The translations under genes and the position numbers were made by a program. 64,000 nt of DNA, taken from NCBI GenBank assembly GCA_030390025.1, contig CM059432.1, positions 50,160,001 to 50,224,000 of the forward strand, in the 5' to 3' direction. The notes beneath the pieces are model-generated. The model did no database searches. It was given only the letters and a program-made list of their open reading frames with translations, and was not told where the DNA came from. Source of the stretch: Squalus acanthias (lineage: Eukaryota). Each line of letters starts with the position of its first letter. The stretch's first letter is position 1. Positions 1 through 64,000 of the stretch are shown here, piece after piece.

Positions 1-225
1 GGAAAAGGGGGAGGGGATAAAGGAACAAAGGGGGAGATGAAGAGACATTAAGAGATATGCAAGGCTAGAGGTGGTGTTAATGTGACAGATTAAGGCTGAA
101 TGAAGTGTGAAATCCACTGGCAGAATGAAGGACAGCTGCCAGCTTCTAGGAGGGAAAAAAAAAGGTGGGGGGGGGACAAATAAAAGGGTGGATAAAATAA
201 AATATAAATGTGATTGGAGCTGAGG

Positions 226-2501
226 TTATGATCTAAAATTGTTGAACTCGATATTGAGTCCAGAGGGCTGTAGCATGCCTAAACGAAAGATGAGGTGCTG
301 TTCCTCGAGCTTACGCTGAGCTTCCGTGGAACAGTGTAATAGGCCGAGGACGGTGAGGTCAGAGTGGGAGTGAAGCGGTGAATTAAAGTGACAGGCCACC
401 GGGAGCTCGGGGTCCCCCTTACGGACTGAACGGAGGTGTTCCGCAAAGCGGTCACCCAATCTGCGTTTGGTCTCCCCAATGTAGAGGAGTCCACATCGTG
501 AGCAGCGAATACAGTATACTAAATTGCAGGAAGTACAAGTAAATCGCTGTTTCACCTGGAAGGGGTGTTTGGGGCCCTGGACAGTGGGAAGAGGGGAGGT
601 ATAAGGGCATGTGTTGCATCTCCTGCGCGTGCACGGGAAGGTGCCGGGCGAAGGGGAAGGGGTGCTGGGGGTGGTAGAGGAGTGGACTAGGGTGTCGCGG
701 AGGGAACGGTCCCTACGGAATGCTGAAAGGGGAGGTGAGGGGAAGATGTGTTTGGTGGTGGGATCACGCTGGAGGTGGCGGAAATGGCGGAGGATGATCC
801 GTTGAATGTGGAGGCTGGTGGGGTGAAAGGTGAGGACAAGGGGAACCCTATCGTGGTTCCGGGAGGGAGGGGCAGGGGTGAGGGCAGATGTGCGGGAGAT
901 GGAACGGACACGGTCGAGGGCCGTGTCGACCACGGTAGAGGGGAATCCTCGGTTGAGGAAAAAGGAAGACATGTCGGAAGCACTGGTATGGAAAGTGGCA
1001 TCATCAGAGCAGATGCGGCGGAGACGGAGAAACTGGGAGAATGGAATAGAGTCCTTACAGGAGGCGGGGTGGGAGGAAGTGTAGTCCAGGTAGCTGTGGG
1101 AGTCGGTGGGCTTGTAGTGAATGTTAGTCAATAACCTATCCCCAGAGATGGAGATGGAGAAGTCGAGGAAGGGAAGGGAAGAGTCGGAGATGGACCATGT
1201 GAAGGTGAGGGAAGGGTGGAAATTGGAAGCATAGTGAATGAAATGTTCTAGTTCAGGGCGAGAGCAGGAGACGGCACCGATACAGTCATCAATGTACCGG
1301 AAAAAGAGGTGAGGGAGGGGACCCGAGTAGGACTGGAACAAAGAGTGTTCCACATATCCCACGAAAAGGCAGGCATAGCTAGGACCCATGCGGGTACCCA
1401 TAGCAACACCTTTAATTTGGAGGAAATGGGTAGAGTCAAAGGAGAAGTTGTTCAATGTGAGAACAAGTTCAGCCAGGCGGAGGAGGGTGGTGGTGGATGG
1501 GGACTGGTTGGGCCTCTGTTCAAGGAAGAAGCGGAGCGCCCTCAGGCCATCCTGGTGGGGAATGGAGGTGTAGAGGGATTGTACGTCCATAGTGAAGAGG
1601 AGACGGTTGGGGCCGGGAAACTGGAAACTGTTAAAATGGCGGAGGGCATCGGAAGAGTCGCGGATGTAGGTGAAAAGAGACTGGACAAGGGGAGAAAAAA
1701 TAGAGTCGAGATAGGAAGAGATAAGTTCCGTGGGGCAAGAACAGGCTGAAATGATGGGTCTACCGGGGCAGTCCTGTTTGTGGATCTTGGGAAGGAGGTA
1801 GAAGCGGGCTGTGCGGGGTTGGGGAACTATGAGGTTGGCGGCCGTGGGGGGAAGATCTCCAGAGGAGATGAGGTCAGTGACAGTCTTGGACACGGTGGCT
1901 TGATGTTCGGTAGTGGGGTCATGGTCCAGGTGGAGGTAGGAGGAGGTGTCAGAGAGTTGGCGTTCAACTTCCGCTAGGTAGAGGTCGGTTCGCCAAACAA
2001 CAACAGCGTCACCCTTGTCAGCAGGTTTAATGACAATATCAGGGTTGGATCGGAGAGAATGGAGTGCTGCAAGTTCAGAGGGAGGTAGGTTGGAGTGAGT
2101 GAGGAGAGCAGAGAAATTGAGCTGGCCGATGTCACGGCGGCAGTTAGCAATGAAAAGATCAAGAGAGGGTAAGAGGCCAGAGGGAGGGGTCCAGGCGGAA
2201 CGAGAATTCTGAAAGCGGGAGAAAGGGTCAGCCGTGCGGGGGGAAGACTCCTGGCCAGAGAAGTGGGCACGGAGACGGAGGCGGCGGAAAAAGAGCTCAG
2301 CATCGTGCCGAGCTCGAAATTCATTGAGATGGGGGCGTAAGGGGATGAAGCTCAGGCCTTTGCTGAGGACTGATCGTTCGGAGTCAGAGAGGGGAAGGTC
2401 AGAGGGGATAGTGAAAACGCGGCAGGGGGTGAGATTGGGAGAAGGGGGGTCAGAGGAAAGTGAAGGGGAAGGAGGTTCCGGAGGGGCTTTAGTGTCCAAG
2501 A
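226..2501 (-). CDS. Penelope-like element (Neptune-type) RT + GIY-YIG endonuclease ORF, 5'-truncated but uninterrupted
   Basis: Motifs in the 226..2622 ORF: IVIKPADKG, PKIHK..GRPIIS, MDVQSLYTSIP, GVAMGTRMGPSYA, FRYIDD, linker CTRRRCNTC, LVYCIRCSRC..YIGET, two His, and the C-terminal GLN. The first ~40 aa of the tracked ORF belong to the host CR1 (junction ~2501). Bases 1-225 are probably the element's 3' non-coding/pLTR region. Confidence 0.93.
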
Positions 2502-3215
2502 GTCTATCCAATGTTCTATACAAGTTTAACATAACTTCTTTGCTTTGCAAGTCTATCCCTCTAGAATTGAACCCCAGTGCTTTGTTTGCTTTTTTAATGG
2601 CCTTATTAACCTGCTTAGGCACTATATAAATACAAGTTGTTGTTGTTGTTGTTGCTTAGCTACTTTTCGTGATTTGTGTATCTGTACCCCCAGATCCTGC
2701 TGCTCCTCTACCCCATTTAAATACTTTTTCCAAGGAGTGTCTGGTCTCCTTATTCTTCCTTCCAAAATGTACCACCTCACACTTCTCTATATTGAAGTTC
2801 ATTTGCCAATTACACGCCCATTCTGCAAGTTTATTAAAGTCTTCCTGTATTTTGTCACAGTCCTCCTCTGTATTAACTATACCCCTCAATTTGGTGTTGT
2901 CCGCAAATTTTGAAATTGTACTTCCAATTCCCGAGTCCAAATCATTTATATAAATGGTGAACAACAGTGGTCCCAGCACCGATCCCTGTGGAACACCACT
3001 TCCCACCTTTTGCCAGTCTGAAGAACTACCTTTAACCCCTACTCTCTGTTTTCTGTTTTGTAGCTAGCTTGCTCTCCATTCTGCTACTTGTCCCCTGACT
3101 CCACATGTTCTGACCTTAGTCACGAGTCTACCTTATCAAAGTGCTTTTGAAAATCCAAATATATTGCGTCGATGGAATTACCCTTGTCTACCCTTTCTGT
3201 TACTTCTTCAAAGAA
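2502..3215 (-). mobile_element. CR1 LINE ORF2 (RT) fragment
   Basis: [26 protein letters not shown] and KANKALGF motifs; similar to the CR1 at 26906-28203. Confidence 0.9.
2619..2652 (+). mobile_element. 34-bp L2/DeuSINE-type 3' tail insertion
   Basis: GCACTATATAAATACAAG(TTG)n flanked by a TGCTTAG duplication (2612-2618 and 2653-2659); same tail as the L2 end near 6415-6445. Confidence 0.7.
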
Positions 3216-3479
3216 TTGGGTTGGGGTCATGTTTGAAATTTTTTCAAATTTTTACTTCTCACCCAACCCAAACCCACCTGTTCTTGGGCTTTAAAATTAC
3301 CCCTGACATTTCTGGGATTGTTGACCAGCTAACAATGCTACAGCAAACGTGGGATTCTGTTTGATCGTATGAATGTTGTGCCCAGGACCTGGCATATTTA
3401 CATTGAAATGCCGATTCAGTTGTTTGATTTGAAAGAATGCCTCAAGGTAAGTCAGTTTCATTGATAAAAAGTAGCAAGG

Positions 3480-3825
3480 TAAACTAGTAGACATAGAGAA
3501 AATGTTTCCACCATTGAGGGAGTCCAAAACTAGGGGCCATAAATATAAGATAGTCACTAGTCAATCCAATAAGGAATTCAGGAGAAACTTCTTTTCTCAG
3601 AGAGTCGTGAAAATGTGGAGCTCGGTACCACATGAAGTGGTTGAGGCGAATAGCATTGATGCATTTAACAGGAAGCTAGATAAGTACATAACAGAGAAAA
3701 GAATAGAAGGATATGTTGATAGGGTGAGATGAAGCAAGGTAGGAGGAGGCTCGTGTGGAGCATAAACACTGCCATAGACCTGTTGGGCCGAATGGCCTGT
3801 TTCTGTGCTGTACAATTCCATGTAA
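3480..3825 (+). mobile_element. CR1 3' end fragment
   Basis: TRGHKYK..RRNFFSQRVV..W motif followed by the CR1 3' UTR (gggccgaatggcctgtttctgtgctgta). Confidence 0.85.
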
Positions 3826-3944
3826 TGGGCCATATCAGCTGTAAGAGTATCAAGAATATTTTGCTGTGCACAGAGCAAGTATCCGCCACAGGGAACTGTT
3901 AAGGAATCTTAGTCAGGTACAAATGTGATCACAAGTGGCCCAAA

Positions 3945-4315
3945 ATCATGAGGGGTCTTATCAGAGTAGATAGAGAGAAGCTGTTCCCATTGGCAGAAGG
4001 GCCGAGAACCAGAGGACACAGATTTAAGGTGATTGGCAAAAGAACCTAAGGCGATGTAAGAAAAAACTTTTTTACACAGCGAGTGGTTAAGATCTGGAAT
4101 GCACTTCCTGAAAGGGTGCTGGAGGCAGACTCAATCTTATCTTTCAAAAGGGAGTTGGATAAGTATCTGAAGGAAAAAAATTTGCAGGGCTACGGGGAAA
4201 GGGTGGGGGAGTGGGACTAGCTGAGGTGCTCTTGCAGAGAGCCGGCACGGACTCGATGGGCCAAATGGCCTTCTTCTGTGCTGTAACCATTCTATGTGTC
4301 TATGATTCTATGATT
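3945..4315 (+). mobile_element. CR1 3' end fragment
   Basis: Encodes RTRGHRFK and FFTQRVV; the 3' UTR ends in (ttctatga)n. Confidence 0.85.
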
Positions 4316-4639
4316 TTAATTCAGTTATTTCAGTAAATTAAGGTGGAACTGTTTCCTCTCTCACCTACTGGCATGTAGATATAATGGCACAGGCAAAAAT
4401 GTGGTCCTTGGAAGGGTACCAAAGTGCATGCATGTCTATCAGAATCCAGAGGAACCATATAGTAGGGGGACTGAATCAAGCTGCAATTGAGGGTGATAAG
4501 ATAAAGATAAGAGCAAAGAAGCAGACATCCTAGCACAGACAGAAGGTTGAAGCCATCCATGGCCATGGCACTGTGCATAGAATAAATGCCGATTCTTTCT
4601 TTGCAGGAGAAGCTGACCTTCAATAGGGAACAGTGCAAA

Positions 4640-4793
4640 AGCACTGGCCAATCATTCCCTCTCCCCGCCCTTGAGGCACTGAGGTCAGTTGTAGCACCCC
4701 CACTGTTACCCCAGTTCAGATCATTGATTGAACCTGGGACCTTCTTGGTCTGTTTGAATCAGTGCTTTTGGCCATTGAACCATCAGGGGAGCT
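4640..4793 (-). mobile_element. Old tRNA-derived SINE head
   Basis: The minus strand reads agctcccctgaTGGTTCAATGG ... GGTTCAATC (A- and B-box-like); degenerate. Confidence 0.4.
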
Positions 4794-6013
4794 CTAAAGA
4801 ACATCTCTAAATGTTAAATGAAGAAAACAGAAGGAAAGCAGAAAGCTAATGGAAGCTGGCAGATTTCACATCAAACCTGTGCACTTGTGTCCGATTTATC
4901 TCTGAAACATTGGCTTGTATGCTACCAATGAAATGGTGGCGTTACATTGTATATTAAGGAATGAATAGTTTAGTCTCCATCTGTCAAGTCTAGCTTAAGA
5001 ATGCTGTCTAGTTACACTTACGAAATGGCAAACCTTCACCACTATTAAAGGGCAGCTTCATCCTAATATATCATTATGGATAAGCTGAAAGGTCACTTGC
5101 TGTTGTAAATCGATGTTACCCAAACCCAAATGAGCACAGCTGCTGCAGAAAAACTTCATCAGAGGAAAAAATCCAGAATTCAGCAGATTTTTATATTTGA
5201 AATATAAAACATTTCTTCTGTATAAATGTTCTCGCTGTTTTGAAGCTACTGCTTGGGGCTAGACAAAAAACATGTTGGGGTTGAATTTGTCCTCTTAATG
5301 CCCTGATTTGGGATGGCAGCGGCCAGGAAATCCAGCGGAAACAAGTTTTGCCAGGGCCCCACTGAATCTTCGGGTCGGGCCTGGGATGGGCATATGAAGC
5401 TCTCATTTGAAGCAGGCCTTAATTATGTAAAAGGGGGCAGGGAAGGGCACAGCCCCATTTACCACCCTGTGGGTGTGGTGGAGGCCAAGTTCACAGTTCT
5501 CCCAGTGAAACCTGGCAGGAAGGAAGCCTTGGGCAGGAGGGCCATTAAAAGGCCTGCAGATTTTAGAGGTGAGGGTTTCTGCAGATTTTACAGGTAATGG
5601 CTCTTCTTGTATTTTTATTTTGTTAATTTCCAGGTGGCGCTTAGGCTTTCATAAGCCCTTGTGTCACATGTAATTACTTCTTTTTTGTGCTGAGCTCCCT
5701 TTATTGGCATCAGAGGGTTTGTCAATAAGGATCTTCTGAGCTGACATATTCAGAGGAAGAGGAGGAGTTGTGGAGGGTTAACTGGCAGGCTGCCTGAACA
5801 TTGCAGGGAGAGGTAGAATACCTTATTTTGGCAGACGCTGTATTAGTAGAGGCTCTCTTCCCAAAGGAAGCTGTGCCAGTAGACCTCGAGTGGCATCACA
5901 ATCAAATGTGAATGCCTGGGAAATTATTCTGCTGGAGGATTTCTTCAGAAGTACTCGAATCACAACATGTCATAGTACCACATGAAAGAAGGCATGCCAG
6001 GTGATTAGGCGCC

Positions 6014-6445
6014 AGTGTTGCCGGTTAAGCGATGCCTCGATTTTAAAATTCTCATCCTTGTTTTCAAATCCCTCCATGGCCTCGCCCCTCCCTATCTCTG
6101 TAATCTCCTTCAGCCCCACAACCCTCCCAGATCTCTGCACTCCCCTAATTCTGGCCTCTTGAGCAGCCCCGATTTTAATTGCTCCGCTATTGGTGGCCGT
6201 GCCTTCAGCTGCCAAGGCCCTAAGCTATGGAATTTGCTCTCTAAATCTCTCCGAGAACTCTACCTCCCTTTCCTCCTTTAAGACGCTCTTAAAACCGACC
6301 TCTTTGACCAAGCTTTTGGTCAGCTGCCCTAATATCTCCTTCGGTGGCTCGATGTCAAATTTTGTTTGATAATGCTCCTGTGAAGCGTCTTGGGATGTTT
6401 TACTACGTTAAAGATGCTATATAAATATAAGTTGTTGTTGTTGCT
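6014..6445 (+). mobile_element. L2 LINE 3' end
   Basis: LPVKRCLDFKILILVFKSLHGLAPPYL..GGRAFS..LWN; tail gctatataaatataag(ttg)n. Confidence 0.85.
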
Positions 6446-6728
6446 GTTTGCTGCACATGCCAAGATGCCACCAACCATACCCTGGCAAACTTACCTGAGA
6501 ATGTCCGTGGGAACCTATCTGCTCAGGGCTGGTAGAGGGGCAGACGCTAAGCTGTGCCACCAGTTGTAAGGACACCTGCAACTATCACGCAGCAGAGGGC
6601 TGTCGCATGCAGGGACAGTAATAGCCAGCTGAGGCCTGAAACTTGGCTGCACCTCCTTGCAGGCATGTTGTAATGCTGACCTATGGGATTGTGCCTTGGT
6701 AGTGGCACAGAGGGAAAACCTCGTAACC

Positions 6729-7045
6729 ACACTCTGGTGCTTATTTTTTAAGCCCCATTCTGCTATTTGTTTTTTTATAATTCTCGCTTCCAGTGTTTGC
6801 TTCTAAGTCCCACTTGTGGTGTTTGTTTTTCTCACTCCCGCTCCGGTGCTTATATTTTTAAGTCTCACTCTGGTGTGCTTTTTAAGACCTATTCCTGCTC
6901 TGGTGTTGCTGCTTTTTCTATGTCCTACTCCATTGGAGTTTCTTAAGTCCCATTCTTTATGCTTGTTTGCCCTGCTTTTTTAAAAAGCCCCAATGCCCCT
7001 GTTTCTTTTAAAACTTCACCCCCAACTCTTTTTAAAGTCCTGCTC
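6729..7045. repeat. Degenerate tandem repeat (~30-35 bp unit, CACTCTGGTG..TTTTTAAGTCC)
   Basis: Several imperfect copies visible; may be the 5' UTR of a LINE. Confidence 0.4.
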
Positions 7046-7744
7046 CTTGGCTGATTGAGATTCTGTTCAGCTTCCTCATCTACCCCGTGCTGCTCCTTAC
7101 ATGGGAACTCCCAGCCTGTAGGAAATAAAGTGAAAGGAAATCTGTTGAAAACGCAAAACGTTCAGAGATTTAAAAAAAGATTAAAGCGGGACTAAGTGAA
7201 GGATGAGAGGGAGATACATTTGAGGAAGGAGACAGACAGAAGTGAGGAAGAGAGCTAGAAACTGATATGAAGCGATAAGGGCGAGATACAGAAGTGAAGC
7301 AGGAGTCTGAAAGAAACACAAATGCCGGAGGACAGCAAAATATTGAAGGAAGAGAGTACTAGAAACAAAGATGCAGGAAGGGCATGAGAGGCTGAGAGCT
7401 TTTGGTGGGACTCAGCAAAAAAAGTATTGCTAGACTCTGAATCAGATAGTTTTGTTCTAATATATTGGCAAGAATATATTGACCCAGCTTGTAGGTGGAG
7501 CATGCATGTGGGCAGCCTCCGTGTCCCTACCATCACCTTTTCAACGTTTCCGCCAATGTGTGTATGTTTGTCAAATTCTGTCTTTGCCGATCAGCTGGCC
7601 AGCCACCACGGTAAGTGCTTTAAACAACTTAAAGCTGATTCCAGGCACTTCATTTGCTCACATTTTATCTTGGCAAGATATTAATAAAGCAAAACTCAAC
7701 AGCTTTGCAACTTACCAATCAAAATCAGAATACAAATAATCAAT

Positions 7745-8581
7745 GCCTAGTACAAAGGAAGATGGTTGTGGTTGTTGGAGGCCAATCATCTCAGCCCCAG
7801 GACATCGCTGCAGGAGTTTGTCCAGGCAGTGTCCTCAGCCCAATTATCTTCAGCTGCTTCATCAATGACCTTCCCTCCATCATAAGGCCAGATGTGGGGC
7901 TGTTCGCTGATGATTGCACAGTGTTCAGCTCCATTCACAATTCCTCAGATAATGAAGCAGTCTATGCCTGCATACAACAAGACCTGAACAACATCCAGGC
8001 TTGGGCTGATAAATGGCAATTAACATTTGCGCCACACAAGTGCCGGGCAATGACCATCTCCAATAAGAAAGCGTCTAACCCACCTCCCCTTGAAATTCAA
8101 TTAGCCTTATCATCACAGAATCTCCAACCATCAACATCCAGAACAAAGCAGCCCACTTGATTGGCACCCCATCCACCACCTCAAACATTCACTCCCTCCA
8201 CCACCGGCGTACCGTGGCTGCAGTGTGTACCATCTACAAGATGCACTGCAGCAACTCGCCAAAGCCTTCTTCGACAACACCTCCCAAACCTGCAACCTCT
8301 ACTACCTAGAACGACAAGGGCATCAGGTGCATGGGAACCCCACCACCTCCAAGCCATACACCATCCTGACTTGGAAATATAGCGCCGTTCCTTCATTGTC
8401 ACTGGGTCAAAATCCTGGAACTCCCTCCCTAACAGCACTGTGGGAGTACCTTCACCACACGGTCTGCAGTGGTTCAAGAAGTTGGCTCACCACCACCTTT
8501 TCAAGGGCAATTAGGGATGGGCAATAAATTCTGGCCTTGCCAGCGACGCCCACATTCCATGAATGAATGAATAAAAAAAAA
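7745..8581 (+). mobile_element. 3' part of the single-ORF LINE family seen at 60890 (with internal deletion)
   Basis: GVCPGSVLSP, GLFADDCT; 3' end gggcaattagggatgggcaataaa..cacattccatgaatgaat-polyA, shared with the copies at 55103 and 60890. Confidence 0.85.
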
Positions 8582-9624
8582 CTGGGGGTGGTTATCACCA
8601 TTGATATATGTACCTTCCCCCACCCTCGCACAATCCTGTCCCCTCCCCTTGCAACAGCTTAATTCTGACTCACTGTAAGCAAAGCTATAGGAGATCTGTT
8701 AATAGTACAAAATAATGAAAATATTGGATTAGCTGAATATTCTTGGCGCTAAATAATTTACCACTGATTTTCAGGGCTTTTGCCCCTAATTTTCTAGTTC
8801 ACAAGGCAAGAGATATCTGCAGACCTTTAAACATCAAAAAAACAGCAGCAGTGCATCTTTCAGCCAGTTGAGGGCTCTTGCTTTGTATATAGTACTTTGT
8901 AATGTCATTCAAATAGTTTCCTAATAGTGCGTAGGTAATAACAAAGATGAGTATTGATTCTGCTTTCTCATTGAGAAACTAACTATAAACATTAACACCC
9001 ATTCCACCTACTGTACAACCCAGCCATAATATTATGAAGCACATAGATTGTATTTCTATTAAAAAATTGAACATCATCCAATTAACCAGTCATGGGTTTA
9101 TGACAACTTGCCACAAATCTGCACTGGATTTAAGGGATGGAAGTCTCTCTAGTGAAACTTCAAGACAGCAGATTTGTGGACAGTTTCTTGAGGAAAATAA
9201 AACTACTTTGATCAAAGTGCATGCTGTTTTATTTCCTTTAGGTAATGATTGTGGCTTGTTTCATTAGGCACTGTTCATTCTGTATGGACAATGCTTAAAA
9301 GAAGATAATGTTGAAATAGTAGTCATGTTATAGTTACATTGAACATACAGATAAACAGAGGGTATACCATGGCCAGTAGTGTGGCATAATAACTACTAGC
9401 ACAAGTAAAGCTGACTGAATAGCTCATGAAGAATGGAACAGTTTATCATGTCTTCTATCACGTCTTCTACTTACAACACTTGAAGTATTTTTAAACCAGA
9501 AAAAAAGTTAATGTAATCAATATTGTTGTAGCTATTCCTCAGATTGCGTATTCTGCACACAGTCAGTTTTATTGTCGTCTGTGCATACATCAGATTTTTT
9601 TTCCTAAACATTCTGAAATACTTT

Positions 9625-10491
9625 GGGCTGGATTTTACTTACCGAGATGAGTTGGGGGCGGGACTGCTGCCTTCCGGATTCTAGTCCCGCCCCCAGCGAC
9701 GTCCGATGCACAGACGCTATTTTCCCCTGATTGGCCTTGTTAAGCCCGCCCTGCGGGCTTGCTGACCAATTAAGGGAAAGTCGGTGTCAGATGACGTCAG
9801 TTGATGACGCCTCATCTGCCGGTTTTCTTAAAGGGACATGAAACATTTATTTTTGACAGATGATATGACAGTGTTTGACAGCATTGAGGTGCTGTCAAAC
9901 ACTGACAATCACTGTACAAAGGTGAGCCCTTGTACCTAAGCTCTCCAATGACTCTCTCCTTAGGATAAAACAGATGGCAGCTGCAGGTGAGGGTACAGAA
10001 GCAATCTGTCACTTCTCCCAATGAGGTGAGGCCACACAAACACTTCCAAGCTTGTCACCTACAGAAAAATCTAAACACATTAAAAATGACTTTCCCAACA
10101 TTTCCTTACCTCTGATACTCACCAGTGTCCCACTGCATCCTTCACACCACTCCTGCAGCTGTCATCTATACACAAACATTACAACAGACCCACAGCACGC
10201 CTCACTTACCCTGGCGGGGTTCCCTGACGTCGGGAAGCCCGCAGCAGAAGTCGCAAAATGGGAAAAAGCCTCTTAACTGCCTGTTAACTACCTGTTAACA
10301 GGCAGTTAAGTGGCTATAATCCTCTTCCCACCACTAGGAGTCGGGTCCCTGCGCAAATCGGGGACCTGACTCCTGGGATGATTGGTTGGAGGCGGGTTGG
10401 GAGCGGGTTCGGGATCCGCTCCCATTCTTTTTGATTTTCCCAGCAGTCCCGCCTCCAACCCCACCTCCTCAGGGCTGGTAAAATCCAGCCC
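9625..10491. mobile_element. Non-autonomous Harbinger-type element (MITE)
   Basis: Perfect 14-bp TIR GGGCTGGATTTTAC/GTAAAATCCAGCCC; homologous to 28229-29795 (inverted) and 39024-39785. Confidence 0.8.
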
Positions 10492-11109
10492 ATCGAGTGC
10501 ACTCTTGTAAGCTCAATCATGTCGTAGGTACCGAGCTACCAATAAATACTGTTCAGCAATGCCTGGTTGATTTAGATGCAACTGCACTCTTGGATACAGC
10601 AATTAAATCCTCTGAAAATAATTTTTGCTTTTCAAATATGGTTAATATTGGTAAGATTGCTGCTAAATTTGTTGTAATTTAAAAAAACATGTATTTAACT
10701 TGTATTATCAATACAAGCAATAGATTCCACTGTGTCATTCAATTAAATAAATCCTGATACCAGCGTTTGTCAAATAATCTGGTTTAATATCAAAGCATGT
10801 AGTATATCATTACTAGAGCTATATAAGTTTACAGGAAGACATTTCTAATATCTTTTCTGAGCCAGCCTTTGCAGAGCAATCTAAAACTAATTCCACTGTC
10901 CTGCTCTCTACTCATAAACCTGGATCTTCCTCTGATTCAAATATTTATCCAATGTTCTCTGAACAGATGCACACTGGGAATTTCCTTGGGCCTTCTCCCA
11001 CTCCAGTGTGGAAACCCTGTTTACTCACACAAACGGGATTCCTGTCAAACTTCTGCCAAAGTTGCAGCGGGGGAGCAGAAGAAGCCCTGAGGAAATTGCT
11101 TGCAGCAAT

Positions 11110-12896
11110 GGTCTCTCTCTCAAATACTCCCTGTGGTAGAGCAGTCCATCTTCTAACAACTCTCTGTGTAGAGAAATTTCTCCTAACCTCTCTTCTCAGT
11201 CTCAGTGATAATTTTAAATTGATGATTCCACATCAGGAAGGTTTTCTCTATTCACTTTTTATAAGTTTAAAAACCTCACTTAAATATCCTCTTAAACGTA
11301 TCTGCTCCAGTAGAAATAGACGCTCTTCATAACTATATTCCCCATCACTGGCACCATCCTGCTGAATCTACAGTTGTGCTCTTTATGTCCTTCCTATAAT
11401 GGGGCACTGAGAACCGCACACAGTATTCTAGCTATGGCTTAACCAATGTTTTCATAATATCATACAGGACAAAAGGAGTCCATTTGGCCCATCGTGCCTG
11501 TGCCGACTCTTTGGTATAGTTGTCAAATTAATCTCACTCCCTTGCTCTTTCCCCATATTCCTGTATTTTTTTCCCTTCAAGTATTTATCCAATTCCCTTT
11601 TGAAAGTTATTATTGAAACTGCTTCCACCACCCTTTCAGGCAGTGCATTCCAGATCATAACAATTCAATAAGTCAAAAAATATTTCCTCATTTCCTCTGG
11701 TTCTTTTGCCAATCACCTTAAATCTGTGTCCTCTGGTTACTGACACTTCTGCCACTGGAAACAGTTTCTCCTTATTTACTCTATCAAAAAGGTTCATAAT
11801 TTTGAACACTTCTATCAAATCTCCTCTTAACCTTCTTTGCTCTAAGGAGAACAACACCAAATACTCTAGTCTCTCCACATAACTGAAGTCCCTCATCTCT
11901 GGTACCATTCTAGTAAATCGCTTCTGCACCATCTCTAAGGCCTTAACATCCTTCCTAAAGTGTGGTGCTCAGAACTGAACAAAATACTCCAACTGAGGCC
12001 GAACCAGTGTTTTATAAAAGTTTAGCATAACTTCCTTTCTTTTGTACTCAATGTCTATATTAATAAAGCCAAGGATCTCATGTGCTTTTTTTAACAGCCT
12101 TCTCAACTTGTCCTGCCACCTTCAAAGATTTATATACATACACCCCAGGTCTCTCTGTTCCTACATCCACTTTAAAATTGTACCATTTAGTTTATATTGC
12201 CTCTCTTCATTCATCCTACCAAAATGTATCACTTCACACATCTCTGCAGTAAATTTCATCTGCCATGTGTCTGCCCATTTCGCCAGTCTGTCTATGTCCA
12301 CCTGAAGTCTGTTACTATCCTCCACATTCTGTATAAATTTATGATCATTTCTTTACTCTTTGCCCCTATTTATAAAATCCAAAATTATATTGGCCTTTTT
12401 ATAGCTTTATCTACTTAAACTTTCAGGGAATTATGTATATGAACTCCTCGATACCTCAGTTCATCCATCTCCTACAGTGCCTTTCAATTAAGTATATACT
12501 TGTATTTCTTGTTATCTCTTAAAATTTATTACCTTAAACTTAAATTGCATCTGTCACCTGTCTCCCTATTCCATGAACCTGTCTAAATCTGCCTGACGAC
12601 TTTCACAGTATTCCTCACTGTCTGCCAAACCTCCTATTTTTGTGTCATCAGCAAATTCCAAGTCCAAATTATCTATATCATAGAATCATAGAATCTTACA
12701 GCACAGAAGACGTCCATTTGTCTCATTGAGCCTGTGCCGGCTCTTTGAAGGAGCTCTCCAATTAGTCTCACTCCCCTGCTCTTTCCCCATAGACCTGCAA
12801 TTTTCTCCCCTTCAAGTATTTATCCAATTCCCTTCTGAAAGTTACAATTGAATCTGCTTCCACCACCCTTTCTGGCAATGCATTCCAGATCATAAT
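11110..12896 (-). mobile_element. Stack of CR1 3' fragments (older copy interrupted by younger ones)
   Basis: VQKRFTRMVPEMRDFSY..RRLRGDLIEVFK; CR1 3' UTRs begin at ~11455 and ~12678. Confidence 0.8.
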
Positions 12897-14119
12897 GGGC
12901 TTGAATTTGAAGTCGGCGGTGAAGCTAAGGAGTACGCCGCCGACATCGCAAGTAAATCCGCACCTGCCTTGTGCGATCCCCCCGCAAGAATTCCTTCAAA
13001 ATGCTGCAGAGTTCCGTGCAGGGTACTTCCCCACGAAGCCCAGGAGTGCACCGTTGTGCGTATGCCAAACCTGGGATCACGTGGGGCGGTGGTGCTTTTA
13101 CTTCCTGATTCTTAGCCTATAAGCTATTCATTCGGCTTTCTCCAGCTTTAATGCCACCTGTAGCTGGTGTGTCTGTGCTTAGCTTCAGCTAGCAGCTGAC
13201 TCTGATGGCAGAAATAGATCAACACCATGTCATTCATTTGATCTACACCGCTAGACAAAGTGGCTGCAATAATCATTGCCAGAGCCTGTCTCAGCACTGT
13301 GGCGCGCTGTCATTTACTAGTGTTTAATACAGCAACGCAGTCTGCAACAAAGATTTGTACACGCACTGAACAAACAGCTTCATCTCGAACTGCATTAATC
13401 ATCATGCTTCACTTTTGAACTGGGCTTGGAAACGAGTTCATGTTCTGGCTGAGAGACTGACACGAGATCATTCTGTGATGTGGTTATGTTACTGTAGATA
13501 GCGAGACAGTCACTGTCCTTGGTGGCATATATTCTACGAAATATCTAGGTCAATTTCCTCAGTAATTATAACACTAAACATACCATCTGGTGACACATGT
13601 TCAGGACATCTAAAAATAAAAATGCTTCCGTTCTCATGATTTAAATTAAAACAAAAATGGCAATTTACAACGATTGTTCTAAATTTGCATTTGCTGATTG
13701 TAAACCATTTTTTTGCTGGATACACAGCTAACAGGGCTATGTATAATATCCAATCGATGATACCTATTAATTGTTGTGTGTTAGAATTTCATTGCCAATA
13801 AAAACCTTTCTTCGGGTCCCCTTACGCTGTGCAACAGGCTTCCTGCATCTGCTTGCACAAGACTTAAAAATTGAAAGCGTAATTACTTCAGAGTAGGTGG
13901 GCAATTAGCCCAACCTTTCGCAGCACGTTGATTTCTATCAGGAGGTGAAAGACGCAGTGAAGCCTCTGTGTATTCGTAACTTGACAGATCGCAAGTCCAG
14001 GATTTAGCACAGATGCGGAAATCCAAACTTGCGGAAATCCAAACTTGCGGTCAGTTTCAAAGGCGATATGACGGCGAATGCTGACAGTTCACCGTCATGC
14101 TGACCGCAAATTCAGGACC
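12897..14119. mobile_element. Harbinger-type non-autonomous element inserted in CR1
   Basis: Imperfect TIR GGGCTTGAATTTG / CAAATTCAGGACC; CR1 sequence is colinear on both sides. Confidence 0.7.
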
Positions 14120-14513
14120 ATCAAATTGCTGCATAAAAAAAACTCCTCATCTTACCCCTGGCATTTTTGCCAATTACCTTAAATCTGTGCCCTCTGGTTA
14201 TTGACCCTACTGCAACTGGAAACAGTTTCTCCTTATTTACTCTATCAAAACCATTCATGATTTTGAACACCTCTATCAAATCTCCTCTTAACCTTCGCTG
14301 CTCTATGGAGAACAACCCCAGCTTCTCCAGTCTATCCACATAAATGAATTCCCTCATCCCGGGTACCATTCTAGTAAATCTCTTCTGCACCCTCTTCAAA
14401 GCCTTAACATCCTTCCTAAAGTATGGTACCCAGAACTGAAACCAATATGCCAGCTGAGACCTAACCAGTGTTTTAGAAAGGTTTAGCATAACTTCCTTGT
14501 TTTAGTACTCTAT
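14120..14513 (-). mobile_element. CR1 ORF2 C-terminal fragment (continues at 15429-15470)
   Basis: ORF 14121..14489: FQFWVPYFRKDVKALKRVQKRFTRM. Confidence 0.88.
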
Positions 14514-15428
14514 GGGGGGAATTTTAACCTGAAAAGAACGGGTGGGTTAGGAGCGGGGGGGCAGTTAAAGTGTTAAAAATCACAATCCCAACTTGAACCC
14601 GCCTCCAACCCGCCCACTTCCGGTTTTAACGGAGGCGGGTGGGAGGCACGAAGGGGACGGGCAGCCAACCCGCTGCCAAGAGGCAGGACGTCAATTTAAA
14701 TATTACAATGAGGCTGGAAGCCTCTTTAACCTACATTTGGTGTTTAGCTGTAGCTGGTCAGATTTTACACACCTTGTAAAACTCGCCAGCTACAGCAAGG
14801 CAAGGACTGCTGCATCCAGGAGGCAAGTGCCTTTACACCTACCTCCTGGATCCAGGGACCCTGCCTAATCCCCCCCCCCCCCCACCCCAGGCCTCAATTC
14901 CTCCACGAGGTCTTCCCCCCCACCCCCACCTGCTCCTCTGGCCGACCCACAGCCCATCACCCGATCTTCCGCATAGCCGCCCCCATTCGCCTCCTGGCCC
15001 GCAATCGTTGGCTGACACCACCCCCTCCCCCGCCGTGCTCCTCCCAGCCTGCGATCATCGGCTGAGTACCCCCCACCCAGTGCTCCTCCCGGCCCATAAT
15101 CGGGGTGTGCCCAACGCCCTCCCCCCCCCCCCCCCCCCACCCCCGACCCGTGATCCTGGTGAGTCCGACCCCCCGCCCTTGCTGCTCCAGCTGACCTTGG
15201 CCCCCACGCGATCCCTCCCTCCTCTGTGCAGCCTAATGCCGCAGGTCTACCCGCCTGGAGCCAGCTAGCCTCTCAATCTGGTTGGCTGCAGGTGGAAAAC
15301 AGAGGCCTCACATGCAAATCAGGCCCTACTGTTAAAGTCGGCAGGGCCTGCAGGAAAACTGATCTCCCGGGTTTCCCACCCACCACCCCCCCCGCCCCCA
15401 ACCTGCCTTCCCCATTAAAATTTAGCCT
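14514..15428. mobile_element. Harbinger-type MITE with C-rich interior, inserted in CR1
   Basis: Ends GGGGGGAATTTTAA / TTAAAATTTAGCCT; flanks TAT/AAT; CR1 resumes at 15429. Confidence 0.7.
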
Positions 15429-15887
15429 AATGCCTCTATTAATAAAGCCAAGGATCCCTGCTTTTATAACAGCCATATACCTTTTAGTATATATATACAT
15501 ACCAAGAGTAAATGTGAATACAGCACTGATTCCTTGGTTATACCACTACCAACCCAAGCAATGCTCTAACTGTTTGACAGGTGCAAACCAATTACTAGAC
15601 CAATAACTATGCTGATGAATTTAACATCATATGCTGGTGATGATAAAGCAAGTAAAATGGAGTATAATCTAAAATACAAAACAAGTTAATGAATTAAATT
15701 GAAAGATTTTTTTCCCACACAATATCCACATTTCCAACCAAAGGACGGGAAACAGATACATGGATCATGATACCTAATAAAGTCAATAGCATTTCCAAAA
15801 GTCACAGGTTGTAGGAAACAGATTAATGATCTCAAAAAGATGATGTTGGTAAAATGTGGAATACAATAAGCAAATAGTCCAAAGTTA

Positions 15888-16355
15888 GGGTACAGTAGCA
15901 TAGTGGTTATGTTACTGGGCTAATAATCTAGAGGTCTGGACGAATGATCCAGAGACGTGAGTTCAAATCCTTCCACGGCAGCTGGGGAATTTAAATTCAG
16001 TTAATTAAATAAATCTGGAATAAAAAGCTGGTATCAGTAATGGTAACCACAAAACTATCGGATTGTTGTAAAAAAAAAAAAATCTGGTTCACTAATGTCC
16101 TTTAGGGAAGGAAATCTGCCATCCTTACCTGGTCTGGCCTATATGTGACTCCAGACCCACAGCAATGTGGTTGATTCTTAGCTGCCCTCTGAAATGGCCT
16201 AGCAAGCCATTCAGTTGTACCAAACTGCTACAAAGAACTCACTGTGGGAGTACCTTCACCTCATGGACTGCAGCGGTTCAAGACGGTGGCTCACCACCAC
16301 CAAGGACAATTAGGGATGGGCAATAAATGCCCACATCCCATGAACGAATTTTTTT
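15888..16355 (+). mobile_element. tRNA-derived SINE = 5' head + 3' tail of the LINE at 60890
   Basis: A box TAGCATAGTGG, B box GTTCAAATC. 15888-16237 aligns with 60890-61238; from 16240 it aligns with the LINE 3' end (63970 onward, 8436-8570, 55775-55910). Confidence 0.88.
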
Positions 16356-16436
16356 AAAGTACAGCACAGAGGCCCTAATGTGCCAGAAAAAAGTGCTTTT
16401 GATCTATATTTAATCCAAAGTCACAATTAAGACATT

Positions 16437-16495
16437 GGGGGTAATTTTCAAAAGTCACGTGGGCTTTCCAATGGGCGAAGTTGGAAATTGCCCCC
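16437..16495. mobile_element. 59-bp mini-MITE
   Basis: TIR GGGGGTAATTTTCAA / TTGGAAATTGCCCCC; ATT duplication on both sides. Confidence 0.7.
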
Positions 16496-17451
16496 ATTGT
16501 CTTTCATTGTCATCATAGATCATCTTTAGCCCATCTTAATGCAGGAAACATCGCAGAGGAGGACATTGACAAGGTACAGAAGGTATTGCCATAGGCATCA
16601 AAGTGGGAACAGCAGGCCAGAAATGATGTTTGATGCCTCCAAATACATCAAGATGATTTGCACATTTATTGTATCTCTCACCTTAGCCTCTGACCTCTTT
16701 CTAGGGCTGAATGGCCTACTCCTGCTCCTTTTTCTTATGTTCTTATGCTCTTATGTTGTCTGTTGCAAACATTTTTGTATTTCTCTATATTATAAATCAT
16801 AGTAGGCTCAGTATTCTTCTCTTGTTCCTTTTGAGCTCTTAATATACCATCCTACATATTGTCTTTCCTCCCTATATTCTCATTGTGTTGCAATTAAGAC
16901 TCATCCCATCATCTAATTCATCCCGTCATCTAATTCATCCCATCATCTAATACTTTCAAGTCTTCAATGCAAGTCTTTCTTTTTCTTTTCTTTCCCATAA
17001 TCTCAAAACTGTGAATCTCCAACCACCCTTAGGCTTTCCTTCTTCCTACAATCTTCATATCTTTAAAATCCAAGTTTAGCTTCGCGTAGTCAGTACCTGC
17101 TGACTTACTTTTTTTATTTTTTTCAACCTTGATAGAATCTTGCATTATGCTTCTTGTCCCTTCAATTTGGTTTCTCAACAAAAAAGTAAATTTAAGTGTT
17201 CTGACAGATACTTAAAAACTGTTCAATAATATTAACTTCAGTCTGCTGGAGTAAATTAGACCTTTGTTTGAGTGATAAATAGATTGTACCATGCAATTCC
17301 TCAAAATTTGCAGACTGATTAGAGCTAATTGGAAATCTCTGCCCTTAACATTCTCTACAGACCTCTTTCCTCAGATACTGGTATCTTTCATACACTTATC
17401 CTAGTGACATACCAGATCATGTTCTCATACAGCAGGATCAACTGTACACTA

Positions 17452-18910
17452 GACCCCCGATTTTACAAGGCTTCGCTGGTGCTCAGGACCTAGCAGACAT
17501 TGAGCGCGGATAGGAGGATTGGCCACACAGCTCCTCACAATCAATAACAGGGCAGACGATTTTTTTACAGCAAATAATGAGGCTTCAAAAATGACCCCAT
17601 TTGTATTCACCTGGTGGGCTGCAGGTGGAAACCGAGTACCCCTGGGCAGCCCGCCAAGCCCAGGCCACGCAATATCGAGAGGTCCGTCCAGAAGAAGGTA
17701 AGCCCACGGTCGGGTGTCCGATCTCAAGATGGGGAGGGACCAGGACTGGCAGCAGCCCAGCACTGCTGCTCCTCCCCGCCCAACAAAATTAAACACAAAC
17801 GTACCTGTCAGCTGCTCTCCGGTTGCATTGCCGGCTGATACAGGGCGGAACATGGTCAGCACATAATCCATCCAGTGCTGTCCCAAAGTTACAAACTGGG
17901 TCCTATGTACATCAGAGGACTCCACTTTGCATTTGAAATAGGCTTGCATCCTAACTCAGGGGGGCATTCCAGCCTAACAGTGGCAGGCCCGGGGGGAGAA
18001 GATTCCTACAGCCAAGCAACGGTGGGAACGGGGCACTTTCATTCCCCCCATTTTTGGGCACTACTGTCCCACTTCTGGCAGAAGGGAAGTCTCAAAGTCA
18101 ACCCCATTGTTTTGACATATAATGGATACCAATGGAGATTAATATCAGGCAGGGTGTAAAACCAGCATTCCACCCAATCTCGCCAGTTGCCCAACTGGCG
18201 GGTTACGTTAAAAGTCCCCCCCTATTGAATTGAACATTTTCCCTAATTATAATTCTGATGTGCATGATGTGGTTGGAGAGTTGATTTCAACCCTACCCAC
18301 CCTGTCCAAACTGGATGGGTGAGCAGTTAACATCAACCAGGTGATTTACCCGTTGACGTCCTGCTTGGATTCCTGCATCTTCAATTTTAACCTGCTCTTC
18401 TGAGCAAGGTGACAAAGGCACCTGCCTAAAGCTGGCAGAGCCCTTCTTTAAATATGCAGATCAGGGTGTTATGAGGTCATCGGGCTCTGCCCGCAATTTT
18501 AACACCGACCTGAGGGGGCAGGCCGCTGCGGTGGTCCTGCCAGGTAAAGTACGAAGAGGAGTGGAAGCAGAAGAGACCATTCAAGGTAAGTTGTTCACTT
18601 TCCTTTGAGTGATCCTCTGGGCCCCACAAGGAATGTTTAGGTGTCCCTCACCTTGGACTTCACTCCGCTTCCATACCATGAGACCCCTCCACCTCCGGAA
18701 CCCCAGTTGCAACAATTACCTGAATTTTCGCAGACCAGCAGCCGCTTCCCGTCCACTTCCTGGTCGTTCCAGGCAGAAAGTTTGCCAGTGGCATGTTAAT
18801 GAGGCCCAGCTGTTAAAATCAGCATGGCTTTATTCTGCCGGGGGCAGGCGAGAATCTAACTGAAACCAGGCACTTCCTGCCGGAAACCCATTGGCACTAA
18901 AAATTCTCCC
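17452..18910. mobile_element. Cluster of degenerate Harbinger-type MITEs
   Basis: GC-rich segments with termini such as AAAGTCAACCCC, TTAAAAGTCCCCCC and AAAAATTCTCCC; similar to 35038-35224 and 49827-50514. Boundaries are approximate. Confidence 0.45.
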
Positions 18911-19756
18911 ATTAACTTTTTTGCTGAAAAGCTGCTTAAATGATGTTCTCTTAAAAACAAATGAGTCTGCTCAATTAATATTCAATCATATATACTATGC
19001 CCTAAACTGTATTTTAGAGCTGGCTTTATAATGCAATGCAGTCAACTCTGATGAAAGTAGTTCAATGCCGAACCTCATGATAATTATCTAATGAAATGTT
19101 CCTGGCATGTGTCATAACAAATTGGACATGAAGATATTGCATTAATCTACTCAATATAATGTGTTGTAATTCCCAGAATAGCATCCCCATCACAGATAAT
19201 TGCAATTACTTTAAAATAGGGAATCATCAAATATTTTGGTTTAAATTAGGGATCAGTTAATTATATCCTGATTAACATTTATGGAAACTACGAAATTCTA
19301 AATTGTGGAATATTGTCATGATTGGAAAAGTTTGTCAGTGTAAAATTCTTATTCCCTTACTCTACATTTTTGTTGTTTGTCTTCTCCACTGGGGCTACAG
19401 CCTCTCCTCACCATACATGCATTACGCCCTGATCCACAAGGGTAGACAGGTATCATTAATGACTAAACAGTGTGTGAGTGGCCAGAGCTGGCTCACCCTT
19501 CCATTGTCTTTCTCACCCTATGAGGAAGCAATGATCTAATTGAATGGCAGAACAGGTTCGAGGGGCTGAATGGCCTCCTCCTGTTGCTATGTTCCTAATT
19601 TGTCTGACAGGTCAAGTGGCATTTGAACTAAAGTGGAGGATAAAAGTGATGATGCCTGAGTGCATTCTTGTTGCTAACTGGGGTCAGATAGTAGCAGATA
19701 CAAAAATCTAAGCTGATTGCATTTCCAATACAAACACAAATTCAGCAAGGGTCAAG

Positions 19757-20472
19757 GGGGGAAAAATTTGGTTGCTTCGCACCTCCCGTTAGCGCCCTCG
19801 CCCGGGCACGGCACCGCCAACGCCTCCTGCGAAATTCAGCGGAAGGTTAGCGGCGGCGCTAACTGTTAGCACCCAGCGGCGCTGCGTCGCCGGCGATGAC
19901 GTCATCGCCACGCGCAGTGCCTGGCTCGCGCCTCGGCCACGATCTTCGGTAGCGCCCCCTGACTTACCACTGGACGCTATGTCCGACGGGGTCAGGGTGG
20001 CCTACCTGCGGCCGGGGCGGCGCTATTTAAAGGCGAGGTGCCGGGTGGCCATTTTTGTTGCTGGCCGCCTGCCAGCACCTGCCTCCACTCCCGTCCCCAG
20101 CCTCCTGACCCGCCCCCGTGGAGTGCCAGCTGTGCTCCATGAGCCCGTCACTTCTCTTGAGTGCCAGGCTCTTTTGCCGGCACTCCAATCCCTGGTGGAC
20201 CAGCTGGGCCCCGGGTCGCGCTGCGCAAGGCCCCTCCCCTTTAAGGGGAGGAAGGCCTGCAATACCGTGGCACGACGTGCCGCAGAGCGTGGCGCTGCAG
20301 CATGTAGCGCCGCGATATTCCCTTGCAGCGCCTCAAGAGGGAGGCGGGGCACTTCCAGTAGCGCCCCGCTTCCCTCTTGGGGTGCTACCACTCAATTTCG
20401 GCTGCTGGAGTGCTAATTGTAGCACCCCGGTGAAGTTAGCGCTCCAAAGGGGGCACGACTCAATTTTCCCCC
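19757..20472. mobile_element. GC/CpG-rich Harbinger-type MITE
   Basis: TIR GGGGGAAAA(A)TT / AATTTTCCCCC; perfect AAG TSD; repeated AGCGCC/GGCGCT motifs. Confidence 0.8.
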
Positions 20473-20526
20473 AAGATCTTTTACATAGAAGCAGTAAAAG
20501 TAGGGGATTTCAACTACCCGAATATT

Positions 20527-21281
20527 GGCCCTGAAATTCGCCTCTCCGGCTTGCCGCGGGGGTAAGGATCGCACGCGCACTTACCTACCGCGCCTGCCGT
20601 TGTGTTTTTGGCCCACGGAAACTTCAGCTCCTGGGCCTGCTCCAAGTGCCGGCGCGCAGTGCATGCGTGTCCCAGGGGCGCAGTTAGTGCAATGCGTCCC
20701 CTTGGGATCACGTGGGCCATGGAGAGCCAATGGCAGCAGACCATCTTTCATTCATAGAAGACCTGTCAAATGTATGAATTGAAATCGGCCCCAAAAGAAC
20801 AGCTAAACTTAAAATAAATTTTTAAAAAACCATCACATTTATAAAATAACTATAGTTAAATAAATTAACCACTTTAAACAAAAATTTAAATTTTTGAAAA
20901 AATTAAAATACTTTTTAACAGTGCTAAAAATAAACTTACCTTTCTTTAAAGTATCTAAAAAAGATAAACCTGTTGAAAAAATTTTAAATTATACTTAATT
21001 AACCACTTACCTTGTTGAAAACGGCTCCTGCGCCTCCTTTTTAAATGTGCAGGTTCTTCAATACTTACCCTCCCGTAGAAACCTGAAAAAAAAACCTAAG
21101 TTTGCTGCGTGCGCGCAGCCTCTACCGCGCACGCGGTTCACCTAGGAACCGCCCCCTTCACCAGACCGGAAGTTCCGGTTTCCCGCGCATGCACAGTGCA
21201 TGCAGGAAACCGGCACTTCGGGACGCCTTACGGGTGAGTACACACTGTGTACTCACCCGGCAAGGGCCGAATTTTTGGCCC
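20527..21281. mobile_element. Harbinger-type MITE inserted in the CR1 endonuclease region
   Basis: TIR GGCCCTGAAATTCG / CGAATTTTTGGCCC; ATT TSD; removing it restores GDFNYPNINWD. Confidence 0.82.
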
Positions 21282-22969
21282 ATTAACTGGGATAGAATCA
21301 GTGTAAAAGGTATAGAGAGTGCAGAATTCTTAAAATGCATTCAGGAGAACTTTTTTAGCCAGTACTTAGCAAGCCCAATAAGAGAGAGGGCGGATCCGGA
21401 CTTGGTTTTCGGGAATGAAGCTGGGCAGGTGGAAGGGGTATCGGTGGGAGAGCATTTTGGTGGTAGTGATCATAATTCAGTTAGATTTAGCATAATTATA
21501 GAAAAGGACAAAGATAGACCAAGAGTAAAAGTTCTCAATTGGGGAAAGGCCAATTTTACTAAGCTGAGCTGTGATTTAGCAAAAGTGGACTGGAAACAGC
21601 TGCTTGAAGGTAAATCAGTGTCAGAGCAGTGGGAAGCATTCAAGAAGTAGATAGTGAGGGTTCAGAGCAAATATGTTCCCACAAAGAAAAAGGGTGGGAC
21701 TCCCAAATCTAGAACCCCCTGGATGTCAAGTGGCATACAGGGTAGGATAAGGCAAAAAAGGGAAGCTTATGTCAGATACCGAGACCTAAATACTGCAGAA
21801 AGCCTGAAGGAGTATAGAAAATGCAGTGGTGAAATTAAAAAGGAAATTAGAAAGCAAAGAGAGGGCATGAAAAAATATTGGCAAGTAAAATCAAGCAAAA
21901 CCCAATGATGTTTTATAAATACATAAAGAGCAAGAGAATAACGAAGGAAAGAGTAGGGCCTATTAGAAATCAAAAAGGTAACCTGTGTGGAGGCAGAAGA
22001 TGTGGGGATGGTTCTTAATGAATACTTTGCATCTGTCTTCACAAAAGAGAGGGACAATGCAGACATTGTAATTAAGGAGGAGGAATGTGAAATATTAGAT
22101 GAGATAAACTTAGTGAGGGGTTTAGCATTTTTGAAAGTAGATAAATCGACAGGCCCAGATGAAATGTACCCCAGGCTGTTAAGAGAAGCAAGGGAGGAAA
22201 TAGCAGAGGCTCTGACCATCATTTTCCAATCCTCTCTGGCTACAGGTGTGGTACCTGAGGACTGGAGGACAGCTAAAGTTGTACCGTTGTTTAAAAAGGC
22301 AGAAAGGGATAGATCGAGTAATTACAGGCCAGTTAGCCTAACCTCGGTGATTGGCAAATTGTTGGAAAAATTCTGAGGGACTGTATTAATTGTCATTTAG
22401 AAAGGCACAGCTTAATCAAAGACAGTCAGCATGGATTTGTTAAGGGAAGGTTGTGTTTGACTAACTTGATTGAATTTTTTGAGGAGTTAACAAGGAGGGT
22501 TAATGAGCATAGTGCATTTGATGTAGTCTACATGGATTTTAGCAAAGGTTTTGACAAGGTCTCACATGGCAGACTGGTCAGAAATGTAAAAGCCCATGGG
22601 ATCCAAGGGAAAGTTGGATCCAAAATTGGCTCAGTGGCAGAAGCAAAGGGTAATGATCGACGGTTTTTTGTTGACTGGAAGACTGTTTCCAGTGGGTTTC
22701 CGCAGAGCTCAGTACTGGGTCTCTTGCTTTTTGTGGTATATATCAATGATTTAGACTTCAATGTAGGGGGCATGATTAAGAAGTTTGCAGATGATACAAA
22801 AATTGGCCGTGTGGTTGATAGTGAGGAAGAAAGCTGCAGACTGCAGGAAGATATCAATGAACTGGTCAGGTGGGCAGATAGGTGGCAAATGGAATTCAAT
22901 CCAGAGAAGTGTAAGATAATGCATTTGGGGAGGGTTAACAAGACATGGCAGTACACAATAAATGGTACA

Positions 22970-23925
22970 GCAAGTAATTAGGAAGGCAAATGGAATGTTG
23001 GCCTTTATTGCAAGGGCATGGAGTATAAAAGTGGAGAAGTCTTACTACAACTGTACTTCTTAGCAGTCCCTCGGAACCGAGGATGACTTGCTTCCACACT
23101 AAAAATGAGTTCTCAGGTGACTGATGAGTTCCATGAGGGTCCTGATATCCCAGGTCCCTAACTTCATTTTAAAGGGTGGAAGATGCCTGTGCATGAATTC
23201 TTTTAATGTGGGGTGGCCGTTGCACACCAGCTACCACACGGGCTTGACAGAGCAAGGTCTTGGTCCAATGGCAAGGGGATCCAAGACGATTGGAAACCAG
23301 GCTGTGCTACATCGGCCTACAACTGTACAGGCCGTTGGTGAGACCACACCTGGAGTACTGTGTACAGTTTTGGTCTCCTTATTTAAGGAGGGATATACTT
23401 GCATTGGAGGCAGTTCAGAGAAAGTTCACGAGGTTAATTCCTGAGATGAAGGGGTTGTCTTATGAGGAAAGGTTGAGCAGGTTGGGCCTATACTCATTGG
23501 AGTTTAGAAGAATGAGAGGTGATCTTATTGAAACGTATAAGATTCTGAGGGGGCTTGACAGGGTAGATGCAGAGAGGATGTTTTCCCTCATGGGGGAGTC
23601 TAGAACTAGGGAGCATAGTTTCAGAATAAGGGGTCGCCCATTTAAAACAGAGATGAGGAGGAATTTCTTCTCTCAGAGGGTCGTAAATCTTTGGAATTCT
23701 CTATCCCAGAGACCTGTGGAGGCTGGGTCATTGAATATATTTAAATATTTAAGGTGAAGATAGACAGATTTTTGAACGATAAGGGAGTCAAGGGTTATGG
23801 GGAGCGGGCAGGAAAGTGGAGTTGAGGCCAAGACCAGATCAGCCATGATCTTATTGAATGGCGGAGCAGGCTCGAGGGGCCAAATGGCCTACTCCTGCTC
23901 CTATTTCTTATGTTCTTATGTTCTT
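22970..23925 (+). mobile_element. Second CR1 3' fragment nested in CR1
   Basis: LVRPHLEYCVQFWSPY; tail (ttcttatg)n; host resumes at atcctgagaagtgtagagg. Confidence 0.85.
23057..23316 (-). mobile_element. Short non-autonomous retroelement, probably RTE-derived
   Basis: 12-bp TSD CTACAACTGTAC (23045-23056 and 23317-23328); the minus-strand 3' end reads gtggaagcaagtcatcctcg..gagggactgctaagaag, resembling an RTE tail. Confidence 0.65.
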
Positions 23926-25049
23926 ATCCTGAGAAGTGTAGAGGAACAGAGGGACCTTGGAGTGCATGTTCACAGATCCCTGAAGGTAGCAGAACAGGTA
24001 GATAAGGTGGTTAAGAAGGCATACTGGATACTTTCCTTTATTAGCTGAGGCATAGAATATAAGAGCTGGGAGGTTATACTAGAACTGTATAAAACACTAG
24101 TTAGGCCACAGCTAGAGTACTGCGTACAGTTCTGGTCACCACATTACAGGAAAGATGTGATTGCACTAAAGAGGGTGCAGAGGAGATTTACGAGGATGTT
24201 GCCAGGACTGGAGAATTTTAGCTATGAGGAAAGATTGGATAGGCTGGGGTTGTTTTCTTTGGAACAAAGGAGGCTGAGGGGAGACTTAATTAAGGTGTAT
24301 AAAATTATGAGGGGCCTAGATAGTGTGGATAGGAAGGATCTATTTCCCTTAGCAGAGAGGTCAATAACCAGGGGGCATAGATTTAAAGTAATTGGTAGAA
24401 GGATTAGAGGGCAGCTAAGGAGAATTTTTTTCACCCAGAGGGTGGTGGGGGTCTGGAACTCACTGCCTGAAAGGGTGGTAGAGGCAGAAACCCTCATCAC
24501 ATTTAAAAAGTGCTTGGATATGCACTTGAAGTGCCGTAACCTACAAGGCTACAGACCAAGAGCTGGAAAGTGGGATTAGGTTGGATAGCTCTTTTTCGGC
24601 TGGCACGGACAAGATGGGCCAAGTGGGCTCCTTCTGTGCCATAAATTTCTATGATTCCAGGATTCTATAGAGTGGATAATGTTGAGCTAATCTTCAGGTG
24701 GGACAAAACAGGGCTATGATGTACACACAGGAGCCCACACTGAGAACTGTCATGTAACTAGTTATTTTTTTTAAATCTCAAACTTCAGATATTTGGAATT
24801 TCTATTTATAGAAGAGTTTATTTTCAAAGTTTTTTGGGGCTAATTTAGTTGTTCATCAAGGTGAGGAATGTTGGAATGCGCACTCCCTCACAGATCCCAA
24901 TATCTTATTTTCCAATGCCCCACCAGCCTGCCTTTAGCTTCTCTTAGAAAGCTTGCCATATAGTGTCAAATTAGGCACTATTCTTGCTAGGAACTTTGTT
25001 GAGAATACCCAAAATCATTTGACAAAGAACTCTTACAACCAGCAGAGAA

Positions 25050-25500
25050 AGTAGAAAGAAAAAAGAATGAACTTGCATTTATGTAGTAACTTTCACGACA
25101 TCCCAAAGGGCTTCACAGACAATGAACTACTTTTTTTGAAGTGTAGTCACTGTTGTAATGTAGGAAACGCAGCAGGCAATTTACACGCAGCAAGGTCCCC
25201 CAAACAACAATGACCAGATAATCTGTTTTTAGTTATGTTGGTTGAGGGATAAATATTGGCCAAGGCATCAGGGAGAACTCCCCTGCTCTTCTTCGAAATA
25301 GTGCCATATGGTCTTTCACGTCCACCTGAGAGGGCAGACAGGGTTGGTTTAGCATCTCATCCGAAAGATGGCATCTCCGACAGTACAGCACTCCTTCAGG
25401 ATTATCAGCCTACGTTTCATGCTCAAGTCTCTGGAGTGAGACTTAAACCCACCACCTCTGACTCTGAGGTGAGAGTGCTACCGACTGAGCCACATCTGAC
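25050..25500 (-). mobile_element. DeuSINE (SacSINE1/AmnSINE1-like)
   Basis: The minus strand has a tRNA-like head, Deu-domain-like ggcactatttcgaagaagagcaggggagttctcc..ccaatatttatccctcaaccaac, and an L2-type tail ataaatgcaagttc. Confidence 0.8.
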
Positions 25501-25819
25501 ACTGACATTTCCTGACGCTCATTCTATTGATCGGAACTTGACTTACATTTAGGTTTCATAGGTAACCGGTCAGTACGTTAACCCAGTGCAGCTTTCAGTC
25601 CCCTTTCATAGAGTTTGGACTGTATCTTTGACACTTCTGTCCTGCAGAGACAGACTTGTTAAAAGAGTATAAAGAGTGGCATCAGCAAACATCCACAAGT
25701 ATCTCTATAGAACTCTTTCTGCACAACTGGTTTTAACTTTTAGTGCTAATATTCACTTCAGGAAATAATAAGGATGAAGTTAGGCTGAATTCTGCACCCA
25801 ATGCCAACCACTTTGAGAT

Positions 25820-26135
25820 TACATAAGAACTTAATAACTTAAGAAATAGGAGCAGGAGTAGGCCATTTGGCCCGTCAAGCCTGCTCCGCCATTCAATAAG
25901 ATCATGGCTGATCTTCTACCTCATCTCCACTTTCCTGCACTATCCCCATATCCCTTGATTCCCTTAATATTCAAAAATCTATCGATCTCTGTCTTGAATA
26001 CACTCAACGACTAAGCCTTCACAGCCCTCTGGGGTAGAGAATGCCAAAGATTCACCATCCTCTGAGTGAAGAAATTTCTCCTCATCTCAGTCCTAAATGG
26101 CCAACCCCTTATTCTGAGACTGTGACCCCTGGTTC
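25820..26135 (-). mobile_element. CR1 3' end fragment
   Basis: aggagcaggagtaggccatt tail on the + strand; the reverse strand encodes RRNFFTQR. Confidence 0.8.
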
Positions 26136-26905
26136 ATTCCAGATTCACTCCAGTCTGAAAGCAAGCAACAACAACAGCAACTTGCATTTATATAACATCT
26201 TTAATGTAGTAAAACAATAGTAAATAAGCCGAGAATGATCAATTCCTACTGCTAGTATATGTCCATTTTCCATAGCTCCCCCTCCCACCACTTGCTTCTA
26301 CTATTACAATGGGTGGTGGCAGAGGAGCTGGCAGTTTGTGGATAGAGGTCACTGCTATTACTTATTGCATCTACACTATCCCCTGGCAGACCTGTTAGTT
26401 TAATATAATTTCAGGGGAAGTTACTGCAAACTATCATCAGGGAGTGGCTGAGCATTTGGACAAGTATGAGATGATCAAAGAGAGTCACCATGGATTTGTG
26501 AAATGTAGGTCATGTCTGACAAATCTGGTTAAATTGTTTTGAGGAGGTCACTAGCATGGTGGATAGGGAAATGTCGATGAATGTTTATATGGACTCAGAA
26601 AGCATTTGATAAGGTTCCGCACAAGAAATTATTAGCAAAAATGAAAGTGCAAGGAATTGGAGGTAATCTTGTGACATGGGTTGGTAATTATTTGGGAGAT
26701 AGGAGACGGAGAACAGGGATAAAGCAAATGTTTTCTGATTGGCAGGATGTGACAAGTGCTGTTCCCCAGGGATCCGTACAGGGGCCTCAGATTTTCATCA
26801 TATATATTAATGACTTGGATGAAGGCATAGGCAGTTGTATATCCAAGTTTTCAGAAGACACCAAGAAGGCACAGAAAGTTGTGTAGATGGGAGCAGGAAG
26901 TTACA

Positions 26906-28203
26906 TAGGATTACATAGGATATACGACACAGAAACAGGCCATTCGGCCTAACCAGTCTATGCTCCACTCAAGACTCCTCCCGTCTTTCCTCATCTAAAT
27001 CTATCAGCATAACCCTCTATACCCTTCTCCCTCATATGCTTGTCTAGTCTCCCCTTAAATGCATCTATACTATTCACTTCAACCACTCCCTGTGGTAGCG
27101 AGTTCCACATTCTCACCACTCTCTGGGTAAAGAAGTTTCTTCTGAATTCCCTATTGGATTTCTTGGTGACTATCTTATATTGATGTCCTCTAGTTATGCT
27201 CTTCCCCACAAGTGGAAACATTCTCTCTGTAGCCACTCTATCAAAACCTTTCATAATTTTAAAGACCTCTATTAGGTCACCCCTCAGCCTTCTTTCTTCA
27301 AGAGAAAAGAGACCCAGCCTGTTCATCCTTTCCTGATATGTATACCCTCGCATTTCTGGTATCATCCTTGTAAGTCTTCTCTGCACCCTCTCCAGTGCCT
27401 CTATATCCTTTTTATAATATGGCGACCAGAACTGCACACAGTACTCTAAGTGTGGTCTAACCAAGGTTCGATACAGGTTTAGCATAACTTCCCTACTTTT
27501 CAATTCTATACCTCTAGAAATAAACCCTAGTGCTTGGTTTGCTTTTTTAATGGCCTTGCTAACTTGTGTCGCAACTTTTAGTGATTTGTGCATTTGTACC
27601 CCGAGATCCCTTTGTTCCTCTACCCCACCTAGACTTGCACCCTCCAAGTGATAAGTGACCTCCCTATTCTTCCTACCAAAATGTAATCCCTCACATTTAT
27701 CTGTGTTGAACTTTATTTCCCAATTATATGCCCATTCTGCAAGTTTATTAATGTCCTCCTGTAATTTGTTGCAGTCCTCCTCAGTATTGACTATCCTCCC
27801 CCAATTTGGTGTCATCCGCAAATTTAGAAATTGTGTTTTTGATTCCAAAGTCTATATCATTAATATAAATTGTGAACAACAGTGGTCCCAGCACTGATCC
27901 TTGTGGAACACCACTACCCACCTTCTGCCACTGTGAATAGCTACCTTTTACCCCTACTCTCTGCTTCCTGTCTTGAAGCCAGCCAGCAATCCATTCTGCT
28001 GCTTGTTCCCTGACTCCGCATTCTTTGATCTTGTTCATCAGTCTATTATGGGGTACCTTATCGAAGGCCTTTTGAAAATCTAGAAAAATTACATCGACTG
28101 CATTACCATTGTCTGCTCTCTCTGTTACCTCTTCAAAAAATTCAATGAGGTTGGCCAAGCAAGACTTTCCCTTTTGAAATCCATGCTGACTATTCATTAC
28201 TAT
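26906..28203 (-). mobile_element. Younger 5'-truncated CR1 (RT to 3' end)
   Basis: ORFs 27781-28197 and 26991-27848 (one frameshift), FADDTK; GTTACA duplication at 26900-26905 and 28204-28209. Confidence 0.92.
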
Positions 28204-28228
28204 GTTACAAGGGACATAGACAGACTAA

Positions 28229-29795
28229 GGGCTCGATTTTAATAGCCCTGAGGAGGTGGGTTTGGAGGCGAGTTGGCAGCGAAAATCGGAAAAAATAGCT
28301 TCAGACTGCCAACCCACCTCCATCCCACCCCCACGCGATTTTCATGAGTGTCGGGTCAGCCGCTCCCAAACTGACCCGATGGGAACCGGTGGGACAGGTA
28401 GTTAAGGCAGTTAAGTGCCTGTTAACTGCCTTGCTAATTCTATTTTTTATAGTGGTTTCCCATGTTCGTGCTTCTGGCTCCTGTTTCCCGTCTTGTCAGA
28501 AACACGCCAGCTGCAAGGAGACGAGTTTCTCGAGGACATGATTTGTAGTCATTGGTGCAGCACTTTAAAAGCGCTCCTGTAACATGGCTAACATTCAAAT
28601 GCAACAACATTGTTGTTGGAGGTTTGGGATAGGATTTTGCAAATCTACTGACCTTGTGAATGTTCAAGCTGACACCCATCTGCAGTGTTACCTGATTGGA
28701 ATAATTTCAGGCCACTTTGAGTGTGCGCTTGCAATCTTCTTGCCTCAACTGAAATCTATAGCGACGGGGTGAGAACCATTTACATCCTCTCATCCTGGTG
28801 GTCGGATTCGGAGGAAGAGCAGTTGCGGCAGCACCACAACCAGCCACAACAGCAGCACCAGCAGTGCCAACCTCCTCCTCACCCACCTGATGCTGCACTG
28901 GACACAGGGCATCAGCCCCTGACAAAATTGCTGGCTGGGAGACCTGCGATGGCATCACCATGGCCAGATTTTCTTCACTTGGTGCTGTAAACCCTGGCTG
29001 TCACATGATGCGCCAGGTTGACACCATCCCACACCAACACTGAGAAGCATCCCTTTAATGTCCAAGCCATTCCATGCACACTTATCACTATAGCGGGGGT
29101 GGGGGGGGGGGGAGTTATGACTGAACAATGACTGGAACTCAGTAAGACACTTCTCAATGTGTGCTTAGATCTGTCCAATAAGGGGCACTTTTGGAAAAAG
29201 ATATTACACTGTATGACAACACATTACCAGAAACTTCACATGGACATTGGCTAAAGTGCCTATCCTTGTGTGTTGTTAGTTGGTATGCTTGCAGTAGGAT
29301 GAGGGTGAGTGTGAGGGGTGGCTAGTGAGATGGGGAAGTGATAAAATAGATAGAGAGGATTGGGTGGAGGTTCAAGGAACGTTGGTGTCCTGGGGAGGTC
29401 TCTTCCGTCCTTGGAAGGGAAGAGAACCTCCCGGCATACTGTGACTCCCTCCATAAGCATATGCAGGGAGTCATTGGAGAGCCTGGGGACAAGTGTTCAT
29501 CTTTGTGCAGTGATTGTCAGTGTTTGCAGCACCTCAATGCTGTCAAACACTGACAGATCAGCTGTCAAAATAAAATTGTGCATGGTCCCTTTAAGGAAAC
29601 TGGCAGATGACACATCATCAAATGACGTCATCAGACCCGCTTCCTGTTAATTGGCCGGTAAGCCCGCAGGGCGGGCTTAACAAGGCTAATCAAGGGAAAA
29701 TCACGCCTGCAGAGCGGAGGCAGCTGGGGGCGGGACCGGAACCCAGAAACCAGCTGACCCGCCCCCATCCCGCCTCCAGAATTAAATTTGTGGCC
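28229..29795. mobile_element. Harbinger deletion derivative
   Basis: Canonical TAA TSD; TIR GGGCTCGATTTTAAT / ATTAAATTTGTGGCC; possible Q-rich transposase N-terminal remnant at ~28760-28900; ends homologous to 9625-10491. Confidence 0.8.
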
Positions 29796-32700
29796 TAAGT
29801 GTGTGGACAACAATGGCAGATGGAGTTCAATGTGGGCAAGTGTGAGGTTATCCATTTTGGTTCCGAGAAAGATAAATTGAAATATTTTCTTAATGGGGCA
29901 AGACTAGGAACAGTGGAAGTTGAAAGGGATTTAGGTGTCAATGTATACAAATCACTAAAATCTAGTGCACAGGTAAAGAAAGCAATCAAAAGGGCTAATG
30001 GAATGTTAACCTTTATCTCAAGGGGATAGGAATTCAAATGTGAGGACGTGATGCTTCATTTCTACAGAGCCTTGATCAGATCCTATCTGGAGTATTGCAT
30101 TCTGTTTTGGCCACAGAACCTCAGGAAAGGTATGTTGGCCTTAGCTCAGCACAGATTCACCAGAATGATTAGAGGGGTTAAAGGGTTAAATTATGAGGGT
30201 AAGTTGCCTGGCTTGTAGTCCCTTGAATTTAGAAGGTTGAGGGGAGTTCTAATTAAGGTCTTTAAAATGATAAATGGATTCAATGGAGGCGTAAAATGGG
30301 TGGTAGCAGATCGGCCAGTCGTTATACACCTCGCCTGATTTTTCTTTCCATTGACTTCAATGGAAACCACAAATTTAAGTTTCTAGAGAGTCTGCTATTT
30401 ATTCCCCCGTTTCCCTTTGGAACCTTGGATGTATCCCATCAGGTCCTGGCATATTTTCCTCCTTCACATTAATTGACTTCTCTAAGCTTTTTGTTTTAAC
30501 AAATCTGACTAACTGCTGCTTTTGCTAGACCTCACTGCATGTGTCTCTGGTTCTATCTGCCTATGTTCATAGAAGGTAAGACCTGCCAGACAATCCCTGA
30601 TAAGTTCCTAAGAGCAGACTTCCCAACACAATAGGTGTGAGGTGTTTACCGATTATTGAGAAGGCCTAACAACTTGCTTAATGTTTACAGTTTTTGGGAA
30701 AAACAACTTAAATATTCAGCTCATTCACATAATAACCACCTTCCGTCTTAGTGCTTTCCCCCTAGATTTGATGAATACACTTTGCTTTAAAAACCCAACA
30801 TTTAAAAGTAACTCTTTTTCCAAATCCTCTCTGTGGAAAAATGATCAAAAAAATCCTGAAATGCAACAATGGTATTCATGCCAGTGATAAATATAAAAAA
30901 CTATTTGAAAACAAATTAGATGTTTGTGCATATTCTACTTGTAAAGCAAACTGGCCTTATTCATGGATTAACTGTTATATCAAATCTTTCAATTTATGAT
31001 GTGCTATATATTTAACTGTTGCTTTATATTCCATCTGGAATTACATCACGGAAGGCTGTCGGACTGATCAAATCCATTCCATTTTGTGTCCATACTATTA
31101 ACAGCAGTGGTTCATTATCCTGACAACACTTGGGTCAAGGCTGTAGAGTCTGTATAAAAGCAGTGATTGGAAATAATGTAATCTAGTTGTGTTATGATAA
31201 TCTAACCCTTACAATCAATATAGAAAAAGGTTGACTTAATCTAGCAGAAAGATTTCACGATGCCCAACAATAAAGTACAAAAAGCCATGTAAGAATTTGT
31301 TTTCCGCCCATTAATCTTGAAATGCCGATTAGCTGTTGATGTGAAATGCCAAAGCAAATATTGCCTTAAAAGAGCCATCCATTACTAAAACTAACCATGC
31401 CCCATAGTAGCAGCAGCTGTCAGAAATTACCCAAAGGAAGTAGCAAGTCTGTCACTGCTTGCACAGGACTTGCTAAACCATTTGGCAAATGAGGAAAAAT
31501 GTGTCATTTCATCAGCTGTGACATTTATGGATACACCCGATAACAGATCCACATTTAACATTTTGGTAAATATGTTAGCTGTGAAAAATGCAATTAATAT
31601 TGATATGAGAAATTTAGCTTAATAATGTGTTACCTGAAATGTAAAATTCTTCAGTCTGTATAAATGTCGGGACTCTACATAAAAATCAGTACAAAAATAC
31701 AAATTGAAAAGCAGCTGTTTGATGTGCAAGTCTAACCTGTACATAATCTTATTCCTTCAAATCAAACTGAAGTAGATTTTAACGATTTCAACCTTTTAAA
31801 CTTATAAATGTTGTGTCAGGCACCCTCATGTGTCTACCACTGTGGTGCTGTTGAGCTTCGTTTCCTCATATAAAAAGTAGAAGTTTAGTCAAAGATAGGG
31901 TCGTGTAAGCTCAATGCCCTGAAAATTGCCTCAAGAATACCCTCAAAATGGAGTCACTAGCCAGACAGAACTGTGGGATATAATAAACTGCTAAGCTCGG
32001 TGAATGACTGTGTCCATATACATGGATTATGCACAGCCACATAATAGTGAATGTAATGATAATTCAGTACCCAAAAAGGAAAGTGTGCTCATGGCAAATT
32101 TACCTGGAAATCATAGGGCAACAGCAAATAAAATCAGGAAAATCAGAGACCTCATAGATGCCCATTGTTCTGCACTAAACACAGATCAGAGGACATGGAA
32201 AGAATAATGTGTTCTCCAGCAGTGAAGTGCATAGTATAGCACAGAAGCAGTCTGTTGGAAATCAGTTCAGCGGTATTTCTGTGCCTTCACATAGTCCTAC
32301 AAGTTTTTCTCTCTGAAAACAGTGATCCAACAGCAACTAAAGCAAAGGAGACCCCTGAAACTGATGCCAAGTCCATCAGGGTTTGTAACAGATGCTGGTC
32401 GCAGGCCTACAGCTTGCCACATGGCTGTGTGCTACTTCTTCAACTAGGGGAGTATTTAGTAGTAGGACACATGGACAAACAAGTTTTTTACAATTGGGGT
32501 ATTTTATGGAAGCTTGATAGTTTACAAGAGGTGTTTCCATAAGTGGATCCACAAGCTGTACCTTTTCAGTAATATTTCCTTGGGGAGCTGTATGAATAGT
32601 AGGATTAACAATTACCCGATCTGCAGTAACCTGTGTATTGGATTATTCATCAACTGGCATTATGATGCCACTCTCTTCCAATTGGTGTAATATTAAACTC

Positions 32701-33391
32701 ATGTAAAATATTTACATTTAAGTGAAAAAAAATACTGAACAATATGTAACCAGCAAAACAAGAAAGAGTCAAGAGGTATTAACTACCCTTTTCAAGAAAA
32801 GGCTTTTAAATTTAACACTCTTTGGATTGGCAAATTCCATTTGTCGTCGACGTCTTTCTCTTGCAGACTCAGGGAGCGATTTTCTGACATCGGAGGAGGC
32901 GGGTTTGGAGGCGGGAAATGCGGGAAAATCAGAATCAATGAGGTTGGGTTCGGAACCCGCCTCCAATCTGTGTCCGCGGGATTTTGCCGGTGTCGGTTTT
33001 GGAGGTCGGGAAACGCTCCCACCTCCCGCTGCCCATTGCGCTATTTAACATCCTTAAATGCTCGTTAAGGCCTCTCTAAGCCTATTTTGAGAGGCCCTCG
33101 TGATTTTTCCAGCATTTCGGCGTGTTCCACGCACCTCCTAAACCACGCCAGGTAAACCTGGCGGGTTGACTCGTGGGTGGCCTCCTCACTGCTGCAGGTC
33201 CAACAAGACATCATTTATTGCAGCAAGGATTACTTGCAGGTCCCAGACCTTGGCTTTAAAAGGTCTCTGAGCACTTTTAGAAGGCCTTCCGAAGTCAGAG
33301 GTGCTGCAGCTTGACTCAATCAAGACCTCCTTATAAGACTCTCTCCCCGCTTGCAATGAGCGCTTCCCCAAAGGAGACACCTACAAGCAGC

Positions 33392-34730
33392 ATGGGAACC
33401 ATTCATTTACTTTCTGCATGGACCTCAGATGAGCCCCAACCTCCTGCTCAGCCACTTGATGCTGCACAGGGCAGAAGGCACCAGCGCATCGAGGCACCTC
33501 GCCACAGGAGATACCCCCGACAGAGGGTTTACAGACAAAGGATGAGCTACCTCAACATGAGTGAGCAGCAGTGCCAAAGGAGGCTGAGAATTTCACGAGA
33601 GGTTGTCCGAGAGATCTGCGGCCTGCTGCAGCAAGACCTGGTGCGCAGAGGAACGGGTGGACACCCCTTACCAGTGGCTGTCAAAGTCACCACCGCACTC
33701 AACTTCTTTGCCTCAGGCTCCTTCCAGGGATCATCAGCAGACATCAGCGACATCTCCCAGTCGGCCGCCCACAGTTGCATCACGCAGGTTACCGATGCCC
33801 TTTTTGCTAAGGCCCACAATTACATCCAGTTCACAAGGGATCAAGCAAGTGTAACATAGAAACATAGAAAAATAGGAGCAGGAGTAGGCCATTCGGACCT
33901 TCGAGCCTGCTCTGCCATTCAATATGATCATGGCTGATCCTCTATCTCAATCCCATATTCCCACTCTCTCCCCATACCCCTTGATGCCTTCGGCCGCCCA
34001 TTCGGTTGGCTTTGCAAATATGGCAGGCATGCCAATGATGCAGGGCGTCATAGACTGCAAACATGTGGCCCTTAGGGCACCCCATCACAACCCAGCTATC
34101 TTTGTCAACCGAAAGGGCTTCCACTCCCTCAACGTACAGCTGGTGTGTAACCACAAGAAGGAGTTCTTGCATGTTTGCACCAAGTTCTGTGGTAGTTGCC
34201 ATGACTCTTTCATCCTGTGGCACTCTAGTGTTCCTCCGCTTTTCAATCCACCAAACCAACTTAATGGATGGCTCCTTGGTGACAAAGGCTACCCCCTGAA
34301 GAAATGGCTAATGACGCCGATCAGGAGGCCAGCTAACAAGGCTGAAGAGCGCTACAACGCCAGCCACACATCGACCAGGTCCATCATAGAGCAAACCATT
34401 GGTTTGTTGAAGATGCGCTTCCATTGCCTTGACCGATCAGGTGGAGCCCTGCAGTATACAGCATACAGGGTCTCCAGAATAGTCGTGGTCTGCTGTATAC
34501 TGCACAATATTGCACAGTGCCATGGCTTCCAGCTTCATGATGAGCAAACGGCTCAGTTGCAACCCTCCTCAGATGAGGATGAGGAGGAGGAGGAGGATCT
34601 GGAGGAGGAGGAGGTGGAGGGGCAGGAGGAGGTCAGAGCGCCGGTGTATCGCCCAGCGGCAGTGGCAGCACGTCAGCACATGGCTGCCCGGGATGCAAGG
34701 GATGAACTTATCCTGGCCAGATTTGCATAG
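33392..34730 (+). pseudogene. PIF/Harbinger (HARBI1-like) DDE transposase interrupted by a 136-bp CR1 tail
   Basis: [59 protein letters not shown] and an acidic tail; the left end of the element is probably near 32872. Confidence 0.92.
33854..33989 (-). mobile_element. CR1/HER1 3' tail insertion
   Basis: (acatagaa)n aataggagcaggagtaggccattc, the same tail type as 25820-25960. Confidence 0.85.
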
Positions 34731-35037
34731 GTTGCCCAAGATGGCACATGTCCTTGGCTGAGATTTACACAATCTAAACAACACATCATACAAAAGCATG
34801 TGTGCAGCTGACAAAACTTTAACCTTTCCCATCAATCACTCGATCAATCATGCAAATGAACCAGTCTGACGAGAAGCTACCATCTAAACTTTTAATTCAA
34901 AATGACACAGGTAAATTAAACATTTGAAACTTTGGGGCAAACTTGGCAGTAAAACACTTTAGACACATACACCACAGGCAATGGACAGTTTAATAAAAAA
35001 ATTATTTCACTCTATCATTCTTCTATTGTGAAAGGAA

Positions 35038-35224
35038 GGGCTAATTTTAACCTAACTCGCTGGGTGGGCAGCCCACGGGATCAAGTGGAACACTCGTTTT
35101 ATGTCCCCGCACAATATTACTCTCCATTGACTTCAATGGAAAGTAAAATCGGGCGGGGTGTAAAATCTGCATTGCACCCAAACCCGTCAGTTTCCCGACA
35201 GGTGGGTTAGTTTAAAATTGCCCC
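35038..35224. mobile_element. Palindromic MITE with central CCATTGACTTCAATGG
   Basis: TIR GGGCTAATTTTAACCTAAC / GTTAGTTTAAAATTGCCCC; partial copies at ~18110-18223 and ~30290-30366. Confidence 0.7.
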
Positions 35225-35226
35225 AA

Positions 35227-35330
35227 ATTCTGTTTCTCTCTCCACAGATGCTGCATGACCTGCTGAGTGTTTCCAGCATTTTCTCTTTAAATTTCAGATT
35301 TCCAGCATCTGCAGTACTTTGCTTTTGTTT
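35227..35330 (+). mobile_element. Penelope pLTR 3' fragment
   Basis: ctctctccacagatgctgc..gacctgctgagt..ttccagcatttt; matches 48365-48420 in reverse. Confidence 0.6.
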
Positions 35331-36866
35331 TGCCAAAGTTAACAATATTGCTTTTCCCATCTGAGGCTGCAAGCCAAGACACAGCAGAGAAGATTGCTGA
35401 AGAGCAAGACCTTGCAGTCCCCTTTACCTCCGACAAACAATCACCCACTCCATTCTTCACCCTCTCCCTTGCACTCAGCACCCCAGACACCCACTCTAGG
35501 GGGTACAGATAGTTTGGGTGAGGAACCGGCAAGTGGTGAGACAGAGAGCACAAGGAAACCACAAGGTGCAAATGTGGAGCCTGATGTAGCTGAGCAGAGG
35601 TGTAAGACACGGATGATGATTTCAGGGGCCCTGCATGTAAACAAGAATACTAGCAGAGCATTAAGTAGATTTGGACATTCTGTGTGACCTCTCCCAAGAT
35701 ATGCGGCAAATGGCTGGTATGGCGGTGGAGTCCTCTGCCCTGTTGTGCACCAACATCTGAGAATCTGAGACAGGTTCAACTCATTGCAGGGCAGCCTGGA
35801 GAAAGTGGAAGCTGCAGGAGTATCTACAAACCTTCCCCCACTTTGAGAGATCTAGGCAAGTTAGATAACTCAGTCAATGAGGACTGCAGGTCTTGAGAGA
35901 TTATTTGGAGAACTCAACATCAACCAGATTGTAAAGCATATAGGGCAGCATTTTCAAGGGACTAAAGGATATTCCATTGGCTCTCTCGCTGGGATTCTTT
36001 GATTCTGTGAGGTCTGTTGTCTTGCTGTTCACTAGTAACCATAATCCAGTTCCCAATGGAGAAGCTTGTGTGTGTGTGCCTCAGAGGCTGCTTCCCCTCA
36101 CAGTAGAAGCACAGAGGAGTACTCCATCAGCTCCCCATGGAAGCCTTTAACTTTACAGGACCAGGCTGCCAAGGAGCTTATGACAAAGAGTCAGCCTGTC
36201 TTGTGTCCATCCCAGGACTTGGAAGCCCCAAGTGAGGGGCCACTTCCACCTCAAGAGCCTTATAATATCTTGCAGCAGCCAGCCACAGCTCAGACCCTCA
36301 GGTGGCATGTAGAAGAAGTGTTAGATTAGGGCATAGAAAAGCTTGCTTGGTCGCAAGGGGCGTGCACAGTGACAAAGCAAAGTGATGTTTTTATAAATAG
36401 TTGTAATAAATCATTGGAATGTTTGATGTAAGGACTTTTTGGCATTTGGTTCTCTTGTATGACAATATGGAACAGGTACTGTGCTGATTTTGCGGCTCAG
36501 GATTAGAATGCGATTACTAGCTGTGAAAAGCAAGGATTTTGCTTAAATTGTAGCGGGGCTGGTGAAAGGAGGCTGCTTTTGATGGGCTGAGACTTCCAAA
36601 TATTATTGCTCTATTCATCAGTGTAGGTGTGCTGAATTAGTCACTCTCTCGCTCTCTCTCTGTCCCTCTGGCTATTGAGCAGTCATTGCGACGCTTCCTG
36701 ATCTTTGTAGGCTAGGTCTTCAGCATCAGTAGTGTCATCATTAGGTTCGTTGGCATCCTCTGGGACATCTACCATCAGTCCTTTGCTGATTGCAAAGTTG
36801 TGAAGCACACAAAATGCTACCATTGGTGCTTGGCAAATACCGAAAGGCATCTCTGGACCTATCTAG

Positions 36867-37245
36867 TGTAGAGATTCGTATATCTCTGGTAAATAGGATC
36901 GAGTGCAAACCAATATGGTGGGAATATTGTGTTTAATCGGAGTCTAGGACAGAATATAAAACACAAGTAATACAGCAAAAACATACGACCGTAACAAGTA
37001 GCTGATACCGGACCTGATCAGACAGACGGCTGGCGTGCGTGAACAGTTCCCTGACTTGCAGCCTCTCTTCCTCTCGTCTAGAACCTCCAAGTTGGTGAGC
37101 ATGGGATCACTCTCGAAAGAGTGTTCGACCAGGCCAACTTCTGCTTGGCTCTTCCCTCCACCGTCTGTGTGGGCAAGCCCTCAGGGTGTTACTTTTATTC
37201 TCTTTTTAGGGGTGGGCCTGAGGCCAAATTATTGACAAGACCATT
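36867..37245 (-). mobile_element. Possible partial LTR
   Basis: Abrupt TG start at the point where the transposase remnant stops; ATTAAA and TATA-like AATAAAAG on the minus strand; no second end visible. Confidence 0.25.
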
Positions 37246-37280
37246 TAACCTCTATGACAAGTATATCCTTCCTTAGGTAA

Positions 37281-37816
37281 AAAATGAGAAGTCGCACAAC
37301 ACCAGGTTATAGTCCAACAGCCAAGACAATGAGATGTGAGCAAAATCATCGAGCAGAAACTGATAGCCAAGTTCCGCACTCATGAGGACGGCCTCAATAG
37401 GGATCTCGGGTTCATGTCACGCTACAGAATGTGACTTGACATCGTTGTCTGTCTTTCCAGTTTTTAAAAAACAAACACAAAAAAACCAAACACAAAAAAC
37501 AAACCCATAAAAAAAAAACACTGCAGACAGCAGGATTTGACACGTTGGACCCTCTGGGACACATCTCATTGTCTTGGCTGTGTTCTTGGTGTGTCTTTGA
37601 TGTAAGGACACCTTCCCTGAAAGATTGTATCTCTGCAGTTCCTGTGTTTATATTCTGTGAACTTTTGTAGATTCACTCATTGTAACTTTACCTGAGGAAG
37701 GGGCGATAGCTCCGAAAGCTTGTAATTTTAAATAAATCTGTTGGACTATAACCTGGTGTTGTGCGACTTCTCATTTTTGTCCACCCCAGTCCAACGCCGG
37801 CATCTCCGCATCATGA
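37281..37816 (+). mobile_element. Penelope insertion (inverted arm + EN C-terminus + pLTR + tail)
   Basis: 13-bp TSD CTTCCTTAGGTAA (37268-37280 and 37817-37829); KIIEQKLIAKFRTHEDGLNRD; same family as the element at 51044. Confidence 0.9.
37688..37725 (+). ncRNA. Minimal type I hammerhead ribozyme motif
   Basis: ttac CTGAGGA a ggggc-gata-gctcc GAAA gc tt gtaa. Confidence 0.75.
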
Positions 37817-39023
37817 CTTCCTTAGGTAAGGAGACCCAAACTGTACACAATACTCCAGGTGTGGTCTCACCAGGGCCCTATATAATTGCAGTAAGACGTC
37901 TTTACTCTTATACTCAAATCCTTTTGTAATAAAGACCAACATACCATTTGCTTTCCTAATTGCTTGCTGTACCTGCATGTTAACTTCCAGTGATTCGTGT
38001 ACAAGGGACACCCAGGTCCCTCTGAACACCAACATTTCCCAATCTCTCACCATTTAAAAATACTCTGCTTTTCTATTTTTCCAGCCAAAGTGAATAACTT
38101 CACATTTCTCCACATTACATTCCATTTGCCATGTTCTTGCCCATTCACTTAGCCTGTCTATATCCCTTGAAGCCTCCTTGCATCCTCCTCACAACTTACA
38201 TTCCCACCCAGCTTTGTATCATCAGCAAACTTGGACATATTACATTTGATCCCCTCATCCAAATCATTGATGTAGATTGTGAATAGCTGAGGCCCAAGCA
38301 CTGATCCTTGCGGTGCCCCACTAGTTACAGCCTGCCAAGCCGAAAATGACCCGTTTATTCCTACTCTCTGTTTTCTGTCCGTTAACCAATCCTCAATCCA
38401 TGTAGTGTATTATCCCGATTCCTATGAGCCCTAATTTTGTTTAATAACCTCCTGTGTGGCACCTTATCGAATGCCTTCTGAAAATCCAAATACACCGCAT
38501 CCACTGGTTCCCCCTTAACTATTCCATTAGTTACAACCTCAAAAAACTCTAATAGATTTGTCAAACACGATTTCCCTTTCATACATCCATGTTGACTCTG
38601 CCCAATCCTATTATTATTTTCTAAGTGCCCTGTCACCACGTCTTTAATAATAGATTCTGGCATTTTCCCCACTACTGATGTCAGACTAACTAGTCTATAG
38701 TTCCCTGTTTTCTCTCTCCCTCCTTTCTTAAATAGTGGGGTTACATTTGCTATCTTCCAATCCACGGGAACCATTCCAGAATGTATGGAATTTTGGAAAA
38801 TGACAACCAATGCATCCACTATCTCTATAGCCACCTCTTTCAAAACCCTAGGATGTAGGCCATCGGGTCCAGGGGATTTATTGACTTTCAGTCCCATTAA
38901 TTTCTCCAGTACTATTTTTTTACTAATACTAATTTCTTTCAGTTCCTCATTTTTGCTTGAGCCTTGGTTCTCCACTATTTCCGGGAAGTTTTTTGCAATT
39001 TCTTCCACGAAAACAGACACAAA

Positions 39024-39785
39024 GGGCTGGACTTTCTGAATGGGAAGCTTTTGGAGGCGGGACTGCTGCTTGCCGGGTTTCAGTCCCGCCTCCATCAGCT
39101 TCTGGCCAACCAGTGGGAATTTCCCCTGATTGACCTTGCAGGCCAATTAGGGGGAAGTCAGTGACAGAGCACGTCAACGTATAACGTGTCATCTGTCAAG
39201 AACTTTTGAAAGAAGAAATGTCATCGTTTGACAACTCTGTGAAGCTGTCAAACACTGACATTCTGTATAGTTTGATGAGACCTTGTGTTCAGGACTCATC
39301 AAACCTTTCTACTTTGTTGAAATCAGCTGGCTGTTGGATCGGAGGATGCAACAGCCAGTCTGTGATCTCTACAATGGAGATGTCAGGGACTCCGGCTCCA
39401 CTGCGGCTGAAGGCTGTAGGTAGAAACAAAGGTAAGTTAACATTTTCTAACACTTTATACTCACCTCACATACTTACCACTCCACACTTGCACCCATCAC
39501 TGACTTCTACATCGCACTTTCAGACCCCGCAGACCCCCGCAGACCTCCTACTCACCTCCTGCTCCCCGGCGGGGTTCCCCCAGGTCGGGAAGCCTGCACT
39601 TCAGGATGAAAAATGGGGATAATCCTATTTTCTGCCTGTTAACTACCTGTTAACAGGCAGTTAATAGGCTTTAATCCCTTCCCGCCTCGAGGAGACGGGA
39701 CCCGGGGCAAGACGGCTTCCCGCCTCCTGGCAAGAGGGCACGGAGGCGGGAATTTGCTCTTTCCTGAATCCTCCCGCCCCCTTCA
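39024..39785. mobile_element. MITE of the 9625-10491 family, right end truncated
   Basis: Starts GGGCTGGACTTT; shares internal sequence including the cctgttaactacctgttaacaggcag hairpin. Confidence 0.75.
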
Positions 39786-42700
39786 TTAGTTTAAAGTCCT
39801 GTCTACAGCCCTAGTTATTCGCTTCACCAGGACACTGGTCCCAGCCCGGTTTAAGTGGAGCCCGTCCCAACGGAACAACTCCCTGTTTTCCCAGTGCTGG
39901 TGCCAGTGCCACATGAACTGAAACCCCTTCCTCCCACACCACTCTTTGAGCCACACATTTAAACCTCTAATCTGTTTGTCCCAATGCCAATTTGCACGTG
40001 TCTCAAGTATCAATCCAGAGATTATTACCTTTGAGGTTCTGCTTTTTAATTTGGATCCTAGCTCCTCAAACTCCCTCAGCAGAACCTCATTCCTAGTCCT
40101 ACCTATCTTGTTGGTTCCTAAGTGGAACACGAGAACTGGGTCCTCCCCCTCCCACTCCAAGTTCATCTCCAGTCACGAGGAAATGTCTTTAACCCTGGCA
40201 CCAGGCAGGCAACACAACCTTCGGAACTCTCGGTCACGACTGCAGAGAACAGTATCTATCCCCCTGACTATACTGTTCCCTACCACAACTACATTCCCTT
40301 TCACTCCCCCCACTTGAATGGCCTCCTGCACCATGGTGCCACGGTCAGCTTGCTCATCCATCCTGTAGCTTTTCCTTCATACACACGGGCAGCAAGAACC
40401 TCATACCCGCTGGACAAGGGCAAAGGCTGAGGCTCCTCCAGCACTGCACCTGGGCCCCCTTACCTGCCTGAGTTGCAGTCACACCCTCCAGTCCCTGACC
40501 ATTAACCAGACCTGTACCACTACCTATCCCAAGGGGTGTGACTGCCTCCTGGATCAAAGTGTCCAGGTAACTCTCCCTATCCCTGATGCCCCGCAATGTC
40601 TGCACCTCAGTCTCCAGCTCAAAAACTCTGAGCTGAAGTTCCTCAAGATGCAGGCACTTACTGTAAATGTGGTTGTCCGGGATCACAATGCTCTCCGCAA
40701 ACTCCCACATGCTGCTGTTGTGGTGCGGCACACCACCTGCACTGCTATCCCTATATGACCTTGTTTTATTCAAATACGTGTAATTAAATTTGTATTTAGG
40801 TAACTTAGTTTACAGTGTAGTTTCTTGACTACTTACTTGATCTTGATTAAGTTATGGGGACTGAAATTAAATATCTACCTGTAACATAAAGCACTACAAG
40901 TAGTGTAGGCAAAAAGCAGCAACTCCTTCCCCCTCTTCTCCGAATTCCCACTCTTTCCAAATTCCCAAATGAAACACTCTGTTTAAGTCCACACTGTTTA
41001 ATCTCACTCTGAGCAGACCGCCTATAACAGATCTGCAGACTTGCCCTACGTGCTGTGCAGAGTGCACAGCAAATTCTCTGGTTTGGCAAAAGTCCCCTGG
41101 GTCTTCCTGGAATGAGACGGTGGCATAAAAGTTGAGAGCAATGGTCAATTTCTCTGCACAGTCGGAACTGTCCATGTGACGGATCTTGGCTGCAGATCTG
41201 CTATAGCAACGAACAGAGCTCCTCTAAATCTTCCTGACTGAAGTACAGCTTTCTGAGACAGAGCTCCTGGGAAAGGTCTTGGAAAGTGTACCTGGGTCTA
41301 TACATTCTGCTGGATGGGTGCTGCCGGGAAGGTTTGACTCTTCTCTGATTCTGCTTGATTAATCTGGCTTTCCATACAGCGTCCTGCTGCTCCTTTTTCT
41401 CCAGTACTGTATATAGATCATGTAAAATGCCAATTGTGCAGTCCTGAGACCCCAGCTCAGCAATTCTCAAAAAAACAATGCTTTCCAAGTAGATCGCATC
41501 ATGTAAGGAAGGTAGTAGATGCAGTGAGTCCCAAGATATGGCCAAAAGTCTCCACAAGCAACCTCAGTTCAGCAGTGTCCCTCTAACAAAATACTTCCAC
41601 CTTGATAAACAGGTCCTGGCAAACTGCGCCTTTTAAATAGGGGCACACTAGTTGGGTCTGCACGCTCCTGAGGGCCGATCGGAAGGCAGAAGTCATGCGT
41701 TTTAGGACCAGTGGCATCATTCCATTCTAACTTTGTCATTTGAATTTAGCTGCCGTTGGCAGGGTGGGCACTTATTCAGCGTTCCATGAAGCCCAACAGA
41801 ATTTATGCTTCTCCAGCAGAAACCCAGCACTCATTGGCCCTTTCAGAAATTCCTGGCCTGCAAAGATGTATTTGACAACTTACGCCTTCCCCTCAACCCA
41901 GGAATTCTGGGATCTATGAACCCACGCATGATAAAGTATTATACAATCTTTCATGAAATGGTGTAAAAGCCTCCCCTTTGTTAAGTTCACTCACGCAGGT
42001 TTGACCTGGAGTAATATAGTCACTTCTCAATTTGGTGGTGCAGCTGCTACAAGTTCATCAGGAGTGAATTTAACAAAGCATTAACAAGCAATAAATTAGC
42101 ATTTAGTCACTTTTTGTGAATGAATATTCATCCATTTTTGGAGAGGTAGCAATCCTCAGATTGTACAGTCTGTTAGCTCTTTCTATTGGCACCACATCAC
42201 TTTTTACTCACATCTACTTATTTGTGAATATTAGTAAAGGGAGGAAATTATGGGTCTAGATTTTCAAAAACAATTACTGCAACATAAATGATAAGCAGCA
42301 TAAATCTGCCTGATCTAATTCTAATGAATATTATACTATAGAAGGCACGTCTACATGGTGCAGAAAAGACTCATCTGAAACTCATTCAATTGCACTAAGC
42401 AAATCATTGACAGGACTTATCCACAATTGCATTTCAACAAGACTAAATTCATCACACAGCAATGTAGCAACATGAAAATAAAATGTAAGTAGAACAAGTT
42501 ACAGCTGTTACATTGTTTTAATTTTAAAAGCTCTAAGTCCCTTTCCATGACATGGCATATTTTACCAATGTCCTTGATGTGCTGTTAATTCTCAATAGCT
42601 TCGGAAAGATAATTGCTGTATGGCAGGTTAACAACAAATCTGAATTCATGGCAGCAGTGGTAGATTTGGGGATCCAAAAAATGAGCAAAATAAATTTAAA

Positions 42701-43011
42701 TAAATATTATACTATGCTGACAGATGTGTTAAATAATTCAGCATAAGCTAGGAGAATGTGAGGACAATTATTTTTCAAAGACTATTGAGAGTCCTATTTT
42801 CCTAATGCCAGCAATTTTATATACAGAAAAGAACAGTATTGAGATAAAGTTAATTTTTGCCATTTGCCCGTCGCAGTGCATTTTCTAATATGAAATCAAC
42901 ACAGTGGCAAAATCGTATTGCTCGAGGGCTAAAAAAAATGGAACCAATTATTAGGCGACTTATCTCTTACCTTAAGTAAGCTGTCACTCACCCATATTAC
43001 TGAGGAACTAT

Positions 43012-44030
43012 GGGCTGAATCTTCAGTCCTCCCACCCAGCAATAACAGGGTGGTAACGCCCTCAAAATGGAGTGTGCAGAACTTACCGCCTTGTTGCCGC
43101 AGTCGTGGTGGCCGCTGCCATTTTTCTGGGGTCCTCTGAGTAGGGCACCCAGCTGATTAAAATATTTAAATCAGGATCCTATAATGTCAATAGGACCCCG
43201 ATGACATTTCTGGGCTGAACTTATTTCTGATATGAATTCAGATCCAGGACTTTAAGAGTTAATTAACAAAGCCTCTTCCCAGTTGCTCTTAACATATGAA
43301 ATGGCTGGAACCTCCTAGACAATGAGGGTGCTCGACGTAATTTAAATCGAAATGTGTTTCCAAGGCTTTGGATTTGCAGAGCAGCTACATTCTGGCTTTG
43401 CAGATCAGAACTCAGACAAAGGCCTCAATTTTACAGGAAGGCAGGAATGGTGCGCGGGAGCCCTGTAGCGGACGCTGCACCCGGCAAGGTTGGGGACATG
43501 GAGGCCCTGCCGATCTTAACGGCGGGGCTCATTTAAATAAACCTTTCCAGTGTCCCACCCAATACCCAGTCAGATTCACTACCTGGCTGGTGGGCGGGAA
43601 TGGGAATTTAGCAGCAGGAGGCTGCTGCTGGGGAGCCGTGGGAACATCTCAGTGGGGGACATCTTTGGTGCATGAGTGGGAATAGTGGGCACAGCCCTGA
43701 GCCTGCTGATCTGTGCAGAATTAGGTCAACTAGGGACACTTCAGTAAGAAGATCGCTGAAGGGGGTTGGGGGGCAGGGGGAGGCGGTCTGGCCACAATCG
43801 GCTGAAAGGAGGCTGGGGCTGGGGAGGGCCAAGGCATTCCTGCTCCTCCTTGCCCACAAGGAGTTCAGAGACAGGCAAAGTTTTAAAGCTTTAAATTCCC
43901 TTTCGAGGCCAATGTCTGTCCAGGTGGTCTCAGATAATGGGGGCTCATTTAAAAAAAACAACTTCTAGGCAAACATTCACACCTTCAGGATTGTTGCATC
44001 CTTCTGGGTGTTGCAGGAGCTAGTTTCAAG
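43012..44030. mobile_element. Degenerate Harbinger-type MITE(s)
   Basis: Starts GGGCTGAATCTT; GC-rich interior like the other MITEs; right boundary unclear. Confidence 0.4.
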
Positions 44031-45032
44031 GGGTCCCACACCTGGTGGTGGAAGAAGAGGAGGACAATAACTAGTTTAACTGGCAGCTCTACTGACCAAC
44101 ACTGAACAGGAGAGGTGTCAGAAGTCAAACCCCCAACTTCCAAACTATCCAAAAGGAAAACAAAGCACATTTTCAAGGTCAGTTCTTAATGGCGAGTGAG
44201 GCGGGAAGGATAATAGTCCCCTTTAAAAGGAAAGCCATCCTAAACTTAAATAGTCAGGTTTCACAGAAAATTACTATTGAAGAAAAGTTTTCTAGCCTGC
44301 TGTGGCATTGTTTATTTTTTTTATTGACGAGGAGTGACTATTGGACGATTGGAGGAGTATACGAGGACACCTGCAAAATCACAATATCCAGTTAATATAA
44401 CAAAAAAGTCTCACTGTTACACTCCCCGCTCCCCCCACCAACACCCCCCCCCCCACCCCCGCCACCACCCTGCCCCCGCCCTTTTCCCAGTTATGCTATT
44501 GTGCATGTCTAGATATTGGATAGCAAAAATAGGCTCCTTATTGTGAGGGATGCTGATCTGCTTACAGAAAAGTCCAGTGACACTAGCCTGAGAGAATATC
44601 TAAGGCAGGCCCAAAATTTTTAACAATCTCCAATTGTACACTATTACCATCACAAACCTGTCTAAGACTCCTGGGGGGCGAAATTCATTATCGCCCAGGA
44701 ATGGGCGCTAACTTCGGAAAAGTTTGAAATTTAGCACCAGGCGCTAATGAATCTCGCTGCAAGCAAAATTCAGTGTCATTGCTCAAAGAAAGAACAGGAG
44801 CGCTAAATCAAGCGCTAATTACCTAGCTCAGTGGCGTTAGACTCAAAGCGCTAAGCAATTTCAGGTGCAGTCTAATTGCTTGTCATCATTGCCACAGCCT
44901 CTTTCCAGTTCTTAAAGGGGAGGTTCAATCATGCTGCAGAACCTCATTCTCAGCATTGCTGGTTTTGCAGCTGTGTCAGAAAGCAGCAGAAGGCCAAGGA
45001 GAAAGAACCGGACCACTGAAGGAGGTGCCATT

Positions 45033-46830
45033 ATGACAGATTAACGGCCCAGGGAGAGAGCTCGCAGATTCTACGACCAATCATTGGAGACCTTGGTCTT
45101 TGCTATGGAGAGATGGAGAGCGGTGCTGTACCCGGCAAGTGGCAGGAGGCCCTCGCCACAAGTCTTCCGTGCCATGTGGAGGGAGGTAGCCCAGCAGGAC
45201 CCACACACAGTTCAGGAAGAAATTTAACGACCTCACTCGGGTGGTCAGGGTGAGTCAATGCTTCAACAAATGCTACATACCACCATCTGAACCTTAGTCT
45301 GCACACACTGCCCAAAGCACCACACCCCCAGCACTCACCTACCAACAATCTCCACCTACTAACACTCACACCCACATCACACACCTTGCACACAATGACA
45401 GCTATTCAACTATGGCTGGCACATCACCCAAACACATTGCTCCACACTCACTCACACACTTTCCTCTCTCTTGCAGGCCAAGGTCGCTCACAACAGGAGG
45501 GAGCAGGAGCGCACAGGCGGGGGACAACCTGACACCCAACCACTGTCTGAGCTGGAGAATCGAGTGCTGCAAATCATTTGGCACCAGGTGGTGAGCACCG
45601 TGGCCACCGGCGAAGTTGACCCCATTGGGGACAACAACGGTGTGTTCATCCCTACTCCTTCTTCTCACATCCCACTTCCCCCTCACCCCACAAGCCTTTC
45701 CCACTTTCCAGCTAATCATGCTGTATGCATGCATTTCCCCCTGTCTCTGAGGGTACCATAGAGAGCGAGGCGGAAGAAGAGGAGGACAAAGGACACACCA
45801 CATCACTGCATGTCTCACCCGCAGGCACCAGCTCAGATACTGGCACTACGCATTCTTTAGAGGCTAGTATAGTAGTGGGATCTGCACAGGGTGATGCACC
45901 GGGAACGAGTGGGCTGCAGCAAGACCAGGGGGAAAGGGTAGCTCGGGGGCCAGCTCCCCGGATGCTAGCTCGCGCGTGAGTTCTGCTGCACAGGACTCAG
46001 ATGAGGACCTCGATGGGGAGACCTTTAGAAGAAGGGTGATGGGCATGTACATGGAGATGATAGGTGCAATGGCAAGGGTGCCTGAGAGCCATTCAGCAAT
46101 GATAAGGAGCGTGGAGGAGTCCACCTCCAACATTGCACAAGGCTCTGCGCAGAGCATGAAGCCCATCATTTGCAGTCTGCAACGGATGGTGGACTCCCAG
46201 TTTGACCATGGCGACCCAGACCTGATGCCGCATGTGATGGGCGATGTCGCAGCTTCCATTGCAGCACAGGCGGAAGCCACGCAACGTCTTAGTGCTGTCA
46301 TGCAGTCTATGCTTGGTGCCATCGATTCTCAGACTGCTCTCCTGCAGTCTCAGCTTGATGCCATGCAAGCTCTGACTGCTGCCACCGTGGCTGGGTCTAC
46401 CGCCGTCGACCGGGGCTTTCACGGTGTCGCAGCAGGCCAGTAATCTGTGCTCCAACAAATTGGTAGTGATGCTGAGGTGCTGCCCCCGGGGGAGTGGCAG
46501 TGGGTCAGTGGAGCAGGAACCTGCTGTCCTCTCTGAGGATGACAGCATTCCTGCTCCCACCACTGCCACTCCGCCATTGCCCTTGTCGCTGTCTATCATC
46601 CAGCCAGCCCAGACTGCTGCCGCCCTTGCTGAGGTGGTGCAGTCTACAGCCGGAACTGGTCGAGGGCGTCCTACAAGGCCATCTGAAGTCTTCCGCATGG
46701 ACACTCAGCAGCCTTCCACACGTCGTGCTGCAGCCACTGGGCCAACACTTCTTAGGAGCACTAGAGTAGGCAAAGGCACAGTAACGAGGGGCACTAAGGG
46801 ATTGCACAAGGTGAATATTGTTGTTGTAAA
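45033..46830 (+). pseudogene. Harbinger Myb/SANT-like (trihelix) partner gene, spliced
   Basis: Exon 1 RPRERARRF..LETLV..WREVA..RKKFNDL; GT..AG intron 45250-45476; exon 2 AKVAHNRREQERTGGG; a further exon from ~45752; stops present. Confidence 0.8.
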
Positions 46831-46976
46831 TATGAGTTCACTGATTATTGATAAGTTTATTAATTGGCTTTGGATGATTTTGTGGTGTCTCTCATTTCAG
46901 CTTTGCGCTGTGATATGGCCTGCGACAGGAATGGAATGATGGGGATGTGGTGAGCAACGGGGATCTGGGGTTTAAT

Positions 46977-47950
46977 TTATTGGAACCACAGTCTGATGAG
47001 GCTGTCATGGACCGCCCTTCCAGAAGGCCAATTGAGTGGCTGCCTCCTCCCTCACTCCTGTTCCTCCTCCTCCTCCTCCTCGTCTTCTTCTTCCTCCTTG
47101 TCCTCATCCTCCCCCTCCTCTCCCTCTTCCTCCTCCTGAGGAGGTCCCGCAATCCTTGGTGGCAAGGGCTGGGCCCTCATGATGGCCAGATTGTGGAGCA
47201 TGCAGCACACCATGACGAAATGGGATAACTGCTCCAGCGAGTACTGGAGGGCTCCTCCCGAGTGATCAAGGCAGCTTGAGCACCCCGATGGTCTGCTTGA
47301 TGATGTTCCTGGTGGCAGCATAGCTCTCATTATATAAGTGCTGAGCAGGAGTGCTGGGTTTGCGGAGGGGAGTCATGAGCCAGGTGGAGAGTGGATAGCC
47401 CTTGTCTCCGACCAGCCAGCCACAAGCTTGATGTGGCAGCTGGAAGAATGCTGGAACACTGGTCTGGCGCAGGATGAAGACATCGTGGCTGCTGCCAGGA
47501 TAGCGGGCATTCACATTGAGGATTCACTGTCTGTGATCGTTCACCAACTGCACATTAAGTGAGTGGTAGCCTTTGCAGTTACGGAAGATCTTAGGATTGT
47601 TATGCGGTGACCGCAAAGCTACGTGGGTGCAGTCAATGGCGCCCTGCACCATGGGGAAGCCCGCTAACCTGGCAAACCCACATGCACACTTGTTCTGCTT
47701 CTCTCTGGTGATGGGGAAGGAAATGTAGTCCCTTCTCCTACTGTAGAGAGCCTCCGTGACCTCACGGATGCATCCATGGACAGCGAACTGCGAAATGTTC
47801 GCTATATCTCCTGTTGCAGACTGGAAGGAACCGTTGGCGAAGAAATTGAGGGCGACGGTGACCTTGACTGCCACTGAGAGAGCTGTGGTCGACCTGATCT
47901 GAGGCTTGCTCCTCTTGGCCCACAAGCAATGCTGTAAAGGCACCTGTTGG
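46977..47950 (-). pseudogene. Harbinger DDE transposase, frameshifted and N-terminally damaged
   Basis: VKVTVALNFFANGSFQ, GAIDCTHV, YPGSSHD, VGDKGYP, LDHSGGALQY, CCMLHN. Confidence 0.9.
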
Positions 47951-48354
47951 CTCCGGTTGCTTACCTTGCTTGCAGGAGGGAGCAGATACTGTAGAGTCAG
48001 GGGAGCACTCTTGCTCCTCCTGGCTCCACAGAAATGTTGTCAATTCTTTTTAAAAACTGACTTTTTAGTGGCAGCCATTGCTTAGGCTGCAGTGGCTGTT
48101 TAAGAATCCTCAGTGGAGCATGCTCAGCATCTGAACTACCCAGTTTGGCAGAGGGGTCCTGAAACAGGCCTATGTAAGGGACTCAACGTCTGTTTTTGGT
48201 TACTGCCAGGAGTGCCACAATGAAATTAAAATCAAGGGGCTTCTATAACAGGCAGCCAATCCGCAATGCCAATTTTACATGTGGGGGTCAGTTGAAAATC
48301 TACCCCACTGAATCAAGGAGATGAGCTAACATGCAGGGTAACCAACTAACAACA

Positions 48355-48470
48355 AGTACTAAAGACAAAAAATGCTGGAAATACTCAACAGGTCAGCCTG
48401 CATCTGTGGAGAGAGAAAGAGTTAACGTTTCAGGTCGATGACCTTTCGTCAGAACTGAAAAAAGTTAGAG
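48355..48470 (-). mobile_element. Penelope pLTR fragment (second family)
   Basis: Contains a hammerhead followed by ctctctccacagatgc; homologous to 35227-35330. Confidence 0.7.
48420..48456 (-). ncRNA. Minimal type I hammerhead ribozyme motif
   Basis: Minus strand: agtt CTGACGA a aggtc-atc-gacct GAAA cg tt aact. Confidence 0.75.
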
Positions 48471-48839
48471 TCAGGAATTGGGTTGAGCGAAACAATGGGA
48501 GGTGTGGAGAAAGAAAAGTAAATAGAAATTGAGCAAAATAATGGAAGGCTGAGATAGAAACAGAACCTGAGGAATTAAGGCAACAGGGCAGACAGAAAAA
48601 AGAAATAGAGACTGTTAAAAAAAAAAGTCAGAGGAACAAAGGGCAAATGTGATGGGGAGACAGAGGCTTTATCAATTCTTTATCAATTCCTTGGTCCTCC
48701 TTTGCTGAATTCTAAAATCCTCCCAATCCTCAGGCTTACAACTCTTTTTGGCAACATTATAAGCCTCTTCCTGAAATCTAATACTATCTTTAACTTCTCT
48801 TGTTAGCCACGGTAGGGCCATTTTCCCTGTAGGGTTTCT

Positions 48840-49245
48840 ATTTTTTTGTATTCGCTTATGGGATCTGGGCGTCGCTGGCAAGGCCAGCATTTATTGCCCA
48901 TCCCTAGTTGCCCTTGAGAAGGTGGTGGTGAGCCAGACTGGTTTCCTCCCACAGTCCAAAGATGTGCGGGTTAGGTTGATTTGGCTATGATAAATTGACC
49001 CTTAGTGTTAGGGGGGGATTAAATACGTGGGGTTACGGGGATAGGGTGGGATATGTGTCGGTGCAGGCTCGATGGGCCGAAATGGCCTCTATCTGCACTG
49101 TGGGGATTCTGTGATTCTGTGTGATTCTTGAACCGCTGCAGTCCGTGTGGTGATGGTACTTCCACAGTGCTGTTAGGTAGGGAGTTCCAGGATTTTGACC
49201 CAGCGACGATGAAGGATCGGCGATATACTTCTAAGTCAGGATGGT
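48840..49245 (-). mobile_element. 3' end of the single-ORF LINE family (as at 60890)
   Basis: Reverse complement of the tail (tttattgcccatccctagttgcccttgagaaggtggtgg); interrupted by a SINE. Confidence 0.8.
48937..49127 (+). mobile_element. 5'-truncated V-domain SINE (HE1-like) with CR1-type tail
   Basis: ggtttcctcccacagtccaaagatgtgc..gttaggttgatt..aaattg; tail gatgggccgaaatggcct..(attctgtg)n. Confidence 0.65.
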
Positions 49246-49249
49246 CTAT

Positions 49250-49770
49250 TCCTCAAAGGAAGTATATTCTATTTATAAAGAGCGGCATAGAGTACAAAAG
49301 CAAGGAAGTTATGCTAAACCTTTGTAAAACACTGATTAGGCCCCAGCTGGAACATTGTGGCCAATTCTGGGCACCACACTTCAGGAAGGATGTCAAGGCC
49401 ATGGAGCGGGTGCAGAAGAGATTTCTTCAAATTATGAAGGGTTTTGATAGAGTAAATAAGGAGAAACTTTTCCAGTGACAGATGAGTTAGTAACCAGAGG
49501 ACACAGATTTAAGGTAATTAACAAAAGAACCAGAGGCGGCATAAGGAAAAAAAGATTACGCAGCGAGTTGTGGTGCCTGAAAGGGTGGTGGAAGCAGATT
49601 CAATCATAATATTCAAAAGGAAATTTGATAAATACTTGAAGGGGAGGAAATTGCAGGGCTATGGGGAAAGAACAGGGGAGTGGGACTAATTGGAGAGCTC
49701 TTTGAAAGAGCTGACAGAGGCACGATGGGCCGAATAGCCTCCTTCTGTGTTGTTTCATGCTATGATTCTA
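49250..49770 (+). mobile_element. CR1 3' fragment (another CR1 piece lies on the minus strand at 48670-48840)
   Basis: IEYKSKEVMLNL..FWAPHFRKDV; CR1 3' UTR. Confidence 0.8.
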
Positions 49771-49826
49771 AGACCAGTTTGTAAACGGCTCTGCAGGTTT
49801 ATGTTAAATTACACACCCATTGGGAA

Positions 49827-50514
49827 GGGCGGGATTTTAATCCCTCCCACCAGGTGAAAGCCAGACTGGAAGGTTAATTTAAAATAAGGGCAGTGACATA
49901 CTGCAGGATTTGATTTTAACCTGACATCTTCAGCAGGTGCGCAGGACATCCGGCCGAAAACTGACAGGCAAAATGGCGGCGCTGACTAACCCGATGTGAT
50001 CCCCCTGCCGTCCCGCAGGTTGGAATTTTAATCTACGCTTTTGCACAGGCGAGCGTCCACTAAAAGGCAGCGGAGTTTTGCTTTAAATATGCAATGTTAG
50101 CCTGAGGCCTGAGCAAGTGGGCAGCAGTGCCTTCCCCGCCAGGCCAAACCTACCAAGAGCTGCATCAATGGTTTGAAGAGGCCCAGTGACATTTGCTTAG
50201 GTTCCCCTGCCTCTGACCTTCCTCCCCTCCCCTGACAGCAATCTCCTGCTGAACTGCCCCCCCTCAAATCAACCTACTTTAGTGCAGGGACTGTTCCCAT
50301 GGGTTCTCGGCGATGGCCTCCTGCTGCCCAAAATCCCGCTCCTGCCCATTGGCCAGGTAGTGGATTAAGTCGGGAGGTCGACAAGCAACATGTCAATGAA
50401 GCCCGACTGTTAAAATCAGCCAGGCCTCGCACCAATGACACCATTCAGGTCCGTTGCCTGCCTCAGAACAACCTCTCCCCTGCATTAATCCTGCCCAAAA
50501 ATAAAATCGACCCC
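49827..50514. mobile_element. Harbinger-type MITE
   Basis: Ends GGGCGGGATTTTA / TAAAATCGACCCC. Confidence 0.55.
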
Positions 50515-50805
50515 TATATTGCAATCGCCAGCTGTCAGCAACTTAGATCCAGTTAAGTCTCTTGTTTTAGCATTTCTTGATTCCTGAACACCTTACAGAA
50601 CAGTACTGATTAGCATTCAGATTCGCATCAAAGGACAGCACACAAAGAACAGCCATGTGCCACTTGGTCACATTTGATTGTGCACGTATTCCTAACATGT
50701 GTTACAGTGCCAGGTGCATCCCCGGTGTCCTCAGATGCACGCATTTACTGGTATGTTAAATTAATCAATCAGTTGGGCTGCCCAGTACAAACGCAGCTTT
50801 CTTAC

Positions 50806-50934
50806 CATGCTTAGTTTCCAGCGTCCGATCCCCATGCGAGCAATAGCGGTGGGTTTTGCCTCTGCCATGAGCACCATGACAGACACTACTCCAGGACTGG
50901 CTCTGGGACAGCGCTCTGTTCAGTAGATGAGGAC
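50806..50934 (-). other. Candidate host-gene exon (129 bp)
   Basis: Acceptor ctcttgtttctatcctgctctctcgtgttcAG and donor ATG/GTAAGA, in sequence I could not assign to any repeat. Readings: phase-1 PHLLNRALSQSQSW..., or start exon MVLMAEAKPTAIARMGIGRWKLSM. Confidence 0.5.
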
Positions 50935-51095
50935 CTGAACACGAGAGAGCAGGATAGAAACAAGAGCTACTTTTCCTCTTGTGGTAGAGGTGAACGTTAG
51001 ATTACAAAATCAAGTGACTGGATTGCGGTCACTTGGTTGTAAAAAAGTGAGAAGTCACACAACACCAGGTTATAGTCCAACAGTTTTATTTGAAA

Positions 51096-51133
51096 TCACA
51101 AGCTTTCGGAGCGGCTGCTCCTTCGTCAGGTGA
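51096..51133 (-). ncRNA. Minimal hammerhead motif (inverted arm)
   Basis: Reverse complement of 52160-52197. Confidence 0.75.
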
Positions 51134-52159
51134 AGTAAAGGAATACAAATCGACAAAGCATATATAGATAGAGAACAATGCATGTGTAACGTACAATGGC
51201 AGACGACTACATTTAATCCTCCTGACTGCCTTTTGTCACACCTACGCCATGTTCTTCGCAGCCTTCAACATGTCATTGATGACGACGAACACCTCGCTAA
51301 GGCCATCCCCACGCCTCCACTACTTGCCTTCAAACAGCCGCCTAACCTCAGAAGTACCATCGTTCGCAGCAAATTACCCAGCTTTCAGGATAACAGCGAC
51401 CACGACACCACACAACCCTGCCACGGCAACCTCTGCAAGACATGCCAGATCATCAACACAAATACCATCATCACACGTGAGGACACTACCCACCAGGTAC
51501 ATGGTACATACTCATGTGACTCGGCCAACGTTGTCTACCTGATACGTTGCAGGAAAGAATGCACCGCGGCATGGTACATCGGCGAGACCATGCAGACACT
51601 GAGACAACGTATGAACGGACACCGCGCAACAATCGCCAGGCAGGATTGTTACCTCCCAGTCGGGGAACACTTCAGCAGTCAAGGACATTCAGCCTCGGAA
51701 AAGCGGGTAAGCGTTCTCCAAGGCGGCCTTCGAGACACACGACAACGCAAAATCATCGAGCAGAAACTGATAGCCAAGTTCCGCACTCATGAGGACGGCC
51801 TCAACCGGGATCTTGGGTTCATGTCACGATACATGACGTAGAGTCATCCAGACTCGAGTCGTCGTTGGCTTGTTCACAGATGTGATTTCCAGTAAAAAAA
51901 AGTAAAAATGTTAAAGTTTATCGTTTTCCATACCGACTGCAGCTTTTGACACATTAGACCCCCTGTGACCCCACCTCATTGTCTCAGTTGTATCTTGCTA
52001 TGTCTTTGATGTGGTGCCTTCCTGGCTGACCTGATTGTTTATCTGCCGAGGTGTGACAAAAGGCAGTCAGGAGGATTAAATGTAGTCGTCTGCCATTGTA
52101 CGTTACACATGCATTGTTCTCTATCTATATATGCTTTGTCGATTTTGTATTCCTTCACT

Positions 52160-52197
52160 TCACCTGACGAAGGAGCAGCCGCTCCGAAAGCTTGTGA
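52160..52197 (+). ncRNA. Minimal type I hammerhead ribozyme motif
   Basis: tcac CTGACGA a ggagc-agcc-gctcc GAAA gc tt gtga. Confidence 0.8.
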
Positions 52198-53952
52198 TTT
52201 CAAATAAAACTGTTGGACTATAACCTGGTGTTGTGCGACTTCTCACTTTTGTCCACCCCAGTCCAACACCGGCATCTCCGCAACTTGGTTGTAAATCATT
52301 CAAGGAGCAGATCATTTCAATGCAATCAGAGAATGCATTTATAATAAAGTCAACAAATCGTGCCGCTATGCCAGATCGCCAGCACCATTACTTTACAGTC
52401 TAAGTGGCAGCGGTGAGAAACCTGGTGTTAAGTAAGGAAATTTGTGATTGCCGTTGACTTTAATAGGGGTGGAGCTCTGATAACTTCTCGCTGTTTCGGC
52501 AAAAGTCCTAGGAAGTTATTTTGTCGCCTAAGTCACTTATGTGATCATTTCCTCTTTCTTTTGTACTGCAGAATGGGGCACCGTGACAGAGATTGTAACT
52601 CTCCAGGAAACTCTGTTCCAATATTAAAACTAGTTTCCAATTCAAAATAGGGGCAGTTCTTAACCATACTTAGTATAGGTAACACCACTCTGCGATTACA
52701 GAATCACCAGTGTTAAGGAGCATGGCTAATAACTACTATTTGCAGTGAAGTATGCAGACAAACTCTTATCACAGGGTCATCTATCAATGCCCCAACCATT
52801 ATTATAAAGATTTATTACCACATTGAGATCAGCTACTACTTCCAACCACCTGGAATCAAACACCATATTATTATTACAAGGTTGCCTACCATCAGTCCAC
52901 TGGTCTAACAAGATTTACATTACTATATGACACGGCCATCCAGTAGAATACTGCAATTGGACAGTTGCACCACAGCAGCAGTTTGCTGTCAAAGCATGAT
53001 TACAGAACACCAATTCTGCCAGAGAAACTGGTGTGTCACCTTCTCGTTATACTTTTGTTTTCAAAATTAAGGTACTCTGGCGTAGAAATTCAAACGTGCC
53101 CGAATCGGGGCACGAGCCAGGTGCACTGCATGCTGCACGCGTCTAATGAGGCCAGCAGCAGAACCACGGCTAATTGGTCCACCGGCTCATTAGCATACTA
53201 CTGGTGAGCTGCGGGCACCAGTCATGTCCCAGGGGCAGCTCACTGGTCGTGGGGGAATAGTAAGATTGTTCGGCTGGGGCGCTGGCCGAGGGCCTAAGGT
53301 GAGTCCAGGTATAGGGAGGCAATCTGAAATCACGGCGAGTGGTGGCCGTCAGTGGCGTGCGGTTTTAATGTGGAGCTGGGAGGAACACTCTGTTCCTCCT
53401 GGCTCCACATTAATGTAAGTATTTTTTTTAAACCTTTCTTTTTGTTGGCAGCCTCAGGGACCACATACTGTTTTAGGCAGCTGGCAGCTAAAATTACTAG
53501 TTTTGGGGAGGAGGGGCAAAAGCCTGTCAAATTTCTGCTTTCATCGACTGCTAATTCTCACCAGCTATTTCCCACGGGTGTTTAAATCCGATATACGTTT
53601 TAAATCATTTATCTGACATTGGTTGTAGAGCGTTTTGGGACGTCCTGAGATCATGGAAGGCAATTTATAAATGCAAGTTGTGCACATCACAACCCCCTCC
53701 CCCTCCCTTTGCCTTGTCAAGCCTTCTCCATCACATCACTCCTCACACGCACTTACCTTGCAAGCACACCCATCATTCTCTTTCTGTGTACTTCCCCACT
53801 TCCCCATCTGTCCATCCACCACTGCCACTCACCATCATCCTTAAGCAATCTGTTGCCTCTCCCTGATAGTCACCCTCACCAAATGCACTGCATCCATCGG
53901 GTGAACACATGCCATTACAGTCACTCATAGGTCTGCTCTTTCCCCATTGCAG

Positions 53953-55970
53953 GAGAAGAGAGCGCAAAACACAAGGGAGAGAACCGGAGGTGGTCCTCCA
54001 CAGATTTCCCAGTTGACAACTGCAGAGGAGGTAGCACTAGAGATCAGTGGTGTTTCAGCGTCCCAGCTACCTGGTGACAGAATTAAATATCAGCGACCCA
54101 CATGTCATACAACACTCAGTCATGTTGACTTAATTTCAGCAGCGAGTGAAATATGATCATCTTCATAATGCTAAGTTGCAACATTCTTACCTTGGCAGTA
54201 CTAATTCATATTTTTTCTCTCCACCAGGGCCTTCACGCGTACAGCAGCGGTCAGTGGACCTCATGGATGACGAATCCTCAGAGGAGCTGGTTCTTTCTGA
54301 GGGTGCACCGTCCCAGGACTCATGCTTATCATGCACCAGCTCAGATACTCGCATTTCAGTGGGTTTTCACCTGGTGACTCACAGTTCACAAGTGAACAAG
54401 AGCAGATGGTGGTGGCAGGGACAGCTGTGGAGAATCTGCGTCGGAGGGCACGGCCCTCTCCAAGCTCTACTCAGCTGGACACAGATGCTGCACCCCAAGG
54501 GACATTGTGAAATGGATAATCATTGAGGGGCAGCAGAAAATCTACGACATACTGGCAGGCCTTCCATGCACACTGTCCACAATTGCAGAGAAATGGAGGA
54601 GTTCAGCTCAAGCATGAGTGTGTTGATGTCTTCTTCCATGGATGGATTGGCCAACTCTGTGGGTCATTAATCATGGCAATCAAATGAGTCCATGCAGGCC
54701 TTGATCACAGCTGTGCAGATTCTGGATGCCAACAAGTTTGGTGCCTTAATAGGATGTCAGATGTCATAGCAGTGGCCTTACAGCGCGTCACTGATCTGCA
54801 CCAAGCTGCTCTCCAGTGACTGAAGTGTGGCAAAAGGGGATATGGAAGTGGGAACTCTACTCAAAGCGCTCCCACTTCTCACCCGTTGCCTCCCTCTCAG
54901 CCAGTAACCGACATGCTGCCTCCTCTCCCAATGGGCGAGTCTGTCCCTGCACTGGTGGCTGTCTTACGCGGAGCCCTCACGGGCTCCAACACCCAGAGGA
55001 CGTCAGCCAAAAGCATCTCAACAGTCAAAGCAAGCTACCTTTACTTCTGCTGAAGCCACAGGGTTTGCACCACGTAGGAGCAGTAGGAACAGGACGAGAA
55101 GTTCAGGCTTGGGCTGATAATTGGCAAGTAATATTTGCGCCACACAAGTGCCAGGCAATGACTAACTCCAACAAGCGAGAATCTAACCACCGCTCCTTGA
55201 CATTCAACGGCATTACTATCGCCGAATCCCCCACCATCAACATCCTGGGGGTCATCATTGACCAGAAACTTAACTGGACCAGCCACATAAATACTGTGGC
55301 AACAAGAGCAGGTCAGAGGTTGGGTATTCTGCGACGAGTGTCTCACCTCCTGACTCCCCAAAGCCTTTCCTCCATCTACAAGGCACAAATCAGGAGTGTG
55401 ACGGAATACTCTCCACTTGCCTGGATGAGTGCAGCTCCAACAACACTCAAAAAGCTTGACATCATCCAGGACAAAGCAGTCCACTTGATCGACACCCCAT
55501 CCACTACCTTAAACATTCACTCCCTCCACCACCGGCGCACTGTGGCTGCAGTGTGTACCATCTACAAGATGCACTGCAGCAACTTGCCAAGGATTCTTCG
55601 ACAGCACCTCCCAAACCCTCGACCTCTACCACCTAGAAGGACAAGCGCAGCAGGTGCATGGGAACACCATCACCTACATGTTCCCCTCCAAGTCACACAC
55701 CATCCTGACTTGGAAATATATCGCCGATCCTTCATCGTCGCTGGGTCAAAATCCTGGAACTCCCTCCCTAACAGCACTGTGGGAGTACAGTCACCACAGG
55801 GACTGCAGCGGTTCAAGAAGGCAGCTCACCACCACCTTCTCAAGGGCAATTAGGGATGGGCAATAAATTCTGGTCTTGCCAGCAACGCCCACATCCCAAG
55901 AACAAATAAAAAAAGAAAAGCTTTGTAGTTCAACAATGTTATGCACATAGGTGTTTGACAAAATGTTATG
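53953..55970 (+). pseudogene. Harbinger Myb/SANT partner gene remnant (exon 2 onward), interrupted by a LINE
   Basis: ttgcag/EKRAQNTRERTGGGPP, homologous to the exon at 45477; downstream similarity to 45750-46830. Confidence 0.7.
55103..55918 (+). mobile_element. 3' fragment of the single-ORF LINE family
   Basis: QAWADNWQVIFAPHKC, ILGVIIDQKLNW, IYKAQIRS; shared tail plus poly(A). Confidence 0.9.
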
Positions 55971-56568
55971 GTGTTAAATTTCTGTGTTTATTACTTTGCA
56001 CCATTTTCCCCTGTTGCTCATTCTTGGTGGCCAGATGAAAACTCGCCTTTTCAGTTGCTTGTTGATGAATGGGAAGACATGAATTGACAGGGACCAATAG
56101 GGGAATGTGCAATGGGTTGTTGGTTGTTTGCAGGAGTGCAAGTGGGATTGGGGTGGGGTACGGGGAAGGAGAGTGACCATTGGATGTGATTGTTACCTCA
56201 GTCCAGTGGTAGTGACTAAATGAACCTTACAGCTATAAGGGAATCTCTTGCACCCCGGGCAGCAATGTAAGTGACTGATGCTGTGTTGGTGGTGCTACCT
56301 TCATCCTCCACCTCCTCCTTGTCCTCTTCATTGGAATCATCTGCAGACAATGTGTGCTGAGCGCCTTGTTTCCCCTGCAGCTCCAATCCTCGCTGCTGCA
56401 AAATGTTGGGCAGAGCGCAACACACCACGACCATTCTGGAGACCCTGGCTGGTGAGTACTGAACAGTGCCTCCAGATCGGTCCAGGCAGCTGAAGTGCAT
56501 CTTGAGCATGCTGATCGCTTTCTCAATGACACATCTGGTAGTCATATGGCTGTTGTTTAGCGCTCTTG

Positions 56569-57463
56569 GGGGTAGAAATTAGGTCGCGCCCCATTTGGGG
56601 CGCAAATATCGTCCGGACGCAAATATTAGCGCCTGGCGCTAATTATCAGCACTGACGGGAAACTTCACTTTTACCGCCCCGGGAGGTGAGTGGAGCGCTA
56701 AAGCAGGCGCTGCACACCTCTCTTAAGGCGCAAAGGCCGAGCAGTGAGGCGCTAACTCGGAGCGCTGGCGAAGCTCATGTAATGTCAGTCAGCAATGGAA
56801 CACACACACAATGGCACGGGCCAGTTCTTAAAGGGGATGGTTAATCTTGCTTTCCATCCACATCCTGTTCATTGCTGCCTTGAATCTCGGCCTGGAGAGA
56901 CTTGCACATCAAATGTGCTGGAAAGAACAATGGAGAGCACCAGGCAAAGAGCTCAGAGTGCAGCTCCCACGGTCTCTGCTAAATCGATACAAGGAATGGC
57001 AAATCAAAATGAACCTGCAAAGTGCTGCTCAGTACCCAAAACTCCTTCACACAACGTTGAATCTCTCCAGAAGTCTCTCCCTCTCTCTCTCAGAATGCGT
57101 AGTTCAAAAATGCCACCAACAATAAAAGACAGGAAGAGGCCCCCTTTAAATAGCGCCCCCCCCCCAGCCCCACAGCGATTGATAGCGTTCCAGTCTTCTG
57201 GTCGTTGGAAGCGCCAGGTGGTAAGGCAGGGGGCGCCACTCAATTTCCGCTACGGGGCGCCCCAAGGGCATTGCACCATGGAATGACGTCACAATCTGCG
57301 CGCGCAGGTGGTCGCAGCGGTAAGTTTTAGCGCCGCCGCACAATCTCAAGTTAAGTTCTCGAGCGGCGCAAACATCGCTGCGCCCGGGCGTTAGCGGCTT
57401 TGCGCCCCATTAGCGCCCTCTTAAGGCGCTAACGGGTGGCGCAACCAAGTGAATTTTTACCCC
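56569..57463. mobile_element. Harbinger MITE nested in a Harbinger transposase
   Basis: TIR GGGGTAGAAATT / AATTTTTACCCC; TTG TSD; dense AGCGCC/GGCGC motifs. Confidence 0.85.
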
Positions 57464-58226
57464 TTGAGCTTCAGGTGGTCATGAAAGGCGTTATATAAAT
57501 GCAAGTCTTTCTTTTATTGGTGGGATCCCTCAAGGGAGCCATCAGCCAAGTTTGAAGGGAGTATCCTTTGTCTTCTAACAGCCATCCCTTAACTCTGCTT
57601 GCAGGTCCAAAGAGGTCAGGGAGCTTAGACTGCCACAGGATGAAAGCATCATAGCAGCTCCTCAGGAATCTGGCACACACCTGCACGAACCTTTTCTTGT
57701 GGTTGCACACCAGCTGAACATCGATCGAATGGAATCTCTTGTAGTTGATGAATACTCCTGGTTAATCTGGTGGTAGGCAGATTGCCACGTGTGTGCAGTC
57801 GATGACGCCCGGCACCTGTGGCAAGCCAGCCAGAGACGTAAACCCGAGCGCCCACTCATTCTGACTGGTATCATTACAGGCAAAATTAACATAATTGTCG
57901 GCTCTGGCAAACAATTCATCCGTCACCTGCCTTATGCATTTATGTGCAACTGACTGGGAGATCTTGGATATGTATCCGGTAGCATCTTCGAGGGATCCAG
58001 AAGCAAAAAATTTGAGGGCGATGTTCACTTTCCCAGCCACTAGTAATGCATGGCCATCAGGTCCAGCAGGGAGCAGGTCTTCTTCTAGGAAGCCGCAGAT
58101 GTCTGCCTCCACTTGACGTGACAATCTCAGCCTCCAGAAGCACTGCTCTTCTGCGAGGTCAAGAAAGCTGAACCTCTGCCTATACACGCTGTTGCATGGG
58201 TAGTGCCTCCTGCAACCTGGACCTCT

Positions 58227-58442
58227 CTGCTGGTGCTCCCTTCCCTCCTGGTGCTCCCCTCCCTGCTGGTGCTCCCTTCCCTCCTGGTGCTCCCCTCCCT
58301 GCTGGTGCTCCCCTCCCTGCTGGTGCTCCCCTCCCTGCTGGTGCTCCCCTCCCTGCTGGTGCTCCCCTCCCTGCTGGTGCTCCCCTCCCTGCTGGTGCTC
58401 CCCTCCCTGCTGGTGCTCCCCTCCCTGCTGGTGCTCCCCTCC
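58227..58442. repeat. 18-bp tandem repeat x12 (CTGCTGGTGCTCCCCTCC)
   Basis: Encodes (GGEHQQ)n in the transposase N-terminus; variant units are themselves duplicated. Confidence 0.95.
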
Positions 58443-59024
58443 CTGCTGCTCCCCTCTCTGTTGCTCCCTTCTCTGTTGACCAGCTACAGGTCTCTCCACA
58501 GCAGGCTGCTGCTTCTGCTGATGGTCATCTTGCTCCTCACCCAAGGTCCAATCTAAGGCAGCCATGGCGCCCCCCGTCCTGATCTTGTGAGTCTCAACAC
58601 CTCCAAAGTGCACAAAGTAGCCTCTCAACACAAGTACTCTCAACAAACCCTTTCCCAGTGGGAGGCAAGAAAGCAGCTGTGAGCACTTAGTATTTATTGA
58701 TGTCCGTATTCGTGACATTTAATTAGCCTGTGGCGGATCGCCACCTAAAACGGGCATAATCCACTCTTCCGTCTGTGGACAAATTTCCAGCACCTTCCCT
58801 TTAAGGCACCTTACCTTTAAGGCAGAAGGGGGCGGGGCCTCATGTTTTACCCAGAGAATTCTGGGAGCTTTTCAGTCTGCCATAGTGTGCCATGCTGTGA
58901 TTAAAAAGTCTCTTGTTTAACACAAATGGATTCAGCCTTAATTCGTGTTTTGCGGCAGCCTCAACAAGCCCCATGAACTGCCGTACAATCTTCTCGCCTT
59001 CCTTTCAATGGCAAGTTTCAAGAA

Positions 59025-59224
59025 TTGAGAGGTCGCACAACACCAGGTTATAGTCCAACAGTTTTATTTGAAATCACAAGCTTTCGGAGCTATCGCTCCT
59101 TCCTCAGGTGAAGGAGCGATAGCTCCGAAAGCTTGTGATTTCAAATAAAACTGTTGGACTATAACCTGGTGTTGTGCGACCTCTCAATTTTGTCCACCCC
59201 AGTCCAACACCGGCATCTCCGCAT
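59025..59224. mobile_element. Minimal palindromic Penelope insertion
   Basis: Perfect 80-bp inverted arms at 59023-59102 and 59110-59189, a 35-nt tail, and a 13-bp TSD CAAGTTTCAAGAA (59012-59024 and 59225-59237). Confidence 0.92.
59074..59111 (-). ncRNA. Minimal hammerhead motif
   Basis: Minus strand: tcac CTGAGGA a ggagc-gata-gctcc GAAA gc tt gtga. Confidence 0.78.
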
Positions 59225-60315
59225 CAAGTTTCAAGAAGCCCGGGAAACCTGTACATGTGATGTTAAATTTAAATGCCGGTCAAAATCTCGTCAAAAGTGG
59301 CTCATTTCACTATTATAAGCAGTAACCCGTCTCTCTGGAGAGGGTTACACACACACGTCGAAACGTGCCTGAGTTAAACCCAAAAGTCGGAGCCGGCTTC
59401 CGGATGCGTTGACATTTTTACCGATTTTAACAACCGTCCCGAACCCCAAATATGTGCTCTTTACTATTAAAACTCCCTACATGTCTATTGTAGAAGACAG
59501 TTGAGAGTGGATTCTTGAAATGTGGATCATTATGGCTTTCTAGACATGGTTCTCATTAGTTTCAATGTTGAGATAACTTCTCGAGTCTGACATTTTTAGA
59601 ATGACACTGTACAGTGAATACTCTCGAGGCACACATAATAAATATTAGCTTGAACAAAACAACAACCAGGAAGTTAAGAGGAAAAGATCTCCTTAGTACC
59701 CAGCCAGAATAAAAAAATATATTTTTTGCCAATTTTTAATAGGCCTTTAGAATGTCAAGCTACTAGTCCAAACATGCCAAAGTTTGTGAGTAATCATGAG
59801 GAATATAGAAATTAATCCTAGGAATTAATCTTGAATATTTTCCAATTTGTATCTGCTTAAGGGTAAATCAATTAATTATTCATTGTGTCACTATGATCAA
59901 GGAATTCCTAAGAAACTTTAAATTCCTGCCCAATGGGCAACAGCTGTCCATTTGTGCAGCTATGTATAATAGATTAAAGCAGTCAGAAATACTCAATGGC
60001 AGCTCTGTAGTGTTTACCACAGGAATCTGGAATGTTTAATTCATTCCCAGTTCATGTGAAATAAATAAAAAGCCAAGGCACAACAACAAAATCATTAAAC
60101 TATGGACAATCCGCTCAATGTACCTTGAATGGTGTTGATGACAGAATATGCATTAAGATGTGACTGAATTACATTCATTAGAGAGGCTGATAAAGCAGCA
60201 AGATAAAGGGAATTTGTACATCTAGTACAATCTGGCTTATTGTCAAGGAGCTATGTAACTAATTGTAAATTAATTGTTGTGGTATGAGGCTTAAAAACTT
60301 ATTGATATAATTAAT

Positions 60316-60433
60316 GGGCTGTATTTCCGATCGGAGGCTTCCTGCGTGCGGAGGCCTCCTGACAGATCGGAAATGCCGGTTTTCAGCGCATGCGTTTCGC
60401 GTACACACCTGCAGGGATCGGAATATCCGGCCC
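60316..60433. mobile_element. 118-bp Harbinger-type MITE
   Basis: TIR GGGCTGTATTTCCGATC / GATCGGAATATCCGGCCC; AAT TSD. Confidence 0.8.
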
Positions 60434-60889
60434 AATGTTGCTCAGGAGGCCTCACTTCAGTGAATAGAGGAACTCGAGCACAGTTTTGTGGTTACACAAT
60501 GTAAGATGCAAGTTGAACAGAGGCACTAACCTGAATGTTTATAGAGTGTGTCACTATTTACCATTGCCAACATACTAGTTGAAAAATGTCCTTTATTTTT
60601 GGTTGGGTGTGGAAGAAAAAGGAAGTAATCAGTAACATTTTGAGAGTAAAGTATCAGGTGGAAGTTGCAGCCAAGGTAGCCAAAATTCAGAACAATAATT
60701 TGACCACTTGGAACTTAAAGTACAAAGTACTTCACAAAATTTATAAAACTTGTTTTATTTTTTTTAAGTCTCAATTTTATGCCTTTGCACAAAAACTTTA
60801 GTGTCATTCACCTAATGAAAATATACACTAAAGAGGTAAACAAAAACCTGAAAACTTCATTAAACAATGATTTTTTTATACCAAATTAG

Positions 60890-60980
60890 GGGTACGGTAG
60901 CATAGTGGTTATGTTACTGGACTAGTAATCCAGAGGCCTGGACTAATGATCCAGAGCGATAAGTTCAAATCCCACCACGG
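60890..60980 (+). promoter_or_regulatory. Pol III type-2 internal promoter-like A/B boxes
   Basis: TAGCATAGTGG (60898-60908) and GTTCAAATC (60963-60971); the same boxes occur in the 15888 copy. Confidence 0.7.
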
Positions 60981-63900
60981 CAGCTGTGGAATTAAATTTG
61001 ATGAATTAATTAAATCTGGAATAAAAAAACGCTAATATCAGTAATGGTGACCATGAAACTACCGGATTGTCATAAAAACTCATCTGGTTCACTAATGTCC
61101 TTTAGAGAAGGAAATCTGCCACCCTTGCCCGGTCTGGCCTATATGAGACTCCAGACCCACAGCAATGTGGTTCACTCCTAATTGCCCTCTGAAATTGCCT
61201 AGCAAGCCACTCAGTTGTACCAAGAAGTATACAAAGAATAAAACTGGACGGATCACCCGGCATTGACCTGGGCACCGGACACGACAAAGGCACAGCCAGC
61301 CCAGTCGACCCTGCAAAGTCCTCCTCACTAGCATCTGGGGACTTGTGCCAAAATTGGGAGAGCTGTCCCACAGATTAGTCAAGCAACAGCCTGACTTAGT
61401 GATATTCACAGAATCATACCTTTCAGCCAACATCCCTGACTCCTCCATCACCATCCCTGGGTATGTTCTGTCCCACCGGAAGAACAGAGGTGGCGGCACA
61501 GTGGCATACAGTCGGGAGGGAGTGGCCCTGAGAGTCCTCAACATTGACTCGAAACCCCATGAAGTCTTATGGCATCAGGTAAAATATGAGCAAGGAAACC
61601 TCCTGCTGATTACCACCTACCGCCCTCCCGTAGCTGATGAATCAGTACTCCTCCAAGTTGAACATCACTTAGAAGAAGCACTGAGGGTAGCAAGGGCACA
61701 AACATACTCTGGGTGGGGGACTTCAATGTCCATCACCAAGAGTGGCTCACTAGTACCACTGCTGACCGAGCTAGCCGAGCCCTGAAGGACATACCTGCCA
61801 GTCTGGGCCTGCAGCAGGGGGTGAGAGAACCAACAAGAGGGAAAAACCTACTTGATGAAATTCCCACCTAGCTACCTGTAGCAGATACATCTGTCCATGA
61901 CAGTATTGGTAGGAGTAACCACCGAACAGTCCTTGTGGAGACAAAGTCCCGTCTTCAAACTGAGGACACCCTCCATCATGTTGTGTGGCACTACCACCGT
62001 GCTAAATGGGATAGATTGAGAGCAGGTCTAGCAGCTCAAAACTGGGCATCAATGAGGTGCTGTGGGCCATCAGCAGCAGCAGAATTGTATTCCGCCACAA
62101 TCTGTAACTCTACCATTACCATCAAGCCAGGGGACCAACCCTGGTTCAATGAGGAGTGCAGAAGAGCATGCCAGGAGCAGCACCTAGCATACCTAAAAAT
62201 GAGGTGCCAACCTGGTGAAGCTACAACACAGGACTACATACATGTAAAACAGCAGAAGCAGCATGATATTGACATAGCTAAGCGATCCCACAACCAACTG
62301 ATAAGGTCAAAGCTCTGCAGTCTTGCCACATCCAGTCGTGAATGGTGGTGGACAATTAAACAATTAACAGGAGGAGAAGGCTCCATGAATATCTCCATCT
62401 TCAATGATGGCAGAGCCCAGCACGTGAGTGCAAAAGCCAAGGCTGAAGCGTTTGCAACCATCTTCAGCTAGAAGTGCCGAATGCATGATCCATCTAGGCC
62501 TCCCCCGGAGGTCCCCACCATCACAGAAGCCAGTCTTCAGCCAATTCGATATACTCCACGTGATATCAAGAAATGGCTGAGCACACTGGATACAGCAAAG
62601 ACAATGGGCCCTGACAACATCCCGGCTGTCGTGCTGAAGAATTGTGCTCCAGAACTAGCCCCACTTCTAGCCAAGCTGTTCCAGTACAGCTACAACACTG
62701 GTATTTAACCGACAATGTGGAAAACTGCCCTAGTATGTCCTTTCCACAAAAAGCAGGACAAATCCAATCCAGCCAATTAACACCCCATCAGTCTACTCTC
62801 AATCATCAACAAAGTGATGGAAGGTGTTGTCGACAGTGCTATCAAGCAGCACTTACTCACCAATTACCTGCTCACTGATGCTCAGTTTGAGTTCTGCCAG
62901 GACCACTCAGCTCCAGACGTCATTACAGCCTTAGTGCAAACATGGACAAAAGAGCTGAATTCCAGAGGTGAGGTGAGAGTGACTGCCCTTGACATCAAGG
63001 CAGCATTTGACCGAGTGTGGCATCGAGGAGTCCTAGTAAAACTGAAGTCAATGGGAATCAGGGGGAAAATGCTCCACCGGCTGGAGTCATACCTAGATTG
63101 TTGTTGTTGGAGGCCAATCATTTCAGCCTCAAGACATTGCTGCAGAAGTTCCTCAGGGCAGTATCCTAGTCCCAACCATTTTCATCTGCTTCATCAATGA
63201 CCTTCCCTCCATCATCAGGTCAGAAGTGGGGATGTTCGCTGTTGTTCAGTTCCAATCGCAACTCCTCAGATAATGAAGCAGTCAGTGCCCACATGCAGCA
63301 AGACCTAGACGACATTCAGGCTTGGGCAAGTAACATTCACGCCACACAAGTATTAGGCAATGACTATCTCCAACAAGAGAGAGTCTAACCACCACCCCTT
63401 GACATTCAAAAGCATTACCATCAATGAATCCCCCACCATCAACATCCTGGGGGTCACCATTTAGCATAAAATTAACTGGACCAGCCACATAAATACTGTG
63501 GCTACAAAAGCAGGTCAGAGGCTGGGTATTCTGTGGTGAGTGACTCACCTCCGAGTCCTGACGCCCCAAAGCCTTTCCGCCATCTATGAGGCACAAGACA
63601 GGAGTGTGATGGAATACTCTCCACTTGCCTGGATGAGTGCATCTCCAACAACACTCAGGAAACACCCAGGACAAAGCAGCCCGCTTGATTGGCATTTGGC
63701 ATCCCATCCACCACCTTAAACATTCACTCCCTCCACCACCGGCGCACCGTGGCTGAAGTGTGCACCATCTACAAGATGCACTGCAGCAACTCGCCAAGGC
63801 TTCTTCGACAGCACCTCACAAACCCGCAACCTTTACCACCTAAAAGGACAAGGGCAGCAGGCGCATGGGAACACCACCACCTCCAAGTCACACATCATCC

Positions 63901-64000
63901 TGACTTTGAAGTATATCGCCGTTCCTTCATCGTTGCTGGGTCAAATTCCTGGCACTCCCTCCCTAACAGCACTGTGGGAGTACCTTCACCACACGGACTG
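60890..64000 (+). mobile_element. Near full-length single-ORF APE-RT LINE (CR1/L2 group) with a tRNA-derived SINE head as 5' UTR; this copy is degenerate
   Basis: APE: KVLLTSIWGL, DLVIFTES, RGGG, YRPP, GDFNVHH. RT: GPDNIP, ALDIKAAFDRVWH, VPQGS (the ADD motif is deleted here but present in the 7.9-kb copy). Several stops and frameshifts; runs off the window. Confidence 0.9.

Follow-up and report, generated by a model that had tools for sequence, protein, structure and literature searches.

Full-length copies of the Zenon LINE in the genome of Squalus acanthias have a tRNA-like head at their 5′ end and a sense strand depleted of the motifs at which RNA polymerase III (Pol III) stops. Our reading, to which we give a probability of roughly 0.5, is that elasmobranch Zenon is an autonomous element whose 3.3-kb coding RNA is made by Pol III, that terminators have been purged from it since before the split of sharks and rays, down to its codon and phenylalanine use, and that translation of this RNA does without both a cap and an in-frame AUG. 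Transcription by Pol III from an internal promoter is probably the best explanation for the missing stop motifs. The family is already known under the name Zenon; the Pol III-type mode of transcription that we infer for it is plausible and, in the literature searched, undescribed.

The Zenon copy in the window and its family

The window is a stretch of 64,000 nt of the Squalus acanthias genome (CM059432.1, positions 50,160,001–50,224,000 of the forward strand), and its Zenon-derived features are listed in Table 1. The copy that begins at 60890 continues about 110 nt beyond the window end, reaching its A-tail, and, over the sites that align, shares 91% identity with the consensus of subfamily A; its endonuclease fragment, taken alone, has no Pfam match. 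Judging by sequence similarity, the element is a member of the elasmobranch Zenon LINE family of the CR1 group, already published by Stuart et al. 2026 (PMC13343379). By eye, our consensus differs from that of SquAca_Zenon-1 at about three places in the first 400 letters, the lengths are similar (3314 nt for SquAca_Zenon-1 and about 3310 nt here), and the two share the lack of an ORF1 and a poly-A tail (PMC13343379). The terms 'tRNA' and 'polymerase III' have no occurrences in the main text of that paper, which therefore does not discuss the head and the T deficit.

Table 1. Zenon-derived features of the window, in positions of the 64,000-nt stretch.
Feature	Position	Strand	Basis
Full-length Zenon LINE copy, decayed, older subfamily B	60890..64000	+	alignment to consensus
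Pol III A-box-like motif in tRNA-like head	60898..60908	+	motif scan; box A pattern after PMC10886601
Pol III B-box-like motif, 54 nt 3′ of A box	60963..60971	+	motif scan
Head and body, ~335 nt, common to LINE and SINE derivative	60890..61225	+	
Endonuclease part of single ORF, broken in window copy	61267..61785	+	relatives with PF14529
Linker and reverse transcriptase part of ORF, fragmented	61872..63200	+	relatives with PF00078
TVT3-type motif, in neither subfamily consensus	62702..62706	+	motif scan
Sole TTTT of window copy, private C>T change	63179..63182	+	comparison with consensus
T2CT2, single weak terminator-like motif retained by family consensus	63801..63805	+	motif scan
SINE composed of LINE head and LINE 3′ end	15888..16330	+	
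5′-truncated copy of Zenon LINE, 93.6%	55098..55919	+	
5′-truncated Zenon copy with internal deletion; private T4 at 8498	7743..8581	+	
Zenon LINE 3′-end fragment, interrupted	48835..49245	-	

A search of the genome (3.7 Gb), in which 40 of 43,837 candidates were scored, yielded the 29 copies on which the consensus is built, with one locus (L022) excluded as rearranged. The consensus of about 3.3 kb (~3310 nt) is composed of the tRNA-like head, a single ORF of 973 codons that starts after the 335-nt head and codes for an endonuclease followed by a reverse transcriptase, and an A-tail; an A-rich tail is present at most of 99 3′ ends. ORF1 is absent from the consensus, and besides the main ORF there is only a 48-codon upstream ORF (consensus 364–510, near 61238 in the window) that is out of frame and overlaps the AUG-less start of the main ORF, where the first in-frame ATG does not occur before codon 287. 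Of the 34 copies that span its start, 20 keep the ATG of the upstream ORF and 12 read ATA, the form of subfamily B, to which the window copy conforms.

Nineteen of the 29 best-matching loci start at the head and have their first 5′ base in common with the window copy, a count that is biased because the query included the head and that contains one locus (L022) in which a SINE lies next to a broken LINE. Because the loci begin there, and because the 5′ flanks are unrelated among the 16 copies inspected, the head is taken to be part of the element. Sixteen long copies were examined for target-site duplications, and none of 7 nt or more was present. The subfamilies A and B have 63 differences and are 98% alike, and thus represent nearly a single evolutionary sample. 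The dN/dS ratio is 0.17 between the subfamilies, compared to 1.00 for private changes, so the headed master copies made working protein; the ORF is under purifying selection.

The family is abundant, with 36.6 kb in 1 Mb of sequence taken at regular intervals from five contigs, and looking for a subfamily of greater age and divergence brought back mostly the same Zenon family. In a tree of reverse transcriptases, built without a named Zenon reference, Zenon groups (95/96) with eight database proteins, one of which is from a crab, and this group stands apart from the CR1, L2 and RTE elements of the host. Many short deletions flanked by microhomology are present in the Zenon copies (L002–L030 and others): 84 of 242 deletions of at least 5 nt have three or more matching bases, where about 6.5% is expected, and some of the short deletions recur at one site in several copies.

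The tRNA-like head

A and B boxes are found near the 5′ end of the element at a spacing of 54 nt, compared with the usual 30–40 (PMC8466645). Neither ARAGORN nor Rfam at its gathering score calls a tRNA in the head, the best Rfam tRNA match having 22.4 bits (E 0.82), and folding of the head is not significant (z −0.3 to −1.5). The head is seen by eye at the 5′ end of all seven published elasmobranch Zenon consensus sequences, which come from five species and include sharks and a ray; within their first 400 letters, also by eye, the boxes are visible in the shark sequences and the B box is degenerate in the ray. The consensus sequences from hagfish (two) and coelacanth (one) are without the head and have runs of four or more T by eye within their first 400 letters, the visible part of each consensus, and their lower-case ends may be unreliable. 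Upstream of the metagenomic relatives, A and B boxes were found in none of 67, 43 of which have more than 300 nt of upstream DNA. Two headless Zenon-like leaders (L091:380–490 and EptBur_Zenon-2) share a short repeated motif by eye; this motif may be a ribozyme, whose place the tRNA head may have taken in the shark element.

TTTT runs on the sense strand

The original prediction held that this LINE avoids TTTT, the Pol III terminator, on its sense strand, and its counts are correct. There is one run of four or more T (T4) in 60890–64000 (+), at 63179, together with 19 runs of four or more A (A4); the truncated copy at 55100–55900 has none, and the one at 7700–8600 has one, at 8498. Both of the T4 runs had been read as copy-specific mutations, and each is a C>T change against the consensus. 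The consensus (29 copies, 3.3 kb) has no T4 and seven TTT, all isolated, and the 23 T4 runs among 80 aligned copies are all at different positions. Similarly, the 36.6 kb of sense strand in the 1-Mb sample contain 11 T4 and 147 A4 runs. The scarcity of TTTT on the sense strand of the Zenon copy is a real feature, and the accompanying codon bias is present too, with phenylalanine encoded by three TTT and 15 TTC codons in the Zenon ORF.

The original prediction named, as refuting it, a depletion no greater than chance expectation or than in headless relatives, and for TTTT alone this is what the counts show. At 20% T, between 1.5 and 3.8 runs are expected by chance, and the zero of the consensus is within the expectation from dinucleotide and codon shuffles (1.1–1.9). 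The window copy has one T4 where 5.2 are expected from base shuffles (P = 0.03) and 3.2 from dinucleotide shuffles (P = 0.115); the corresponding expectations for the consensus are 3.8 (P = 0.027) and 1.5 (P = 0.21). Such absence is not rare among controls: a headless RTE family of 17% T in this genome is itself T4-free for about 3.3 kb, and the Harbinger-type stretch of the window (44890–48000, −) likewise has no T4. The TTTT count, underpowered and equalled by this headless RTE, was dropped as a diagnostic, and absence of TTTT on its own is weak evidence.

The CR1 element at 21300–24600, with which the Zenon copy had been contrasted, does have many TTTT (21), but was rejected as a control for being composite and compositionally unlike Zenon (25% T, with a C-poor strand). 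It is formed of two nested CR1 pieces, with the segment at ~22968–23925 interrupting an older element (query 1669–2626 is missing from relatives). The CR1 family consensus has 15 T4 and a TTT:TTC ratio of 26:10, and its composition differs from that of Zenon.

Degenerate terminators and T clusters

Human Pol III stops not only at T4 but also at TVT3, T3VT, T2AT2 and T2CT2, with T2CT2 stopping 15% of polymerases, and is barely stopped by isolated T3 and T2GT2 (PMC3141230); termination at TVT3 agrees in PMC8466645. The motif set used here (T4+, TVT3, T3VT and T2A/CT2; PMC3141230) was chosen once the TTT deficit was known, and the stopping efficiencies attached to it come from human Pol III. The degenerate-terminator test, not TTTT, carries the case for Pol III.

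Both subfamily consensus sequences have no T4 and one weak terminator motif. In subfamily A this motif is a T2CT2, where 11.2 motifs are expected from base shuffles (0/1000) and 6.0 from dinucleotide shuffles (10/2000); subfamily B has one where 6.8 are expected (9/2000 shuffles), and also a T2GT2, of the inactive type. The window copy has three, where 10.6 are expected (0/1000 shuffles). The deficit is strand-specific, the antisense strand having 35 motifs where 32.9 are expected. Genomic Zenon copies have 1.2 motifs per kb, compared to 2.5–10.9 in eight other clusters. When trinucleotides are preserved in the shuffles the deficit fades (1 vs 3.5; 181/2000, P = 0.09), and the signal is therefore mostly the TT and TTT deficit itself. 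TT is depleted in Zenon (rho 0.70), the ORF has five TTT where 14.5 and 11.3 are expected (P = 0.0003 and 0.004), and the third base preceding TT in the ORF is C 12 times and never T. A set of the same motifs with G in place of T also falls somewhat short of expectation (20 vs 27.5, P = 0.014).

The ratio of four-of-five-T clusters to the codon-shuffled expectation is 0.17 in Zenon, the minimum of 76 ORFs, with the next at 0.64; these comprise nine ORFs of this genome, eight of them the same-genome consensus controls, and 67 of 80 metagenome loci, most of which are far richer in T than Zenon, the other 13 loci being excluded for want of a clean ORF of 300 codons. The eight consensus ORFs and the 67 loci took the place of the CR1 as controls. 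At 1.85%, the phenylalanine content is the minimum among 22 proteins. In the aligned part, phenylalanine is more frequent than in Zenon in 116 of 120 database relatives, many of them probably from AT-rich hosts. Predicted read-through, computed from rough human efficiencies of which some are interpolated, is 0.85 for Zenon, compared to a median of 0.06 for its dinucleotide shuffles and to 0.003 for RTE, or 0.29 when just the part before the last run is counted. Changes to T that are shared rather than private show no significant filter: 0/43 shared and 20/1115 private changes create T4, 1/43 and 115/1115 create TTT (P = 0.059), and 4/43 and 80/1115 create four-of-five clusters.

Other repeats of the same genome

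None of the eight other retroelement consensus ORFs of the host has a comparable deficit of T clusters or motifs. The RTE and Penelope families are both T-poorer (17% T) than Zenon and have a TT rho of 0.95–0.98; their consensus sequences have 7 motifs (7.2 expected) and 16 motifs (12.0 expected), respectively, and thus no deficit. The headless RTE family (L351–L355) has a 1085-codon consensus ORF, is without a B box, and has its sole T4+ run about 80 nt before the 3′ end; several RTE copies are spaced ~5.6 kb apart on contig C25. The headless Penelope ORF is low in TTT (7 vs 11.6–13.3, P = 0.02–0.03; TTT:TTC 5:27) and keeps three T4+ runs. In summary of the avoidance proposal, TTTT alone fails to support it, whereas TT, TTT and the degenerate terminators are depleted in Zenon, and the motif deficit is absent from the RTE and Penelope consensus sequences, which is consistent with avoidance of Pol III termination.

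Several other repeats of the window and genome have features of their own. The young Penelope family (L213:4200–7400; window 51230–51805, +) has copies that are ~98% identical and an ORF of 921 codons that is intact; its sense strand is T-poor and its terminal repeats are partly inverted. A Penelope-type open frame of 809 codons (window 226–2655, −) lies inside a CR1 and has weak reverse transcriptase and GIY-YIG matches. The stretch 44890–48000 (−), which we take to be Harbinger-type from its protein motifs, is almost without A4 and T4 over 3 kb, with no T4 in 3111 nt and 12 motifs where 11.9 are expected. Another Harbinger-type frame (window 57762–58718, −) contains short EHQQGG-like peptide repeats arranged in tandem.

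The 3′ end, the SINE derivative and expression

A SINE derivative of ~480 nt joins the Zenon head to the LINE 3′ end. Of 99 tails found, 86 could be scored, and in 34 of these two or more T precede the A-run, compared to 675/1569 in the genome background; the commonest form has a single T. Because T-runs in the tail are at background, a built-in terminal terminator between AATAAA and the A-tail, as in the T+ SINE model, is not supported. The element is covered by contigs of four presumed-RNA runs, in which SINE-type joints are visible; the contigs carry no strand, start or end.

A proposed transcription cycle and its alternatives

Internal stops are most likely scarce because the RNA is made by Pol III, and from the anatomy of the element and its motif deficit we infer the polymerase, the termination site and the translation route as follows. 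Pol III would initiate at the first base of the head, and every full-length copy would therefore retain the promoter. Transcription would cross the 3.3 kb of head, ORF and A-tail, and would end at a T-run in the flanking DNA. An internal stop arising in a master copy would cost it the 3′ end required for target-primed reverse transcription, and such lineages would therefore die out. The Zenon RNA would be without a normal cap, its translation would proceed without an in-frame AUG, and the SINE would be an internally deleted derivative sharing promoter and tail with the LINE.

The pattern could also reflect composition only, with a mutation bias giving a sense strand poor in T and TT, an RNA made by Pol II, and a head that is the captured front end of a SINE. 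RTE and Penelope are likewise T-poor with few T4, the deficit weakens once trinucleotides are preserved, and the comparison of shared with private changes is not significant, all as this would predict; yet at a lower T content than Zenon these two families keep TT and the motifs at the levels given above, the choice of C over T at third positions before TT is complete, sharks and the ray alike have the head at the 5′ end, and the head brings two to three AATAAA within the first 360 nt, with none in RTE. We consider this explanation unlikely. Selection could instead act against U-rich stretches in a Pol II RNA, not on termination, as RNase L-type nucleases cut at UU and there are U-rich decay and processing signals. 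That the UU deficit is confined to the RNA strand would suit such selection, but UA is not more depleted in Zenon (TA 0.66) than in RTE, Penelope and L2 (0.46–0.62), pyrimidine tracts are at expectation, and the eight other host retroelement ORFs are free of a comparable deficit, making it improbable.

Mixed use is conceivable, in which Pol III RNA is the retrotransposed template and other copies supply the protein through their Pol II read-through RNAs. It accounts for the deficit, avoids translation of an uncapped RNA and suits an ORF with its first in-frame ATG so far downstream, but the low dN/dS of the headed lineages fits a protein that acts in cis on the copied RNA, and we regard mixed use as very improbable. 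Avoidance of the element's own endonuclease target is unlikely because the antisense strand is not depleted, and splice-site avoidance was rejected, pyrimidine tracts being at expectation.

Relationship to known elements

Reviews describe LINEs as Pol II-made, and SINEs as Pol III-made, short and non-coding (PMC5786205, PMC10886601). SINEs are given as 100–700 bp and non-coding, Pol III processivity is said to limit them to ~700 bp, which counts against the Pol III reading of Zenon, and autonomous elements are said to require Pol II (PMC10886601). The tRNA-derived SINEs (SINE2) are similar to Zenon in having a 5′ head with A and B boxes, no internal terminator and an A-tail, and SINEs of the T− type (Alu, ID) end at downstream T-runs (PMC8466645). 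Zenon differs from SINE2 in its 3.3-kb length and its 973-codon ORF under purifying selection; "short and non-coding" fits the derivative only.

Among LINEs, RTE-1_DAn and elements related to it are mentioned in one sentence as having a tRNA-like sequence (Kojima 2018, PMC5786205), the one paper of the literature searched in which the name occurs; they belong to the RTE clade, and the consulted sections of that review do not describe the position of the tRNA sequence, promoter function or T content. The bipartite non-autonomous LINEs (Bov-A/Bov-tA, RIME and Vingi derivatives) are composed of LINE 5′ and 3′ ends, as is the Zenon SINE, but in those cases it is the short element to which a tRNA head is added, and the LINE is regarded as Pol II-made (PMC5786205). 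Pol III has been described at coding promoters, giving short RNAs that end at T4 (PMC11185800). In the literature searched, which lay mostly outside subscription journals and Repbase notes, we found no description of a Pol III-made coding LINE. In Zenon the head is on the coding element itself.

R2 is a precedent for a non-LTR element with non-Pol II transcription and with translation that requires neither a cap nor an AUG, and is co-transcribed by Pol I within the rDNA, without a promoter of its own. Pol III has reportedly been active on the human L1 promoter, a report that the literature searched did not confirm. On the translation of R2, nothing was found in PMC8501958.

A Pol III-made coding LINE, if true, would end the divide between Pol II-made LINEs and Pol III-made SINEs. 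SINE birth would then be possible by deletion within a headed LINE, termination signals would shape codon and amino-acid use, and Zenon would offer a natural model for translation of a long Pol III RNA. The abundance of Zenon, together with standard transcription assays, makes the claim testable.
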